Source of the DNA: an uncultured Pseudomonadota bacterium
GTDB lineage: Bacteria > Pseudomonadota > Alphaproteobacteria > RF32 > CAG-239
Direction: 5' to 3'
Assembly (NCBI GenBank): GCA_949295915.1
Contig: CASFNB010000002.1
Coordinates: 45,729 to 109,728 of the forward strand
Length of the DNA: 64,000 bases
In this document: piece after piece, positions 1 to 64,000 of the stretch
Layout: each line of letters starts with the position of its first letter
Numbering within the stretch: position 1 is the first letter of the stretch
Notes under the pieces: model-generated
The model's input: only the letters and a program-made list of their open reading frames with translations
The model's database searches: none
What the model was told of the DNA's origin: nothing
Made by a program: the position numbers and the translations under genes

Positions 1-514
1 AATACAGCCGGTCCGGCAAATCAAAATTTCCTGAAATTAAATATATTTGTTTTTTTCCATATTCAGAAGCGTATCGGAACTCATTTTTTTTCTTTCCGAT
101 TGTAATAAAATCGAGTAATTTTCCTTTTTCGTTATATGTTTTTATTTGGATTCCCTTGGCATCGTTTTCTGATAAAACTTCTGCCTCTTTTGCCGTTATA
201 TCAACAGGCAAAGCTTCAATTTTAGCTTGATTTATATCTTGAAACAGTTGATTGACGGTCATAAGATCCGCATAATATCCGTCAGCTTCTTTAACCCGCC
301 AAAACTTGTCATGATAATACAAACTAATCTGCAATTTTGGAAATTTTATAACAATTTTGTTAATATTCGTTCCTTGTTTATTTGTTTTTTCAAAAAGAAA
401 ATTTCCGATTGGATTTTCGTTAACATACACATTTTTTTCGTTAAATAAAAAATATGTAATGCCAATAGAAACACAGGTTATGAACAAACTAATGATAAGT
501 ATCTTTTTATTCAT
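1..514 (-). CDS. Partial DUF4340-like membrane-anchored protein. The C-terminus runs off the window; the start codon is at 514..512.
   Basis: Minus-strand ORF starting with ATG (MNKKILIISLFITCVSIGITYF..., N-terminal TM helix). It overlaps the stop of the upstream GldG-like gene by 8 nt. A DUF4340 protein typically follows gldG in Gld-like ABC operons. Confidence 0.5.
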   Translation of the reverse strand, partial: MNKKILIISLFITCVSIGITYFLFNEKNVYVNENPIGNFLFEKTNKQGTNINKIVIKFPKLQISLYYHDKFWRVKEADGYYADLMTVNQLFQDINQAKIEALPVDITAKEAEVLSENDAKGIQIKTYNEKGKLLDFITIGKKKNEFRYASEYGKKQIYLISGNFDLPDRLY

Positions 515-2366
515 TTATAATCCTTACATTTTCCTGTCTACGATGATAAACATACATTTTTACAAAAACAAAAGCCAAAAGCAACAAGCCAAGCGGAATA
601 AACAGCATATTAGCCAAAATTATTGCCGTAACTTTCTGTCCGCTTTTCTGTTGTATCTTATAGTTTAAGGCTTTTAACTCTTCCATTATCTCTTGCTGCC
701 GGCGATTATATTTATCCAATTCTTGAATTTTTAATAAAGACATGCCGATTTCTCCGGAACGAAGCTTTTGCTGAAAGGCTGACAAATCTTTTTTCAAGTT
801 GGAAACTTCTTCTTCCTTATGCTTATATTCCTCAGAAAAAGAAGCAAAGGTTTGTTCATAAATTTGTTCGGCAATATTTTTATCTTGATTGATTAAATAT
901 TTTACTCTGAGTTTTGCCATTTCGTCATTTCCGCTCATATAATCAATCACACTCAAGATAAAATCAGCATTGTTGTTAGCCGGAACCTGATCATAAACCA
1001 CGGCCTCTTTTTGATATCCGGTCAAATTCCACGTTTCATCTGCAATAAAATCACTATCGGCAATAACCATAATCTGCGCCGGTTTTGCACTGACAGATAA
1101 ATGCGGAGGAAAACTTTGCGCCAAGGATGTATTTTGAACAATGCTCTGCTCAAATGAAGACGTAAACATCCCGTCAATCCAATATGCTAAATTATATTTT
1201 TGATGTTCGGGAGAAAGAGCATTATATATTGTTTCAACATCATTATATTTAACAACATCAGCCTCTATCAGGTTGCCCTGCTCAGAAGTAAAGAAAATGG
1301 CCTGATATTTTGCTTCATTTTGAGGAACTCCGATTTCCAAATTTCCGGATGAACGAAAAGATATTGAAGACCAACTCTTTCCTAAAAAAGATGGAATATT
1401 CATATTCTCGGCTGATAAATTTAAATATGTCGGATTAGTCTGATTACTTAAAGTTGTTTGATATGCCGGGCGGCTTAATGTTTCATCTGCTACTATTTTT
1501 TGGTCGTCCGACTTTACCCCCCATTTTTCCAACAACGGCAGCAACATATTATGGTTTTTCTTTGTATAGGAGTATTTTTCTGCAATGGTTTCGGCATACG
1601 AGTCTATAAACAAGACTAAGTTTCCGCCACGCATAATAAATTGATCTAAAGCATAAACAAAATTAACGTCAACTTGTTGTGGATTAAAGACCAATAAAAT
1701 ATTAATATTCTGCGGAATCAGCGATATTCTTTTATCCAAAAATGCAAGTTTATAATCTGCTTTTATTTTATTAAATATTTGCCAATCGGATATATTTCCG
1801 CCAAAAGATATAACACCTATAGTTTTTTGCTGTGCGCCGTTGAGTTTAGCTAAAATTCTGCTTATGTCATACTCGGCATAATTTTGTCTTTGTAAAGAAA
1901 AATAAGGTATAACAAAGCGTTTCCCGTCTCCGTTAGAAAAGACAGCTCCAAAATACATATTTTTGGTATTTTCAGAATCGGGAAACGGACGGATTCCTTC
2001 TCTTTTTGCCTCATATTCAGCCGGAGAATAAGGTTCGGGATTCTTAATGTTTATACTAATTTTTCCACCTGACAAAGCTTGATATTTTTCCAGCATTCGC
2101 AATATACTTTGCCGATATAAATCAAGCTCAGGATACTCGGCATCCAAATCATCCGAAACATAAATCGTAATATTTGTCGGCTGAACCATATCCTTTGCTA
2201 TTTTTTCCGAAGCTTTTGTTAATCCGTATCTTTGCAAAGTTGTAACATCTGTTTTTTTGCTGCCGAAAATCAACGTGAAACTGCTCATCAAAGCAATAAA
2301 TACCACGCCGGCCATAAGGATTAATGCCGACAACGATAAAAATTTTAAATATTTCTTTTTATCCAT
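507..2366 (-). CDS. GldG-like ABC transporter auxiliary or substrate-binding component
   Basis: 620-aa product with an N-terminal TM, a large extracytoplasmic domain, and a C-terminal coiled coil plus TM. A GGAGGT RBS lies 7 nt before the MDKKKYL start at 2366. It follows the ABC-2 permease and ATPase genes in the classic gldA/gldF/gldG order. Confidence 0.7.
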   Translation of the reverse strand: MDKKKYLKFLSLSALILMAGVVFIALMSSFTLIFGSKKTDVTTLQRYGLTKASEKIAKDMVQPTNITIYVSDDLDAEYPELDLYRQSILRMLEKYQALSGGKISINIKNPEPYSPAEYEAKREGIRPFPDSENTKNMYFGAVFSNGDGKRFVIPYFSLQRQNYAEYDISRILAKLNGAQQKTIGVISFGGNISDWQIFNKIKADYKLAFLDKRISLIPQNINILLVFNPQQVDVNFVYALDQFIMRGGNLVLFIDSYAETIAEKYSYTKKNHNMLLPLLEKWGVKSDDQKIVADETLSRPAYQTTLSNQTNPTYLNLSAENMNIPSFLGKSWSSISFRSSGNLEIGVPQNEAKYQAIFFTSEQGNLIEADVVKYNDVETIYNALSPEHQKYNLAYWIDGMFTSSFEQSIVQNTSLAQSFPPHLSVSAKPAQIMVIADSDFIADETWNLTGYQKEAVVYDQVPANNNADFILSVIDYMSGNDEMAKLRVKYLINQDKNIAEQIYEQTFASFSEEYKHKEEEVSNLKKDLSAFQQKLRSGEIGMSLLKIQELDKYNRRQQEIMEELKALNYKIQQKSGQKVTAIILANMLFIPLGLLLLAFVFVKMYVYHRRQENVRIINE

Positions 2367-2379
2367 TTTGCGCACCTCC

Positions 2380-3111
2380 TTAATTCTTTTTAAAATCGAC
2401 AACGGCAAAATTCAGCAACAAACAAATTAAAACGGATAATACAAAAAATAATATATTGTCCAAACTGATTTGTCCTGTAATCAAATCATAATAATGATTA
2501 TTCAAATTTAACATATTAGACAATTTGCTTTCTGCAGATATAGGCATGTTAATGATTTTGATAAGCTTTGAAAAATCATATACATTAACAAAGAGCAAAA
2601 CCATTACTCCCCACAAATAAGACACGGCCGGAGATGAACAAAATGTTGAGATTAAACAGCACAAAGCACAAAAACTTCCTGACACCATCAAAACGGCGAT
2701 ATATCCGGCAACAATATTCAAATTATCGGTTTGAAAATATACATTCATATATATCCACAAAGGAGTACTTAAGAACAACATACATACACACATAAACCAC
2801 GCAGCCAAAAACTTACCAAAGATTATTGAAAAGAGTGATATAGGTTGTGTAAGCAAAAATTCCAAAGTTCCGTTTTTTCGTTCTTCTGCCCACAGACGCA
2901 TGGTCACGGCAGGAATCAAAAAAGCCATTATATAGGGTTGAAAATAAAAGAATGAAAATAATCCGGCATTGTTTATACTAAAAAAACCGCCGCCGAAAAA
3001 GGTTAAGAACATGGATATCAGGATATAAACCGCCAAAACGACCCATGCCTGCACCCCTTCAAAAAAAGAAAACACTTCTTTTTTAAATATAATATTCCAC
3101 TCTCTGCTCAT
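2380..3111 (-). CDS. ABC-2 family transporter permease (GldF-like)
   Basis: Polytopic membrane protein of about 6 TM helices. The start was chosen at MSREWNI to avoid a 40-nt overlap with the ATPase gene. It is translationally coupled to its neighbours. Confidence 0.7.
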   Translation of the reverse strand: MSREWNIIFKKEVFSFFEGVQAWVVLAVYILISMFLTFFGGGFFSINNAGLFSFFYFQPYIMAFLIPAVTMRLWAEERKNGTLEFLLTQPISLFSIIFGKFLAAWFMCVCMLFLSTPLWIYMNVYFQTDNLNIVAGYIAVLMVSGSFCALCCLISTFCSSPAVSYLWGVMVLLFVNVYDFSKLIKIINMPISAESKLSNMLNLNNHYYDLITGQISLDNILFFVLSVLICLLLNFAVVDFKKN

Positions 3112-3112
3112 G

Positions 3113-3832
3113 CTATTCAGCCTCACTGGTAATTTTGTAAAATGCGGTTTCAATATTGTGTTCGGGGAAAAGCTCTTTCAGCTCGGTCGGTGACGTATCT
3201 TTAACCAATTTTCCGTGATTGAGTAAGATCACTCTGTCGGCCATGGCTTCCACTTCTTCCATAATATGAGTGGATATAATGATAATCTTATCTTTTCCAT
3301 AATTTTTTAAATAATTTCTGATACTGAATTTTTGATTCGGATCCAAACCTTCGGTAGGTTCATCTAAAATTAAAATTTCCGGATTGTGAATCAATGCCGC
3401 AGCTATTCCCGTCCGTCGTTTAAAACCCTTTGACAAAGTTTCTATCTTTTGATTGATTACGCTCTTTAGCTCTAAATTTTCCACTACTTTTTTTAGATTC
3501 TGCTCAAATTCATTTTTTTTCATACCTCTTAATTGAGAGGCATAACGCAAAAAATCGGCAACTGTCATATCATTATACAAGAAACCGCTTTCAGGGACAT
3601 AACCGATTTTTTTCAAACAAAACTTTCGTTCGGTTTTGATATCCTTATCAAAGATGCGCACTTCACCTGATGTCGGTTCAATATAGCCGGTAAGAAGACG
3701 CATCAATGTTGTTTTTCCGGCACCGTTAGGCCCCAGAAGAGAAACCACCTCTCCTTTGGATATACAGAAATTAACATTGTTTACGGCTTGTTTGTTGCCA
3801 TAATTTTTACATAAGTTTTTAACCACAATCAT
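3113..3832 (-). CDS. ABC transporter ATP-binding protein (GldA-like)
   Basis: Walker A GPNGAGKTT, signature LSKGFKRR, Walker B ILILDEPTEGLD, and an H-loop. Confidence 0.9.
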   Translation of the reverse strand: MIVVKNLCKNYGNKQAVNNVNFCISKGEVVSLLGPNGAGKTTLMRLLTGYIEPTSGEVRIFDKDIKTERKFCLKKIGYVPESGFLYNDMTVADFLRYASQLRGMKKNEFEQNLKKVVENLELKSVINQKIETLSKGFKRRTGIAAALIHNPEILILDEPTEGLDPNQKFSIRNYLKNYGKDKIIIISTHIMEEVEAMADRVILLNHGKLVKDTSPTELKELFPEHNIETAFYKITSEAE

Positions 3833-3978
3833 TTCATTTCTTTCTTTACTTTCATCAACTGTATATTAATCAATTTTTTTTTAAATTTTAACAATTATTT
3901 TCATTTTTCAAAATGTTTGATGACAAAATATTTATTTTACGTTATTTATATAGCAAATAAATATTTCTAGGAGCAGAT

Positions 3979-4470
3979 ATGAACGAAGAAGTTTATACAA
4001 AAGATGAAGCAAGACACTTAAAAGTCGGAATCTATACCGCCATGATTCTTGCTTTAATTTCCGGTATTTATGTAGTCAATAAAGATAGTATGGCACATAA
4101 AGAAAGCGGAAAATATTATACCGTTGATGCTCGTTTTAACCGGACTGACGGATTGCTTGTCGGCGACCAAGTAAGATTGGCCGGTGTTGATATCGGAAGA
4201 GTTGTCGGCGCAAAACTTGACGAACATTTCAAAGCAATATTAACTTTGGACATTAAAGAAAACGTAAAGATTCCCGATGATAGCAGTGCCTCCATCGTCA
4301 GTTCTGGACTAATGGGTAAAAAATATATTGAAATTGAACCCGGTGGGTCTATGGATTACATTCCTCAAGGAGGAGAGTTTTCATATACTCAAGATGCTAT
4401 GGTCTTAGAAGAATTGATGGATAGGATCATTTCTATCGGAAAAGCTAACCGCAAAGCCGAAAATAAATAA
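3979..4470 (+). CDS. MlaD/MCE-domain protein (paralog 1)
   Basis: N-terminal TM anchor followed by a single MCE domain (…VRLAGVDIGRVVGAKLD…ASIVSSGLMGKKYIEIEPG). Confidence 0.8.
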   Translation: MNEEVYTKDEARHLKVGIYTAMILALISGIYVVNKDSMAHKESGKYYTVDARFNRTDGLLVGDQVRLAGVDIGRVVGAKLDEHFKAILTLDIKENVKIPDDSSASIVSSGLMGKKYIEIEPGGSMDYIPQGGEFSYTQDAMVLEELMDRIISIGKANRKAENK

Positions 4471-4497
4471 ATTTATCTTTTTAGGAGTGTTTTTAAT

Positions 4498-4959
4498 ATG
4501 AATAAAAAACCGGTTGAAACAATTATGGGTATTGTGGTCCTTTTTGTGGCCGCATCTTTCTTATACTTTGGCTTCAAAGTTTCTGATTTGCAAGTCGTAA
4601 AAGGTTATAATGTTACGGCCAATTTCTTAAAAGTTGGCGGGTTGAATGTTGGTTCAGATGTCAGAATCAATGGCATCAAGGTTGGTTCCATTGTTGAATT
4701 AACATTAGATGAACAAGATTACATTGCCGATGTTAAAATGAGCATTTTGCCTAACATCAAATTACCCAAAGACAGTGTTGCAACCATTGTCGGCGATGGT
4801 TTGATGGGAGATAAATTTATCAAAATCGAACCGGGAAAATCTAAAGAAATGTTAGCGGACGGAGATACCATCTCCAATGTTAAAGATTTCAAATCTTTAG
4901 AAGATATGGTCGGTGAAATCATTTTTATGGTAACGGATAATGGACAGAATAACAACTAA
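4498..4959 (+). CDS. MlaD/MCE-domain protein (paralog 2)
   Basis: Same architecture as the upstream gene (…VRINGIKVGSIVELTLD…ATIVGDGLMGDKFIKIEPG). It is in tandem and has an AGGAG RBS. Confidence 0.8.
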   Translation: MNKKPVETIMGIVVLFVAASFLYFGFKVSDLQVVKGYNVTANFLKVGGLNVGSDVRINGIKVGSIVELTLDEQDYIADVKMSILPNIKLPKDSVATIVGDGLMGDKFIKIEPGKSKEMLADGDTISNVKDFKSLEDMVGEIIFMVTDNGQNNN

Positions 4960-5914
4960 ACTTTTATCCGGCATTGCAACCGGAGCCATGCTGTCAATTT
5001 CAGCTAATGCAGCCGAAATTGATACCAACATGGCTCAAATGCAAGCCATGGATAAAATCACGGGAAAAGTCAGCGTTATTAATGTTCCGGTTAACGGAAA
5101 TGTTAATTTCGGCAGTTTTTCCATTCTGGTAAGGGCATGCAAAACCAGACCGCCCGAAGACACGCCGGAAAATTTTGCTTTTGTTGATGTGGTTGATAAT
5201 TATAACAGCAAAACACCTGTAAATATTTTTCGCGGATGGATGATTTCTTCTTCTCCGGCTCTAAATCCCGTTGAGCATCCGATTTATGATGTCTGGCTCT
5301 TAAAATGTATTAACGGTAATACAGATAATGCCGTTTTGCTATCCCAAGAGGAATTGAAAGCCAGAGATGCTTTACCAAAAGTGCAACCTCTCAGCAGCGA
5401 AACAAAACTAAAATCTCGTGAAGAAAATGATTCGGAGATAAAAACATCCAATAAAGCAGACGAAAATATTTCTTCACCTCTTGAAAAACAACCTAATTTC
5501 ACTGACAATATGCCCATGGAAGAAGTATTGCTACAAAATCATCAGATTAGTGATCCTTCTTCCCTATCGGCAGAATTTTCAGAACCGACTTTACCGGAAC
5601 AACCGCAGCAAGTTGAAGAAGGAGCTCCTCAATCTTTATTCAATATCGGAAATAACAATACTGAACCAGAAACAAATCTCTCTTCGGATAAACCGATAGA
5701 AAATTTAGATGAAGAAAAAGAAGAATCAACAGGCTTCTTTGGGAAAATTATAAATTTTGGTGAGAATGATTCCAATGAAATGCCGTCTCAACAAGATTCT
5801 AATACTGATGAAAATACCCCCTCATCAGAAGAGAACATTCTTGAGACCGAAAATGTTAATATAGATATCGATGTTGAAGAAATAAACAAAGAACTAATGC
5901 AAATGCAACAATAA
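4940..5914 (+). CDS. Secreted DUF2155-like protein with a long acidic low-complexity C-terminal tail
   Basis: Signal peptide (…AMLSISANA|AE). The conserved block …FGSFSILVRACKTRPPEDTPENFAFVDV…IFRGWMISSSPALNPVEHPIYDVWLLKC matches my recollection of alphaproteobacterial DUF2155. The C-terminal ~170 aa are rich in E, D, N and S and look disordered. Confidence 0.6.
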   Translation: MDRITTKLLSGIATGAMLSISANAAEIDTNMAQMQAMDKITGKVSVINVPVNGNVNFGSFSILVRACKTRPPEDTPENFAFVDVVDNYNSKTPVNIFRGWMISSSPALNPVEHPIYDVWLLKCINGNTDNAVLLSQEELKARDALPKVQPLSSETKLKSREENDSEIKTSNKADENISSPLEKQPNFTDNMPMEEVLLQNHQISDPSSLSAEFSEPTLPEQPQQVEEGAPQSLFNIGNNNTEPETNLSSDKPIENLDEEKEESTGFFGKIINFGENDSNEMPSQQDSNTDENTPSSEENILETENVNIDIDVEEINKELMQMQQ

Positions 5915-5957
5915 ATATTTCCTCAACACACTAGAGAGTGTAAAAAACTAGCAAAAA

Positions 5958-5992
5958 ATCCCGTTGATTTCTAAAATCAGCGGGATTTATTT
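5958..5992. terminator. Bidirectional rho-independent terminator
   Basis: 14-bp stem aaatcccgttgatt/aatcagcgggattt with a tctaaa loop, flanked by A/T runs. It lies between the convergent genes 4940..5914 (+) and 5994..6293 (-). Confidence 0.7.
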
Positions 5993-5993
5993 A

Positions 5994-6293
5994 TTAAAAC
6001 AATGAAAAGTCTGTCTCTGCCGCAAGCACTGCGCGATTTCCATTATCCTGCAACCACACATCAACGCGATCCCCTTTTCTAAATTCAAAACTACCGATAG
6101 AAAGTGTATCGTCTGCATAAAGATAATCGGAATGACATTCTCCAATGAGAGATTCCGCTTCTTCATACGTACAATATCCATTCTGCAGATACGCCTGATA
6201 AAGCCCCCAAGTAGATACCATCATCTGTCCATCTTTTTGATAAGCAGATGCCGTAACTTTTGTCGCTTTTAGTCTTTTAGGCGCCTTATACAT
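5994..6293 (-). CDS. Hypothetical protein (99 aa)
   Basis: ORF with no recognisable motifs. It abuts the IS110 element. Confidence 0.4.
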   Translation of the reverse strand: MYKAPKRLKATKVTASAYQKDGQMMVSTWGLYQAYLQNGYCTYEEAESLIGECHSDYLYADDTLSIGSFEFRKGDRVDVWLQDNGNRAVLAAETDFSLF

Positions 6294-6345
6294 TAAAGGG
6301 ACAATAAACGAAGTATGCTATACAATGTTTATTGTCCCTAATTGT

Positions 6346-6373
6346 TTGTGAGGATGTTGCAACATCCTCACAA
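6346..6373. repeat. 28-bp perfect palindrome inside a GC-rich segment 5' of the IS110 transposase gene
   Basis: ttgtgaggatgttg|caacatcctcacaa are exact reverse complements. The surrounding 6340..6440 is about 55% GC against a roughly 33% genome average. Confidence 0.8.
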
Positions 6374-6504
6374 GTGCCGGCAGCGGCTGAGGCCCAGGGG
6401 GCTTAAGTTTATACACTTGTAAAAAAGCAAAGTCCGCCGGCATATTTAGGGTTAGTCGTATCGTTGATTGAGCTTTAACGCTCGTGTATAAGGAGGACTT
6501 ACCC

Positions 6505-7434
6505 ATGAATGACTATAACATAAATATTGGAATAGATGTAGCAAAAAATCATTTAGATGTATGTATTTTACCCTCCGGCAAGACTAAACGCTTTAAGAAC
6601 AATGAGTTAGGGATACTATCACTCATAGAATTTATTGGAGATAAAGAGCAAATAGAACGGATTATTTTGGAACCAACCGGAGGCTATGAAGAATTGGTGT
6701 TAGAACTGTTATCAGAAAAAAATTATAAGATAAGTCTTGTCAACGCCGCCCAAATCAGAGCTTTTGCAAGAGCAAATGGCATATTAGCTAAAACAGATAA
6801 AATTGATGCGAAAGTTCTTGCTGATTATGGAACAAAAATTCCAAGTCGCTTGTATGTACCTTTATCATTACCACTCAAACAACTCCGAAAATATGTTCAG
6901 CGTCGTCGCCAGCTTTTACATATGATTGTTGAAGAAAAGAATCGTCTGAAAAAAGAACGAGATGGTGAAATGATTATTTTAATCAAAGAAACTCTGGAAT
7001 ATCTCAATAAACAAAAAGATATTTTAGAACAAAGAATTATTGAAAAAATTGAAACCGATGAGCAGTTAAAAAGCATAAAAGAAGTTTTAGTTTCAATGAA
7101 AGGTATTGGTTGCGTTACGGCGGCTGTTTTGATATGTGAAGTTCCTGAACTGGGAAAATTAAGCCATAATCAGATTGCAAAGTTAATCGGAGTGGCTCCG
7201 CTTAATCGTGAAAGTGGTATGATGAGAGGAAAAAGCAAAATCTATGGTGGTCGTGGATATGTCAGAGACAGCTTATATTTAGCGGCTTTGCCCGCAATTC
7301 GTTTTGAACCGATTTTAAGAGATTTTTATTTAAGGCTGAAAAATAACGGCAAACCTGGAAAGCTTGCCGTTATTGCTGTTGTGCATAAAATGATTACGAT
7401 ATTAAATGCTCGCTTGCGTGATTTTTATGCTTGA
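6505..7434 (+). CDS. IS110-family transposase
   Basis: N-terminal IGIDVAKNHLDV motif (DEDD RuvC-like fold), C-terminal …VSMKGIGCVTAAVLICEVPELG…, and an AAGGAGGA RBS 7 nt upstream of the ATG at 6505. Confidence 0.9.
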   Translation: MNDYNINIGIDVAKNHLDVCILPSGKTKRFKNNELGILSLIEFIGDKEQIERIILEPTGGYEELVLELLSEKNYKISLVNAAQIRAFARANGILAKTDKIDAKVLADYGTKIPSRLYVPLSLPLKQLRKYVQRRRQLLHMIVEEKNRLKKERDGEMIILIKETLEYLNKQKDILEQRIIEKIETDEQLKSIKEVLVSMKGIGCVTAAVLICEVPELGKLSHNQIAKLIGVAPLNRESGMMRGKSKIYGGRGYVRDSLYLAALPAIRFEPILRDFYLRLKNNGKPGKLAVIAVVHKMITILNARLRDFYA

Positions 7435-7589
7435 CTTTCAATATCGTTGCTTTTTTTCTTGTAATTTTTCTTTCCTAGCAGTCTTTTTCAATGCTTTTGT
7501 CGCTCCAGCTAGAAGGAAAGAGCCTCCAAGCCATAATAATAATCTAATATACATAAACATTACTTTTTAATTGAAAAACAATAAAAAAA

Positions 7590-8159
7590 TTATTTCTCAA
7601 ATTTGAAGTCTTTGCCATCGAATTCAACAACATAGACTTCACAATTTTTCATTGGTTTATCCTCACGCCCCAATGGCATCAAAAAGCATCTGATTGCCGC
7701 ACTATGGGTTGAAATACCAATCACATCTGCCGGCTCTTTTTCTGCAATTTTCAGCAAAGCATTTTTCATGCGGTCGCTGATTTCTTGCTTGCTTTCTCCT
7801 TCGGGAAAATGCAAATCCATGTGTTCATTAGGCATATACCAATATTTCCAAACTTCGGGAAACTTCTTTTCCACTTCACTTTTCGGCATTCCTTCAGCTT
7901 CACCGAGACAAGCTTCACGCAAATCCGGTTCCACAGTCATTGGCATACTGTTATCAAATGCCAGCATTGCCGTTGTCATAGCGCGCTTGAGCGGGCTGGA
8001 ATAGACAATTTGGATTCCGTATGTTTTCAGAACTTCTTTAAGTTCTTTTGCTTGCTGCAAACCATTTTCATTCAGGTCAGCATCCACACTGGACTCCTGA
8101 AAAATTTTCTGTGCATTCAAATCTGTTTCACAGAGGCGAAATAAAATAAATCTTTTCAT
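7590..8159 (-). CDS. Histidine phosphatase (phosphoglycerate mutase) superfamily protein with a degenerate RHG motif
   Basis: Overall match to the PGAM/SixA fold (…SSPLKRAMTTA…GISTHSAAIRCFL). The N-terminal catalytic motif reads RLCETDLN instead of RHGETxWN. Confidence 0.7.
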   Translation of the reverse strand: MKRFILFRLCETDLNAQKIFQESSVDADLNENGLQQAKELKEVLKTYGIQIVYSSPLKRAMTTAMLAFDNSMPMTVEPDLREACLGEAEGMPKSEVEKKFPEVWKYWYMPNEHMDLHFPEGESKQEISDRMKNALLKIAEKEPADVIGISTHSAAIRCFLMPLGREDKPMKNCEVYVVEFDGKDFKFEK

Positions 8160-8236
8160 AAAGCAAATATTTTTAGGATTAATAATTCATTTTTAATATT
8201 TAGACAAATAAATCATAATTTGAATTCTGATTTTTG

Positions 8237-8695
8237 TCAAATATTGATTTTCATCTTTTGCTCTAACGGCTTAAAACCAAGCTTTTTGTAAAATTTATAA
8301 GCTCCAGTGTTATCATTAAACACGCCGAGATTAATTTCGGAAATTCCGCGATTTTTTGTTTCTTCAAACAGCTTTTTCATCAAAGCTTCGGCAATTCCCT
8401 GTCGGCGAAAATCAGGTAAAACGCCAAGCTCACAAACATGGCAGAATCTTTCATTTTCCAAATATGGACGAGAAGTAAACTCGGCACAAAGCCAACCGCA
8501 TATTGTACCGCCCTCTTCTGCGACCCAAGCAAAAGCATTATCATCGGTTAATGTTTCTTGCAAAGACTTAAGTTCATAAGCTTCATCAATCGGCTTAAAA
8601 TAGCCATGCAACACTTTACGATGATGCTCACGCATTTCTCGGCAAATTTCTAAGACTTGCGGAATATCTTTTCCCTCAAATTTTCTAAAAATCAT
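8237..8695 (-). CDS. GNAT family N-acetyltransferase
   Basis: Acetyl-CoA-binding motif RRQGIAEALMKKL…GVFNDNTGAYKFYKKLGF. Confidence 0.85.
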   Translation of the reverse strand: MIFRKFEGKDIPQVLEICREMREHHRKVLHGYFKPIDEAYELKSLQETLTDDNAFAWVAEEGGTICGWLCAEFTSRPYLENERFCHVCELGVLPDFRRQGIAEALMKKLFEETKNRGISEINLGVFNDNTGAYKFYKKLGFKPLEQKMKINI

Positions 8696-9258
8696 AACAA
8701 ATCCAAAATTTCTTTATTCAAACGGCTATGGGTTGAATTTGGACTGATAATATATTCAAAATCCAAGTTTTTAGGCAGATTTTTATAAGATTCTTTGCGT
8801 TTTTCATCCAAAAAGGTATCTTTTGCACCCTGCACCCATTTAATTTTCACTTTATCGTTAGCTTCAATATCTTCCAATAGTTCATCCGGAATATCTGAAT
8901 TAAGCGTAATAACTTCTTTAACCCCAAGCTTAAGCCCGCAATAAAGAGCAATCAAGCCGCCTTGAGAATGTCCGCACAAAATTACATCTTTAGCCCCAAT
9001 GCCTTTTTCTCGCATCAATGTAACCACTGCAGACAATGCCATGACCAAAGAGCAATACCACTCCATCATTCTGACTTTGCGTTGTCCGTCGATTTCATCT
9101 TTTTCAAACCAATAAAATCCTCCTTCATGAATCGTAGATTTATAGGGTGCATTTAGAGAAACCAATTCTGCGTCATATTTTTGAGCCAAATCGGAGACAA
9201 AATCAGCTTGAGCATCTTTGTTTCCGCCTTTTCCGTGCAAAAAAATGAGTAATGTCAT
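8692..9258 (-). CDS. Alpha/beta-hydrolase (phospholipase/carboxylesterase family)
   Basis: FLHGKGGN oxyanion region and a GHSQGG nucleophile elbow. It overlaps the GNAT start by 4 nt. Confidence 0.8.
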   Translation of the reverse strand: MTLLIFLHGKGGNKDAQADFVSDLAQKYDAELVSLNAPYKSTIHEGGFYWFEKDEIDGQRKVRMMEWYCSLVMALSAVVTLMREKGIGAKDVILCGHSQGGLIALYCGLKLGVKEVITLNSDIPDELLEDIEANDKVKIKWVQGAKDTFLDEKRKESYKNLPKNLDFEYIISPNSTHSRLNKEILDLL

Positions 9259-9557
9259 TAGAGTTTTTCCAAATCTTCTATATATATCCAGCGTTTAATG
9301 GCAGAAAAGTCAACTTCTCCGTTCTCTTTCTGCCAATGTTTATCACTAAGTTTAGAAACCAAAAATTCGCCTTTTTTAGTTTCAATCAGGCAGAGCTTAT
9401 CAGACTTAGGCAAAACATTGGCATACCAATAGGTATTATCTTGGACATATTTTTGAATAACTTGCGATTTTTTAATCAGTTGCGAACGCAAATTATAGTT
9501 TCGCCACTCTGCAATGATGGCATAAAGAGCCAAAGCAAAAATAATCAGGTGCATCAT
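9258..9557 (-). CDS. Hypothetical single-TM protein
   Basis: N-terminal hydrophobic helix. Its stop overlaps the esterase start, consistent with an operon. Confidence 0.45.
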   Translation of the reverse strand: MMHLIIFALALYAIIAEWRNYNLRSQLIKKSQVIQKYVQDNTYWYANVLPKSDKLCLIETKKGEFLVSKLSDKHWQKENGEVDFSAIKRWIYIEDLEKL

Positions 9558-9606
9558 TTTTCTCCTTATTTTTTTACAAGTTTAGCACCATAAATTGTCT
9601 TTTCAA

Positions 9607-9638
9607 CAAAAAAAGCCCCGTAAGGTTAATACGGGGCT
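9607..9638 (-). terminator. Rho-independent terminator
   Basis: Stem agccccgta/tacggggct followed by a T7 tract on the minus strand, downstream of the LTXXQ gene. Confidence 0.7.
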
Positions 9639-9664
9639 GGTGTATTGAGGATGAAAAATAAAAA

Positions 9665-10186
9665 TTAATCTTTATCTTTTTTATCCTTTTTCTTGTCTTT
9701 TTTATCTTTTTTTGCCTCTTTTTTCCATTTTTCGGCGCGTTTTTCCATTTTTTTCTTCATTTTTGCTTCGCGTTTAGCTTTCATTTCATCAAGCTTTTGC
9801 TTTTGTTCCGGAGTCAAGATTTTTTCAAAATCTTCCATATTTTGTTTGCGGATTTCATCCATCTTGCCACGGAGTTCATCAGCTTGCTTCATCAAAGGTT
9901 CCATTTTCTTGCGGTTTGCCTCACGCAATTTTTCGGCTTGAGCTTTTTGCTCTTCGGTCAAGCCCAATTTTTCGGCAAACTTATCAGACATTTCCTTTCT
10001 GAATTCTTTATCAAATTTTGGGCCCTTCTTCCACTCATGAGGAGGCATATGTGGTCTCGGAGCATCAATGGCATGTTCCGGATGATGCGGCGGCGGTGGC
10101 GGCATATCATTTTCTTGAGCCCAAGAGTTTGTTGCACCCATCAACAGAGCAACAGCACAGCACATAGTTGAAAAAGTTTTTTTCAT
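9665..10186 (-). CDS. Periplasmic LTXXQ-motif (Spy/CpxP/ZraP-like) protein with a His/Pro-rich N-terminus and a poly-KD tail
   Basis: Signal peptide (…GATNSWA|QE). Two LTXXQ motifs (LTEEQKAQ, LTPEQKQKL). PPPPPHHPEH…PHMPPHEW segment. C-terminal KKDKKDKKKDKKDKD. Confidence 0.7.
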   Translation of the reverse strand: MKKTFSTMCCAVALLMGATNSWAQENDMPPPPPHHPEHAIDAPRPHMPPHEWKKGPKFDKEFRKEMSDKFAEKLGLTEEQKAQAEKLREANRKKMEPLMKQADELRGKMDEIRKQNMEDFEKILTPEQKQKLDEMKAKREAKMKKKMEKRAEKWKKEAKKDKKDKKKDKKDKD

Positions 10187-10187
10187 A

Positions 10188-10682
10188 TTAGTTCTCCTTC
10201 AAGAATTTAAGTTTTTCGCTCAAAATTTTACGGGCGTTAAACAATCTGGATTTAATCGTACCAACCGGCAACCCGAGTTTTTTAGAAATTTCTTCATAAG
10301 ATTTTTCTTCAAACTCAAACAAAATCACCACTTGGCGCATTTTTCTCGGCAAATCATCGACGGCTTTAAGAATAATTTTTTGACGTTTTTTGGCATCAAT
10401 CACTTCTTCTTGTCTGCCACCGACTTTCACCTTATCCAAAATCTCTTCTCCGCTGACTTGCTTTGTCTCCATAATATGTTGCTTAGATTTGAAATAATCT
10501 CTGCAAACATTGGCTGTTAACGTACTAAGCCAGCTTGAGAATTTTCCCTGTTCTTGATAATTTTCCATATTTTTCCAGGTTTTAATATAAACTTCCTGTT
10601 CAATATCTTCATTATAAGAACCGGTAATTTTTTTGATAACGGATCTGATAAGTCCGCCATATTCCGCAATTATCTCTTTCAT
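10188..10682 (-). CDS. ECF (sigma-70 family, group IV) RNA polymerase sigma factor
   Basis: Region 2 (…EQEVYIKTWKN…) and region 4 helix-turn-helix (SYEEISKKLGLPVGTIKSRLFNARKIL). Confidence 0.85.
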   Translation of the reverse strand: MKEIIAEYGGLIRSVIKKITGSYNEDIEQEVYIKTWKNMENYQEQGKFSSWLSTLTANVCRDYFKSKQHIMETKQVSGEEILDKVKVGGRQEEVIDAKKRQKIILKAVDDLPRKMRQVVILFEFEEKSYEEISKKLGLPVGTIKSRLFNARKILSEKLKFLKEN

Positions 10683-10937
10683 TTAGCCAACCATCAAAAG
10701 TCCGTAATCATCTGTGGGCAAACCATATTCCGCAAGGTTAGATGAGGTTAAAGTGCTATCATCCAACATAAAATAATATCCGTAGATATCAAACTCGCTT
10801 TGTTGTTGCGGCCACAAAGAACTAAGCATAAACACACCGACAAACATTGCACAAACAGATTTTATAATGTTGTTACGACGCTTGCGTGCAAAATACAATG
10901 GTTTTGCTTCTTTGAGTAATTTTGAAATATCTTCCAT
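10683..10937 (-). CDS. Small single-TM protein, possible anti-sigma-like partner
   Basis: 84 aa with a central TM helix (CAMFVGVFMLSSLW). It sits directly upstream of the ECF sigma factor gene and abuts it. Any functional link is inference only. Confidence 0.35.
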   Translation of the reverse strand: MEDISKLLKEAKPLYFARKRRNNIIKSVCAMFVGVFMLSSLWPQQQSEFDIYGYYFMLDDSTLTSSNLAEYGLPTDDYGLLMVG

Positions 10938-10999
10938 TGTTTACCTCCCTTACATATATTTATAACGACGAGAGTTTCAATATGGTTCAAAAAATTTTT

Positions 11000-13267
11000 T
11001 TACATTAATCCGTTTCTAGCCGCATTAGCTTTATTACAAGGCAAAATGTCTTCAAATTTTGTTAATTTTTCAAATATTTTCAAAACTTTATCGGAAGTAT
11101 ATTTTTTATAGCAAAAATCCGCACGATAAAAATCTGCTTTGATATTTTTAGCTTCTGCGGCGACACAATACGGATTTTCAGAGAACAGCATAATCTGACA
11201 ATCTTTAGAAAGAGCCTGATAATATTTTCCATCGCGTTTTAAGCTCAACCATTTTTCGCCCTGCGGACAATTTTTACAATCGTTGGAACGAATACAATCG
11301 GCACTGGTAAACAGCGGCACATCTTGATACACAACCATACAAAGCGGAAGTTGCGATTTATCTGCAAGCCCTTGCATATTAGATAAATCATCTTCCAAAG
11401 CCAATGTAACGCGTGAGGCGTTCATCCCTTTAGCTTGCTCTATTGCTTGTGTGTTGAGCGTATAGATAGAGGCATCAAAAGAAATATCTACACCTTTTTC
11501 AGGCAAAACCGACAAGCCCCAATAATGCCCGATTTCCCATTTCTTATAGCCTTGAGATAAAAGTTCGGCAATGAGCTTAGTATAAAGCTGAGGCTTACGA
11601 CAAACGGCAGGCAATGCAATACGAACTTTATTTTTAGGCAATGCTTTCAACTCTTCCGCTTTTGAACTTGGAGAAATCAGCCAAATAACTTCAGCAACCT
11701 TATCTAAATCAATCTGCGCGAGGCTGGCAAGGTTATCGGTCTTAATCACCCATTGCGGAGCTTGTTGAGCTCTGGGCACAGAAATTTCGGGCATTGAGCC
11801 ATGCTTATCTTCAATTTTGATTTGCGCATACAAATCACGACGCAATTCATTCAAAAGAGATGCCGGCGCAAACAGATTGTTCGGGTTATCAATGATAATA
11901 TCAGCAAGCGTGAAATTGGTATCACCGGTTTTGCCAAAAGCCGTTTCAATTGCAAACTTTACTTTATCCGGATTCTGCGCCGGCGCAAATTCGCCGCTGA
12001 CTTTGGCTGAAACACCGTTTGCCGTTGCGGTAATTGTCGTCGGTTTCACAACAACCTCAACCTTAACCTCATCACGACGCATAAACTCCTTCGGCTTGGG
12101 TTTGGTATAAGGATAAGCCCCCTTCACTTCGCTTGATGATGCTAAATAAATATTTTCACCCAAAGAAAGTTCCGGCGTTTTCGGTGGTAAAGAAATTTCT
12201 ACGAGTGTGTTTTTCTCGGCTTCACAAACATTTTTGCCGTTAACTTTCAAAAACTGCAAAGAAAAACCAAACGGCTTTTCATCTCCGCTCACATCAATCT
12301 GGATTCCGTCATAACGGGCAATTTTATGATTCGTTTTGAAAAAGAGCTTGTTCTTGGCAATTTTTTCAATTTTACCGATGAGCAAACCGCGGTGTCCGAC
12401 AAAATCGCGGTCAATCACGTTTTTGTTTTTGCCTTTAAAATGGAAATCTGTCCACGGACGAGAGAAAATCTGCTTAATATGCTCTTCTCTGATGCTGTCG
12501 GCACCCTTCCCGTCCAAGATCCGACGATAATAATCGGTAACGGCAGCCACGTAGAGTGCAGTCTTTTTGCGTCCTTCAATTTTGAGCGAAGTCACCGGCA
12601 TATCCAAGATTTTTTCTTGCAAAGCCATATCTTTCATTGAAAAATAGTGCTTTTTACCGGCTTCTCCTTCAAAAGATGCTCGACAAGGATACAAACATTT
12701 GCCGCGGTTGGCACTTTTTCCGGTTTCAAAAGAAGAAAACAGACAAAGTCCGCTGTAAGAATAGCACAAAGCACCATGGATAAAGGCTTCGGTTTCCAAA
12801 TTGGGAATAGAAGCAATTTCTTTAATTTCAGACAAATGCAACTCACGCGCCAAAACCACACGCGTAAAGCCGATTTTTTGTAAAGCTAAAGCCCCTTCTT
12901 TATTATGTACCGCCATTTGTGTACTGGCGTGCATTTCAAGTTCGGGATATTGCTCGTGAATAATGCGCGCTACGCCTAAATCTTGGATAATAATGGCATC
13001 AACATGATATTTGGAACATAAATCCAAAGTTTTAAGGAGTTGCGGCATTTCGTGCTCTTGCACCAAAGTATTGATAGCCACATAAACCTTGCGCTTGAGG
13101 TGATGCGCAAAAGCCACAAACTCATTGAGTTGTTGTTCATCAAAATTAGCCGCCGTAGCACGCGCCGAAAAGTTTTTCAAGCCAAGATAAACCGCATCAG
13201 CACCATAGTAAAGCGCGGCATAACCGGCTTCAATATCTCCTGCCGGTGCCAAAAGTTCTTGTTTCAT
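11000..13267 (-). CDS. Peptidase U32 family protein (long form with a C-terminal extension)
   Basis: N-terminal U32 signature (…ELLAPAGD…AGADAVYLG…) and a conserved Cys-rich segment (CYSYSGLCLFSS…GKCLYPC). The 755-aa length is consistent with U32+DUF3656-type proteins. Confidence 0.8.
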   Translation of the reverse strand: MKQELLAPAGDIEAGYAALYYGADAVYLGLKNFSARATAANFDEQQLNEFVAFAHHLKRKVYVAINTLVQEHEMPQLLKTLDLCSKYHVDAIIIQDLGVARIIHEQYPELEMHASTQMAVHNKEGALALQKIGFTRVVLARELHLSEIKEIASIPNLETEAFIHGALCYSYSGLCLFSSFETGKSANRGKCLYPCRASFEGEAGKKHYFSMKDMALQEKILDMPVTSLKIEGRKKTALYVAAVTDYYRRILDGKGADSIREEHIKQIFSRPWTDFHFKGKNKNVIDRDFVGHRGLLIGKIEKIAKNKLFFKTNHKIARYDGIQIDVSGDEKPFGFSLQFLKVNGKNVCEAEKNTLVEISLPPKTPELSLGENIYLASSSEVKGAYPYTKPKPKEFMRRDEVKVEVVVKPTTITATANGVSAKVSGEFAPAQNPDKVKFAIETAFGKTGDTNFTLADIIIDNPNNLFAPASLLNELRRDLYAQIKIEDKHGSMPEISVPRAQQAPQWVIKTDNLASLAQIDLDKVAEVIWLISPSSKAEELKALPKNKVRIALPAVCRKPQLYTKLIAELLSQGYKKWEIGHYWGLSVLPEKGVDISFDASIYTLNTQAIEQAKGMNASRVTLALEDDLSNMQGLADKSQLPLCMVVYQDVPLFTSADCIRSNDCKNCPQGEKWLSLKRDGKYYQALSKDCQIMLFSENPYCVAAEAKNIKADFYRADFCYKKYTSDKVLKIFEKLTKFEDILPCNKANAARNGLM

Positions 13268-13366
13268 AAGAAATTTCCTTAAAATTAACTTATCTATAAG
13301 CTATTGCAGGCGGCTTCGCTTGTCAAGCAAAGAAAAGGCCTCTCAAAAGAGAGGCTTATCTTAATA

Positions 13367-14791
13367 TTAGAAACGAAAATCTCGTAAACCTTGTTCAATT
13401 TTGTGCAGATTATCATTACAAATATCATGAACTTTAGGCATAGGAATATGGTTAAGTTCTTTTTTAATAAGCTCTTCTCCGATTTTGCGTGTTTCCGGGC
13501 TGGCATAATCAAGCAAATATTCTTTCAAAGTCATCAACGCATTAGGCAAACAGCAGTTATGAATTTGCATATTTTTGCATAAAGCCATAAAGCGATCGCC
13601 GGTACGCCCTTCCCGATAGCAAGCCGTGCAAAAACTTGGAATATATCCCATTTTCATCAGCCAACGCACAACTTCATCAAGAGTACGATTATCGCTCACT
13701 TCAAATTGAGATGAGTTATCATCTTCGGCTTCCGGTGTATCATAACCGCCGACACTGGTCTTAGAACCACCGCTTATTTGCGAAATACCATAATGAATAA
13801 CCTTTTCGCGACACTCTTTGCTCTCACGGGTGGACATAATCATACCCGTATAAGGTACGGCAATACGAATACAAGCCACGATTTTGGCAAAAGTATCATC
13901 ATCAATACCGTTATCAAACACACTCGGATCAATATCATCGGCACGACGGATTCTCGGTACGGAAATCGTATGCGGTCCGACACCGTGGACAGCTTCCAAA
14001 TGTTCGGCGTGCATCAAAAGTCCGGCAAACTCGTAGCGATATCTCTCCAAACCAAACAACACACCTAAACCTACGTCATCAATTCCTCCCGCCATAGCTC
14101 GGTCCATTGCCTCGGTATGATAAGCATAATTATGCTTTGGTCCTTTAGGATGCAGTTTTTCATAGCTTTCTTTGTGATATGTCTCTTGGAAAAGAATATA
14201 AGTACCGATTCCGGCGTCCTTGAGTTTGCGATAATTTTCAATGGTAGTCGCAGCAATATTCACATTTACACGGCGAATAGCTCCGTTTTTATGCTTAATG
14301 GAATAAATGGTTTTAATCGATTCCAAAATATATTCAATCGGATTATTGATGGGGTCTTCACCGGATTCGATAGCCAAGCGTTTATGTCCCATGTCTTGCA
14401 GAGCAATCACCTCTTTGGCAATCTCTTCTTGTGTCAGCTTTTTTCTTTTGATATGTTTGTTAATCGCATGATACGGACAATAAACACATCCATTCACACA
14501 ATAGTTAGAAAGATACAGTGGTGCAAACATCACTATGCGATTACCGTAAAAATCTTTTTTAATTTGTTCCGCCAGAGCAAAAATCTCGGCATTTTTTTCG
14601 GGGATATCGCAATCAAGCAAAAGCATGGCTTCACGGTGAGATAAGCCTTTACATTTTTTGGCTTTTTCTAAAATTTGATTGATTAGTTCTGGATTATTTT
14701 TATGGGCATCGGCATAAGCCAATGTGTCTAAAATTTCTTCATGGCTGATAAATTCCTCAGCCTTTAAGGACTCTGGATTATACATATTCAC
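13367..14791 (-). CDS. hydG: Radical-SAM tyrosine lyase of HydG type ([FeFe]-hydrogenase H-cluster maturase)
   Basis: Radical SAM CVNGCVYC (CX3CX2C). ThiH/HydG-like core. At 474 aa it is about 100 aa longer than ThiH, and it carries the C-terminal auxiliary-cluster motif CTACYREGRTGDRFMALCKNMQIHNCC (CX2CX22C). Confidence 0.75.
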   Translation of the reverse strand: MNMYNPESLKAEEFISHEEILDTLAYADAHKNNPELINQILEKAKKCKGLSHREAMLLLDCDIPEKNAEIFALAEQIKKDFYGNRIVMFAPLYLSNYCVNGCVYCPYHAINKHIKRKKLTQEEIAKEVIALQDMGHKRLAIESGEDPINNPIEYILESIKTIYSIKHKNGAIRRVNVNIAATTIENYRKLKDAGIGTYILFQETYHKESYEKLHPKGPKHNYAYHTEAMDRAMAGGIDDVGLGVLFGLERYRYEFAGLLMHAEHLEAVHGVGPHTISVPRIRRADDIDPSVFDNGIDDDTFAKIVACIRIAVPYTGMIMSTRESKECREKVIHYGISQISGGSKTSVGGYDTPEAEDDNSSQFEVSDNRTLDEVVRWLMKMGYIPSFCTACYREGRTGDRFMALCKNMQIHNCCLPNALMTLKEYLLDYASPETRKIGEELIKKELNHIPMPKVHDICNDNLHKIEQGLRDFRF

Positions 14792-14854
14792 TCACTTTCT
14801 TTCGGGTTAGAAAAACTTTCCCGTCAGGTTAAAAAATAAAATTAATAAATGAAA

Positions 14855-15109
14855 TCAGACATTTGCAAAGAGGGTTTTTGATGAAATCCCTTTTAATTTG
14901 CCGATTTTTCCGGATAAAGCACTTATAATATCTTGAGGTGCATCAAGAACAACCGAGATAATGCTGACATTTTTTTGTTTATAAGGAATACCCATTCGTC
15001 CGATAATATGAGATGCGTATTCATGCAAAATTTCATTCAAAGCCTCAACGGAATCTCTATTTTCAACGATGATACCGACAATAGCTACTCTGCTTTCCAT
15101 AACAAACAC
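14855..15109 (-). CDS. TM1266-family small ACT/NikR-C-like protein (putative iron-only hydrogenase system regulator)
   Basis: 84-aa protein (…RVAIVGIIVENRDS…GRMGIPYKQKNVSIISVVLDAPQDIISALSGKIGKLKGISSKTLF) that fits the family usually found next to hydE/hydG. Confidence 0.6.
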   Translation of the reverse strand: MFVMESRVAIVGIIVENRDSVEALNEILHEYASHIIGRMGIPYKQKNVSIISVVLDAPQDIISALSGKIGKLKGISSKTLFANV

Positions 15110-15120
15110 TCACTTAAGAG

Positions 15121-16437
15121 TTAAAAACGACTGAAAATCGGCAAGTTTTTCTCGAGCTGGACACGTTGCTGTTCAATCAGAGTCGCCATATTCAATTTAC
15201 CGCTGCGGAGCATGCCTCTAACCGGACACCCCGAGGTCGTATCCGGATTTGCAAAAAGATAAGACAAAACAGCTCTTTTAGGTGCACCTGTTAAAATTTG
15301 GTGAATACATCCCAGAAAACCGTTAGCAACCAGTTCATAAGCCATTTCTTCCGAAATACCGCTTGATGCGGCATACTTCACTAAAGCATTGATGGCATCA
15401 CTCACATTATTAGCGTGAATTGTAGACAAGACCAAGTGTCCGGAAGTTGCAGCTCGCAAAGCTTCACTGGCCACATCGGGAGAACGAATCTCACCCAAAT
15501 AAATATAACGAGGTTTAGATCGCAATGCAGATTTAATACCTTCTTCCCAAGAACCGTTCGGAGGAGTTGTCTGTTTGCACAATCCGAGTTCACCGTCTTT
15601 GGTCACATAGACACCATCAAGAGGCATTTCTATCGGATCTTCAATAGTAAAGGCATAACCGCCCTTTCTAACCAAATATTCTTTCAATAGGGCTGAAATT
15701 GTTGTACTTTTACCGGATCCGGTAGCACCCGCCAAAAGAATTAATCCGCTGCAGCCGGCAATAGAATTCAAATGGCTCAAAACCCCGCTTGGAAAACCAA
15801 GCTTTTTCAAATCAGGCACTTCAATCGGCATTTTACGAGCGCAATATTGAGGACCTTCAAGAGCGACAGATCGTTCAACACGATAATTTCGATCATGATA
15901 ATTTAAAAGATAACTGGGGTTTCCGTCATACAAACTCTCCATTTTAGCAAAAAATTCAGAAAAATCTTGGAAAGTTACATATTTCAGTCCGCAATCGGTT
16001 TTTCCGCTCCAAATATAGCATTTTTTGTCAGGTGTAACATAGACATCGGAAAATTTAATATCATTAATCAGCCCCAATTTTTCAGGAATAGTTGTCAACG
16101 AAGAAAGATGGGAAACATCTTGTTGTTGAGGTTGCACATAGGATGAGTTAACATCAGCATGAGATTTGTCTGAACTTACTTCACTCAATTTATCTGGATT
16201 TGCCGACATTTGGTCTGCAGATTGCTTTTGTTCTGTCATTAATGCTGTCGGTTTCTGTACTTCCGCTTGAGGTTGAGTGTTTGTTCCGGAATTTTCAATC
16301 ACAACACTAGGACGAGGCATGGGACGTTGTCTCATTGCCATCATCTGACGATTATCAACCGTTTTATTAGGGGTCTGAATATTTTGTTTTTTTTCATCAG
16401 AATGCCCAAAAATTTTACTACCACTAAAAAAATCCAT
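15121..16437 (-). CDS. PilT/DotB-family secretion ATPase with an N-terminal low-complexity extension
   Basis: Walker A AGATGSGKSTT, Asp box FTIEDPIE, His box GHLVLSTIHANN, Walker B region. The N-terminal ~120 aa are rich in Q, S and P and look disordered. The exact start is uncertain. Confidence 0.75.
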   Translation of the reverse strand: MDFFSGSKIFGHSDEKKQNIQTPNKTVDNRQMMAMRQRPMPRPSVVIENSGTNTQPQAEVQKPTALMTEQKQSADQMSANPDKLSEVSSDKSHADVNSSYVQPQQQDVSHLSSLTTIPEKLGLINDIKFSDVYVTPDKKCYIWSGKTDCGLKYVTFQDFSEFFAKMESLYDGNPSYLLNYHDRNYRVERSVALEGPQYCARKMPIEVPDLKKLGFPSGVLSHLNSIAGCSGLILLAGATGSGKSTTISALLKEYLVRKGGYAFTIEDPIEMPLDGVYVTKDGELGLCKQTTPPNGSWEEGIKSALRSKPRYIYLGEIRSPDVASEALRAATSGHLVLSTIHANNVSDAINALVKYAASSGISEEMAYELVANGFLGCIHQILTGAPKRAVLSYLFANPDTTSGCPVRGMLRSGKLNMATLIEQQRVQLEKNLPIFSRF

Positions 16438-16657
16438 TTTTTTTCCATAAAAAAAAATAACAACAACACCAAAAACGTAATTATAATATTATAAAATGAA
16501 AAAATTAACAAAACTTTTATTAAGATAATCAACAAAACTTTTATAAGAAATGAAAAAGTTTTCTCAATTTCAACATAGATTGAGAAAGAAAAAGTCTTCA
16601 ATAAAAAATAGCAAACACTGTTTAATTTATACTACAAGAGGCGAAATTTACAAAACA

Positions 16658-16801
16658 AGTGACCGCAGCGAGTTAGAGTTTGATACGCAAACTCTTACGA
16701 GCCAGAAGAACTCCTTAAGGGAGTTCGAACCTATTATATGGATACAAAAAAAAAGCCTCAGGACTAAATCCCAAGACTCTGAATTGGTGGGCGCTGAGAG
16801 G
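16658..16801. repeat. Direct repeat copy 1 (144 nt) containing a 17-nt fragment of the tRNA-Val 3' end
   Basis: Identical to 16905..17047 except for a 1-nt difference in an A-run. It ends with tggtgggcgctgagagg, which is the reverse complement of the last 17 nt of tRNA-Val including CCA. Confidence 0.9.
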
Positions 16802-16904
16802 CTTGAGGAAGGAAAATTCTCCTGTGGAGGATTTTCTAACGAAAGGCGAACATTTGTTAGTTTTGAGGCAAGTGACAACGATGCCGACAAAGCGTTACAA
16901 ATGG

Positions 16905-17047
16905 AGTGACCGCAGCGAGTTAGAGTTTGATACGCAAACTCTTACGAGCCAGAAGAACTCCTTAAGGGAGTTCGAACCTATTATATGGATACAAAAAAAA
17001 GCCTCAGGACTAAATCCCAAGACTCTGAATTGGTGGGCGCTGAGAGG
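16905..17047. repeat. Direct repeat copy 2 (143 nt) overlapping the 3' end of the intact tRNA-Val
   Basis: See copy 1. The two copies are separated by a 103-nt spacer. Confidence 0.9.
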
Positions 17048-17106
17048 TTCGAACTCCCGACCCTCTCGGTGTAAACGAGATGCTCTTCCAGCTGAGCTAA
17101 GCGCCC
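17031..17106 (-). tRNA. tRNA-Val (anticodon UAC), CCA encoded
   Basis: 76-nt cloverleaf: acceptor GGGCGCT/AGCGCCC, anticodon stem TCTCG/CGAGA with loop TTTACAC, T-arm GGGAG-TTCGAAC-CTCTC. Confidence 0.9.
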
Positions 17107-17208
17107 ATCTTGCTTACAGGGAAGATATATATACTTATAAAAAAAATAAATCAAGTATTTTTTTTGAAAAAAAGCATATTTTTTATAATTATGTATTTTT
17201 TCAATAAG

Positions 17209-17766
17209 TTACCGAGTATTTGAGCTCAAAAAATCTAAAACTTTATTAACATCACTCTGATAGACTGATGAATTTTTTTTCTGACTTTTCTGTACATTTA
17301 CAGATTGAGTCGTTTGTTGAGAAACATCGGATCTTGAATTTTTATTAAGTTTTCCCTTAACTTCATTTAAATAAGCTTCACCGGACTTTTGAGGTGCCGA
17401 TTGAGAAAATTCCCGTGTAGAAACGACATAAGTACCACCATTTTGTTCCACAGCTTGTTTCACTGTTTTTTGAGCTCTTGCAATAACAGCGGCATTTACT
17501 GTTTTGCTTATCACCCCACCGGTATTACTATCTAAACGACCTAAGTTTCGTTCCAAGCGCCCAACTTGGTGTTTTATATTCGCAGTAGGAATCAATAGCT
17601 TTTGGTTTAACACGTGGTTTACATCTTCAACCGTTTCTGCAATTTTTTCCAATATTCCTTGTGCTTTTGCTTCTTGAGCACCGCCCAAAGTAAACAATGC
17701 GGCGCCCACAATCAAAGCCTTTTTTAATCTATCGGAAACTGTGCTTTTGAATATCTTTGTAGTCAT
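17209..17766 (-). CDS. Secreted hypothetical protein
   Basis: Signal peptide (…GGAQEAKA|Q). Q/S/N-rich C-terminal half. No recognisable domain. Confidence 0.5.
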   Translation of the reverse strand: MTTKIFKSTVSDRLKKALIVGAALFTLGGAQEAKAQGILEKIAETVEDVNHVLNQKLLIPTANIKHQVGRLERNLGRLDSNTGGVISKTVNAAVIARAQKTVKQAVEQNGGTYVVSTREFSQSAPQKSGEAYLNEVKGKLNKNSRSDVSQQTTQSVNVQKSQKKNSSVYQSDVNKVLDFLSSNTR

Positions 17767-17933
17767 TGCTCAAACTCCTTGAGTTGTTTCTTTAGCATAA
17801 ATATACCATATATTTTTGACAAAATAAACAAAAAAATACATATAAATAATAATAATCAATTGTCAAAATATTATTAAAAAAAAATAAGCCTCCGTTGGCA
17901 CGAAGGCTTATTAAGAAAGAAACAAGCTGTTAA

Positions 17934-18206
17934 TTAGTTAACAGAATCTTGCAAAGCTTTACCGGCTTTAAATTTAGCTTGTTTGCGAGCCGGAATTTTG
18001 ATTTCGGCACCGGTGCGCGGGTTGCGACCAGTTGTAGCAGAACGTTTGCTAACAGCAAAAGTACCAAAACCAACCAAGCGAACTTCATCGCCAGCTTTCA
18101 AAGCGCTGGTAACAGAAGCGATGAAAGCATCAACAGCTTTAGAGCAATCAGTTTTTGTCAAACCGGTTTCATTAGCAATGCTAGAAATAAGTTCATTTTT
18201 ATTCAC
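17934..18206 (-). CDS. hupB: HU/IHF-family nucleoid-associated DNA-binding protein
   Basis: …GDEVRLVGFGTFAVSKRSATTGRNPRTGAEIKIPARKQAKFKAGKAL. Start taken at the GTG (VNKNELIS) preceded by GGGAG. The longer 126-aa ORF adds a non-HU N-terminus. Confidence 0.85.
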   Translation of the reverse strand: MNKNELISSIANETGLTKTDCSKAVDAFIASVTSALKAGDEVRLVGFGTFAVSKRSATTGRNPRTGAEIKIPARKQAKFKAGKALQDSVN

Positions 18207-18528
18207 GGTGAGAACTCCCACTAAATATAAGTTATAAACCAATGTCAAAGCCACTTGGGCTTTACACAGAAAATTTAAGCGTTCTTTTTTTATGAAGTCA
18301 AACAAAATAAACACTTTGCGCGCAAAAAAGTGATTTTTTTTACAAAAAAAGCAACTTCAGACACAAAAAAACAACTTATCCCCAGATTTCTGCGCCTTTT
18401 TAAGAATTATCGATTTAAAATTTTGCGATTCTGAAAAGAAAATTCGATTCTTATTTTTTATGTATACGCATAAAAAGAAAGGCATCTTTCCGGATGCCTT
18501 CTTAAACATTATCATTATGGTAGCAAAA

Positions 18529-20865
18529 CTATTTCTTCTTTTTGGGTTGCTTTACCAAAGCCACTTTCAAAACCTCAGAAACTTCGGAGACCGGAATAAT
18601 TTTCATTTCTTTTTTCACGTTATCCGGAATTTCTGCCAAATCTTTCTCATTATCTTTCGGAATGAGAACGGTCTTGATGCCGCCGCGCAAAGCTGCAAGG
18701 AGCTTTTCTTTCAACCCGCCGATAGGAAGAACCCTGCCCTGCAAAGTAATTTCACCGGTCATAGCCACATCTTTCTTAACCGGAATTTTGGTAAAGACAG
18801 AAACCATGGTTGTATACATGGCAATACCGGCGGACGGACCATCTTTCGGTGTAGCTCCTTCGGGAACGTGAATATGCAAATCAGTCTTTTCAAAAATTTC
18901 GGGATCGATTCCCAATTCTTTGGAATGAGAACGAACAACCGAATACGCCGTTTCAATAGATTCTTTCATCACATCGCCGAGTTTACCTGTTTCGGTAACT
19001 TTACCTTTACCGGGCATATCCACTGCCTCAATAAAGAGAATATCACCACCGACTTCTGTCCATGCCAAACCGGTTGTCACGCCAATATGGTCGGTATTTT
19101 CGGCTTCTCCGAAACGATATTTGATAACGCCGAGATATTTTTCCAAATTCTTTTCTGTAATCGACACTTTCTTAGTTTTACCGGAAGAAAGCAAAATTTC
19201 TTTTACGGCCTTACGGGCAATATTAGAAATCTCTCTTTCCAAATTACGGACACCGGCTTCACGTGTATAATAACGTATGATGTTACGAATAGCCCCTTCG
19301 GAAATGCTTAGTTCTGAAGATTTAATTGCATTTTCTTCAAAAATCTTTGGCAACAAGTGACGTTTGGCAATTTCAACTTTTTCATCTTCGGTATAACCGG
19401 ACAAGCGGATAATTTCCATTCTATCCAACAAAGGTCTGGGCATATCCAAAGAGTTTGCGGTTGTCACAAACATAACATCAGATAAATCATAATCCACTTC
19501 CAAATAATGATCATTGAAAGCTGAGTTTTGTTCGGGATCCAAAACCTCTAACAGAGCCGAGGCCGGATCACCACGATAATCGTTGCCGAGTTTATCAATT
19601 TCATCGAGCAAAAACAACGGATTAGATGTTGCAGCTTTTTTCATGCCTTTGATGATTTTGCCCGGCATGGAACCGATATATGTACGTCTGTGACCTCTGA
19701 TTTCGGCTTCATCACGCATGCCGCCCAAAGAGGCACGAACAAAACTTCTGCCTGTTGCCCGCGCAATAGATTTTCCGAGAGAGGTTTTACCGACACCCGG
19801 AGGACCGACTAAGCACAAAATCGGACCTTTGACCTTTTCGGCACGAGCCAGAACCGCCAAATATTCGATAATTCTTTCTTTGACTTTTTCCAAGCCGTAG
19901 TGATCTTTTTCCAAGATATCCATGGCCTTTTTCAAATCTTTATTAATTTTAGAGCGTTTTTTCCAAGGGATGTCCAAAAGCCAATCCAAATAGTTGCGCA
20001 CAACCGTTGCTTCGCTGGACATCGGGCTCATGGTTTTGAGTTTTTTAACTTCGGCAAGAGCTTTATCTTTGGCTTCTTTAGAGAGTTTTACTTTTTCAAT
20101 TTTCTTAAGATATTCACTGATTTCGCCGTCTTCTTCACCATCACCGAGCTCTTTCTGAATAGCTTTCATTTGCTCGTTCAGGTAATATTCCTTCTGGCTT
20201 TTTTCCATCTGTTTTTTAACACGATTCTTAATACGGCTTTCCACTTCCAAAACCGTTAATTCTGAATTCATGAATTCTAAGATTTTTTCAAACCTGTCGG
20301 CAAGGGTTTTACCCTCTAAAAGCGCTTGTTTATCTTCAATTTTCAAAGACAAATGAGCGGCAATGGTATCTGCCATTTTGGCATAATCTTTAAGCTGGTT
20401 TACAGAAACCAACACCTCGGGGGGCGTTTTACGAGACAGCTTAACATATTCTTCAAACTGAGATAAAACAGCACGAACCAAAGCTTCCAATTCCAAGCTA
20501 TTGGCAGATTCTTCTTCGGGTAGAATTTCGGCTTCAGCCAACATAAATTCTTTATTCCGGCAAAACTTATCAATTTTAACACGTTCCATACCTTCAATCA
20601 ACACTTTTACCGTGCCGTCGGGTAAACGTAACATTTGGACAATTGTACCGATTGTACCGATATGATAAACATCATCAGACTGAGGATCATCAACAGTCGC
20701 ATCTTTTTGTGTAAGCAAAATGATATTTCCGTCATCATCGGCCACACTTTGCAAAGCCTTGATAGACTTATCCCTTCCTACAAATAAAGGAACAATCATC
20801 TTCGGATAAACCACAATATCGCGCAAAGGCAAAACCGGACATTTAATTTTCTTTTTGACCATCAT
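18529..20865 (-). CDS. lon: ATP-dependent Lon protease
   Basis: N-terminal LON domain (IPVLPLRDIVVYP), AAA+ Walker A GPPGVGKTS, and protease domain catalytic Ser in PKDGPSAGIAM. Confidence 0.95.
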   Translation of the reverse strand: MMVKKKIKCPVLPLRDIVVYPKMIVPLFVGRDKSIKALQSVADDDGNIILLTQKDATVDDPQSDDVYHIGTIGTIVQMLRLPDGTVKVLIEGMERVKIDKFCRNKEFMLAEAEILPEEESANSLELEALVRAVLSQFEEYVKLSRKTPPEVLVSVNQLKDYAKMADTIAAHLSLKIEDKQALLEGKTLADRFEKILEFMNSELTVLEVESRIKNRVKKQMEKSQKEYYLNEQMKAIQKELGDGEEDGEISEYLKKIEKVKLSKEAKDKALAEVKKLKTMSPMSSEATVVRNYLDWLLDIPWKKRSKINKDLKKAMDILEKDHYGLEKVKERIIEYLAVLARAEKVKGPILCLVGPPGVGKTSLGKSIARATGRSFVRASLGGMRDEAEIRGHRRTYIGSMPGKIIKGMKKAATSNPLFLLDEIDKLGNDYRGDPASALLEVLDPEQNSAFNDHYLEVDYDLSDVMFVTTANSLDMPRPLLDRMEIIRLSGYTEDEKVEIAKRHLLPKIFEENAIKSSELSISEGAIRNIIRYYTREAGVRNLEREISNIARKAVKEILLSSGKTKKVSITEKNLEKYLGVIKYRFGEAENTDHIGVTTGLAWTEVGGDILFIEAVDMPGKGKVTETGKLGDVMKESIETAYSVVRSHSKELGIDPEIFEKTDLHIHVPEGATPKDGPSAGIAMYTTMVSVFTKIPVKKDVAMTGEITLQGRVLPIGGLKEKLLAALRGGIKTVLIPKDNEKDLAEIPDNVKKEMKIIPVSEVSEVLKVALVKQPKKKK

Positions 20866-21092
20866 GATTTCCTCAAATAAATTTAATCTCTAAAATGATA
20901 TAGGCGCAATTTTTCTCTACTGCAACAACATGAGACATTTTTGGCACAAATATTAACATAGAGCAACCCTAACCTTTTTTAATCCACAAACAAGAAAAAA
21001 ATATATCTGATAACTCAATAAATAAAATTTGCTAAAAACAAAAAAACCTTGTATGATACATCAAGATTTATCGTATTAGAGAAAGGTTTTTT

Positions 21093-21344
21093 ATGACACA
21101 TCTTATCAAAAATACCGAAATTGGAGAAGAAATAGAAGTTGACGTTTCGGTCACGCTGGGAACTGCCAATCTACGAGTAAATCAACTGCTCAAACTGGGG
21201 CGCGGAGCTGTTGTTGAATTAGACAGAGATGTAAATGATTGTGTTGATATTTATGCCAACGACGTTCTCATCGGTCACGGTGAAGTTGTAATTACAGAAA
21301 ATGACAAAATCGGAATTTCCATAATTGATACGCAAACAAAATGA
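21093..21344 (+). CDS. FliN/YscQ-family (SpoA domain) protein, stand-alone
   Basis: 83 aa matching the C-terminal SpoA domain (…LGTANLRVNQLLKLGRGAVVELD…ANDVLIGHGEVVITENDKIGISII). A GAAAGG RBS is present. Its stop overlaps the next gene's start. Confidence 0.6.
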   Translation: MTHLIKNTEIGEEIEVDVSVTLGTANLRVNQLLKLGRGAVVELDRDVNDCVDIYANDVLIGHGEVVITENDKIGISIIDTQTK

Positions 21345-22108
21345 AAATAATAATTTCAAAAATAAAACCATATATAAAAAAATTATACCAAAACAGTTTT
21401 TTCAGAAATATAATCAGTTGGTTGGTTTATCTCTATGCTCAATTTGTATATAAAACAAGCAAATGGGAAGTAATCAACCGAGAAAAATTAATTGACTTAT
21501 GGGAAAGTGGTCAAACCTTTATTTTGGTCGGCTGGCATGGTCGCGCTATCATGTATTCATCCTTCAGAGATTATAGATTTCCGCTCAACGCTTTGGTATC
21601 TTTACACAAAGACGGACGTATTATAGCCGGTGTATTACAAAAATATGGCTTAGGCACCATTGGCGGCTCCAGCAACAAAAATGCAAAAGCAGCTGCCATA
21701 AATTTAATGAATTCCCTCAAAGATAACACATCAATCTGCATCATTCCGGATGGTCCGCGCGGACCTCGTATGCACATGACAGAAAGTCCAATATATTATG
21801 CACATAAAACCGGTGTTCCGATAATAGGAATTACTTGTAGTGTAAAAAAATGTAAAATCATAGAAAAATCATGGGATAAAATGATGGTTCCCTATCCTTT
21901 CAACAAAGGAATATGTCGTTTCAGTGAGCCGATATACATTCCTCAAGATGCTTCTGAAGCAGATTTAGAAAAATACCGTCAACAAATTGAAACCATGCTT
22001 AACCGGCATAGTTTTGAAGCAGACCAAGCCATGGGTTTAACCCCTGTTCTTCCCGGAACAGAATGTAAAAAGAAAAATGACATAAAAGGAAAAATAACAT
22101 GTTTATAG
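21341..22108 (+). CDS. DUF374-domain protein (lysophospholipid-acyltransferase-like), the conserved partner of kdtA
   Basis: …ILVGWHGRAIM…IPDGPRGPR…. The gene order DUF374-kdtA-lpxK is conserved in alphaproteobacteria. Confidence 0.7.
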   Translation: MKIIISKIKPYIKKLYQNSFFRNIISWLVYLYAQFVYKTSKWEVINREKLIDLWESGQTFILVGWHGRAIMYSSFRDYRFPLNALVSLHKDGRIIAGVLQKYGLGTIGGSSNKNAKAAAINLMNSLKDNTSICIIPDGPRGPRMHMTESPIYYAHKTGVPIIGITCSVKKCKIIEKSWDKMMVPYPFNKGICRFSEPIYIPQDASEADLEKYRQQIETMLNRHSFEADQAMGLTPVLPGTECKKKNDIKGKITCL

Positions 22109-23358
22109 AGATATACGACAAATTGGTAAAAACATTATATCCTTATGCCATTCAACCATACATCAATAAAAGGTTAAAAATGGGCAAAGAAGATACGTCT
22201 CGACATAATGAACGGTTGGGTAAACCTCTTTTGGCACGTCCCGAAGGAAAGCTTATCTGGCTTCACGGGGCATCCGTTGGTGAATCTTTATCCATGTTAC
22301 CATTAATCCACAAACTTTTAAAAGAAAACCCTACTTACAATATCATGGTAACAACCGGAACAATCACTTCCGCAGAACTTATGGGTAAACGTCTTCCGGA
22401 AAGAGCTTTTCATCAATACATTCCCATAGACAATCCTGTTTTTGTAAAAAATTTTATAAAGCACTGGAAACCGGATATTGCTTTATGGTTTGAATCGGAA
22501 TTCTGGCCAGCCATGCTGGGGGAAATCAAAAAAAATAAAATTCCTCTGATTTTGGTCAATGGACGAATTTCAGATAAAACCTTTGATCGTTGGCGCATGT
22601 TCAAATTTGTCAGCAAAGAACTTTTATCATGCTTTACCTTATGCTTAGGTCAATCAGACGAAGATGCCAGACGTTTAAAAATCATCGGAGCACCCAATGC
22701 TCAATGTCTGGGAAATATAAAATATGCCGGCTTTAATCCACCGGTTGATGCAAATAAACGTGCCGAAATTTTATCTCAAATCGGAGAAAGGACAACATGG
22801 GCCGTCATTTCAACCCATCATGATGAAGAAGCTCAAATTGGCAAAAAAATACATGAAATCAAACAACAAATCCCCGATTTATTAACTATTATAGCCCCTC
22901 GCCATCCGCAACGAGGCAAAGACATTCAACAACAACTAAACGCTTTGGGCTTAAATACTGCGCTTCGCACCAAACAAGAAAAAATCACGCCGGAAACAGA
23001 TGTCTATATCGCGGATACAATCGGAGAAGTTGGAATTTGGTATAATCTGGCTCCTGTCATTTTCATCGGCGGTTCACTTGTCCCTCACGGAGGTCAAAAT
23101 TTCATAGAGCCTTGTCGTTTTCATGATGCCGTTATTGTTGGACCTTTCATGCACAATTTTACCGATGTCATGAACCGCGCAAAAAAAGCCGATGCCATTA
23201 TTCAGATAAAAAATACCGAACAATTGGCAACAGAAGTCATAAAGCTATTACAAAATAAAGAATTTTGGCAAGAACGCCAAGAAAAAGCATATAACTGGGC
23301 CATGAAAGAAGCCAAGGTCTTAGATGGTATTTCTGACGTAATCAAGGAATATCTGTAA
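22099..23358 (+). CDS. waaA: 3-deoxy-D-manno-octulosonic acid (Kdo) transferase
   Basis: …GKLIWLHGASVGESLS…PDIALWFESEFWP…. GT30 family, 419 aa. Confidence 0.9.
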   Translation: MFIEIYDKLVKTLYPYAIQPYINKRLKMGKEDTSRHNERLGKPLLARPEGKLIWLHGASVGESLSMLPLIHKLLKENPTYNIMVTTGTITSAELMGKRLPERAFHQYIPIDNPVFVKNFIKHWKPDIALWFESEFWPAMLGEIKKNKIPLILVNGRISDKTFDRWRMFKFVSKELLSCFTLCLGQSDEDARRLKIIGAPNAQCLGNIKYAGFNPPVDANKRAEILSQIGERTTWAVISTHHDEEAQIGKKIHEIKQQIPDLLTIIAPRHPQRGKDIQQQLNALGLNTALRTKQEKITPETDVYIADTIGEVGIWYNLAPVIFIGGSLVPHGGQNFIEPCRFHDAVIVGPFMHNFTDVMNRAKKADAIIQIKNTEQLATEVIKLLQNKEFWQERQEKAYNWAMKEAKVLDGISDVIKEYL

Positions 23359-24311
23359 TGAAAACTCCAATTTACTGGAAAAAGAAAAATATATATTCTT
23401 ATCTCTTATCACCGCTTGGTTTGCTGTATCAATATGCAACTTTACTAAATATGACGATAAAAAAGCCGCAAAAAGTAAATAAACCGGTGATATGTATTGG
23501 TAATTTAACCGCCGGCGGCACAGGGAAAACACCGGTTGCTATTTCTTTTGCCAATATTTTACAAGAATTAGATAAAAAGCCTTTTTTTGTATCTCGTGGC
23601 TACGGAGGAAAATTACATAACATTGTTGTTGATAAAAATATACACACACCGCAAGATGTCGGGGATGAACCTTTACTTTTAGCCAGACAAGCCCCCGTTG
23701 TTGTCAACCCCAATCGATTTGAAGGTGCAAAATTGGCAATTAAAAACGGAGCCGACATTATTGTAATGGATGATGGTTTCCAAAACCCAACTTTGAAAAA
23801 AGATCTTTCATTCTTGGTTTTTGATGGAGAATTTGGCTATGGTAACGGAATGTGCATTCCGGCAGGTCCGTTAAGAGAAAGTTTAGCTTCGGGTTTAAAA
23901 AGAGCTCAAGCTATCATCATTATTGGTGAAGATAAACACAATTTAGCCAACAAGTTCAAAGATTTTCCCATATTTAAGGGACATATTAAACCGCAAATCC
24001 CGACACCGGAAAAAGAACCGATAATTGCCTTTGCCGGCATTGGTCGTCCTGAAAAATTTTATAATTCTTTACGATTATGCGGATTTAAAATTTATCAAAC
24101 CATAAATTTTGCCGATCATCATCAATATAAAAGAGATGAACTTTTAGTCTTAATAGAAAAAGCCAAAAAAAACAAATGTATGTTATATACCACTTCAAAA
24201 GACTTTGTAAAAATCCCTTCAGATATAAGAGGCTATTTCAAAGTACTGGAAATAACCATTCAATGGGAAGATGAAGAAAAACTGAGACATTTTTTAGCAA
24301 AAAATATATAA
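23358..24311 (+). CDS. lpxK: Tetraacyldisaccharide 4'-kinase
   Basis: P-loop ICIGNLTAGGTGKTP. Its length and its position right after kdtA both fit lpxK. Confidence 0.9.
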   Translation: MKTPIYWKKKNIYSYLLSPLGLLYQYATLLNMTIKKPQKVNKPVICIGNLTAGGTGKTPVAISFANILQELDKKPFFVSRGYGGKLHNIVVDKNIHTPQDVGDEPLLLARQAPVVVNPNRFEGAKLAIKNGADIIVMDDGFQNPTLKKDLSFLVFDGEFGYGNGMCIPAGPLRESLASGLKRAQAIIIIGEDKHNLANKFKDFPIFKGHIKPQIPTPEKEPIIAFAGIGRPEKFYNSLRLCGFKIYQTINFADHHQYKRDELLVLIEKAKKNKCMLYTTSKDFVKIPSDIRGYFKVLEITIQWEDEEKLRHFLAKNI

Positions 24312-24316
24312 CAGTT

Positions 24317-25255
24317 TTATTTTATATTCTCATAAATATATTTATTCAAATTATTATACTCTAAAGCTTTGTAGTAGTTTTCTTTAACGGCTTCCAAATG
24401 TTCCGTATAAAATTTTGGTGTCAAATTTTTAACGATAGTATCAATTTTATCATATTCATCAGGCTTGATTTCAATAATTCCGTCCGCATTAAAAATTTTT
24501 CCTATTTTAGATGCTCCGATATAAACCGGAATTGTAAACTCAAGAAAACAATCCAAAATTTTTTCGGTAAAATAATAAGGCTCAACACTATTTTCAACCA
24601 CAACTTGAAAATAATACGGAGCCAAAGTAATTTCTTTTTTATCAAATCTTGAACCGCCATCTAAATTTCCAAAAACATCCGCCAAAGCATTATCTCTTAA
24701 ATTTCTGGCAATACTAATACGCAATTGATGAAATTTTGTATTATTCTTTTTGGAACAAATCATAGAAACAAGCTTAGATTTTTTCTCGTACAGCAATTCA
24801 TCGCTATTTTTGACCCACCCTCCCGAAGCAGGAAAAAAAACGGCATTAGGCAATTTATTGAGTAATCTGTCAGAATGCGTAAATATTTTTTCAAATTCTT
24901 TTTCTAACCCTTTATGTTTGTCAAAAATTTTATAATCTTCAGGCAAAATAGATTCAGCCTCAACTAAAGCGCCAAATTTTCTTATGGCTGTTTTTTCGGT
25001 ATATAACATTTCGGTATGTGTATATAAATGCTTTTCCAAAGCATAATTATAGCGATCAAAAAACAAATAATCACCTTGCCAAGCATAGGGACCCATATAA
25101 GTATCTTTAAGATAAACAGTTTCCAAAGGTGTTCCGAATTTATTATATATCAAGGGTTGCTGAGGATTTAAAACCTTTCTGCTGGGCTTAAATACGAGTT
25201 GTTTTTTGCCACGAATAATATCGATTATTGTTTGAACTTTCATAACTTGCACCAA
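24317..25255 (-). CDS. GT10-like glycosyltransferase (alpha-1,3-fucosyltransferase family motif)
   Basis: C-terminal motif …YYFQVVVENSVEPYYFTEKILDCFLEFTIPVYIGASKI resembles the FxLAFENSxxxxYVTEKxxDA…IPVYWG signature of bacterial GT10 enzymes. Confidence 0.55.
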   Translation of the reverse strand: MVQVMKVQTIIDIIRGKKQLVFKPSRKVLNPQQPLIYNKFGTPLETVYLKDTYMGPYAWQGDYLFFDRYNYALEKHLYTHTEMLYTEKTAIRKFGALVEAESILPEDYKIFDKHKGLEKEFEKIFTHSDRLLNKLPNAVFFPASGGWVKNSDELLYEKKSKLVSMICSKKNNTKFHQLRISIARNLRDNALADVFGNLDGGSRFDKKEITLAPYYFQVVVENSVEPYYFTEKILDCFLEFTIPVYIGASKIGKIFNADGIIEIKPDEYDKIDTIVKNLTPKFYTEHLEAVKENYYKALEYNNLNKYIYENIK

Positions 25256-25376
25256 ATGCTAATTAATATTAAAATTAGAATACAAAGATACATCTCAAAA
25301 ACAAGACCATAAAAAAATTACCAACAAAAAAAGATACCCCTTGTTTTTTTTTACGCAGGATATCTTTTTTAGTCAT

Positions 25377-25616
25377 TCATTCTTGCCAATCATCGGTATC
25401 TTCTTCACTGGGTTTTGTATTACCATAAGCTTGTCCGCTATCTCCATAGGTAATATATTTATCCCAACCAAACAGAATAAAAATTGCGCTTATCGCATAA
25501 AAAGAAGCAAACGCAATATAAAAAGCATGAGAAATATTCTCAACAACAAATGAAGAGACCAACATAAAAAGAGCAATCACGCCCCATGCCTTGGCAATTT
25601 TTTTTAGCTTTTTCAT
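25377..25616 (-). CDS. Small membrane protein (start uncertain)
   Basis: Two predicted TM helices. Start chosen at MKKLKKIAKAW to avoid a 50-nt overlap with opgG. Confidence 0.35.
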   Translation of the reverse strand: MKKLKKIAKAWGVIALFMLVSSFVVENISHAFYIAFASFYAISAIFILFGWDKYITYGDSGQAYGNTKPSEEDTDDWQE

Positions 25617-25695
25617 AATATATATATTTTGATTAATAATAGGTTTTAGTTTAGTTACTATATCCCTATATTTTTTATAATCAAGCCCTAAAAAC

Positions 25696-27249
25696 TTACT
25701 TCCACCACTGATAACTCCAAATTTCAGAAATCGGACGATTATCATGAGCCTTATCTCTGAGCAATACGCGCAATTCTATAATTTCTTTATTTGGCTCAAA
25801 ATCAAAATACAAAGTAGCTCCGTTAATGCTTGGCGTATACATCAATTTAATATTGGTAATTGTTCCGGCTTGGTTCGAAATGTCTGCCCAGATATTACCG
25901 TTTTCAATTTCTTGTTTCAGATTTTCAACATCAAAGTCAACAAAATCAATCACATATTTACGCTTGTGGCGTAAATATTCTCCTGCCAAGCCATCTCCGC
26001 CCATACCGTTATAGGTAGCAAAAACTTTTGCTAAATTTGTCATAATCGGAGCTTCATTCACCCAATGCATGCGATATTTGAAACGATATTCTTTTTGTGC
26101 TTCAATCGGCATATCCGGCACCCAATAAGCCACAACATTATCGTTTGTTTCATCAATAGAAGGAAGTTCGGCCAATTGTACTTTCCCCCTCCCCCAATTT
26201 TCAAGAGGTTCAATCCACAAGCTCGGGCGCAAATCATAAGTTGCTTCGGGGTCAAGATAGTGGCGTGGATTACGATCACGCTGCATCAAGCCAAAACCTT
26301 TAGGGTTATTATCTACAAAAGAGCTCAAGCGCAAATGTTCGGAATTGTCTAAAGGACGCCAAATTTTTTCGCCATTACCGTTAACAACCAACAAACCGTC
26401 ACTGTCATGCACTTCGGGACGATAATCATCAAAACGAATTTTTGTATTTTCGCCATAAAGGAACATTGAAGTTAAGGGAGCAATTTCAAGTTTGGCGATA
26501 TTCATGCGTGGATAAAGCACGGCTTCAACATCGATAATTGTTTCTTCACCGGGAACAATATCAAAACTATAAGCACCGGCAATACTTTGACTATCAAGCA
26601 AGGCATAAATTTTAATATTTTCATCATCGGGACGATTAAGCCAAAATTCTTTAAAAATCGGAAATTCTTCAGGCATTTTTTCTGCTGTATTGATACCCAA
26701 ACCACGAGCAGAAAGACCATAGCGTTGACCTTGAGCCATGGAACGAAAATAGCTTGCGCCGAGAAAAGAAATAAGCTCATCATAAAAATCTGTGTTCAAC
26801 GGATATTGCAGACGGAAACCGGCATATCCTAAATTTTTATCAAAAGATTCCGGAGTAATATTATTTTTGCCAAAATCAAAATTATGAAAATCATAATTAA
26901 TATCTATGACTTTACCTTTTTTAACCTCATGGAGTTGCACCGGATGATTAAACAAACCGCCGAGATGATAAAATTGTGCTTCATAAGACAAATCTTTATC
27001 ATGCCACAAAGATTGTTCGGGAAGGAAACGAATATCACTATATTGTTCATATTTCATCTGAGCCAAAGATGCTGGTAAATCTGCTTTATTGTCAATATAA
27101 GGAGACAAAGAAAGTTGTTTGGCTTTAGCGACAACGTCGGCAAAAGAAAATTCCGGCTTGGTTTCAGATTTTGCAATATGCCAATAACTAAAGGCACACA
27201 AAGAAACAATCAAGGATAAACAACAGCCGCATTGAACTATTTTTTTCAT
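25696..27249 (-). CDS. opgG: Periplasmic glucan biosynthesis protein OpgG/OpgD (MdoG) family
   Basis: Signal peptide and the conserved blocks …LYGENTKIRFDDYRPEVHDSDGLLV… and …RNPRHYLDP…. Length 517 aa. Confidence 0.8.
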   Translation of the reverse strand: MKKIVQCGCCLSLIVSLCAFSYWHIAKSETKPEFSFADVVAKAKQLSLSPYIDNKADLPASLAQMKYEQYSDIRFLPEQSLWHDKDLSYEAQFYHLGGLFNHPVQLHEVKKGKVIDINYDFHNFDFGKNNITPESFDKNLGYAGFRLQYPLNTDFYDELISFLGASYFRSMAQGQRYGLSARGLGINTAEKMPEEFPIFKEFWLNRPDDENIKIYALLDSQSIAGAYSFDIVPGEETIIDVEAVLYPRMNIAKLEIAPLTSMFLYGENTKIRFDDYRPEVHDSDGLLVVNGNGEKIWRPLDNSEHLRLSSFVDNNPKGFGLMQRDRNPRHYLDPEATYDLRPSLWIEPLENWGRGKVQLAELPSIDETNDNVVAYWVPDMPIEAQKEYRFKYRMHWVNEAPIMTNLAKVFATYNGMGGDGLAGEYLRHKRKYVIDFVDFDVENLKQEIENGNIWADISNQAGTITNIKLMYTPSINGATLYFDFEPNKEIIELRVLLRDKAHDNRPISEIWSYQWWK

Positions 27250-27305
27250 CTAAAAGCTCCTTATATGAACAACATAAAAAAAGCACCCTTCAGGGTGCTT
27301 TTTAG

Positions 27306-27393
27306 TGGCGGAGAGTACAGGACTCGAACCTGTGCATCGGTATTCCCGATGACGGATTAGCAATCCGCTGCATTACCACTCTGCCAACTCTCC
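27306..27393 (-). tRNA. tRNA-Ser (anticodon GCU), CCA encoded
   Basis: 88 nt: acceptor GGAGAGT/ACTCTCC, anticodon stem GCGGA/TCCGT with loop TTGCTAA, long variable arm CATCGG-gaata-CCGATG, T-arm ACAGG-TTCGAGT-CCTGT. Confidence 0.9.
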
Positions 27394-27471
27394 ATCGTGG
27401 TACGCAGATATATTTATATTATGTTTTATCTTACGTCAACACAAAATTTCAAAAATAAACACATATTTTTA

Positions 27472-28245
27472 TCAATCTAAAACCATTGATAAATAAGTCA
27501 TGAAAATAAAGCCGGAAAAAACGGCAAAAGCAGACTTTGTTGTGCGTTTGAAGCCATAAGTTTCGGGTAAAATTTCATTAATAACGACAAAGAGGAGAGT
27601 ACCGCCGGCCATAGCCATACCCAACGGAACAATTTTGTCGCTGATATCCATAGTAAGAAGTCCGATAACGGCACCAATCGGTTGAACCATACCAATAAGC
27701 AGAGCCGTAGATGCAGCTTTGATTCGAGACACGTTAGCTCCGACCAAAGAAATGGCAATGGTTAAACCTTCGGGAACATTATGAAGAGCAATACCGATAA
27801 CCAAACTTAAAGGATTAACCAAATCCTCGGCACTAAACGCCACCCCGACGGCCAACCCTTCGGGAAGTTTATGTAAAGTAATGGCAATAATGAAGAGCCA
27901 AGCTTTTTTAAGGCTGATATGAGGCCCGTGCGCACCCATATTATTATGTTCATGCGGCAATACGGCATTAAGTATCCAAACCAAAGCCACACCGACGAAC
28001 ACGGCCGAGCTGTACCAAAATGCCGAAACATGAATGTCGGGATTAAATTGCAAGACCTTACGCATGGAAGGAACGAGAAGAGCAAAGAAAGAAGCCGCCA
28101 ACATCACACCTGCCGCTAAATTGAGCATAAAATTGATATTATCTTGGCTGTATTTCTTTTTAAAAAAAATCATAAAGCCACCGATACCGGTCACAAAACC
28201 GGCAATCAGAGATGCAAGCAATCCTTCTACAAAAACATTGGTCAT
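27472..28245 (-). CDS. zupT: ZIP family metal (zinc) transporter
   Basis: Twin HNxPEG motifs (LHKLPEGLAVGVAF, LHNVPEGLTIAISL). About 8 TM helices. Confidence 0.85.
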   Translation of the reverse strand: MTNVFVEGLLASLIAGFVTGIGGFMIFFKKKYSQDNINFMLNLAAGVMLAASFFALLVPSMRKVLQFNPDIHVSAFWYSSAVFVGVALVWILNAVLPHEHNNMGAHGPHISLKKAWLFIIAITLHKLPEGLAVGVAFSAEDLVNPLSLVIGIALHNVPEGLTIAISLVGANVSRIKAASTALLIGMVQPIGAVIGLLTMDISDKIVPLGMAMAGGTLLFVVINEILPETYGFKRTTKSAFAVFSGFIFMTYLSMVLD

Positions 28246-28300
28246 TTATTTATTCCGAAAATCAAGGCCGGCTAAACGCCAGCCTTTTAGTTGATAACAA

Positions 28301-29758
28301 TTATTTCAATTTCTCGGCAATCATTTTGTTCACGATTGCAGGATTGGCTTTGCCTTGCGATTTTTTCATCACTTGACCGACGAACCAACCCAAAAGGTTG
28401 CTCTTTCCGGCTTTGTAAGCAGCCACATTATCAGGAGCCGAAGCAATAACTTCATCAACAATTGCTTCAATCGCACCGGTATCAGTCACTTGTTTCAAAC
28501 CTTTTTCTTCCACGATTTTTTCAGGATCGCCGCCGGTTTCAGCCATAATCACAAAAACATCTTTGGCTGTTTTGCCGTTAATCACGTTAGAAGTAACAAG
28601 TTCAACAAGTTTACCGAGATTTTCGGCAGTAATGGGAGAATCTTTAAGCTCAAGTTTCTTTTCGTTAAGCATGGCAAAGAAATCACCCATCAACCAGTTG
28701 GCAACTTTTTTAGCATCATGACCAAGGGCTGCTTTTTCAAAGAAATCAGCAGTTTCTTTATTTTCGCAAATAACAGCTGCATCATAAGCGGTTAAACCGA
28801 GTTCTTTGACAAAACGCGCACGCTTGGCATCAGGAAGTTCAACCATATCGGTTTTAACTTTGGCAATGTAGTCATCATCCAAAACCAAAGGCAACAAATC
28901 AGGCTCGGGAAAATAACGGTAGTCATGAGCATATTCTTTTTTACGCATTGGTTTGGTTAAACCGGTTGAGGCATCAAATTTACGCGTTTCTTGCTCGATT
29001 TTACCGCCGGATTCATAAACTTCGACATGGCGTTTAGCTTCATTTTCAATCGCTTGCATCACAAATTTAACCGAGTTAACGTTTTTCATCTCGCAACGGG
29101 TACGATATCCCTCTTCGCCGACTTTGCGGACAGAGACATTCACATCACAACGCATGGATCCTTCATCCATATTACCGTCGCAAGTACCAAGATAACGAAG
29201 AATTGAACGTAATTTGCGCAAAAAAGCACCCACTTCTTCGGGAGCGCGAAAATCGGGTTTTGTAACAATTTCCATCAACCCGACACCGGCACGATTCAAA
29301 TCAATAAAGCTTTTATCGGGAGCCATATCATGAATGGATTTTGCCGCATCTTGTTCAATATGCAAACGCTCGATACCGATATCTTTGGTTGAGCCATCCG
29401 CCAAATCAATGGTAACATGCCCCTCACCCACAATCGGATATTGAAATTGTGTAATCTGATAACCTTGCGGCAAATCGGCATAGAAATAGTTTTTGCGAGC
29501 GAATGCGGAATATTTATTAATTTTGGCATTTAGCCCCAAACCTGTTTTAACCGCCTGATAAACGCAATGCTCGTTTAAAGTCGGCAACATTCCGGGCATA
29601 CCGGCATCGACAAAAGAAACATTTTCATTGGTATCCGAACCATAATGCGTGGAAGCACCGGAAAAGATTTTAGATTTTGAAATAATCTGACAGTGAATTT
29701 CCACACCGCAGATAACTTCCCAAGAAGCGGTTTTTCCTTCAATAATCATCCCTGTCAT
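28301..29758 (-). CDS. gatB: Asp-tRNA(Asn)/Glu-tRNA(Gln) amidotransferase subunit B
   Basis: Full-length GatB homology (…WEVICGVEIHCQI…, C-terminal YqeY-like domain). Last gene of the gatCAB operon. Confidence 0.95.
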   Translation of the reverse strand: MTGMIIEGKTASWEVICGVEIHCQIISKSKIFSGASTHYGSDTNENVSFVDAGMPGMLPTLNEHCVYQAVKTGLGLNAKINKYSAFARKNYFYADLPQGYQITQFQYPIVGEGHVTIDLADGSTKDIGIERLHIEQDAAKSIHDMAPDKSFIDLNRAGVGLMEIVTKPDFRAPEEVGAFLRKLRSILRYLGTCDGNMDEGSMRCDVNVSVRKVGEEGYRTRCEMKNVNSVKFVMQAIENEAKRHVEVYESGGKIEQETRKFDASTGLTKPMRKKEYAHDYRYFPEPDLLPLVLDDDYIAKVKTDMVELPDAKRARFVKELGLTAYDAAVICENKETADFFEKAALGHDAKKVANWLMGDFFAMLNEKKLELKDSPITAENLGKLVELVTSNVINGKTAKDVFVIMAETGGDPEKIVEEKGLKQVTDTGAIEAIVDEVIASAPDNVAAYKAGKSNLLGWFVGQVMKKSQGKANPAIVNKMIAEKLK

Positions 29759-31218
29759 TATTTTATTCCTTTTCTGAAAGCGGCGTCTTGTTCCAAAGCG
29801 CTGGCGGTTTTAAAAATAGTTCCTTCGTCAAAAGCTTTACCGATGAGTTGCAAGCCTAAAGGTAAACCATCGTGAGAAAGTCCCATCGGCAAGCTCATGG
29901 CAGGAAGTCCGGCCAAGTTAACCGAAACGGTAAATACGTCATTGAGCCACATATTAATCGGATTTTCCTGCATAGATTTATCGCCGATCGGAAATGCCGT
30001 AACCGGAGAAGTCGGAGTCAAAATGATATCGCATTTTTCAAAAGCATTGATAAAGTCTTGACGAATAAGACGACGCACTTTTTGCGCTTTGAGGTAATAA
30101 GCATCATAATATCCGGCGGAAAGAACATATGTACCGACCATAATACGACGTTTAACTTCTTTACCGAAACCTTCCGTTCTAGTATTGATGTACATATCAT
30201 CAAGGGATTTTCCATTTATGCGCAATCCGTAACGCACCCCGTCATAACGCGCCAAGTTAGAAGACGCTTCTGCCGGAGCAATGATGTAATAAGTCGGCAA
30301 AGCATATTTGGTATGCGGTAAAGAGATGTTGACAATCTCGGCACCTCTGGCTTTGAGCATCTCAATTCCCTTATCCCAAAGAGCGGAAATTTCGGCATTT
30401 AGACCTTCGGGACGATATTCGGCGGGAATACCGATCTTCAAGCCTTTAATATCTTGATTTAAGAAAGCTTCAAAGTTCGGAACTTCCACTTTGGCAGAAG
30501 TTGAATCTTTAGCATCATAACCGGACATCACGTTCAACATAACGGCACAGTCACGCACGTCTTTGCACATCGGACCGGCTTGATCTAGAGAAGAAGCAAA
30601 AGCGATAATACCATAACGAGAGCAACGCCCGTAAGTCGGTTTAATACCGGTAATACCGCAAAAAGCCGAAGGCTGACGGATTGAACCGCCGGTATCGGTA
30701 CCTGTGGCAGCGGCACACATATTAGCGGCAACGGCTGCAGCCGAACCACCGGAAGACCCACCGGCAACAAGCGGAACATCTTTGCTCCACGGATTAACGA
30801 CCGGACCGTAATAACTGGTTTCATTGCTACCGCCCATAGCAAATTCATCCATATTGAGTTTACCCAAGAAGCAGGCGCCGGCATTCAAGAGTTTGGAAGT
30901 CACGGTAGATTCATATTGTGGTTCAAAACCCTCGAGGATATGAGAGCACGCGGTAGTACGAATATCTTTAGTGCAATATAAATCTTTGATTCCAAGAGGA
31001 ATACCCTCTAAAACGCCGTTAGTACCATGAGCATATTTTTCATCTGATTTTTGTGCTTGAGCCAAAGCCACATCGGGAGTTTCTAAAACATAAGCATTAA
31101 ACTTGCGCTTATTATCCATTTCATCAATATAAGCTTTTGTCAGTTCAACAGCGCTAAACTCTTTTTTCTTTAAGGCATCTCTTGCCTGAGCAATTGTCAG
31201 TTCGGTTAATTTTGTCAT
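29758..31218 (-). CDS. gatA: Glutamyl-tRNA(Gln) amidotransferase subunit A
   Basis: Amidase signature region (…[13 protein letters not shown]…) and its position between gatC and gatB. Confidence 0.95.
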
Positions 31219-31241
31219 ATTTTTGAACCTTTAATAAAATT

Positions 31242-31529
31242 TTATTCAACAACTTTGGGAACGGTGAAATATCCGTATTGAGCCTGAGGGGCATTTTTCA
31301 AAACAGCATCGGCTTGATTCCCTTCAGTTACAACATCTTGTCGCAAGGTCAAGTTTGTATCATTAACCGAAACAAGAGGTTCAACACCATCGGTATTCAC
31401 TTCGCTTAACTGTTCCACCCAGTTAAGAATTTTATTAAATTCATCTTCCGTTTCTTCAATTTTATCATCATCAATTTTCAGATGAGAAAGGAACGCAATT
31501 TTTTTTACGGTTTCTTTATCTATGGCCAT
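31242..31529 (-). CDS. gatC: Glutamyl-tRNA(Gln) amidotransferase subunit C
   Basis: 95-aa protein in the conserved position upstream of gatA. Confidence 0.85.
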   Translation of the reverse strand: MAIDKETVKKIAFLSHLKIDDDKIEETEDEFNKILNWVEQLSEVNTDGVEPLVSVNDTNLTLRQDVVTEGNQADAVLKNAPQAQYGYFTVPKVVE

Positions 31530-31600
31530 CTTTATTATCCTCTATTTAAACTTATACAAAAATAGAACAATTATCTAATTTTGCAATAAAAAACTTGAGT

Positions 31601-33460
31601 TTACATATCAATTTGCATCGGCGGCAAAATAGCATTATATTTCAGACGATTAAACATTTGAATGGATTGGATTTCCGCATCAAAATTCTTCAACACACCG
31701 GATACAACCAAACCACGCCCGCCGCTGACAAGCTGTTGCAACTTTTCTTGCAGAGTTTTTTCTTTGGGATAGAACTCAATACGCACTTTTTCATCATCTT
31801 TTATTTGAGCGGCATATTGAGCCAAAGCGAGAGCAGTTTCAATGCCGCCGAGTTCATCAACCAACTTAACATTTTTAGCTTGTTCGCCGAGCCAAACACG
31901 ACCGCGAGCAAGCTTATCCATTTCTTTTTCAGACAAATTTCTGGCCTTTGCGACTTTTGAAGTAAAATCTGAATATACGGCATCTAATGATTTGTTAAAT
32001 ATTAATTTTTCAGATTTTGAAAATGGTATATTTGAGCTTAAGATTCCGGCATTTTGCCCAAAAGCCAAACGTTCCCAATGAACACCAAGCTTTTCCCATA
32101 GATTTTGTAAAACCATTTTACCGCCCAACACACCGATAGAACCGGTAATTGTAGACGGCTCGGCCACGATTTTGTCTCCGGCAATAGCCACAAAATAACC
32201 GCCGGATGCGGCATAATCCCCCATCGAAACAATAACGGGAATTTTCTTTTTTGCCTTAAGTTGCTCAATTCCATGCCAAATATCATTAGCGGCGCCATAA
32301 CCTCCTCCGGGAGAATTTACTCTTACAACTAAAGCCTTTATGTTTTTATCTTCATCTATTTCTTTAAGTTGAGAAAGAACGGTATCACTCCCTGTTACAA
32401 TATCATCCCTTAAAGAATCTACCGAGCTTTCCCCTTCAGCTATAATGCCGTCAATAACCAACAGAGCAATTGATGTCGTACCTTTTTTATGATCTCGAAT
32501 ATTTGTTTCATAATCAAGCAAATCTATCAACTCGGCTTGATGATCTTTTTCAAGGCTATCCGAATAATCTTGCTTAAAAGCAATTTTATCAACCAACTTG
32601 GCACCCAAAGCTTCTTCCGAAGACAAGGGCGCATTATTAATTAAAGCAATAACTTCATTTTCAGAAATATTGCGAGCCTCGGCAACATCATGAACAATAC
32701 GATTAAAAATACCTTCCCCAAGTTTTTTCATCTCTGTTTTGAAAGGAGCCGACATCCTTTTGTCAGTCATTGAATCCATGGCTGTTTTATATTCATAGCG
32801 GCTATAAAACTCCGGTCGGACACCGATTTTATCTAATACATCGCGAAAGAACGGAATTTCCAAGCCTATACCGGTAATGCCGACTTCACTGTTCGGGGCA
32901 ATTGCAATTTCATCAAAAACGGATGCCAAGTAATATTCTTTGGTACCACGCCCGAAAGATCCGAAACTCGGTGCGTAAAGATAGGTTTTTTTGCCTGTTT
33001 TCTTAAAATTGATAATTGTTTGACGTAAGTCTTGAATTTGCGCCAAACCGAGAGAAGAAACGCTAATTTTTCCGACTATTGCTTTTACCCTACCATCAAA
33101 GGCAGCAACATTAATAGCCTTTATCATATCAAAAAAGTTTTGATTATAGACACCGGATAGTTCAGCCACAATATCATTATCTTTAGTTTCGGAAAAGTTT
33201 TCATCAAAATCAATGTAAAGTATGGCGGAAGGCGGCACAGGAGAAAGTTTTTTTCCCTGAGGTCGTAACATTCCTAAAATCAAAAACAAAATCAAAATAA
33301 AAATCAAACCAAAAATGGCAAAAGCATAAATCAAAGATTTGGTCAACAATTTTGCCACTTCAATCTTCTTTTTATCCTGTTTACTTTCCTTAGGGAAAGG
33401 CATATCAAACTCATTCATATTAAACCTCATAAAACCAAAAATTGATTTTATATTAAACAA
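31601..33460 (-). CDS. sppA: Signal peptide peptidase SppA (67K type)
   Basis: Two ClpP/crotonase-like halves, the second with a catalytic-serine context (…SMGDYAASGGY…). N-terminal TM. The start may instead be at 33418 (MNEFDM). Confidence 0.85.
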   Translation of the reverse strand: MFNIKSIFGFMRFNMNEFDMPFPKESKQDKKKIEVAKLLTKSLIYAFAIFGLIFILILFLILGMLRPQGKKLSPVPPSAILYIDFDENFSETKDNDIVAELSGVYNQNFFDMIKAINVAAFDGRVKAIVGKISVSSLGLAQIQDLRQTIINFKKTGKKTYLYAPSFGSFGRGTKEYYLASVFDEIAIAPNSEVGITGIGLEIPFFRDVLDKIGVRPEFYSRYEYKTAMDSMTDKRMSAPFKTEMKKLGEGIFNRIVHDVAEARNISENEVIALINNAPLSSEEALGAKLVDKIAFKQDYSDSLEKDHQAELIDLLDYETNIRDHKKGTTSIALLVIDGIIAEGESSVDSLRDDIVTGSDTVLSQLKEIDEDKNIKALVVRVNSPGGGYGAANDIWHGIEQLKAKKKIPVIVSMGDYAASGGYFVAIAGDKIVAEPSTITGSIGVLGGKMVLQNLWEKLGVHWERLAFGQNAGILSSNIPFSKSEKLIFNKSLDAVYSDFTSKVAKARNLSEKEMDKLARGRVWLGEQAKNVKLVDELGGIETALALAQYAAQIKDDEKVRIEFYPKEKTLQEKLQQLVSGGRGLVVSGVLKNFDAEIQSIQMFNRLKYNAILPPMQIDM

Positions 33461-33559
33461 ATAGCATTATATTCACAAGTTTTGCACACAACTTCTACAC
33501 AAGCCAAACAAAAAAAGGACGATATTTCTACCGCCCTTCTGCTATTGATTATATTGGTA

Positions 33560-34387
33560 TTATTCAGCCAAAGAAGCAGCAGTTTCCGTAGCTTTATCCA
33601 AATTAATCATGCCTTGGATATGGTAACCGCAATCGACATGGAGTACTTCACCGGTAATACCTGTTCCCAGAGGAGAAAGCAAGCCCAAAGCGGCCATACC
33701 GACTTCTTCTTGGGTAACGTTACGACGCAAAGGAGCATTGAGCTCATTCCAATGTAAAATCTTTCTAAAATCACCGATTCCGGAAGCAGCCAAAGTTTTA
33801 ATCGGTCCGGCAGAAATGGCATTAACACGAACTCCTTGTGCCCCCATATCACTGGCGGCATAACGAACGGCAGCTTCCAAAGCGGCTTTAGCAACGCCCA
33901 TAATATTATAGTTCGGCAAGATTCTTTCACCGCCGAGGTAAGTCAAAGTCATGATGGCGCCGCCTTCATTCATAATCGGAGAAGCGCAACGGCAAGCTTC
34001 CAAAAAAGAATAGCAAGAAATTTGCATTGTGTTGGCAAAGTTAGCACGAGTTGTATCAATGGTACGACCTTTGAGCTCATTTTTATCGGAAAAAGCAATA
34101 GCATGAACAAGGAAGTCAATTTTACCCCATTTTTCACCGAGTTCTTTGAAACAAGCTTCAACGCTTTCGGAGTCGGAAACGTCGCATTTAATCAACAAAG
34201 GCTCTTTGTCAAGTTGAGCAGCCAAAGGCTGAACTCTTTTTTCCAAAGTTTCATTCTGATAAGAAATAGCGAGTTGAGCGCCATGAGCATTCAAAGCCTG
34301 AGCGATTCCCCAAGCAATCGACTTGTCATTAGCCAGTCCCATTATGAGACCTTTTTTTCCTGCCATTAACGGTGCGGGTGTAGCCAT
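33560..34387 (-). CDS. fabI: Enoyl-[acyl-carrier-protein] reductase (NADH)
   Basis: GKKGLIMGLANDKSIAWGIAQ Rossmann motif and the catalytic Y…K region. An alternative start at MAGKKG (34366) is plausible. Confidence 0.9.
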   Translation of the reverse strand: MATPAPLMAGKKGLIMGLANDKSIAWGIAQALNAHGAQLAISYQNETLEKRVQPLAAQLDKEPLLIKCDVSDSESVEACFKELGEKWGKIDFLVHAIAFSDKNELKGRTIDTTRANFANTMQISCYSFLEACRCASPIMNEGGAIMTLTYLGGERILPNYNIMGVAKAALEAAVRYAASDMGAQGVRVNAISAGPIKTLAASGIGDFRKILHWNELNAPLRRNVTQEEVGMAALGLLSPLGTGITGEVLHVDCGYHIQGMINLDKATETAASLAE

Positions 34388-34488
34388 AATATTTTCCTTT
34401 GCAATCTTAAAAATTAAATATATTGTTATACAGTCTATGACACTATTATAAAATTTATGTGTTTTTGTAAATAACTTTTTTTATCGAG

Positions 34489-35433
34489 TTGCGTATGTAT
34501 TGGAAAACTAAATTTAAGAATGCGGCAGTAACGCTGAAAAAATTTTTGATATTTTTAGTCCGTCGAGCCAAGAATGACACCATTTTCAGAGTATCATCAT
34601 CATTGAGTTACACCTCATTAATAGCTATAGTTCCGTTATTTGTCATCGGCTTGGCAATTTTTTCCGCTTTTCCTGGATTTACGACAATAAAAGAGCAATT
34701 TCAAGATTTTATATTGAAAAATTTTGTACCCGATATCGGACAAGAAATCAGCCAATATTTTGTAAGTTTTTTAAATGCCTCGGCACAGGTCACGACAATT
34801 GGCGTTGTCGGTTTGGCGGTTACGTCGATTATGTTGCTTTCGACCATAGAGAACAGCTTAAACTTCATATTCAAAGTATATAAGCCAAGAAACATCAAGA
34901 CTAAAATCACCTTATATTGGACGGTTATAACTTTAGGTCCGATATTATTAGGAGCAGCCTTTTCTTTACGCAGTTATCTGTTCACATTACAAAACCTAAT
35001 GCCGGAAGAATTGAGCAATTCCATGTACTTAAGCCAAATGATACCCAATCTGATAACCATGTTGGTATTGGTTATGGTCTATGTTTTAGTCCCTAACAAA
35101 AAGGTTAAAATTTCCAATGCTTTGGTTGGAGCATTTATTGCCGTTCTGTTGTTTTGGGTTTTAAGAAAAAGCTTCGGCATATTGGTTATTGAAAATGCCA
35201 CTTATAAAACCTTATACGGAGCCTTAGCTGCCCTTCCCGTTTTTCTGATTTGGATGTATTTGGCATGGAGCGTGGTTATTTTTGGTGCGGTTGTTACGGC
35301 TGCCTTGGAAGAATATCAGGCCATTGAAGCCGAAAATGCTGAGGAAAACAAACGCTTAGAAGAAAAAACACCTTTAGCCAAAATCAAAAAAGTAAAAAAC
35401 ATAAAAAAACTCTTGCAAAAAGAACAAAAGTAG
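34489..35433 (+). CDS. YihY/BrkB family inner-membrane protein
   Basis: Family signature …SSLSYTSLIAIVPLFVIGLAIFSAF…, about 6 TM helices, and a C-terminal charged coiled-coil tail. Confidence 0.8.
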   Translation: MRMYWKTKFKNAAVTLKKFLIFLVRRAKNDTIFRVSSSLSYTSLIAIVPLFVIGLAIFSAFPGFTTIKEQFQDFILKNFVPDIGQEISQYFVSFLNASAQVTTIGVVGLAVTSIMLLSTIENSLNFIFKVYKPRNIKTKITLYWTVITLGPILLGAAFSLRSYLFTLQNLMPEELSNSMYLSQMIPNLITMLVLVMVYVLVPNKKVKISNALVGAFIAVLLFWVLRKSFGILVIENATYKTLYGALAALPVFLIWMYLAWSVVIFGAVVTAALEEYQAIEAENAEENKRLEEKTPLAKIKKVKNIKKLLQKEQK

Positions 35434-35538
35434 TACATTTTATTTTTCATAGGGATAAATGGCAAAGCAAAATTGTATTTTTTGTAAAGCAGTTTATAAC
35501 AATATCATTATACAACATTTAATGAGGTAAAAAAGAAA

Positions 35539-36576
35539 ATGGATAAACAAAAAGCACTGGATGCCGCAGTCAGCCAAATTGAAAAAGCTTTTGGAAAAGG
35601 CTCCATCATGCGCTTGGGACAAAATGATGCCAGCGTGGATATAGAAGCCATTTCTACCGGCTCAATCGGCATAGACATTGCCTTGGGTATCGGCGGTATG
35701 CCCAAAGGAAGAATTGTAGAAATTTACGGACCTGAAAGTTCCGGTAAAACCACCTTGGCCTTGAGCGTTATTGCTCAAGCTCAAAAGAAAGGCGGAACCT
35801 GTGCTTTTATTGATGCCGAACACGCTCTTGACCCCTCTTATGCAAAAAAAATCGGTGTAGATATTGAAAACTTGCTCATCTCTCAACCTGATGCCGGTGA
35901 ACAAGCTCTTGAAATTACCGACACATTGGTTCGCTCGGGCGCTATTGATGTTTTGGTTGTCGACTCTGTCGCCGCATTGGTTCCGAAAGCCGAATTGGAA
36001 GGTGAAATGGGCGACCAACACATGGGTTTGCAAGCGCGCTTAATGAGCCAAGCTTTAAGAAAATTAACCGCCACCGTATCTCGTTCCAACACTCTGGTTA
36101 TCTTCATCAACCAGATTCGTATGAAATTGGGCGTAATGTTCGGTAGTCCGGAAACAACAACCGGTGGTAATGCTTTGAAGTTCTATGCTTCTGTCCGTAT
36201 TGATATCCGAAGCATTGGCAAAATCAAAGATAAAGAAGATATTATCGGTACACAAACCCGCGTCAAAATCGTTAAAAACAAAGTTGCTCCTCCGTTTAAG
36301 GTTGTCGACTTTGATATCATGTACGGCGAAGGCATTTCCAAAACCGGCGAGCTGATTGATTTGGGCATCAAATCAGGCATTGTTGAAAAAGCCGGAGCAT
36401 GGTTCTCTTACAAAGGAGAAAAACTCGGTCAAGGTCGAGAAAATGCTAAATTGTTCTTGAAAGAACATCCTGATGTTGCTCAAGAAATTGAAAACAAAAT
36501 CAGAGCCGATGCCGGACATATCACCACAGAAATGATTGGTGACGATGAACCGATAGAAGATGAAGTGGCAGAATAA
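35539..36576 (+). CDS. recA: Recombinase A
   Basis: Walker [10 protein letters not shown] and the L1/L2 loops. Very high similarity to Rickettsia-type RecA. Confidence 0.97.
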
Positions 36577-36630
36577 GAATATCACGATTTATTCAAAACA
36601 CATCAAATAAGGAAATTTCCTTGTAGAAAA

Positions 36631-36668
36631 AATCCCCTTTGAAAAAAATTTTTAAAGGGGATTTTTTT
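36631..36668 (+). terminator. Rho-independent terminator after recA
   Basis: Stem atccccttt/aaaggggat followed by T7. Confidence 0.65.
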
Positions 36669-36772
36669 AACCTCAGCTTTCCGAACAGAGAGTATCAATA
36701 GACAAAAATAATTGACCTAGTTCCCAAAATATGCTAATTTGATTTTATAGTCATTTCAAAGGAATATATATT

Positions 36773-39700
36773 ATGTCTGATGACGAAGAAAAAATAAAAA
36801 ACATAAAAAACAATTTAAATGAATTTGACCTGCGCAACTTAAATTTGGCAAATTTTTCATCTCAAGAAGAAGCGCAATTTCATAATTATATCAAAGGCAT
36901 TTGCCAACGTCTGCTCGGCGACACGCTCAATTTGGATGAAAAAAACATAATTTTTGCTTTATCTGATCGAGATGAAACAAACGCAGCTCATATGTCAAAA
37001 AATAACATCAGCGTTATTTATATTACCGAAGAGCTGCTTAAATTATGCGATAATGAAGACCAGCTGGCTTTTATCTTGGGACACGAACTTGGGCATTATG
37101 AAGAAACCTTACGCCAAGGTTCAAATAAGTTTAATTCCAAAGCCGAAGAAACCTCCTGCGACTTACGTGCCATTCAGAAAATGGCTCGCGGCGGCTATAA
37201 TCTTGAAGAAGCCTGCAATGTCGCCTCAAAACTTTTTAACAATCCTTATATTTCTATTGAAGACCTGAAAGATCCCCACACAAACAACAATTCTCGTCTG
37301 AATCTGATTAATGCGATGAAAAAAAAGGAAAAAGACCGCATCATCGAAGAGCAAAACATAGAAATCACTCAATCCACCCCAATTCCACAGGATATTTTAA
37401 AAATAGTTCACGAAAGAACCGTACAACCGGATTTTATTGATATTTTAGATTCACAAATGGAACAATCCGCTCAAAAAAGCAATGATCCTGATGAAGCACA
37501 AGTTAATGTTTGGCTCAAAGCTTTTCAAGAACATATTATTTATGTCGAAAATTCATATAAAATGACGCAATACGATATTGAATCTTTTAAGTCTTGCCTT
37601 TACAACTTTAATGATAGCGAAGTCGCCATAGATAAGTTTCTTGCAGCTCTTTTTGCCGAGATGGAATCCATGCCCAAAGATGCTTATTATAACGCTTATA
37701 CGGAAATCATGCACAGCATCTTAGAGAGAATAGAAACCTTTGACGACTTTGACGACTTTCAAATTCATGCCGATAACAATGATTCTAAAACTGCAGCTTG
37801 GTTAAGATATTACCTTCACGGTTTCAGGGAAGCCGAAGGAGAAGATTTTTACAATATTATCAAAAAGTTGGACTTTGTTAAAAAATTTACGGCTCGGCAC
37901 GGTTGGGATGATGGTACTTACAAAGGAATTTTGGTCAAAGATTTTAATTTATTGGAACTTGACTTTAATGAAAGTGATGTCGGCAAAAAAATTTCCCCTG
38001 AAATCATAAATTATATTCGAACAAATCTTAACGCATATAACGAATTTGCCACCTTCAGCGGTTTAACCGTGCGAAAGATTGGCGATTCTTTACTCTTAAC
38101 CCAAGGCAAAAAAAATTGGAGCATTTTTGCAGATGCTTCGGGTAAAATTACATATTCATTTTCTACGCAAGATTTGAGCAAAATGCAAAATTTATTAGTG
38201 CAAGACAATATTGAAAATATTTATACAAATCTTGAAGACATAGCCTCAGGAAAAATTACCGATACGCGCCAACGCTTAAATATCTTAAAAAAAGCGTATC
38301 AAATTATTTCTCCCGTCTCAAGAAAAAATGATTTAAGCAACATTTTGGAAAAGCATGGCGCGGAAGATGATAAAAAAGAAATTTTGTATGATGACTTAAT
38401 TCCCATACTCTCAGATAAAGCTAAAACATTTTTTAGTGAGCGCATGGCCCAAACAAACGATAATTTGCCCTACACGCAAAAAATTACCGACTTATATGCA
38501 GATGTTATTCGTTCCGCCCCTAAAGAATACTTTGATGAAATATTAAGAACACTGACACAATATTTCCCTCGTCACCGATTAAGCGGTGAAGACAAGTTAA
38601 TGCGCGCCTTTTTGGATAATTCCGCTTTTGCAGACAAATTATCAACAGCGATTGAATCTTTTGAACCTTTTCCGGAGAAATCAAAAGGTTGGAAATTTCT
38701 TGAAATGTTTAGAATGCCGGATGCTAATCTTCGTTGTAGCTTGTCTAATTTTGTATCCAAAATAAAAACAATTACAGATTTCAAACTCAAAGAACATCTT
38801 GAACACGGCGGTAATTTTGATGATTTTGAACAGCCTTTTAAAAAAGATTTAGCCCGCCTGTTTGGATTCCATCCCTATGGTAGCATTGATGAAAAAGAAG
38901 CTTTAGACAATCTTAAGCGTACACGCAACAAAGATAAGACAGATACAACATTATATGAACAAGCCTATATTGCCTATTCTTCATATGATGCTCTCAAAAG
39001 CGATAGCTCGACGAATGCTGAACTTTTATGTGGATATAATGCTGCAGGCACTGAATTAACAAAACAATGTTCCTCCGAAAAACAGTTACTTAAATCTACG
39101 GAAAGATACCGGATTGATGCCGATGAAGCAAAACAAATTCTTGCAAGACAACAATCTTTACAGTCCGTAATCAATAAAATACACAATCGATTGACAGAAC
39201 GCACAAATCATGAAATTGAAAAAGGCAATATCTCTATTGTTGATATCAATGATATGCTTTCAAACAACGACTATCATGATAATGGTATTCATGGAAATCA
39301 CGGATTTGATACCATTATATCAAATTTTGATTTTGAAAAGCCCATTCTTCAGTATATGGAAAAAGGAAACGAATATGATATTGAAGCTTGTATATTTTCA
39401 TTATCAGGTATGGTAGAAGCTTATAAAAATAATACAAGAAAAGGTGATGCCTATAAAGAAAAAATTTGGCCTTACATTGCCAAGATTTTTGAACGAAAAG
39501 ATTTGACTGTTGAGAACAAAGTAAATTTTTTCCATCAACTTACATATGATAATGTTTTTGCAAGCGATTATAAAAGGTATTATGAAATACTTATCGGAAA
39601 AGACGGAAAAAGCGGTTTATTACATGAAATTGACAATTTAAGATATCCGGATGATAAATTTTACCGTTATCTAAAACTCTTAGATAAGAATACGCGTATT

Positions 39701-47774: not shown

Positions 47775-50411
47775 ATGACAACAACATTAAAAGATATTAG
47801 AAGTACATATTTAAATTTCTTCGCTAAGAACGGTCACAAGATTATTCCGTCATCATCTTTGGTGCCGGATAATGACCCAACCTTAATGTTCACCAACTCC
47901 GGTATGGTTCAGTTCAAGAACATCTTTACCGGTAATGAAGTCAGAGATTACAAACGAGCGACCACTTCCCAAAAATCAGTTCGTGCCGGCGGTAAACACA
48001 ATGACTTGGACAACGTCGGATATACCGTTCGTCACCACACATTTTTTGAAATGCTCGGCAACTTCTCTTTTGGCGACTATTTTAAAGATGAAGCCATTGC
48101 TTGGGCATGGGAATTGGTTACCAAAGAGTTCTGCTTACCTAAAGATAGATTGGCTGTTACCGTTTACCATACCGATGATGAAGCTCACGATATTTGGAAA
48201 AAAGTTTCAGGTTTGCCTGAAGATAGAATCATCCGCATTGCCACCAAAGACAATTTCTGGCAAATGGGCGATACCGGTCCATGCGGTCCCTGCTCCGAAA
48301 TTTTCTACGACCACGGTCCGGAAGTTTGGGGCGGTCTGCCCGGAACACCTGAAGAAGACGGCGATAGATGGATTGAAATCTGGAACTTGGTATTTGACCA
48401 ATTTGAAGACTTGCCGGACGGCTCTCGTATTCCGTTAAAGCACCCTTCAATTGATACCGGTATGGGTTTGGAACGTATCTCAGCCATTTTGCAAGGCGTT
48501 CACTCTAACTATGAGATTGACTTGTTCCAAAACTTAATCAAAGCTATTGCCGATATGGCAAACTCAGATCCGAACGGTCCTCTGAAAGCATCTCATAATG
48601 TCATTGCCGACCACTTACGTTCAACCTGCTTCTTAATTGCCGATGGTGTTATGCCCTCAAACGAAGGTCGTGGCTATGTTTTGCGCCGCATTATGAGAAG
48701 AGCCATGCGTCACCAATATTTGCTCGGCATGAAAGAACCGATGATGTATAAACTCTTGCCTGCTTTGCAAAAAGAAATGGGCGAAGCTTATCCTGAATTA
48801 TATCGCGCTCAAGAACTCATTACCGAAACTATCAAGGCTGAAGAATTGCGCTTCTTGAAAACCTTGGATAAAGGTATGCGCTTGCTTGAAGATGAAACCA
48901 AAGATTTGAAAGCCGGTGATGAATTGTCCGGCTCAACCGCATTCAAACTTTATGATACTTATGGTTTTCCGCTTGATTTGACTCAAGATGCTTTAAGAAA
49001 CAAAGACATGAAAGTTGATGTCAAAGGTTTTGATGACGCCATGGCCAAACAAAAAGCCGAAGCTCGTAAAAACTGGGCTGGTTCTGGTGATGCCGGAACC
49101 GAAAAAGTTTGGTTCGAAATTTTTGATAAAAACGGCGGTACCGAATTTTTGGGTTATAACACCTTAAAATCAGAATGCTTGGTAAACAACTTGGTTGTTG
49201 ACGGCAAAGAAGTTGAAACCGTCAATAACGGCGAATTTTATCTCGTTGCCAACCAAAGTCCGTTCTACGGCGAAATGGGTGGTCAAGTCGGCGATATCGG
49301 TAAAATTTATGGACCGAATTGTGAAATCGAAGTTTTAGATACCAAGAAAAAACTTCATGAACTCACCGTTCACGTTTGCAAAATGATTAAAGGTACGGTT
49401 AAAGTCGGTGATGCTTTGACTTTTGAAGTTGATGCCAAAAACCGCGCCGCCATTGCCGGAAACCACACCGTTACCCATATTTTGCACAAGGTTTTAAGAG
49501 ATATTTTGGGGACGCACGTTACTCAAAAAGGCTCATATGTGGCAGCCGACAGAATGCGTTTTGACATTTCTCACCACAAACAAATCTCTGATGCTGAGCT
49601 CCGTTTAGCTGAAGAAAGAGTAAATGAAATTATCAGAGAAAACCACCCTGTCATCACCCGCATCATGCGTCAAGAAGATGCTATCAAAGAAGGTGCAATG
49701 GCATTGTTTGGTGAAAAATACGGTGATGAAGTTCGCGTTGTTTCTGTTTGCGATAACGATAACGAACATTTCCTTTCAACCGAACTTTGCGGTGGTACAC
49801 ACGTAAAATCCACCGGAGATATCGGCTATTTCAAGATTGTTGCCGAATCAGCAATCGGTGCCGGTTTGCGCCGTGTTGAGTGCTTGACCGGTCGCGGTGC
49901 CGAACAATATGCCTTAGAAAATGAGCAACGCTTGCATCATATCGCTTCTATGCTCAAGTCTGATATGGCAAATATCGAAGGCAAAATTGCCCAGTTACAA
50001 GAAGAAAAGAAAAAACAAGAAGCCGAAATCTTTAATTTGAAAAAAGCTTTGGTAAGCAATAAAGCCGGCGGTAATAATAACGAGTTTGAAGAAATCAACG
50101 GCATCAAGTTTGTCGGCAAAGATTTGCAAGACGTTCAAGCCAAAGAATTAAAAGCTTTTGTTGATGAAATCAAAGACAAAATCGGTTCCGGCGTGATTGT
50201 ATTGGCAGCTAATAACGAAGGCAAAGCCTCTATTGTGGTAGGTGTTACCAATGATTTGACCGCCAAATATTCCGCTGTTGATTTGGTTCGCCTAGGTTCT
50301 GCCCAAGTCGGCGGACAAGGCGGCGGCGGACGTCCGGATATGGCTCAGGCCGGCGGTCCGGATGGAAGCAAGACTTCAGCCGCAATCGACGCCATCAAAA
50401 AAGCAATTTAA
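47775..50411 (+). CDS. alaS: Alanine--tRNA ligase
   Basis: Class II synthetase motifs (…[10 protein letters not shown]…), the editing-domain HxxxH/CxxxH region (…[10 protein letters not shown]…CGGTHV…), and a C-terminal DHHA1 domain ([13 protein letters not shown]). 878 aa. Confidence 0.97.
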
Positions 50412-50424
50412 GACCTCAAGAAGT

Positions 50425-50460
50425 AAAAAATATCTCCGAAAATTTTCGGAGATATTTTTT
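50425..50460 (+). terminator. Rho-independent terminator after alaS
   Basis: 12-bp stem atatctccgaaa/tttcggagatat followed by T6. Confidence 0.8.
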
Positions 50461-50543
50461 GCAAAACAGGTATGTATAATTTTGCTTTTATGATTGCAAG
50501 TTAACGTCAATCAACGTAAAATAGCGGAAACAAAAACCTAAAG

Positions 50544-51299
50544 TTGCAAAAGAGAGCAAAAATGAACTCATTTTTAGTCAGAAGATTAGCCGTATTTTTT
50601 ATTTGCTTTATAAGCATCGAGCTTCTGGCTGCACTTTATCTGGCGATTGATAATTTTGATAACATGGATTGGACATTCAAAAACATAGTCCGAGACCTTG
50701 GTGTTTTGCAACTCACTTCTTTTGTTTCATTTCTGGTTATGATATTTCCTTACGTTGTATATCTGACCCTTCTTCCAAAAAAATATCAAAACAACAAATA
50801 TGATAAATTGATTACTTATGCCGTTTTTACAATTTTCACGTTTTTAAATATATTAGAAAACGTTTCTTCCATCATTTTCTGGGGAGAATTTAATATCTTA
50901 AAAAACACGGCTTCTGAAAAATATTTGGAAAAAGCAAGACAAATTTTGCTTGAAATTTATGCAGAATATCCATTAGCGCAACTTTTAAGCATTATTTTGG
51001 CATGTAGCCTCTTACTTTGCCTGATTTTAAGAAAATTTCTTTTTACCAAAATGGAAACACCTTCATTTGGACGTCGAATTTTTCATTTTATATTGTATCT
51101 CGCCGTTTGTTTTTTGGCTTTTATAAATATTGATATTGAAAAAATAAATAATCAGACTAACTCTTATAATAGCCGCATATCGGAAGACGGCACCTACAGC
51201 TTATTTAACAGCTTTATCAAAAAGAACACACGTCTGATGCTTTTAAGAGATAAATATAAAAACAAACAAACACGGGAACAAAAACCATATGATAATTAA
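50544..51299 (+). CDS. Hypothetical polytopic membrane protein
   Basis: About 6 TM helices and no recognisable motif. The start may be at 50562 (MNSFLV). It overlaps the downstream gene start by 11 nt. Confidence 0.5.
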   Translation: MQKRAKMNSFLVRRLAVFFICFISIELLAALYLAIDNFDNMDWTFKNIVRDLGVLQLTSFVSFLVMIFPYVVYLTLLPKKYQNNKYDKLITYAVFTIFTFLNILENVSSIIFWGEFNILKNTASEKYLEKARQILLEIYAEYPLAQLLSIILACSLLLCLILRKFLFTKMETPSFGRRIFHFILYLAVCFLAFINIDIEKINNQTNSYNSRISEDGTYSLFNSFIKKNTRLMLLRDKYKNKQTREQKPYDN

Positions 51300-52017
51300 C
51301 CGCTTCAAAGGTGCTCTGCAACGCTTCAATATAGAAAAAGTCATCCGTCTGCGTTCACGTTTTAAAGCCGCATCGCTAGAAAGAATTGAATATGTCAAAA
51401 GAAGAATTGACGCCGTTGACAAATCTTACAAAAAAGAAATATTCCGCAAAAGCATACATTTAAGTTCGCTTTGGATACCGACCTTGATATACTTTGTACA
51501 TCCGGGAATTTCCATTATTGTTTTTTCAGCTTTGTTTGTTGCTGATGCCGTTTTGGAATATGGTAACTATCAACGATGGAACTGGGCGCGAACAATTTTC
51601 GGTCGCTTATTCTTCAAGACCTTACGGCAAAAAGAAACCAAACGCATTTATTTTCAAACCAGCGGTTCACTCTATGTTTTGCTGGCCGCCATAGCTTGCA
51701 CTTTGCTCTTTTCTAAACCGATTGCCGTTATATCAATGACGGTTATGCTGATTTCGGATACTTTTGCCGCCTTGATTGGCAAAGCATATGGCACAAGGCG
51801 GATATATAAAAACAAGTCCATGGAAGGCACGACAGCCTTTTTTATGAGCAGCTTGTTTATCTGTATGCTGTTTGAACCAATGTTCCATTTCAGCTATGCT
51901 TCTGTCTTAGCTTGCCTCTTGGCAACTGCAGCAGAAGTATATGAAGATAAAACAGAAATTGACGATAACCTATCGATTCCGTTTTCAATCGGAATTATAT
52001 TGAGTTTACTTGGTTAA
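51289..52017 (+). CDS. CTP-transferase family 1 membrane protein (CdsA / dolichol-kinase-like)
   Basis: C-terminal motif ISDTFAALIGKAYGTRRIYKNKSMEGTTAFF resembles SDTxAYxxGxxxGKxKLxxxSPxKTxEG of PF01148. Confidence 0.6.
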   Translation: MIINRFKGALQRFNIEKVIRLRSRFKAASLERIEYVKRRIDAVDKSYKKEIFRKSIHLSSLWIPTLIYFVHPGISIIVFSALFVADAVLEYGNYQRWNWARTIFGRLFFKTLRQKETKRIYFQTSGSLYVLLAAIACTLLFSKPIAVISMTVMLISDTFAALIGKAYGTRRIYKNKSMEGTTAFFMSSLFICMLFEPMFHFSYASVLACLLATAAEVYEDKTEIDDNLSIPFSIGIILSLLG

Positions 52018-52019
52018 AA

Positions 52020-52484
52020 TCATCGACCGCTGGAACCGAAACCGCCCTCACCGCGATTTGTTTGCAAAGTATCAAATTCAGATTCGCTTACTTCTTCAAA
52101 CTTTGCCCGATACGGAAAAGGCAATTCGACTTGAGCAATTTTATCTCCCGGATTAATGACATAATCATCTTTACCGCTGTTCACGAGAATAATTTTCCAT
52201 TCTCCGCGATAATCGGTATCGATAATGCCGCCGATGGCAAAAATTCCTTGTTTAAGAGCCAAACCGCTGCGGGAATTGACACGGAACCAAAGCGGAAATT
52301 CAGGAGCTGTTTTCACGGCAGTCGGAAATCCGAAACGCTCTCCGGCTTTCAAGACATAAGGCTCGGAAAGAGCCGCACAAATATCAAAACAAGCCGCTCC
52401 ATCGGTTGCATAAGTCAAATTTACGGAATTTTCCACATAATGAGGCAATTTTACAAATTTTATCGGTGAATAAACATAATTTAT
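52020..52484 (-). CDS. dut: dUTP diphosphatase
   Basis: Motif III GIIDTDYRGEWKIILVN and C-terminal motif V RGEGGFGSSGR. Start chosen at MINYVYSP, 155 aa. The longer ORF adds a hydrophobic non-Dut N-terminus. Confidence 0.85.
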   Translation of the reverse strand: MNYVYSPIKFVKLPHYVENSVNLTYATDGAACFDICAALSEPYVLKAGERFGFPTAVKTAPEFPLWFRVNSRSGLALKQGIFAIGGIIDTDYRGEWKIILVNSGKDDYVINPGDKIAQVELPFPYRAKFEEVSESEFDTLQTNRGEGGFGSSGR

Positions 52485-52551
52485 CATACAAATCTCCTTT
52501 TTTTCTAGTAATGTAAAAGAAATAATTTTTTTTGCAAGAGGAACAAGAATA

Positions 52552-53202
52552 ATGGTAAAATTAGTTGAGCCGAAAGTTGAGATTATCACCCCGATAGACG
52601 GAGATTACATTTTAAAGCATTTAGAACTTTGCGCAAGAAACTGTTATAAAAGTGAAGATAAAATCACGACAAATTCCGCCAAAGCCATGATAAAAAAGTT
52701 GCTTGAAATGGGACATGAGGCAATGATTGAGCATTTTTCCATTACGGTTAAACTGACCACGGATGTTGGCGCTTATAAAGATTTAACCCGCCACCGTATG
52801 GCCAGTTTTGCCATAGAGAGCACGCGTTTTTGCAACTATTCCAAAGGTAAATACGGCAATGAACTGACCTTTATGCGTCCGAGCAACATGGAAGAAGGTT
52901 CAGAGATTTATAACATCTGGTATAAAACCATGGAAATGATAGAAAAGTCATATTTAGAAATGGCAGCCATTGGCGCCAAAGCCGACCAATTAAGAATGAT
53001 GCTGCCACACTCCACCAAAGCCGATGTGATTATGACCGCCAACATCAGAGAGTGGAGACACATTTTCAAGCTTCGTTGTGCTCCGGCGGCACATCCCAGT
53101 GTTCAAGAAATTATGCTTTTGTTGCTCAAAGAATTTCGCCAAAAAATTCCGGTATTGTTTGATGATATTCCTTATGGTATAGAAGAACAAAAAGCCGCAT
53201 AG
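52552..53202 (+). CDS. thyX: FAD-dependent thymidylate synthase
   Basis: ThyX signature RHRMASFAIESTRF (RHRxxSxxxxSxR). Confidence 0.9.
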   Translation: MVKLVEPKVEIITPIDGDYILKHLELCARNCYKSEDKITTNSAKAMIKKLLEMGHEAMIEHFSITVKLTTDVGAYKDLTRHRMASFAIESTRFCNYSKGKYGNELTFMRPSNMEEGSEIYNIWYKTMEMIEKSYLEMAAIGAKADQLRMMLPHSTKADVIMTANIREWRHIFKLRCAPAAHPSVQEIMLLLLKEFRQKIPVLFDDIPYGIEEQKAA

Positions 53203-53210
53203 AAAGAAAT

Positions 53211-53244
53211 AAAACCCTTAAGAAAAAAAAATCTTAAGGGTTTT
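53211..53244. terminator. Bidirectional rho-independent terminator
   Basis: 12-bp stem aaacccttaaga/tcttaagggttt with an A/T loop and T-tracts on both strands. It lies between thyX (+) and the 53278..53916 gene (-). Confidence 0.75.
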
Positions 53245-53277
53245 ATTCTTGGAGTTTATAACTTTATATTAGAAAAT

Positions 53278-53916
53278 TTAGTGAGTTCTCTCTAAGCGAT
53301 GCTTAATATTTTTTGCTCCTTGCAGAGACATCGACGCGGACAACTGAGAACCATGATTATCCGACCGAGCTTCGTAACCTGAAACATAGCACTTAAAGAT
53401 AGATTTTGCTACATTCCAAGCATTATCGAACTTTTTATATAAAAACTTTTTCCATACAGACTTTTTCAAGGCAATGAGTTTTTGATGATGGTACCAAGCC
53501 ACTTCGGCATTCATCTGTTTAACCTCGGGATATGGTTGAAAATCGCGACCATTATTCCTAAAGATAAAAGACAAATCATGAATATCTTGTTTGCCTACGG
53601 AAGGCTTTTTTTGCCGATAATCATGAGCAATATTAAGCATGCGTCTGCGAGCATGGGCATTCAATCTCACCAAAGCTCTTGCCACACGTTTTTCATCTTC
53701 ACTCATTTCTGAAATATCACGTAATTTTTTGCGATTAGGTGCATTCAAAAACTCAATAAATTCTTCATTACTTAAATTATACATACCGTATAATTCAGCT
53801 TTCAACTGCACCAAATCTTGTATAGAAAGAGAGCTGAGTTTTTTGCTGTTCTCAGCACACAACACCGCCTGTTCTGTTAAAGCGTTCAGGCAAAATTTAT
53901 GATATTGCACTTTCAT
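53278..53916 (-). CDS. Hypothetical protein (212 aa), no recognisable domain
   Basis: ORF with no signal peptide or TM. Basic and helical. Confidence 0.45.
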   Translation of the reverse strand: MKVQYHKFCLNALTEQAVLCAENSKKLSSLSIQDLVQLKAELYGMYNLSNEEFIEFLNAPNRKKLRDISEMSEDEKRVARALVRLNAHARRRMLNIAHDYRQKKPSVGKQDIHDLSFIFRNNGRDFQPYPEVKQMNAEVAWYHHQKLIALKKSVWKKFLYKKFDNAWNVAKSIFKCYVSGYEARSDNHGSQLSASMSLQGAKNIKHRLERTH

Positions 53917-54002
53917 AATGCTCTCTTAAAAATACATTGATTATATGATTTAATTTCTGCACGAAGTCGGCATGATATTCAGATTTCAAATAAAGTCAAG
54001 AC

Positions 54003-54566
54003 CTAATTTTGCATCAATGTCAAAATTTTTTTCATCACGGATTGGTCAACAAAATCCCCGCGCTTGATAAGCATCCGACGAGTTACCACATCCACTTGAT
54101 TTTCAGTCACTTTTATATATTTTTTATCTAAAATCGGCATACATGGAGTAATATCAATTTTATCCCCTTTAAGGTTGGATAAAACTTCACCGTCATAAAC
54201 ACAATCGACCACAATGTCGGGTAAAAGTTTGGCCCCGCTTGTTAGAAAAGCCTCATAAACTTTAGCCCCGCCGGCAATATATAAATCCGCCGGAAATTCT
54301 TTAAAATCACGCACATCATCCACCACAAAATGATTCGTTTTATCTGAAACTTTGTAAGTATAATCAGAAGTCAAAATATATATTTTGCAATTTGGAAGCG
54401 TCCGATTCGGTAATGCCTCATAAGTCAAACGCCCCATCACAACATTACAACCTTCAACCACACGGATAAAAAACTCAGAATCGGACTTTATCTGCCATGG
54501 AATATTTTTCCCGACGGCAATCAAATTATCCTCTGCGTGACGACACCAAATGGCAACTTTAGTCAT
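54003..54566 (-). CDS. Dihydrofolate reductase-like protein with a C-terminal extension
   Basis: N-terminal DHFR signature …IAVGKNIPWQIKSDSEFFIRVVEGCNVVMGRLTYEALP… (compare IGxxxxxPWxLPxDLxxFKxxTxGxxxIMGRKTxES). About 25 aa longer than canonical FolA. Confidence 0.6.
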   Translation of the reverse strand: MTKVAIWCRHAEDNLIAVGKNIPWQIKSDSEFFIRVVEGCNVVMGRLTYEALPNRTLPNCKIYILTSDYTYKVSDKTNHFVVDDVRDFKEFPADLYIAGGAKVYEAFLTSGAKLLPDIVVDCVYDGEVLSNLKGDKIDITPCMPILDKKYIKVTENQVDVVTRRMLIKRGDFVDQSVMKKILTLMQN

Positions 54567-54609
54567 ATTTTTTCTCCTTTAAGAGGAGAATAACAAATAA
54601 ATATAAAAA

Positions 54610-54637
54610 AAGGCTGAAGAAAGATTCCTCAGCCTCA
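54610..54637 (-). terminator. Rho-independent terminator
   Basis: Stem aggctga/tcagcct with a T-tract on the minus strand. Confidence 0.55.
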
Positions 54638-54644
54638 AAAAAAT

Positions 54645-55517
54645 TTAGAAAAAAGATTTAACAAACCGCCAAAGTTTGAAATGCTTTAAAAGCACCAGAT
54701 GTCGGTGACCACGCATCAATTCATCCCATTGCTGAGCGGTTTCTGCATCTCTCATCGGTTTGATTGTTCCCGATTGCAAATACTCGTCCCAATCGATTTT
54801 ATCCCAAAGTTTAGCTTCCGCCAGAACATAATAGCGTTTATTTTTCTGTAAATACTCAATTCCTTCAGGAAATTTGGTCAAATACATCACATTTTGTGTG
54901 GCAATCATTTCAAACTTTTTATGCTTCACCAAAAAATCAAGCAAATTTTGATTGGTCGTATTTCTAAGTATATTGTAGTTTGCTTGAACAATATTCCACA
55001 AGCCTTTTTCTGCCAAATAATCAAGTGCAGCATTATCCTCAGGATTAATATGTCCATACTTCTTAAAATATTCATCAAACAATTGGTGTTTATACAAACC
55101 TTCAGGAGACATTTTATCATACTGTTCATGCTTAAACAAAATGTCATCAGCTTCTCGACGAGCCAATTCATCCCAATATTCATACTTTTCCAAACTTTCT
55201 AATGAAAAATATTGAAACAAATCAGGATCATAGTCAAATTTTGCAATAATAAATTCTTCTGTCTTTTCTTGCCCGATAAAGCCGCATAACCAATCAAACA
55301 AAAGTTTGGCGTCGTAATAATATTTGCAAGATTTAAGACAATCCAAAATCTGTTCGGAAGAATATCCGCCAATAAACAAGGTTTCAAGTGCATTCGTTGT
55401 CAAAATATAGCCATCGGCAAGCATTTTTGAAACAACAGTAACACCATATTTTTCTGCAGCCCAAAGAAGCAGTTGTTCTTGATCAGCAAGACTGTCAATC
55501 ATTTTTTCTCTGTTCAT
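54645..55517 (-). CDS. Hypothetical protein (290 aa), no recognisable domain
   Basis: ORF rich in W, Y, E and D. No signal peptide. Confidence 0.45.
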   Translation of the reverse strand: MNREKMIDSLADQEQLLLWAAEKYGVTVVSKMLADGYILTTNALETLFIGGYSSEQILDCLKSCKYYYDAKLLFDWLCGFIGQEKTEEFIIAKFDYDPDLFQYFSLESLEKYEYWDELARREADDILFKHEQYDKMSPEGLYKHQLFDEYFKKYGHINPEDNAALDYLAEKGLWNIVQANYNILRNTTNQNLLDFLVKHKKFEMIATQNVMYLTKFPEGIEYLQKNKRYYVLAEAKLWDKIDWDEYLQSGTIKPMRDAETAQQWDELMRGHRHLVLLKHFKLWRFVKSFF

Positions 55518-55598
55518 AGTAATAAAATTTAGAATTAATAATCAAATAATTGCATTTGAGAATAACAATAAATATTGTTTTGTCAAGAAAGATAAGGC

Positions 55599-55627
55599 TT
55601 GCAAAGTAGTCAAATATCACCTATATT
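55599..55627 (+). promoter_or_regulatory. Sigma-70-type promoter candidate for ssrA
   Basis: TTGCAA, a 17-nt spacer, then TATATT, about 6 nt upstream of the proposed tmRNA start. Confidence 0.5.
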
Positions 55628-55633
55628 AAGACT

Positions 55634-55956
55634 TGCTGAGTTTCTCGGCTATGGTACTAGAGGCTGTATGAAATAGGTTTTCAAGACCCGGGGGCGGTAC
55701 CCGGCACCTCCACCAAAAAAATGGTTACAATCTTTTGGGGGTGAAACAGGCTTGATTGGGAACAGTAAAGATATGTATGTCGTACCCGGTGAGATACCAC
55801 CGTTATCGGTTCAACTTAAATGAATGCTAACGATAATAACGTAGCTCCTGTTGCAATGGCTGCTTAATTTGTAGTCGCAACAAAATGAAATTCTTTTAAC
55901 TATGGATAGTTGAAAGTGGGGTATGGGCCACCCAGCAACAGAACGGCCCTTTTCTC
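55634..55956 (+). ncRNA. ssrA: Circularly permuted (two-piece) tmRNA: acceptor piece about 55634..55715, coding piece about 55737..55955
   Basis: Tag reading frame gct aac gat aat aac gta gct cct gtt gca atg gct gct taa, which gives ANDNNVAPVAMAA* at 55826..55867. The 3' acceptor strand CACCTCC-A-CCA ends at 55715. Twenty-one nt later GGGGGTG pairs with it and gives a G3·U70 wobble, the Ala identity element. A terminal hairpin gggcc…ggccc plus T-tract sits at 55924..55955. sspB is immediately downstream. Confidence 0.8.
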
Positions 55957-55979
55957 TTAACCCAAAGCAAGGTGCAAAG

Positions 55980-56456
55980 ATGGAAGAATTTTTAACAGAA
56001 ATAAACTATGATAAATTGATTGAAAAATCTCTGAAAAATGTTGTAATTGAAGCGCTCAAAATTGCCGAGAGACAAGGTTTGCCGGGAGAAAATCATTTTT
56101 ATATCACCTTCAAAACCAACCATCCTCGCACCCAAATTTCCGACTATCTCAAGAGTCAATATCCCGAAGAAATGACCATTGTGCTTCAGCATCAATTTGC
56201 CAACTTGCGTGTAGAAAACAATTGCTTTTCGGTAGATTTGAGCTTCGGCGGTATTCAACAGAATTTAAGCATTCCGTTTGAAGCCATTACCTATTTTGCC
56301 GACCCTTATGCCAAGTTTGGCTTAAGCTTTGCAACCGGCGAAGAAACAAATTCTGCCAATGAAATTTCTGCTTCTGCGGAAGAAGAAAAAGAGAAAAAAG
56401 TTTCCGGTTCGGCAACGGTTGTTTCCATTGATGCCTTTCGCAAAAAAAATAAATGA
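55980..56456 (+). CDS. sspB: ClpXP adaptor SspB (alpha-proteobacterial type)
   Basis: …LPGENHFYITFKTNHPRTQISDYLKSQYPEEMTIVLQHQFANLRVENNCFSV… closely parallels Caulobacter SspBα (…LPGDHHFYITFRT…YPEEMTIVLQHQFWDL…). Start chosen at MEEFLTE. Confidence 0.8.
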   Translation: MEEFLTEINYDKLIEKSLKNVVIEALKIAERQGLPGENHFYITFKTNHPRTQISDYLKSQYPEEMTIVLQHQFANLRVENNCFSVDLSFGGIQQNLSIPFEAITYFADPYAKFGLSFATGEETNSANEISASAEEEKEKKVSGSATVVSIDAFRKKNK

Positions 56457-56668
56457 AAAAAATTTCCGTAATAATCGCCGGCAGACACCAAACCAGCATT
56501 TCTTTGGAAGAAGAATTTTGGTTTGAGCTGCAAAAAATTGCCAAAGAAAAAAAACTAACAATCAACCAGATAGTAACAGAAATTGATTCTTTACGTAAGC
56601 ACGAAAATTTATCAAGTGCCATTCGGATATACATTTTGAAACATTTAAAAGAAAAAAAACAGAACTAA
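56453..56668 (+). CDS. Ribbon-helix-helix domain protein (71 aa)
   Basis: …HQTSISLEEEFWFELQKIAKEKKLTINQIV…LSSAIRIYIL… matches the RHH_4-type small proteins common in alphaproteobacteria. Its start overlaps the sspB stop. Confidence 0.55.
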   Translation: MKKISVIIAGRHQTSISLEEEFWFELQKIAKEKKLTINQIVTEIDSLRKHENLSSAIRIYILKHLKEKKQN

Positions 56669-56693
56669 TAACATAGCTCTGTTTTTTTCTGTT

Positions 56694-57503
56694 CTATTCA
56701 AAATCTAAACACTCAATAACATCTTTCACGGCACCAAATAAAATCAAAAGATTTTCAGCCTCAAGCAAATGATCCTCAGATTTAATATTGTTTGTATCAC
56801 CGTAAAGATCATTCAAGACTAACACATCAACACAATAACAGCAATGCAAATATTCATATATATTATGAAAATAATCCCGAGCCAGTGTAGCATAGTCAAT
56901 TTCATCATACATCAAATATTGCGTCTTATACAAATACCGTGCAACTGATATTGGTTTATCTGCAGTATCTGCCGTACATCTTTCAGAAGCAATTTTCTTC
57001 CAAAATAGATGCAATATGTTCAAAACATCTTTTCTATCAGAAAAACGAGTTTCAATTACTTTCCAATAGAGATCCAAAAGCAAAGGTCCTGCATTTGTTC
57101 CGGAAAATGATTTAATAAGATCTTCCAGTTTCTGCTTAAACAATAATTCTCTTTGAGAATATGAAGCAAAAAAGTTTTTTAACACTAAAGGAATATCTTT
57201 ATGTTCCAAAATGATGTTATTATCAATACCTTCTTGCCAGATAAATGTCTTCCATCCGCGATCAAAATAAGGTAAAACTTTAATAACATAGTTGGAAGAA
57301 TATTTTTTCCCCAAAAGCAATCTAAAGAACCAATTATATTTTTTTAGCAGAGGCACAACCTCATTGAGTGGCAAATTTTTACAAACAAAAACGTCCTCTT
57401 GATTAGACACCAACAAATGACAGCTATCATCAGTACATCTAACATACTTAACAACATTAAACTCTTTTCTGTCTGTAAATTTACAAATCAAACTCTTTTC
57501 CAT
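56694..57503 (-). CDS. Hypothetical protein (269 aa), no recognisable domain
   Basis: ORF rich in Cys, Tyr and Leu. No signal peptide. Confidence 0.45.
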   Translation of the reverse strand: MEKSLICKFTDRKEFNVVKYVRCTDDSCHLLVSNQEDVFVCKNLPLNEVVPLLKKYNWFFRLLLGKKYSSNYVIKVLPYFDRGWKTFIWQEGIDNNIILEHKDIPLVLKNFFASYSQRELLFKQKLEDLIKSFSGTNAGPLLLDLYWKVIETRFSDRKDVLNILHLFWKKIASERCTADTADKPISVARYLYKTQYLMYDEIDYATLARDYFHNIYEYLHCCYCVDVLVLNDLYGDTNNIKSEDHLLEAENLLILFGAVKDVIECLDFE

Positions 57504-57585
57504 AACATTTAATTTAACTTAATAATTATACAAAAAATAAAAAATTACAAATTATTTAACATAAAAAAAACAAAGCTTCAAGCAT

Positions 57586-57612
57586 AAAAAAAAGGCCTTC
57601 AAAAGAAGGCCT
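57586..57612 (-). terminator. Rho-independent terminator
   Basis: Stem aggccttc/gaaggcct followed by T8 on the minus strand. Confidence 0.7.
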
Positions 57613-57617
57613 AAATA

Positions 57618-64000: not shown

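Follow-up and report, generated by a model that had tools for sequence, protein, structure and literature searches.

A TM1266-hydG gene pair in a gut alphaproteobacterium, very likely part of a dispersed [FeFe]-hydrogenase gene set

Background

In the maturation of [FeFe]-hydrogenases, the N-terminal radical-SAM [4Fe-4S] cluster of HydG cleaves tyrosine, and its C-terminal auxiliary cluster, with a "dangler" Fe, builds an Fe(CO)2(CN)-cysteine synthon, which HydE and HydF turn into the [2Fe] subcluster of the hydrogenase H-cluster. The CX2CX22C motif of the auxiliary cluster is reported to be essential for maturation (PMC9431212). The genes for these proteins may stand together, as in the TM1266-hydE-hydG-hydF operons of Firmicutes, or apart from each other. 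It is common for well-studied hydrogen producers to have their hyd maturase genes scattered; HydE, HydG and HydF of C. autoethanogenum, for example, are encoded at CLAU_RS08145, RS03260 and RS10040 (PMC9431212, Table 3).

The closest described counterpart of the locus considered here belongs to "Azospirillum sp. CAG:239", which was among the metagenomic species bins analysed by Degli Esposti et al. in 2016 (Biol Direct 11:34, PMC4967309), in a study that belongs to the debate over a possible alphaproteobacterial origin of eukaryotic hydrogenosomal enzymes. Table 1 of that study lists the HydG of this organism as CDB54364, HydE and HydF under the non-adjacent accessions CDB54134 and CDB53483, and two HydA proteins, namely CDB53277, beside the NuoE/F-like CDB53275/6, and CDB53824. 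The same scattered hyd pattern is listed there for Acetobacter sp. CAG:977. The CAG:239 genome was later described as being without any terminal oxidases (2019, PMC6431628). A hyd set comprising HydG, HydE, HydF and HydA has been known in these gut alphaproteobacteria since 2016.

We analysed a stretch of DNA of 64 kb, hereafter the window, in which an earlier note had recognized a gene for HydG beside one for a TM1266-type protein, with no other hyd gene in the vicinity. The note left a choice between an anaerobe whose hyd regulon is dispersed on one hand and an orphan, possibly repurposed, HydG on the other. Our analysis points to the former: the pair is very probably a normal, working transcription unit, TM1266-hydG, of a fermentative gut alphaproteobacterium that lives strictly anaerobically, with hydE, hydF and hydA situated elsewhere on the chromosome.

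Results and discussion

Features of the locus

The features discussed below, in order of position, are:

11000-13267: U32-family protein, 755 aa
13338..13355, minus strand: terminator-like hairpin, GCCTCTC-TTTT-GAGAGGC with a T-rich tail (consensus scan, direct reading)
13367..14785, minus strand: hydG, 472 aa from the ATG at 14785, predicted [FeFe]-hydrogenase H-cluster radical-SAM maturase
14789..14797, minus strand: AAGTGAGTG motif, 3 nt upstream of the hydG ATG, containing the GTG of the ORF-list start (direct reading)
14855..15100, minus strand: TM1266-family gene, 81 aa from the ATG at 15100
15107..15115, minus strand: second copy of AAGTGAGTG, 6 nt upstream of the TM1266 ATG (direct reading)
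15121-16437: T2SSE/PilT-like ATPase

In the list of open reading frames hydG begins at a GTG at 14791, two codons before the ATG at 14785, which gives a product of 474 aa. The ATG is the likely start, because the database relatives are all called at 472 aa and because the GTG lies inside the repeated AAGTGAGTG. The same is seen in the TM1266 gene, for both GTG "starts" fall inside copies of this motif upstream of the respective ATG; here the ORF-list version has 84 aa, and the relatives, called at 81 aa, make the ATG at 15100 the likely start. The copy of AAGTGAGTG preceding the hydG ATG is probably a ribosome-binding region. Downstream, the hairpin begins 11 nt past the hydG stop, between the gene pair and U32; by its match to the consensus it is a putative intrinsic terminator.

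A canonical HydG

The 474-aa ORF was recovered by the NCBIfam equivalog model for HydG (TIGR03955) with E=2.5e-280 and 929.7 bits, against a cutoff of 312, and covers positions 1-470 of the 470 in the profile. In an alignment of 84 HydG sequences, of which 198 of the 477 columns are invariant, the cysteines of the radical-SAM CX3CX2C motif (C98/C102/C105) and those of the C-terminal CX2CX22C motif (C388/C391/C414) are present in every sequence, the window protein included. Equally invariant (84/84) is H261, which lies in the stretch LLMHAEH and aligns to the His of LYHANH in PDB 4WCX. We take this residue to correspond to the dangler-Fe His, the labile Fe being bound by His265 in characterised HydG enzymes.

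Full-length alignments were obtained with the HydGs of Thermoanaerobacter italicus (4WCX; 560 bits over residues 10-474, C-terminal domain included) and Carboxydothermus hydrogenoformans (4RTB; 364 bits). Both share with the window protein the CX3CX2C motif, the CX2CX22C motif and the aligned His, and we see no functionally notable difference from either, the hosts being an alphaproteobacterium in the one case and a Firmicute in the other. The earlier note had proposed an alignment of the C-terminal domain against a characterised HydG, and the CX2CX22C region indeed matches 4WCX. One database protein (P0002; 472 aa) is 100% identical to the window HydG, and variants 93-99% identical, all of 472 aa, are present in many metagenome assemblies.

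The families that come nearest after HydG are ThiH, NosL and CofH, which raises the question of whether a ThiH-type or other tyrosine-lyase radical-SAM enzyme of cofactor biosynthesis has been misread as HydG. ThiH (2-iminoacetate synthase) resembles the window protein in its tyrosine-lyase radical-SAM core and in having a BATS domain; the scores are 288 bits for the ThiH model TIGR02351, 180 bits for the ThiH structure 7PD1 and 62 bits for NosL. However, the TIGR02351 score is below its cutoff of 380 and the match ends at residue 386, whereas that of the HydG model runs from end to end. ThiH is also without the C-terminal auxiliary-cluster domain, while the window protein has approximately 90 additional C-terminal residues that carry the family-invariant CX2CX22C motif and align with the HydG of 4WCX. 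Moreover, thiamine genes are not adjacent to hydG. The curated model cutoffs refute an identity as ThiH, and we accord this reading practically no chance of being correct. The identification of HydG in the earlier note is thus borne out: by its sequence, the product of 13367-14785 (minus strand) is a canonical and intact HydG, with catalysis and maturation as its predicted function.

The TM1266-family protein

The short protein encoded upstream of hydG had been placed in the TM1266 family, and the profiles concur, with 117.4 bits for TIGR03959 (cutoff 60.8) and 114.8 bits for PF21699 (cutoff 27). It also matches by sequence (57 bits) TM1266 of Thermotoga maritima, a member of the same family whose structure was deposited by structural genomics as a "hypothetical protein" (PDB 2NZC). 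An AF2 model of the window protein (pLDDT 87.3) superposes on 2NZC in Foldseek with a TM-score of 0.94, an rmsd of 0.9 Å and 38% identity in the structural alignment. The next similarity is to the C-terminal domains of NikR, at a TM-score of ~0.86 and ~22% identity, and the shared element is the beta-alpha-beta-beta-alpha-beta ACT-like fold of the nickel-binding/tetramerisation domain.

NikR itself was rejected as an identity for the 81-aa protein, since the resemblance is confined to the fold of the C-domain: the NCBIfam NikR model yields 21.8 bits (E=1.4e-4) against a cutoff of 111, and a search with the TM1266 family profile did not reach NikR by sequence. Unlike NikR, the protein is devoid of a ribbon-helix-helix DNA-binding domain, and family scans, the AF2 model and Foldseek revealed no DNA-binding domain in it. 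The invariant residues of the family are A6, N22, L25, G34, R35, M36, P39, I48, D53, A54, P55, I59, G64 and G67; there is no His or Cys among them, indicating that the NikR-type Ni site is absent. Going by the modelled structure, TM1266 is a stand-alone NikR-C/ACT-like domain, and "regulator" is just a label.

As the earlier note had it, the usual home of TM1266 is the hydEFG cluster. In 51 of 81 loci the gene precedes hydE or hydG and is encoded on the same strand, and it invariably comes first. Having a domain of the ligand-binding type alone, TM1266 would be a small-molecule-sensing or protein-binding accessory rather than a DNA-binding regulator. Specifically, it may, as a ligand-sensing partner of ACT/NikR-C-like type, have the maturases and not transcription as its direct target, which would explain why it stayed with hydG after the operon broke up. 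Our literature search found no functional study of TM1266, and the role of so widespread a leader gene of hyd maturase operons is a small, testable question in H-cluster biosynthesis.

Host lineage and conservation of gene order

The window encodes an alpha-type two-piece tmRNA, and the closest relatives of its HydG come from gut "Alphaproteobacteria/Azospirillum sp." MAGs, in line with the AT-rich, host-associated alphaproteobacterium envisaged by the earlier note. The host lineage is a gut alphaproteobacterium of the group named order RF32 or "Azospirillum sp. CAG" in the literature. Our literature searches for RF32, CAG-239 and Scatocola turned up microbiome surveys at most, and neither RF32 nor Alphaproteobacteria are among the entries in the supplements of a survey of gut hydrogenases (PMC12578642).

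The order KdtA-DUF374-Lon-HU...TM1266-HydG...U32-ECF sigma is common to the window and to loci L001, L028 and L081-L091. TM1266-hydG sits in the same housekeeping neighbourhood in at least 4 related lineages, and hydE or hydF is never within 10 kb. The same synteny surrounds the CAG:239 HydG (P0044 = CDB54364.1; its sequences are now labelled as Candidatus Scatocola / Alphaproteobacteria bacterium MAGs), which is 87% identical to that of the window. The two loci, both gut-associated, share the TM1266-hydG pair in a KdtA-Lon-HU...U32-ECF sigma setting with no hydE, hydF or hydA within 10 kb, and their neighbouring proteins are 51-92% identical. They differ in that hydG and U32 are separated by HAD and GT2 genes in CAG:239, which also lacks the T2SSE ATPase upstream of TM1266; the organisms represent different species or genera.

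This conserved setting bears on the possibility that the pair is foreign, that is, a Firmicutes hydG fragment acquired by recent horizontal transfer, or misplaced by mis-assembly or mis-binning. Two observations might suggest so: many Clostridia HydGs share 78-83% identity with that of the window, far above what would be expected of housekeeping proteins, and the segment at 12-14 kb has a G+C of 0.418, a little higher than the mean of the window. Against these, the pair lies on one contig amid alphaproteobacterial housekeeping genes, and its position is conserved in independent assemblies from at least 4 related lineages, including contigs of 0.3-2.0 Mb. The identity to Clostridia is accounted for by the extreme conservation of HydG everywhere. 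In the HydG tree, furthermore, the alphaproteobacterial sequences group together; the tree is star-like, with all lineages ~80% identical, and no specific Firmicutes donor is seen. We consider a foreign origin of this kind highly improbable. Scored against a profile of non-alphaproteobacterial HydGs, the alphaproteobacterial ones rank from 18th to 84th of 84. The group's ancestor may have acquired the gene in an ancient transfer, which would leave its function unchanged.

Selection on the gene pair

Between the window and L001, HydG has a dN of 0.086 and a dS of ~1.6, giving a dN/dS of at most 0.055. The values for its neighbours are all higher, with 0.090 for Lon, 0.084 for HU, 0.17 for U32 and 0.15 for the ECF sigma factor. 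HydG is under strong purifying selection, with the lowest dN/dS in its block. For TM1266 the ratio is 0.05-0.22, and the reading frame is intact.

With the other hyd genes absent locally, the pair might be pictured as a decaying remnant of a lost hydrogenase system, drifting towards pseudogenes. The selection data above contradict this; moreover, the frames of both genes are intact, full-length 472-aa variants are found in many assemblies and all ligands are conserved. There is accordingly very little likelihood of decay.

The remaining hyd genes

The window was searched by tblastn with HydE, HydF, group-A6 HydA and NuoF-like probes from related loci. No credible match to hydE, hydF or hydA was found in the 64 kb, and at E<=10 the sole substantial matches were to the radical-SAM core of HydG itself. 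Family scans of nearly all window ORFs of at least 120 aa recovered housekeeping genes only and no hydA, hydE or hydF, so that both approaches agree with the earlier statement that these genes are missing from the window.

Comparison of 80 HydG loci showed the arrangement of hyd genes to be highly variable. There is a hydF within 10 kb of hydG in 51 of the 80, none of them alphaproteobacterial; where hydF lies upstream or on the opposite strand, the locus is from Firmicutes or is Gastranaerophilales-like. The Firmicutes TM1266-hydE-hydG-hydF operons have TM1266 first and then hydG in the strand and order seen in the window, with HydGs 78-83% identical to ours. In contrast to them, hydE and hydF are absent within 10 kb of hydG in all 7 alphaproteobacterial species-representative loci. 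The placement of hydF beside hydG that was reported for CAG:260 is likewise seen in none of the 7, the contig ends of L003 and L010 included.

Taken alone, the lack of hydE and hydF within 10 kb at these 7 loci is also what would be expected of an orphan HydG. It is therefore necessary to consider that hydA, hydE and hydF were lost or never present, with TM1266-HydG kept for another job, such as supplying CO/CN-, the Fe(CO)2(CN) synthon or dehydroglycine to a different acceptor. The absence of the three genes from the 64 kb, and from within 10 kb of hydG in the alphaproteobacterial loci, is compatible with this. Several lines of evidence speak against it: 1) For a sister species with the same synteny, the complete hyd set has been reported from elsewhere in the genome. 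2) Purifying selection on HydG is very strong. 3) The protein retains ~80% identity to HydGs of hydE-hydG-hydF operons, with every H-cluster-specific ligand invariant, and a changed acceptor should leave a trace. 4) TM1266, which is otherwise specific to hyd operons, has been kept beside hydG. A true orphan is thus improbable in our estimation. We hold an equally low opinion of its variant, in which TM1266-HydG would be a two-protein module under strong selection, making organometallic Fe-CO/CN species or free CO/CN- for a use other than [FeFe]-hydrogenase; the proposal that TM1266 is a direct partner of the maturases is more likely than this one. The invariant ligands, the lowest dN/dS and the identity to operon HydGs also argue against the description of the gene as orphan or repurposed in the earlier note.

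That note's alternative of an anaerobe with a dispersed hyd regulon is supported by the sister CAG:239, with HydE, HydF and two HydA proteins at distant accessions and no terminal oxidases. The pair very probably looks like an orphan only because the hydrogenase genes of this lineage are spread over the chromosome, and an intact HydG under strong constraint, together with the link to CAG:239, points to a normal HydG serving a dispersed hyd set. HydE, HydF and HydA are published for CAG:239, and our comparison of the window with it covers the hydG locus alone; by analogy with this sister species, the window's own genome would also encode all three. The window HydG would then be the synthon maker for the H-cluster, with its hydE, hydF and hydA partners encoded elsewhere on the chromosome. 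Under this dispersed arrangement, an ancestral TM1266-(hydE)-hydG-hydF operon would have been broken up in the lineage, leaving TM1266-hydG between HU and the U32-family gene. The discovery value of the locus is small; it makes the window assignable to a gut alphaproteobacterial lineage that is strictly anaerobic and metabolises hydrogen, and illustrates that a whole-genome check should come before a lone hydG is called an orphan.

Adjoining genes

The U32-family protein and the T2SSE/PilT-like ATPase flank the pair as the earlier note had described. A functional link between hydG and U32 was considered and rejected: the terminator-like hairpin lies between them, HAD and GT2 are inserted at this point in CAG:239, and outside the lineage of the window the U32 gene is not beside hydG. 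In keeping with an anaerobic lifestyle, ApbE-RseC-RnfB-like genes occur 9 kb from hydG in L091, a 94% relative.

Identity of the HydG protein and its gene unit

HydG cleaves tyrosine via radical-SAM chemistry and, at the dangler Fe carried by its C-terminal cluster, builds an Fe(CO)2(CN) synthon, which HydE and HydF convert to the [2Fe] subcluster delivered to HydA. The chemistry of the family is summarised in PMC9431212. The evidence presented here makes it very probable that the HydG encoded in the window is an H-cluster maturase acting with HydE and HydF towards HydA: it would cleave tyrosine by the radical-SAM route and then form the synthon on its C-terminal dangler Fe, and HydE and HydF would turn this into the [2Fe] subcluster for HydA. 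The gene and its immediate surroundings comprise the following features:

13367-14791, minus strand: hydG ORF, likely ATG start at 14785, 472 aa
14855-15109, minus strand: TM1266-family ORF, likely ATG start at 15100, 81 aa
14789-14797, minus strand: 9-mer AAGTGAGTG, 3 nt upstream of the hydG ATG
15107-15115, minus strand: 9-mer of the same motif, AAGTGAGTG, 6 nt upstream of the TM1266 ATG
13355-13338, minus strand: terminator-like hairpin beginning 11 nt past the hydG stop

The window HydG matched the NCBIfam equivalog TIGR03955 end-to-end (E=2.5e-280, 929.7 bits, cutoff 312), whereas the ThiH model attained 288 bits, under its cutoff of 380, with the match ending at residue 386. Pfam domains recovered were Radical_SAM and BATS. 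Among solved structures the top match was the Thermoanaerobacter italicus HydG (4WCX, 560 bits, residues 10-474), followed by that of C. hydrogenoformans (4RTB); the ThiH structure 7PD1 gave a far weaker match that covered the core alone. A ThiH-like enzyme, the reading to which these comparisons are opposed, is extremely improbable. In an alignment of 84 HydGs the cysteines of CX3CX2C (C98/C102/C105) and CX2CX22C (C388/C391/C414) were invariant, as was H261, which aligns to the histidine ligand of the dangler Fe. Hence, the earlier note was right in calling the protein HydG rather than ThiH and in recognising both motifs, and the 4WCX match, by reaching residue 474, extends the assignment through the C-terminal region that the note had singled out for alignment. 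Three database HydGs, P0001 (662 aa), P0004 (631 aa, 'Roseburia hominis') and P0005 (627 aa), exceed the normal length by 150-190 residues and scored 1234, 1091 and 1085 bits, respectively, as against 1095 for a 100%-identical protein of 472 aa, which suggests partial internal duplication, fusion or a gene-calling artefact.

The two ORFs are co-directional, and reading of their junction likely moves the starts to the listed ATGs; database relatives are all called at 472 aa (HydG) and 81 aa (TM1266). The recurrence of AAGTGAGTG before both ATGs probably marks a ribosome-binding region. Given the terminator-like hairpin after the hydG stop, TM1266-hydG probably forms a unit of its own, apart from the U32 gene downstream. 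Upstream, 20 nt lie between the end of the gene for a T2SSE/PilT-like ATPase and the ATG of TM1266, and neither a terminator scan nor direct reading found a terminator between them.

The TM1266 protein

The assignment of the small ORF to the TM1266-type family in the earlier note held: it scored 117.4 bits against TIGR03959 (cutoff 60.8), and also matched PF21699 and the T. maritima TM1266 structure 2NZC. Wherever the gene occurs (51 of 81 loci), it heads the maturase operon. A literature search found no functional study of TM1266. A confident single-sequence AlphaFold model (pLDDT 87.3) has a beta-alpha-beta-beta-alpha-beta topology, and Foldseek placed 2NZC first (TM-score 0.94), then the C-terminal nickel-binding/tetramerisation domain of NikR (TM-score ~0.86, ~22% identity), with further matches to ACT-type domains (IlvN, PurU, PGDH). 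Despite this likeness of fold, the predicted model, Foldseek and a domain scan revealed neither the ribbon-helix-helix domain that NikR possesses nor any other DNA-binding domain, and the family profile did not reach NikR by sequence. The family invariants (A6, N22, L25, G34, R35, M36, P39, I48, D53, A54, P55, I59, G64 and G67) form GRMGxPY and DAP motifs and include no His or Cys; a NikR-type Ni site is therefore lacking. On this basis we infer that the protein is a small ligand-sensing or protein-binding accessory rather than a stand-alone transcription factor.

Probable dispersal of the hyd genes

Probes for HydE, HydF, group-A6 HydA and a NuoF-like protein, taken from related loci and identified by family scan, gave no credible tblastn match in the 64-kb window; even at E<=10, no substantial match fell outside the radical-SAM core of HydG itself. 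When almost all window ORFs of at least 120 aa were scanned against family models, only housekeeping genes were recovered, including those for a GldAFG-like ABC transporter, two MlaD proteins, IS110, KdtA, LpxK, MdoG, GatA/B, SppA, FabI, Lon, HU, RecA, AlaS, ThyX, DHFR and MnmA. Both results agree with the earlier observation that hydA, hydE and hydF are missing from the window.

Across 80 fetched HydG loci, we observed the orders TM1266-hydE-hydG-hydF (19 loci and 3 variants), TM1266-hydG-hydF (14) and TM1266-hydG alone (9). The last type accounts for 6 of the 7 alphaproteobacterial loci; in the seventh, L030, the contig ends just upstream of hydG. While hydF lies within 10 kb of hydG in 51 of the 80, neither hydE nor hydF does so in any alphaproteobacterial locus, so that the loss of the operon arrangement is a stable trait of the whole lineage rather than an oddity of the window. 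Scattered maturase genes are likewise seen in well-studied hydrogen-metabolising clostridia, such as C. autoethanogenum, with HydE, HydG and HydF at CLAU_RS08145, RS03260 and RS10040 (PMC9431212, Table 3).

When each species is represented by one genome, the nearest HydGs are 79-88% identical (loci L001, L002, L003, L010, L028, L030 and L037) and belong to gut MAGs that bear the labels 'uncultured Alphaproteobacteria', 'Azospirillum sp.' or 'proteobacterium', and very many Clostridia form the next tier at ~80%. A database protein of 472 aa (P0002), encoded on a 117-kb NCBI/ENA contig, is 100% identical to the window HydG, and variants 93-99% identical occur in many assemblies. In a neighbor-joining tree the alphaproteobacterial HydGs cluster, with that of L037 separate, and the star-like shape allows no donor lineage to be identified; an ancient horizontal acquisition is possible. 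The order KdtA-DUF374-(FliN-like)-Lon-HU...TM1266-HydG...U32-(MatE)-ECF sigma is shared by the window, L001, L028 and the loci of database HydGs P0044, P0051, P0094 and P0020; the window also carries an alpha-type two-piece tmRNA and has a G+C of about 37%. That the DNA is foreign or mis-assembled is very unlikely. From the way 'CAG' gut alphaproteobacteria are classified, we take the window to belong to RF32. This order is described as comprising alphaproteobacteria of the gut that are uncultured and whose genomes are reduced, at ~1.6 Mb (PMC8199421).

The sequence of P0044, 87% identical to the window HydG and in the same syntenic position, is exactly CDB54364.1, which Table 1 of Degli Esposti et al. 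2016 (PMC4967309) gives as the HydG belonging to 'Azospirillum sp. CAG:239'. The same table lists for this sister species HydE (CDB54134), HydF (CDB53483) and two HydAs, one of M3 type (CDB53277, beside NuoE/F-like CDB53275/6) and the other CDB53824; the widely spaced accession numbers indicate separate loci. 'Acetobacter sp. CAG:977' has the same scattered pattern (PMC4967309, Table 1), and a later paper reports CAG:239 to be a strict anaerobe without any terminal oxidase (PMC6431628). In the comparison of the window with L001, HydG shows dN 0.086, near-saturated dS and dN/dS 0.055, with higher ratios in its neighbours (Lon 0.090, HU 0.084, U32 0.17, ECF sigma factor 0.15), and it is ~80% identical to HydGs inside hydE-hydG-hydF operons; neither property would be expected of a repurposed or decaying gene. 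In L091, a relative with 94% HydG identity, ApbE-RseC-RnfB-like genes 9 kb from hydG fit a ferredoxin-based anaerobic energy metabolism. The sister-species gene set, the selection on HydG and the L091 context together argue that the window HydG is not an orphan. Thus, a true orphan or repurposed HydG is improbable and a decaying remnant highly unlikely. The orphan reading of the earlier note was probably an artefact of the 64-kb view and its suggestion of a repurposed enzyme is disfavoured, whereas its other proposal, an anaerobe with a dispersed hyd regulon, gains support; such a regulon is already published for CAG:239.

Other features of the neighbourhood

The ATPase upstream of TM1266 (T2SSE/PilT/VirB11-like, 15121-16437, minus strand, 438 aa) has a low-complexity N-terminus of ~190 residues, with no other secretion or pilus genes seen close by. 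Only the closest relatives, L091 and L092 (94% HydG identity), have it at the same site; in L001, L028 and CAG:239 it is absent and small hypothetical genes fill the HU-TM1266 interval. The U32-family protein (11000-13267, minus strand, 755 aa) has an N-terminal half resembling the O2-independent hydroxylases TrhP/UbiU, along with DUF3656, and is probably another anaerobe-type Fe-S enzyme rather than a peptidase. Its gene adjoins hydG, across the hairpin, in this alphaproteobacterial lineage only.

An IS110-family transposase (6484-7434, plus strand) lies where synteny with L091 stops. Past the acetyltransferase gene, the window has histidine phosphatase, IS110 and MlaD genes, and L091 (16962-21419) has genes for DsbD, ApbE, RseC, a CDP-alcohol phosphatidyltransferase and a Fe-S protein resembling RnfB, probably an Rnf module. 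The tandem MlaD paralogues (3979-4470 and 4498-4959, plus strand; 163 and 153 aa) adjoin the GldA/GldF/GldG-like ABC transporter (507-3832, minus strand) in this non-Bacteroidota genome. The genes for Lon and DUF374 flank a small ORF (21093-21344, plus strand) that is homologous to L091 2022-2273 and whose counterpart in relatives has a FliMN_C (flagellar switch/type III secretion) domain; the window showed no further flagellar genes. An 1860-aa ORF (36773-42355, plus strand) has one recognisable domain, a peptidase M48 N-terminal fragment (residues 38-110), the remainder matching no Pfam family. Finally, a direct repeat of ~160 nt (16648-16806 and 16895-17052; 97% identical, 247-nt spacing), whose second copy takes in the last ~22 nt of tRNA-Val at its 3' end (17031-17106, minus strand) together with an identical terminator-like hairpin of 29 nt, has the look of a tandem duplication or of an att-like scar left by an element once integrated at the tRNA.
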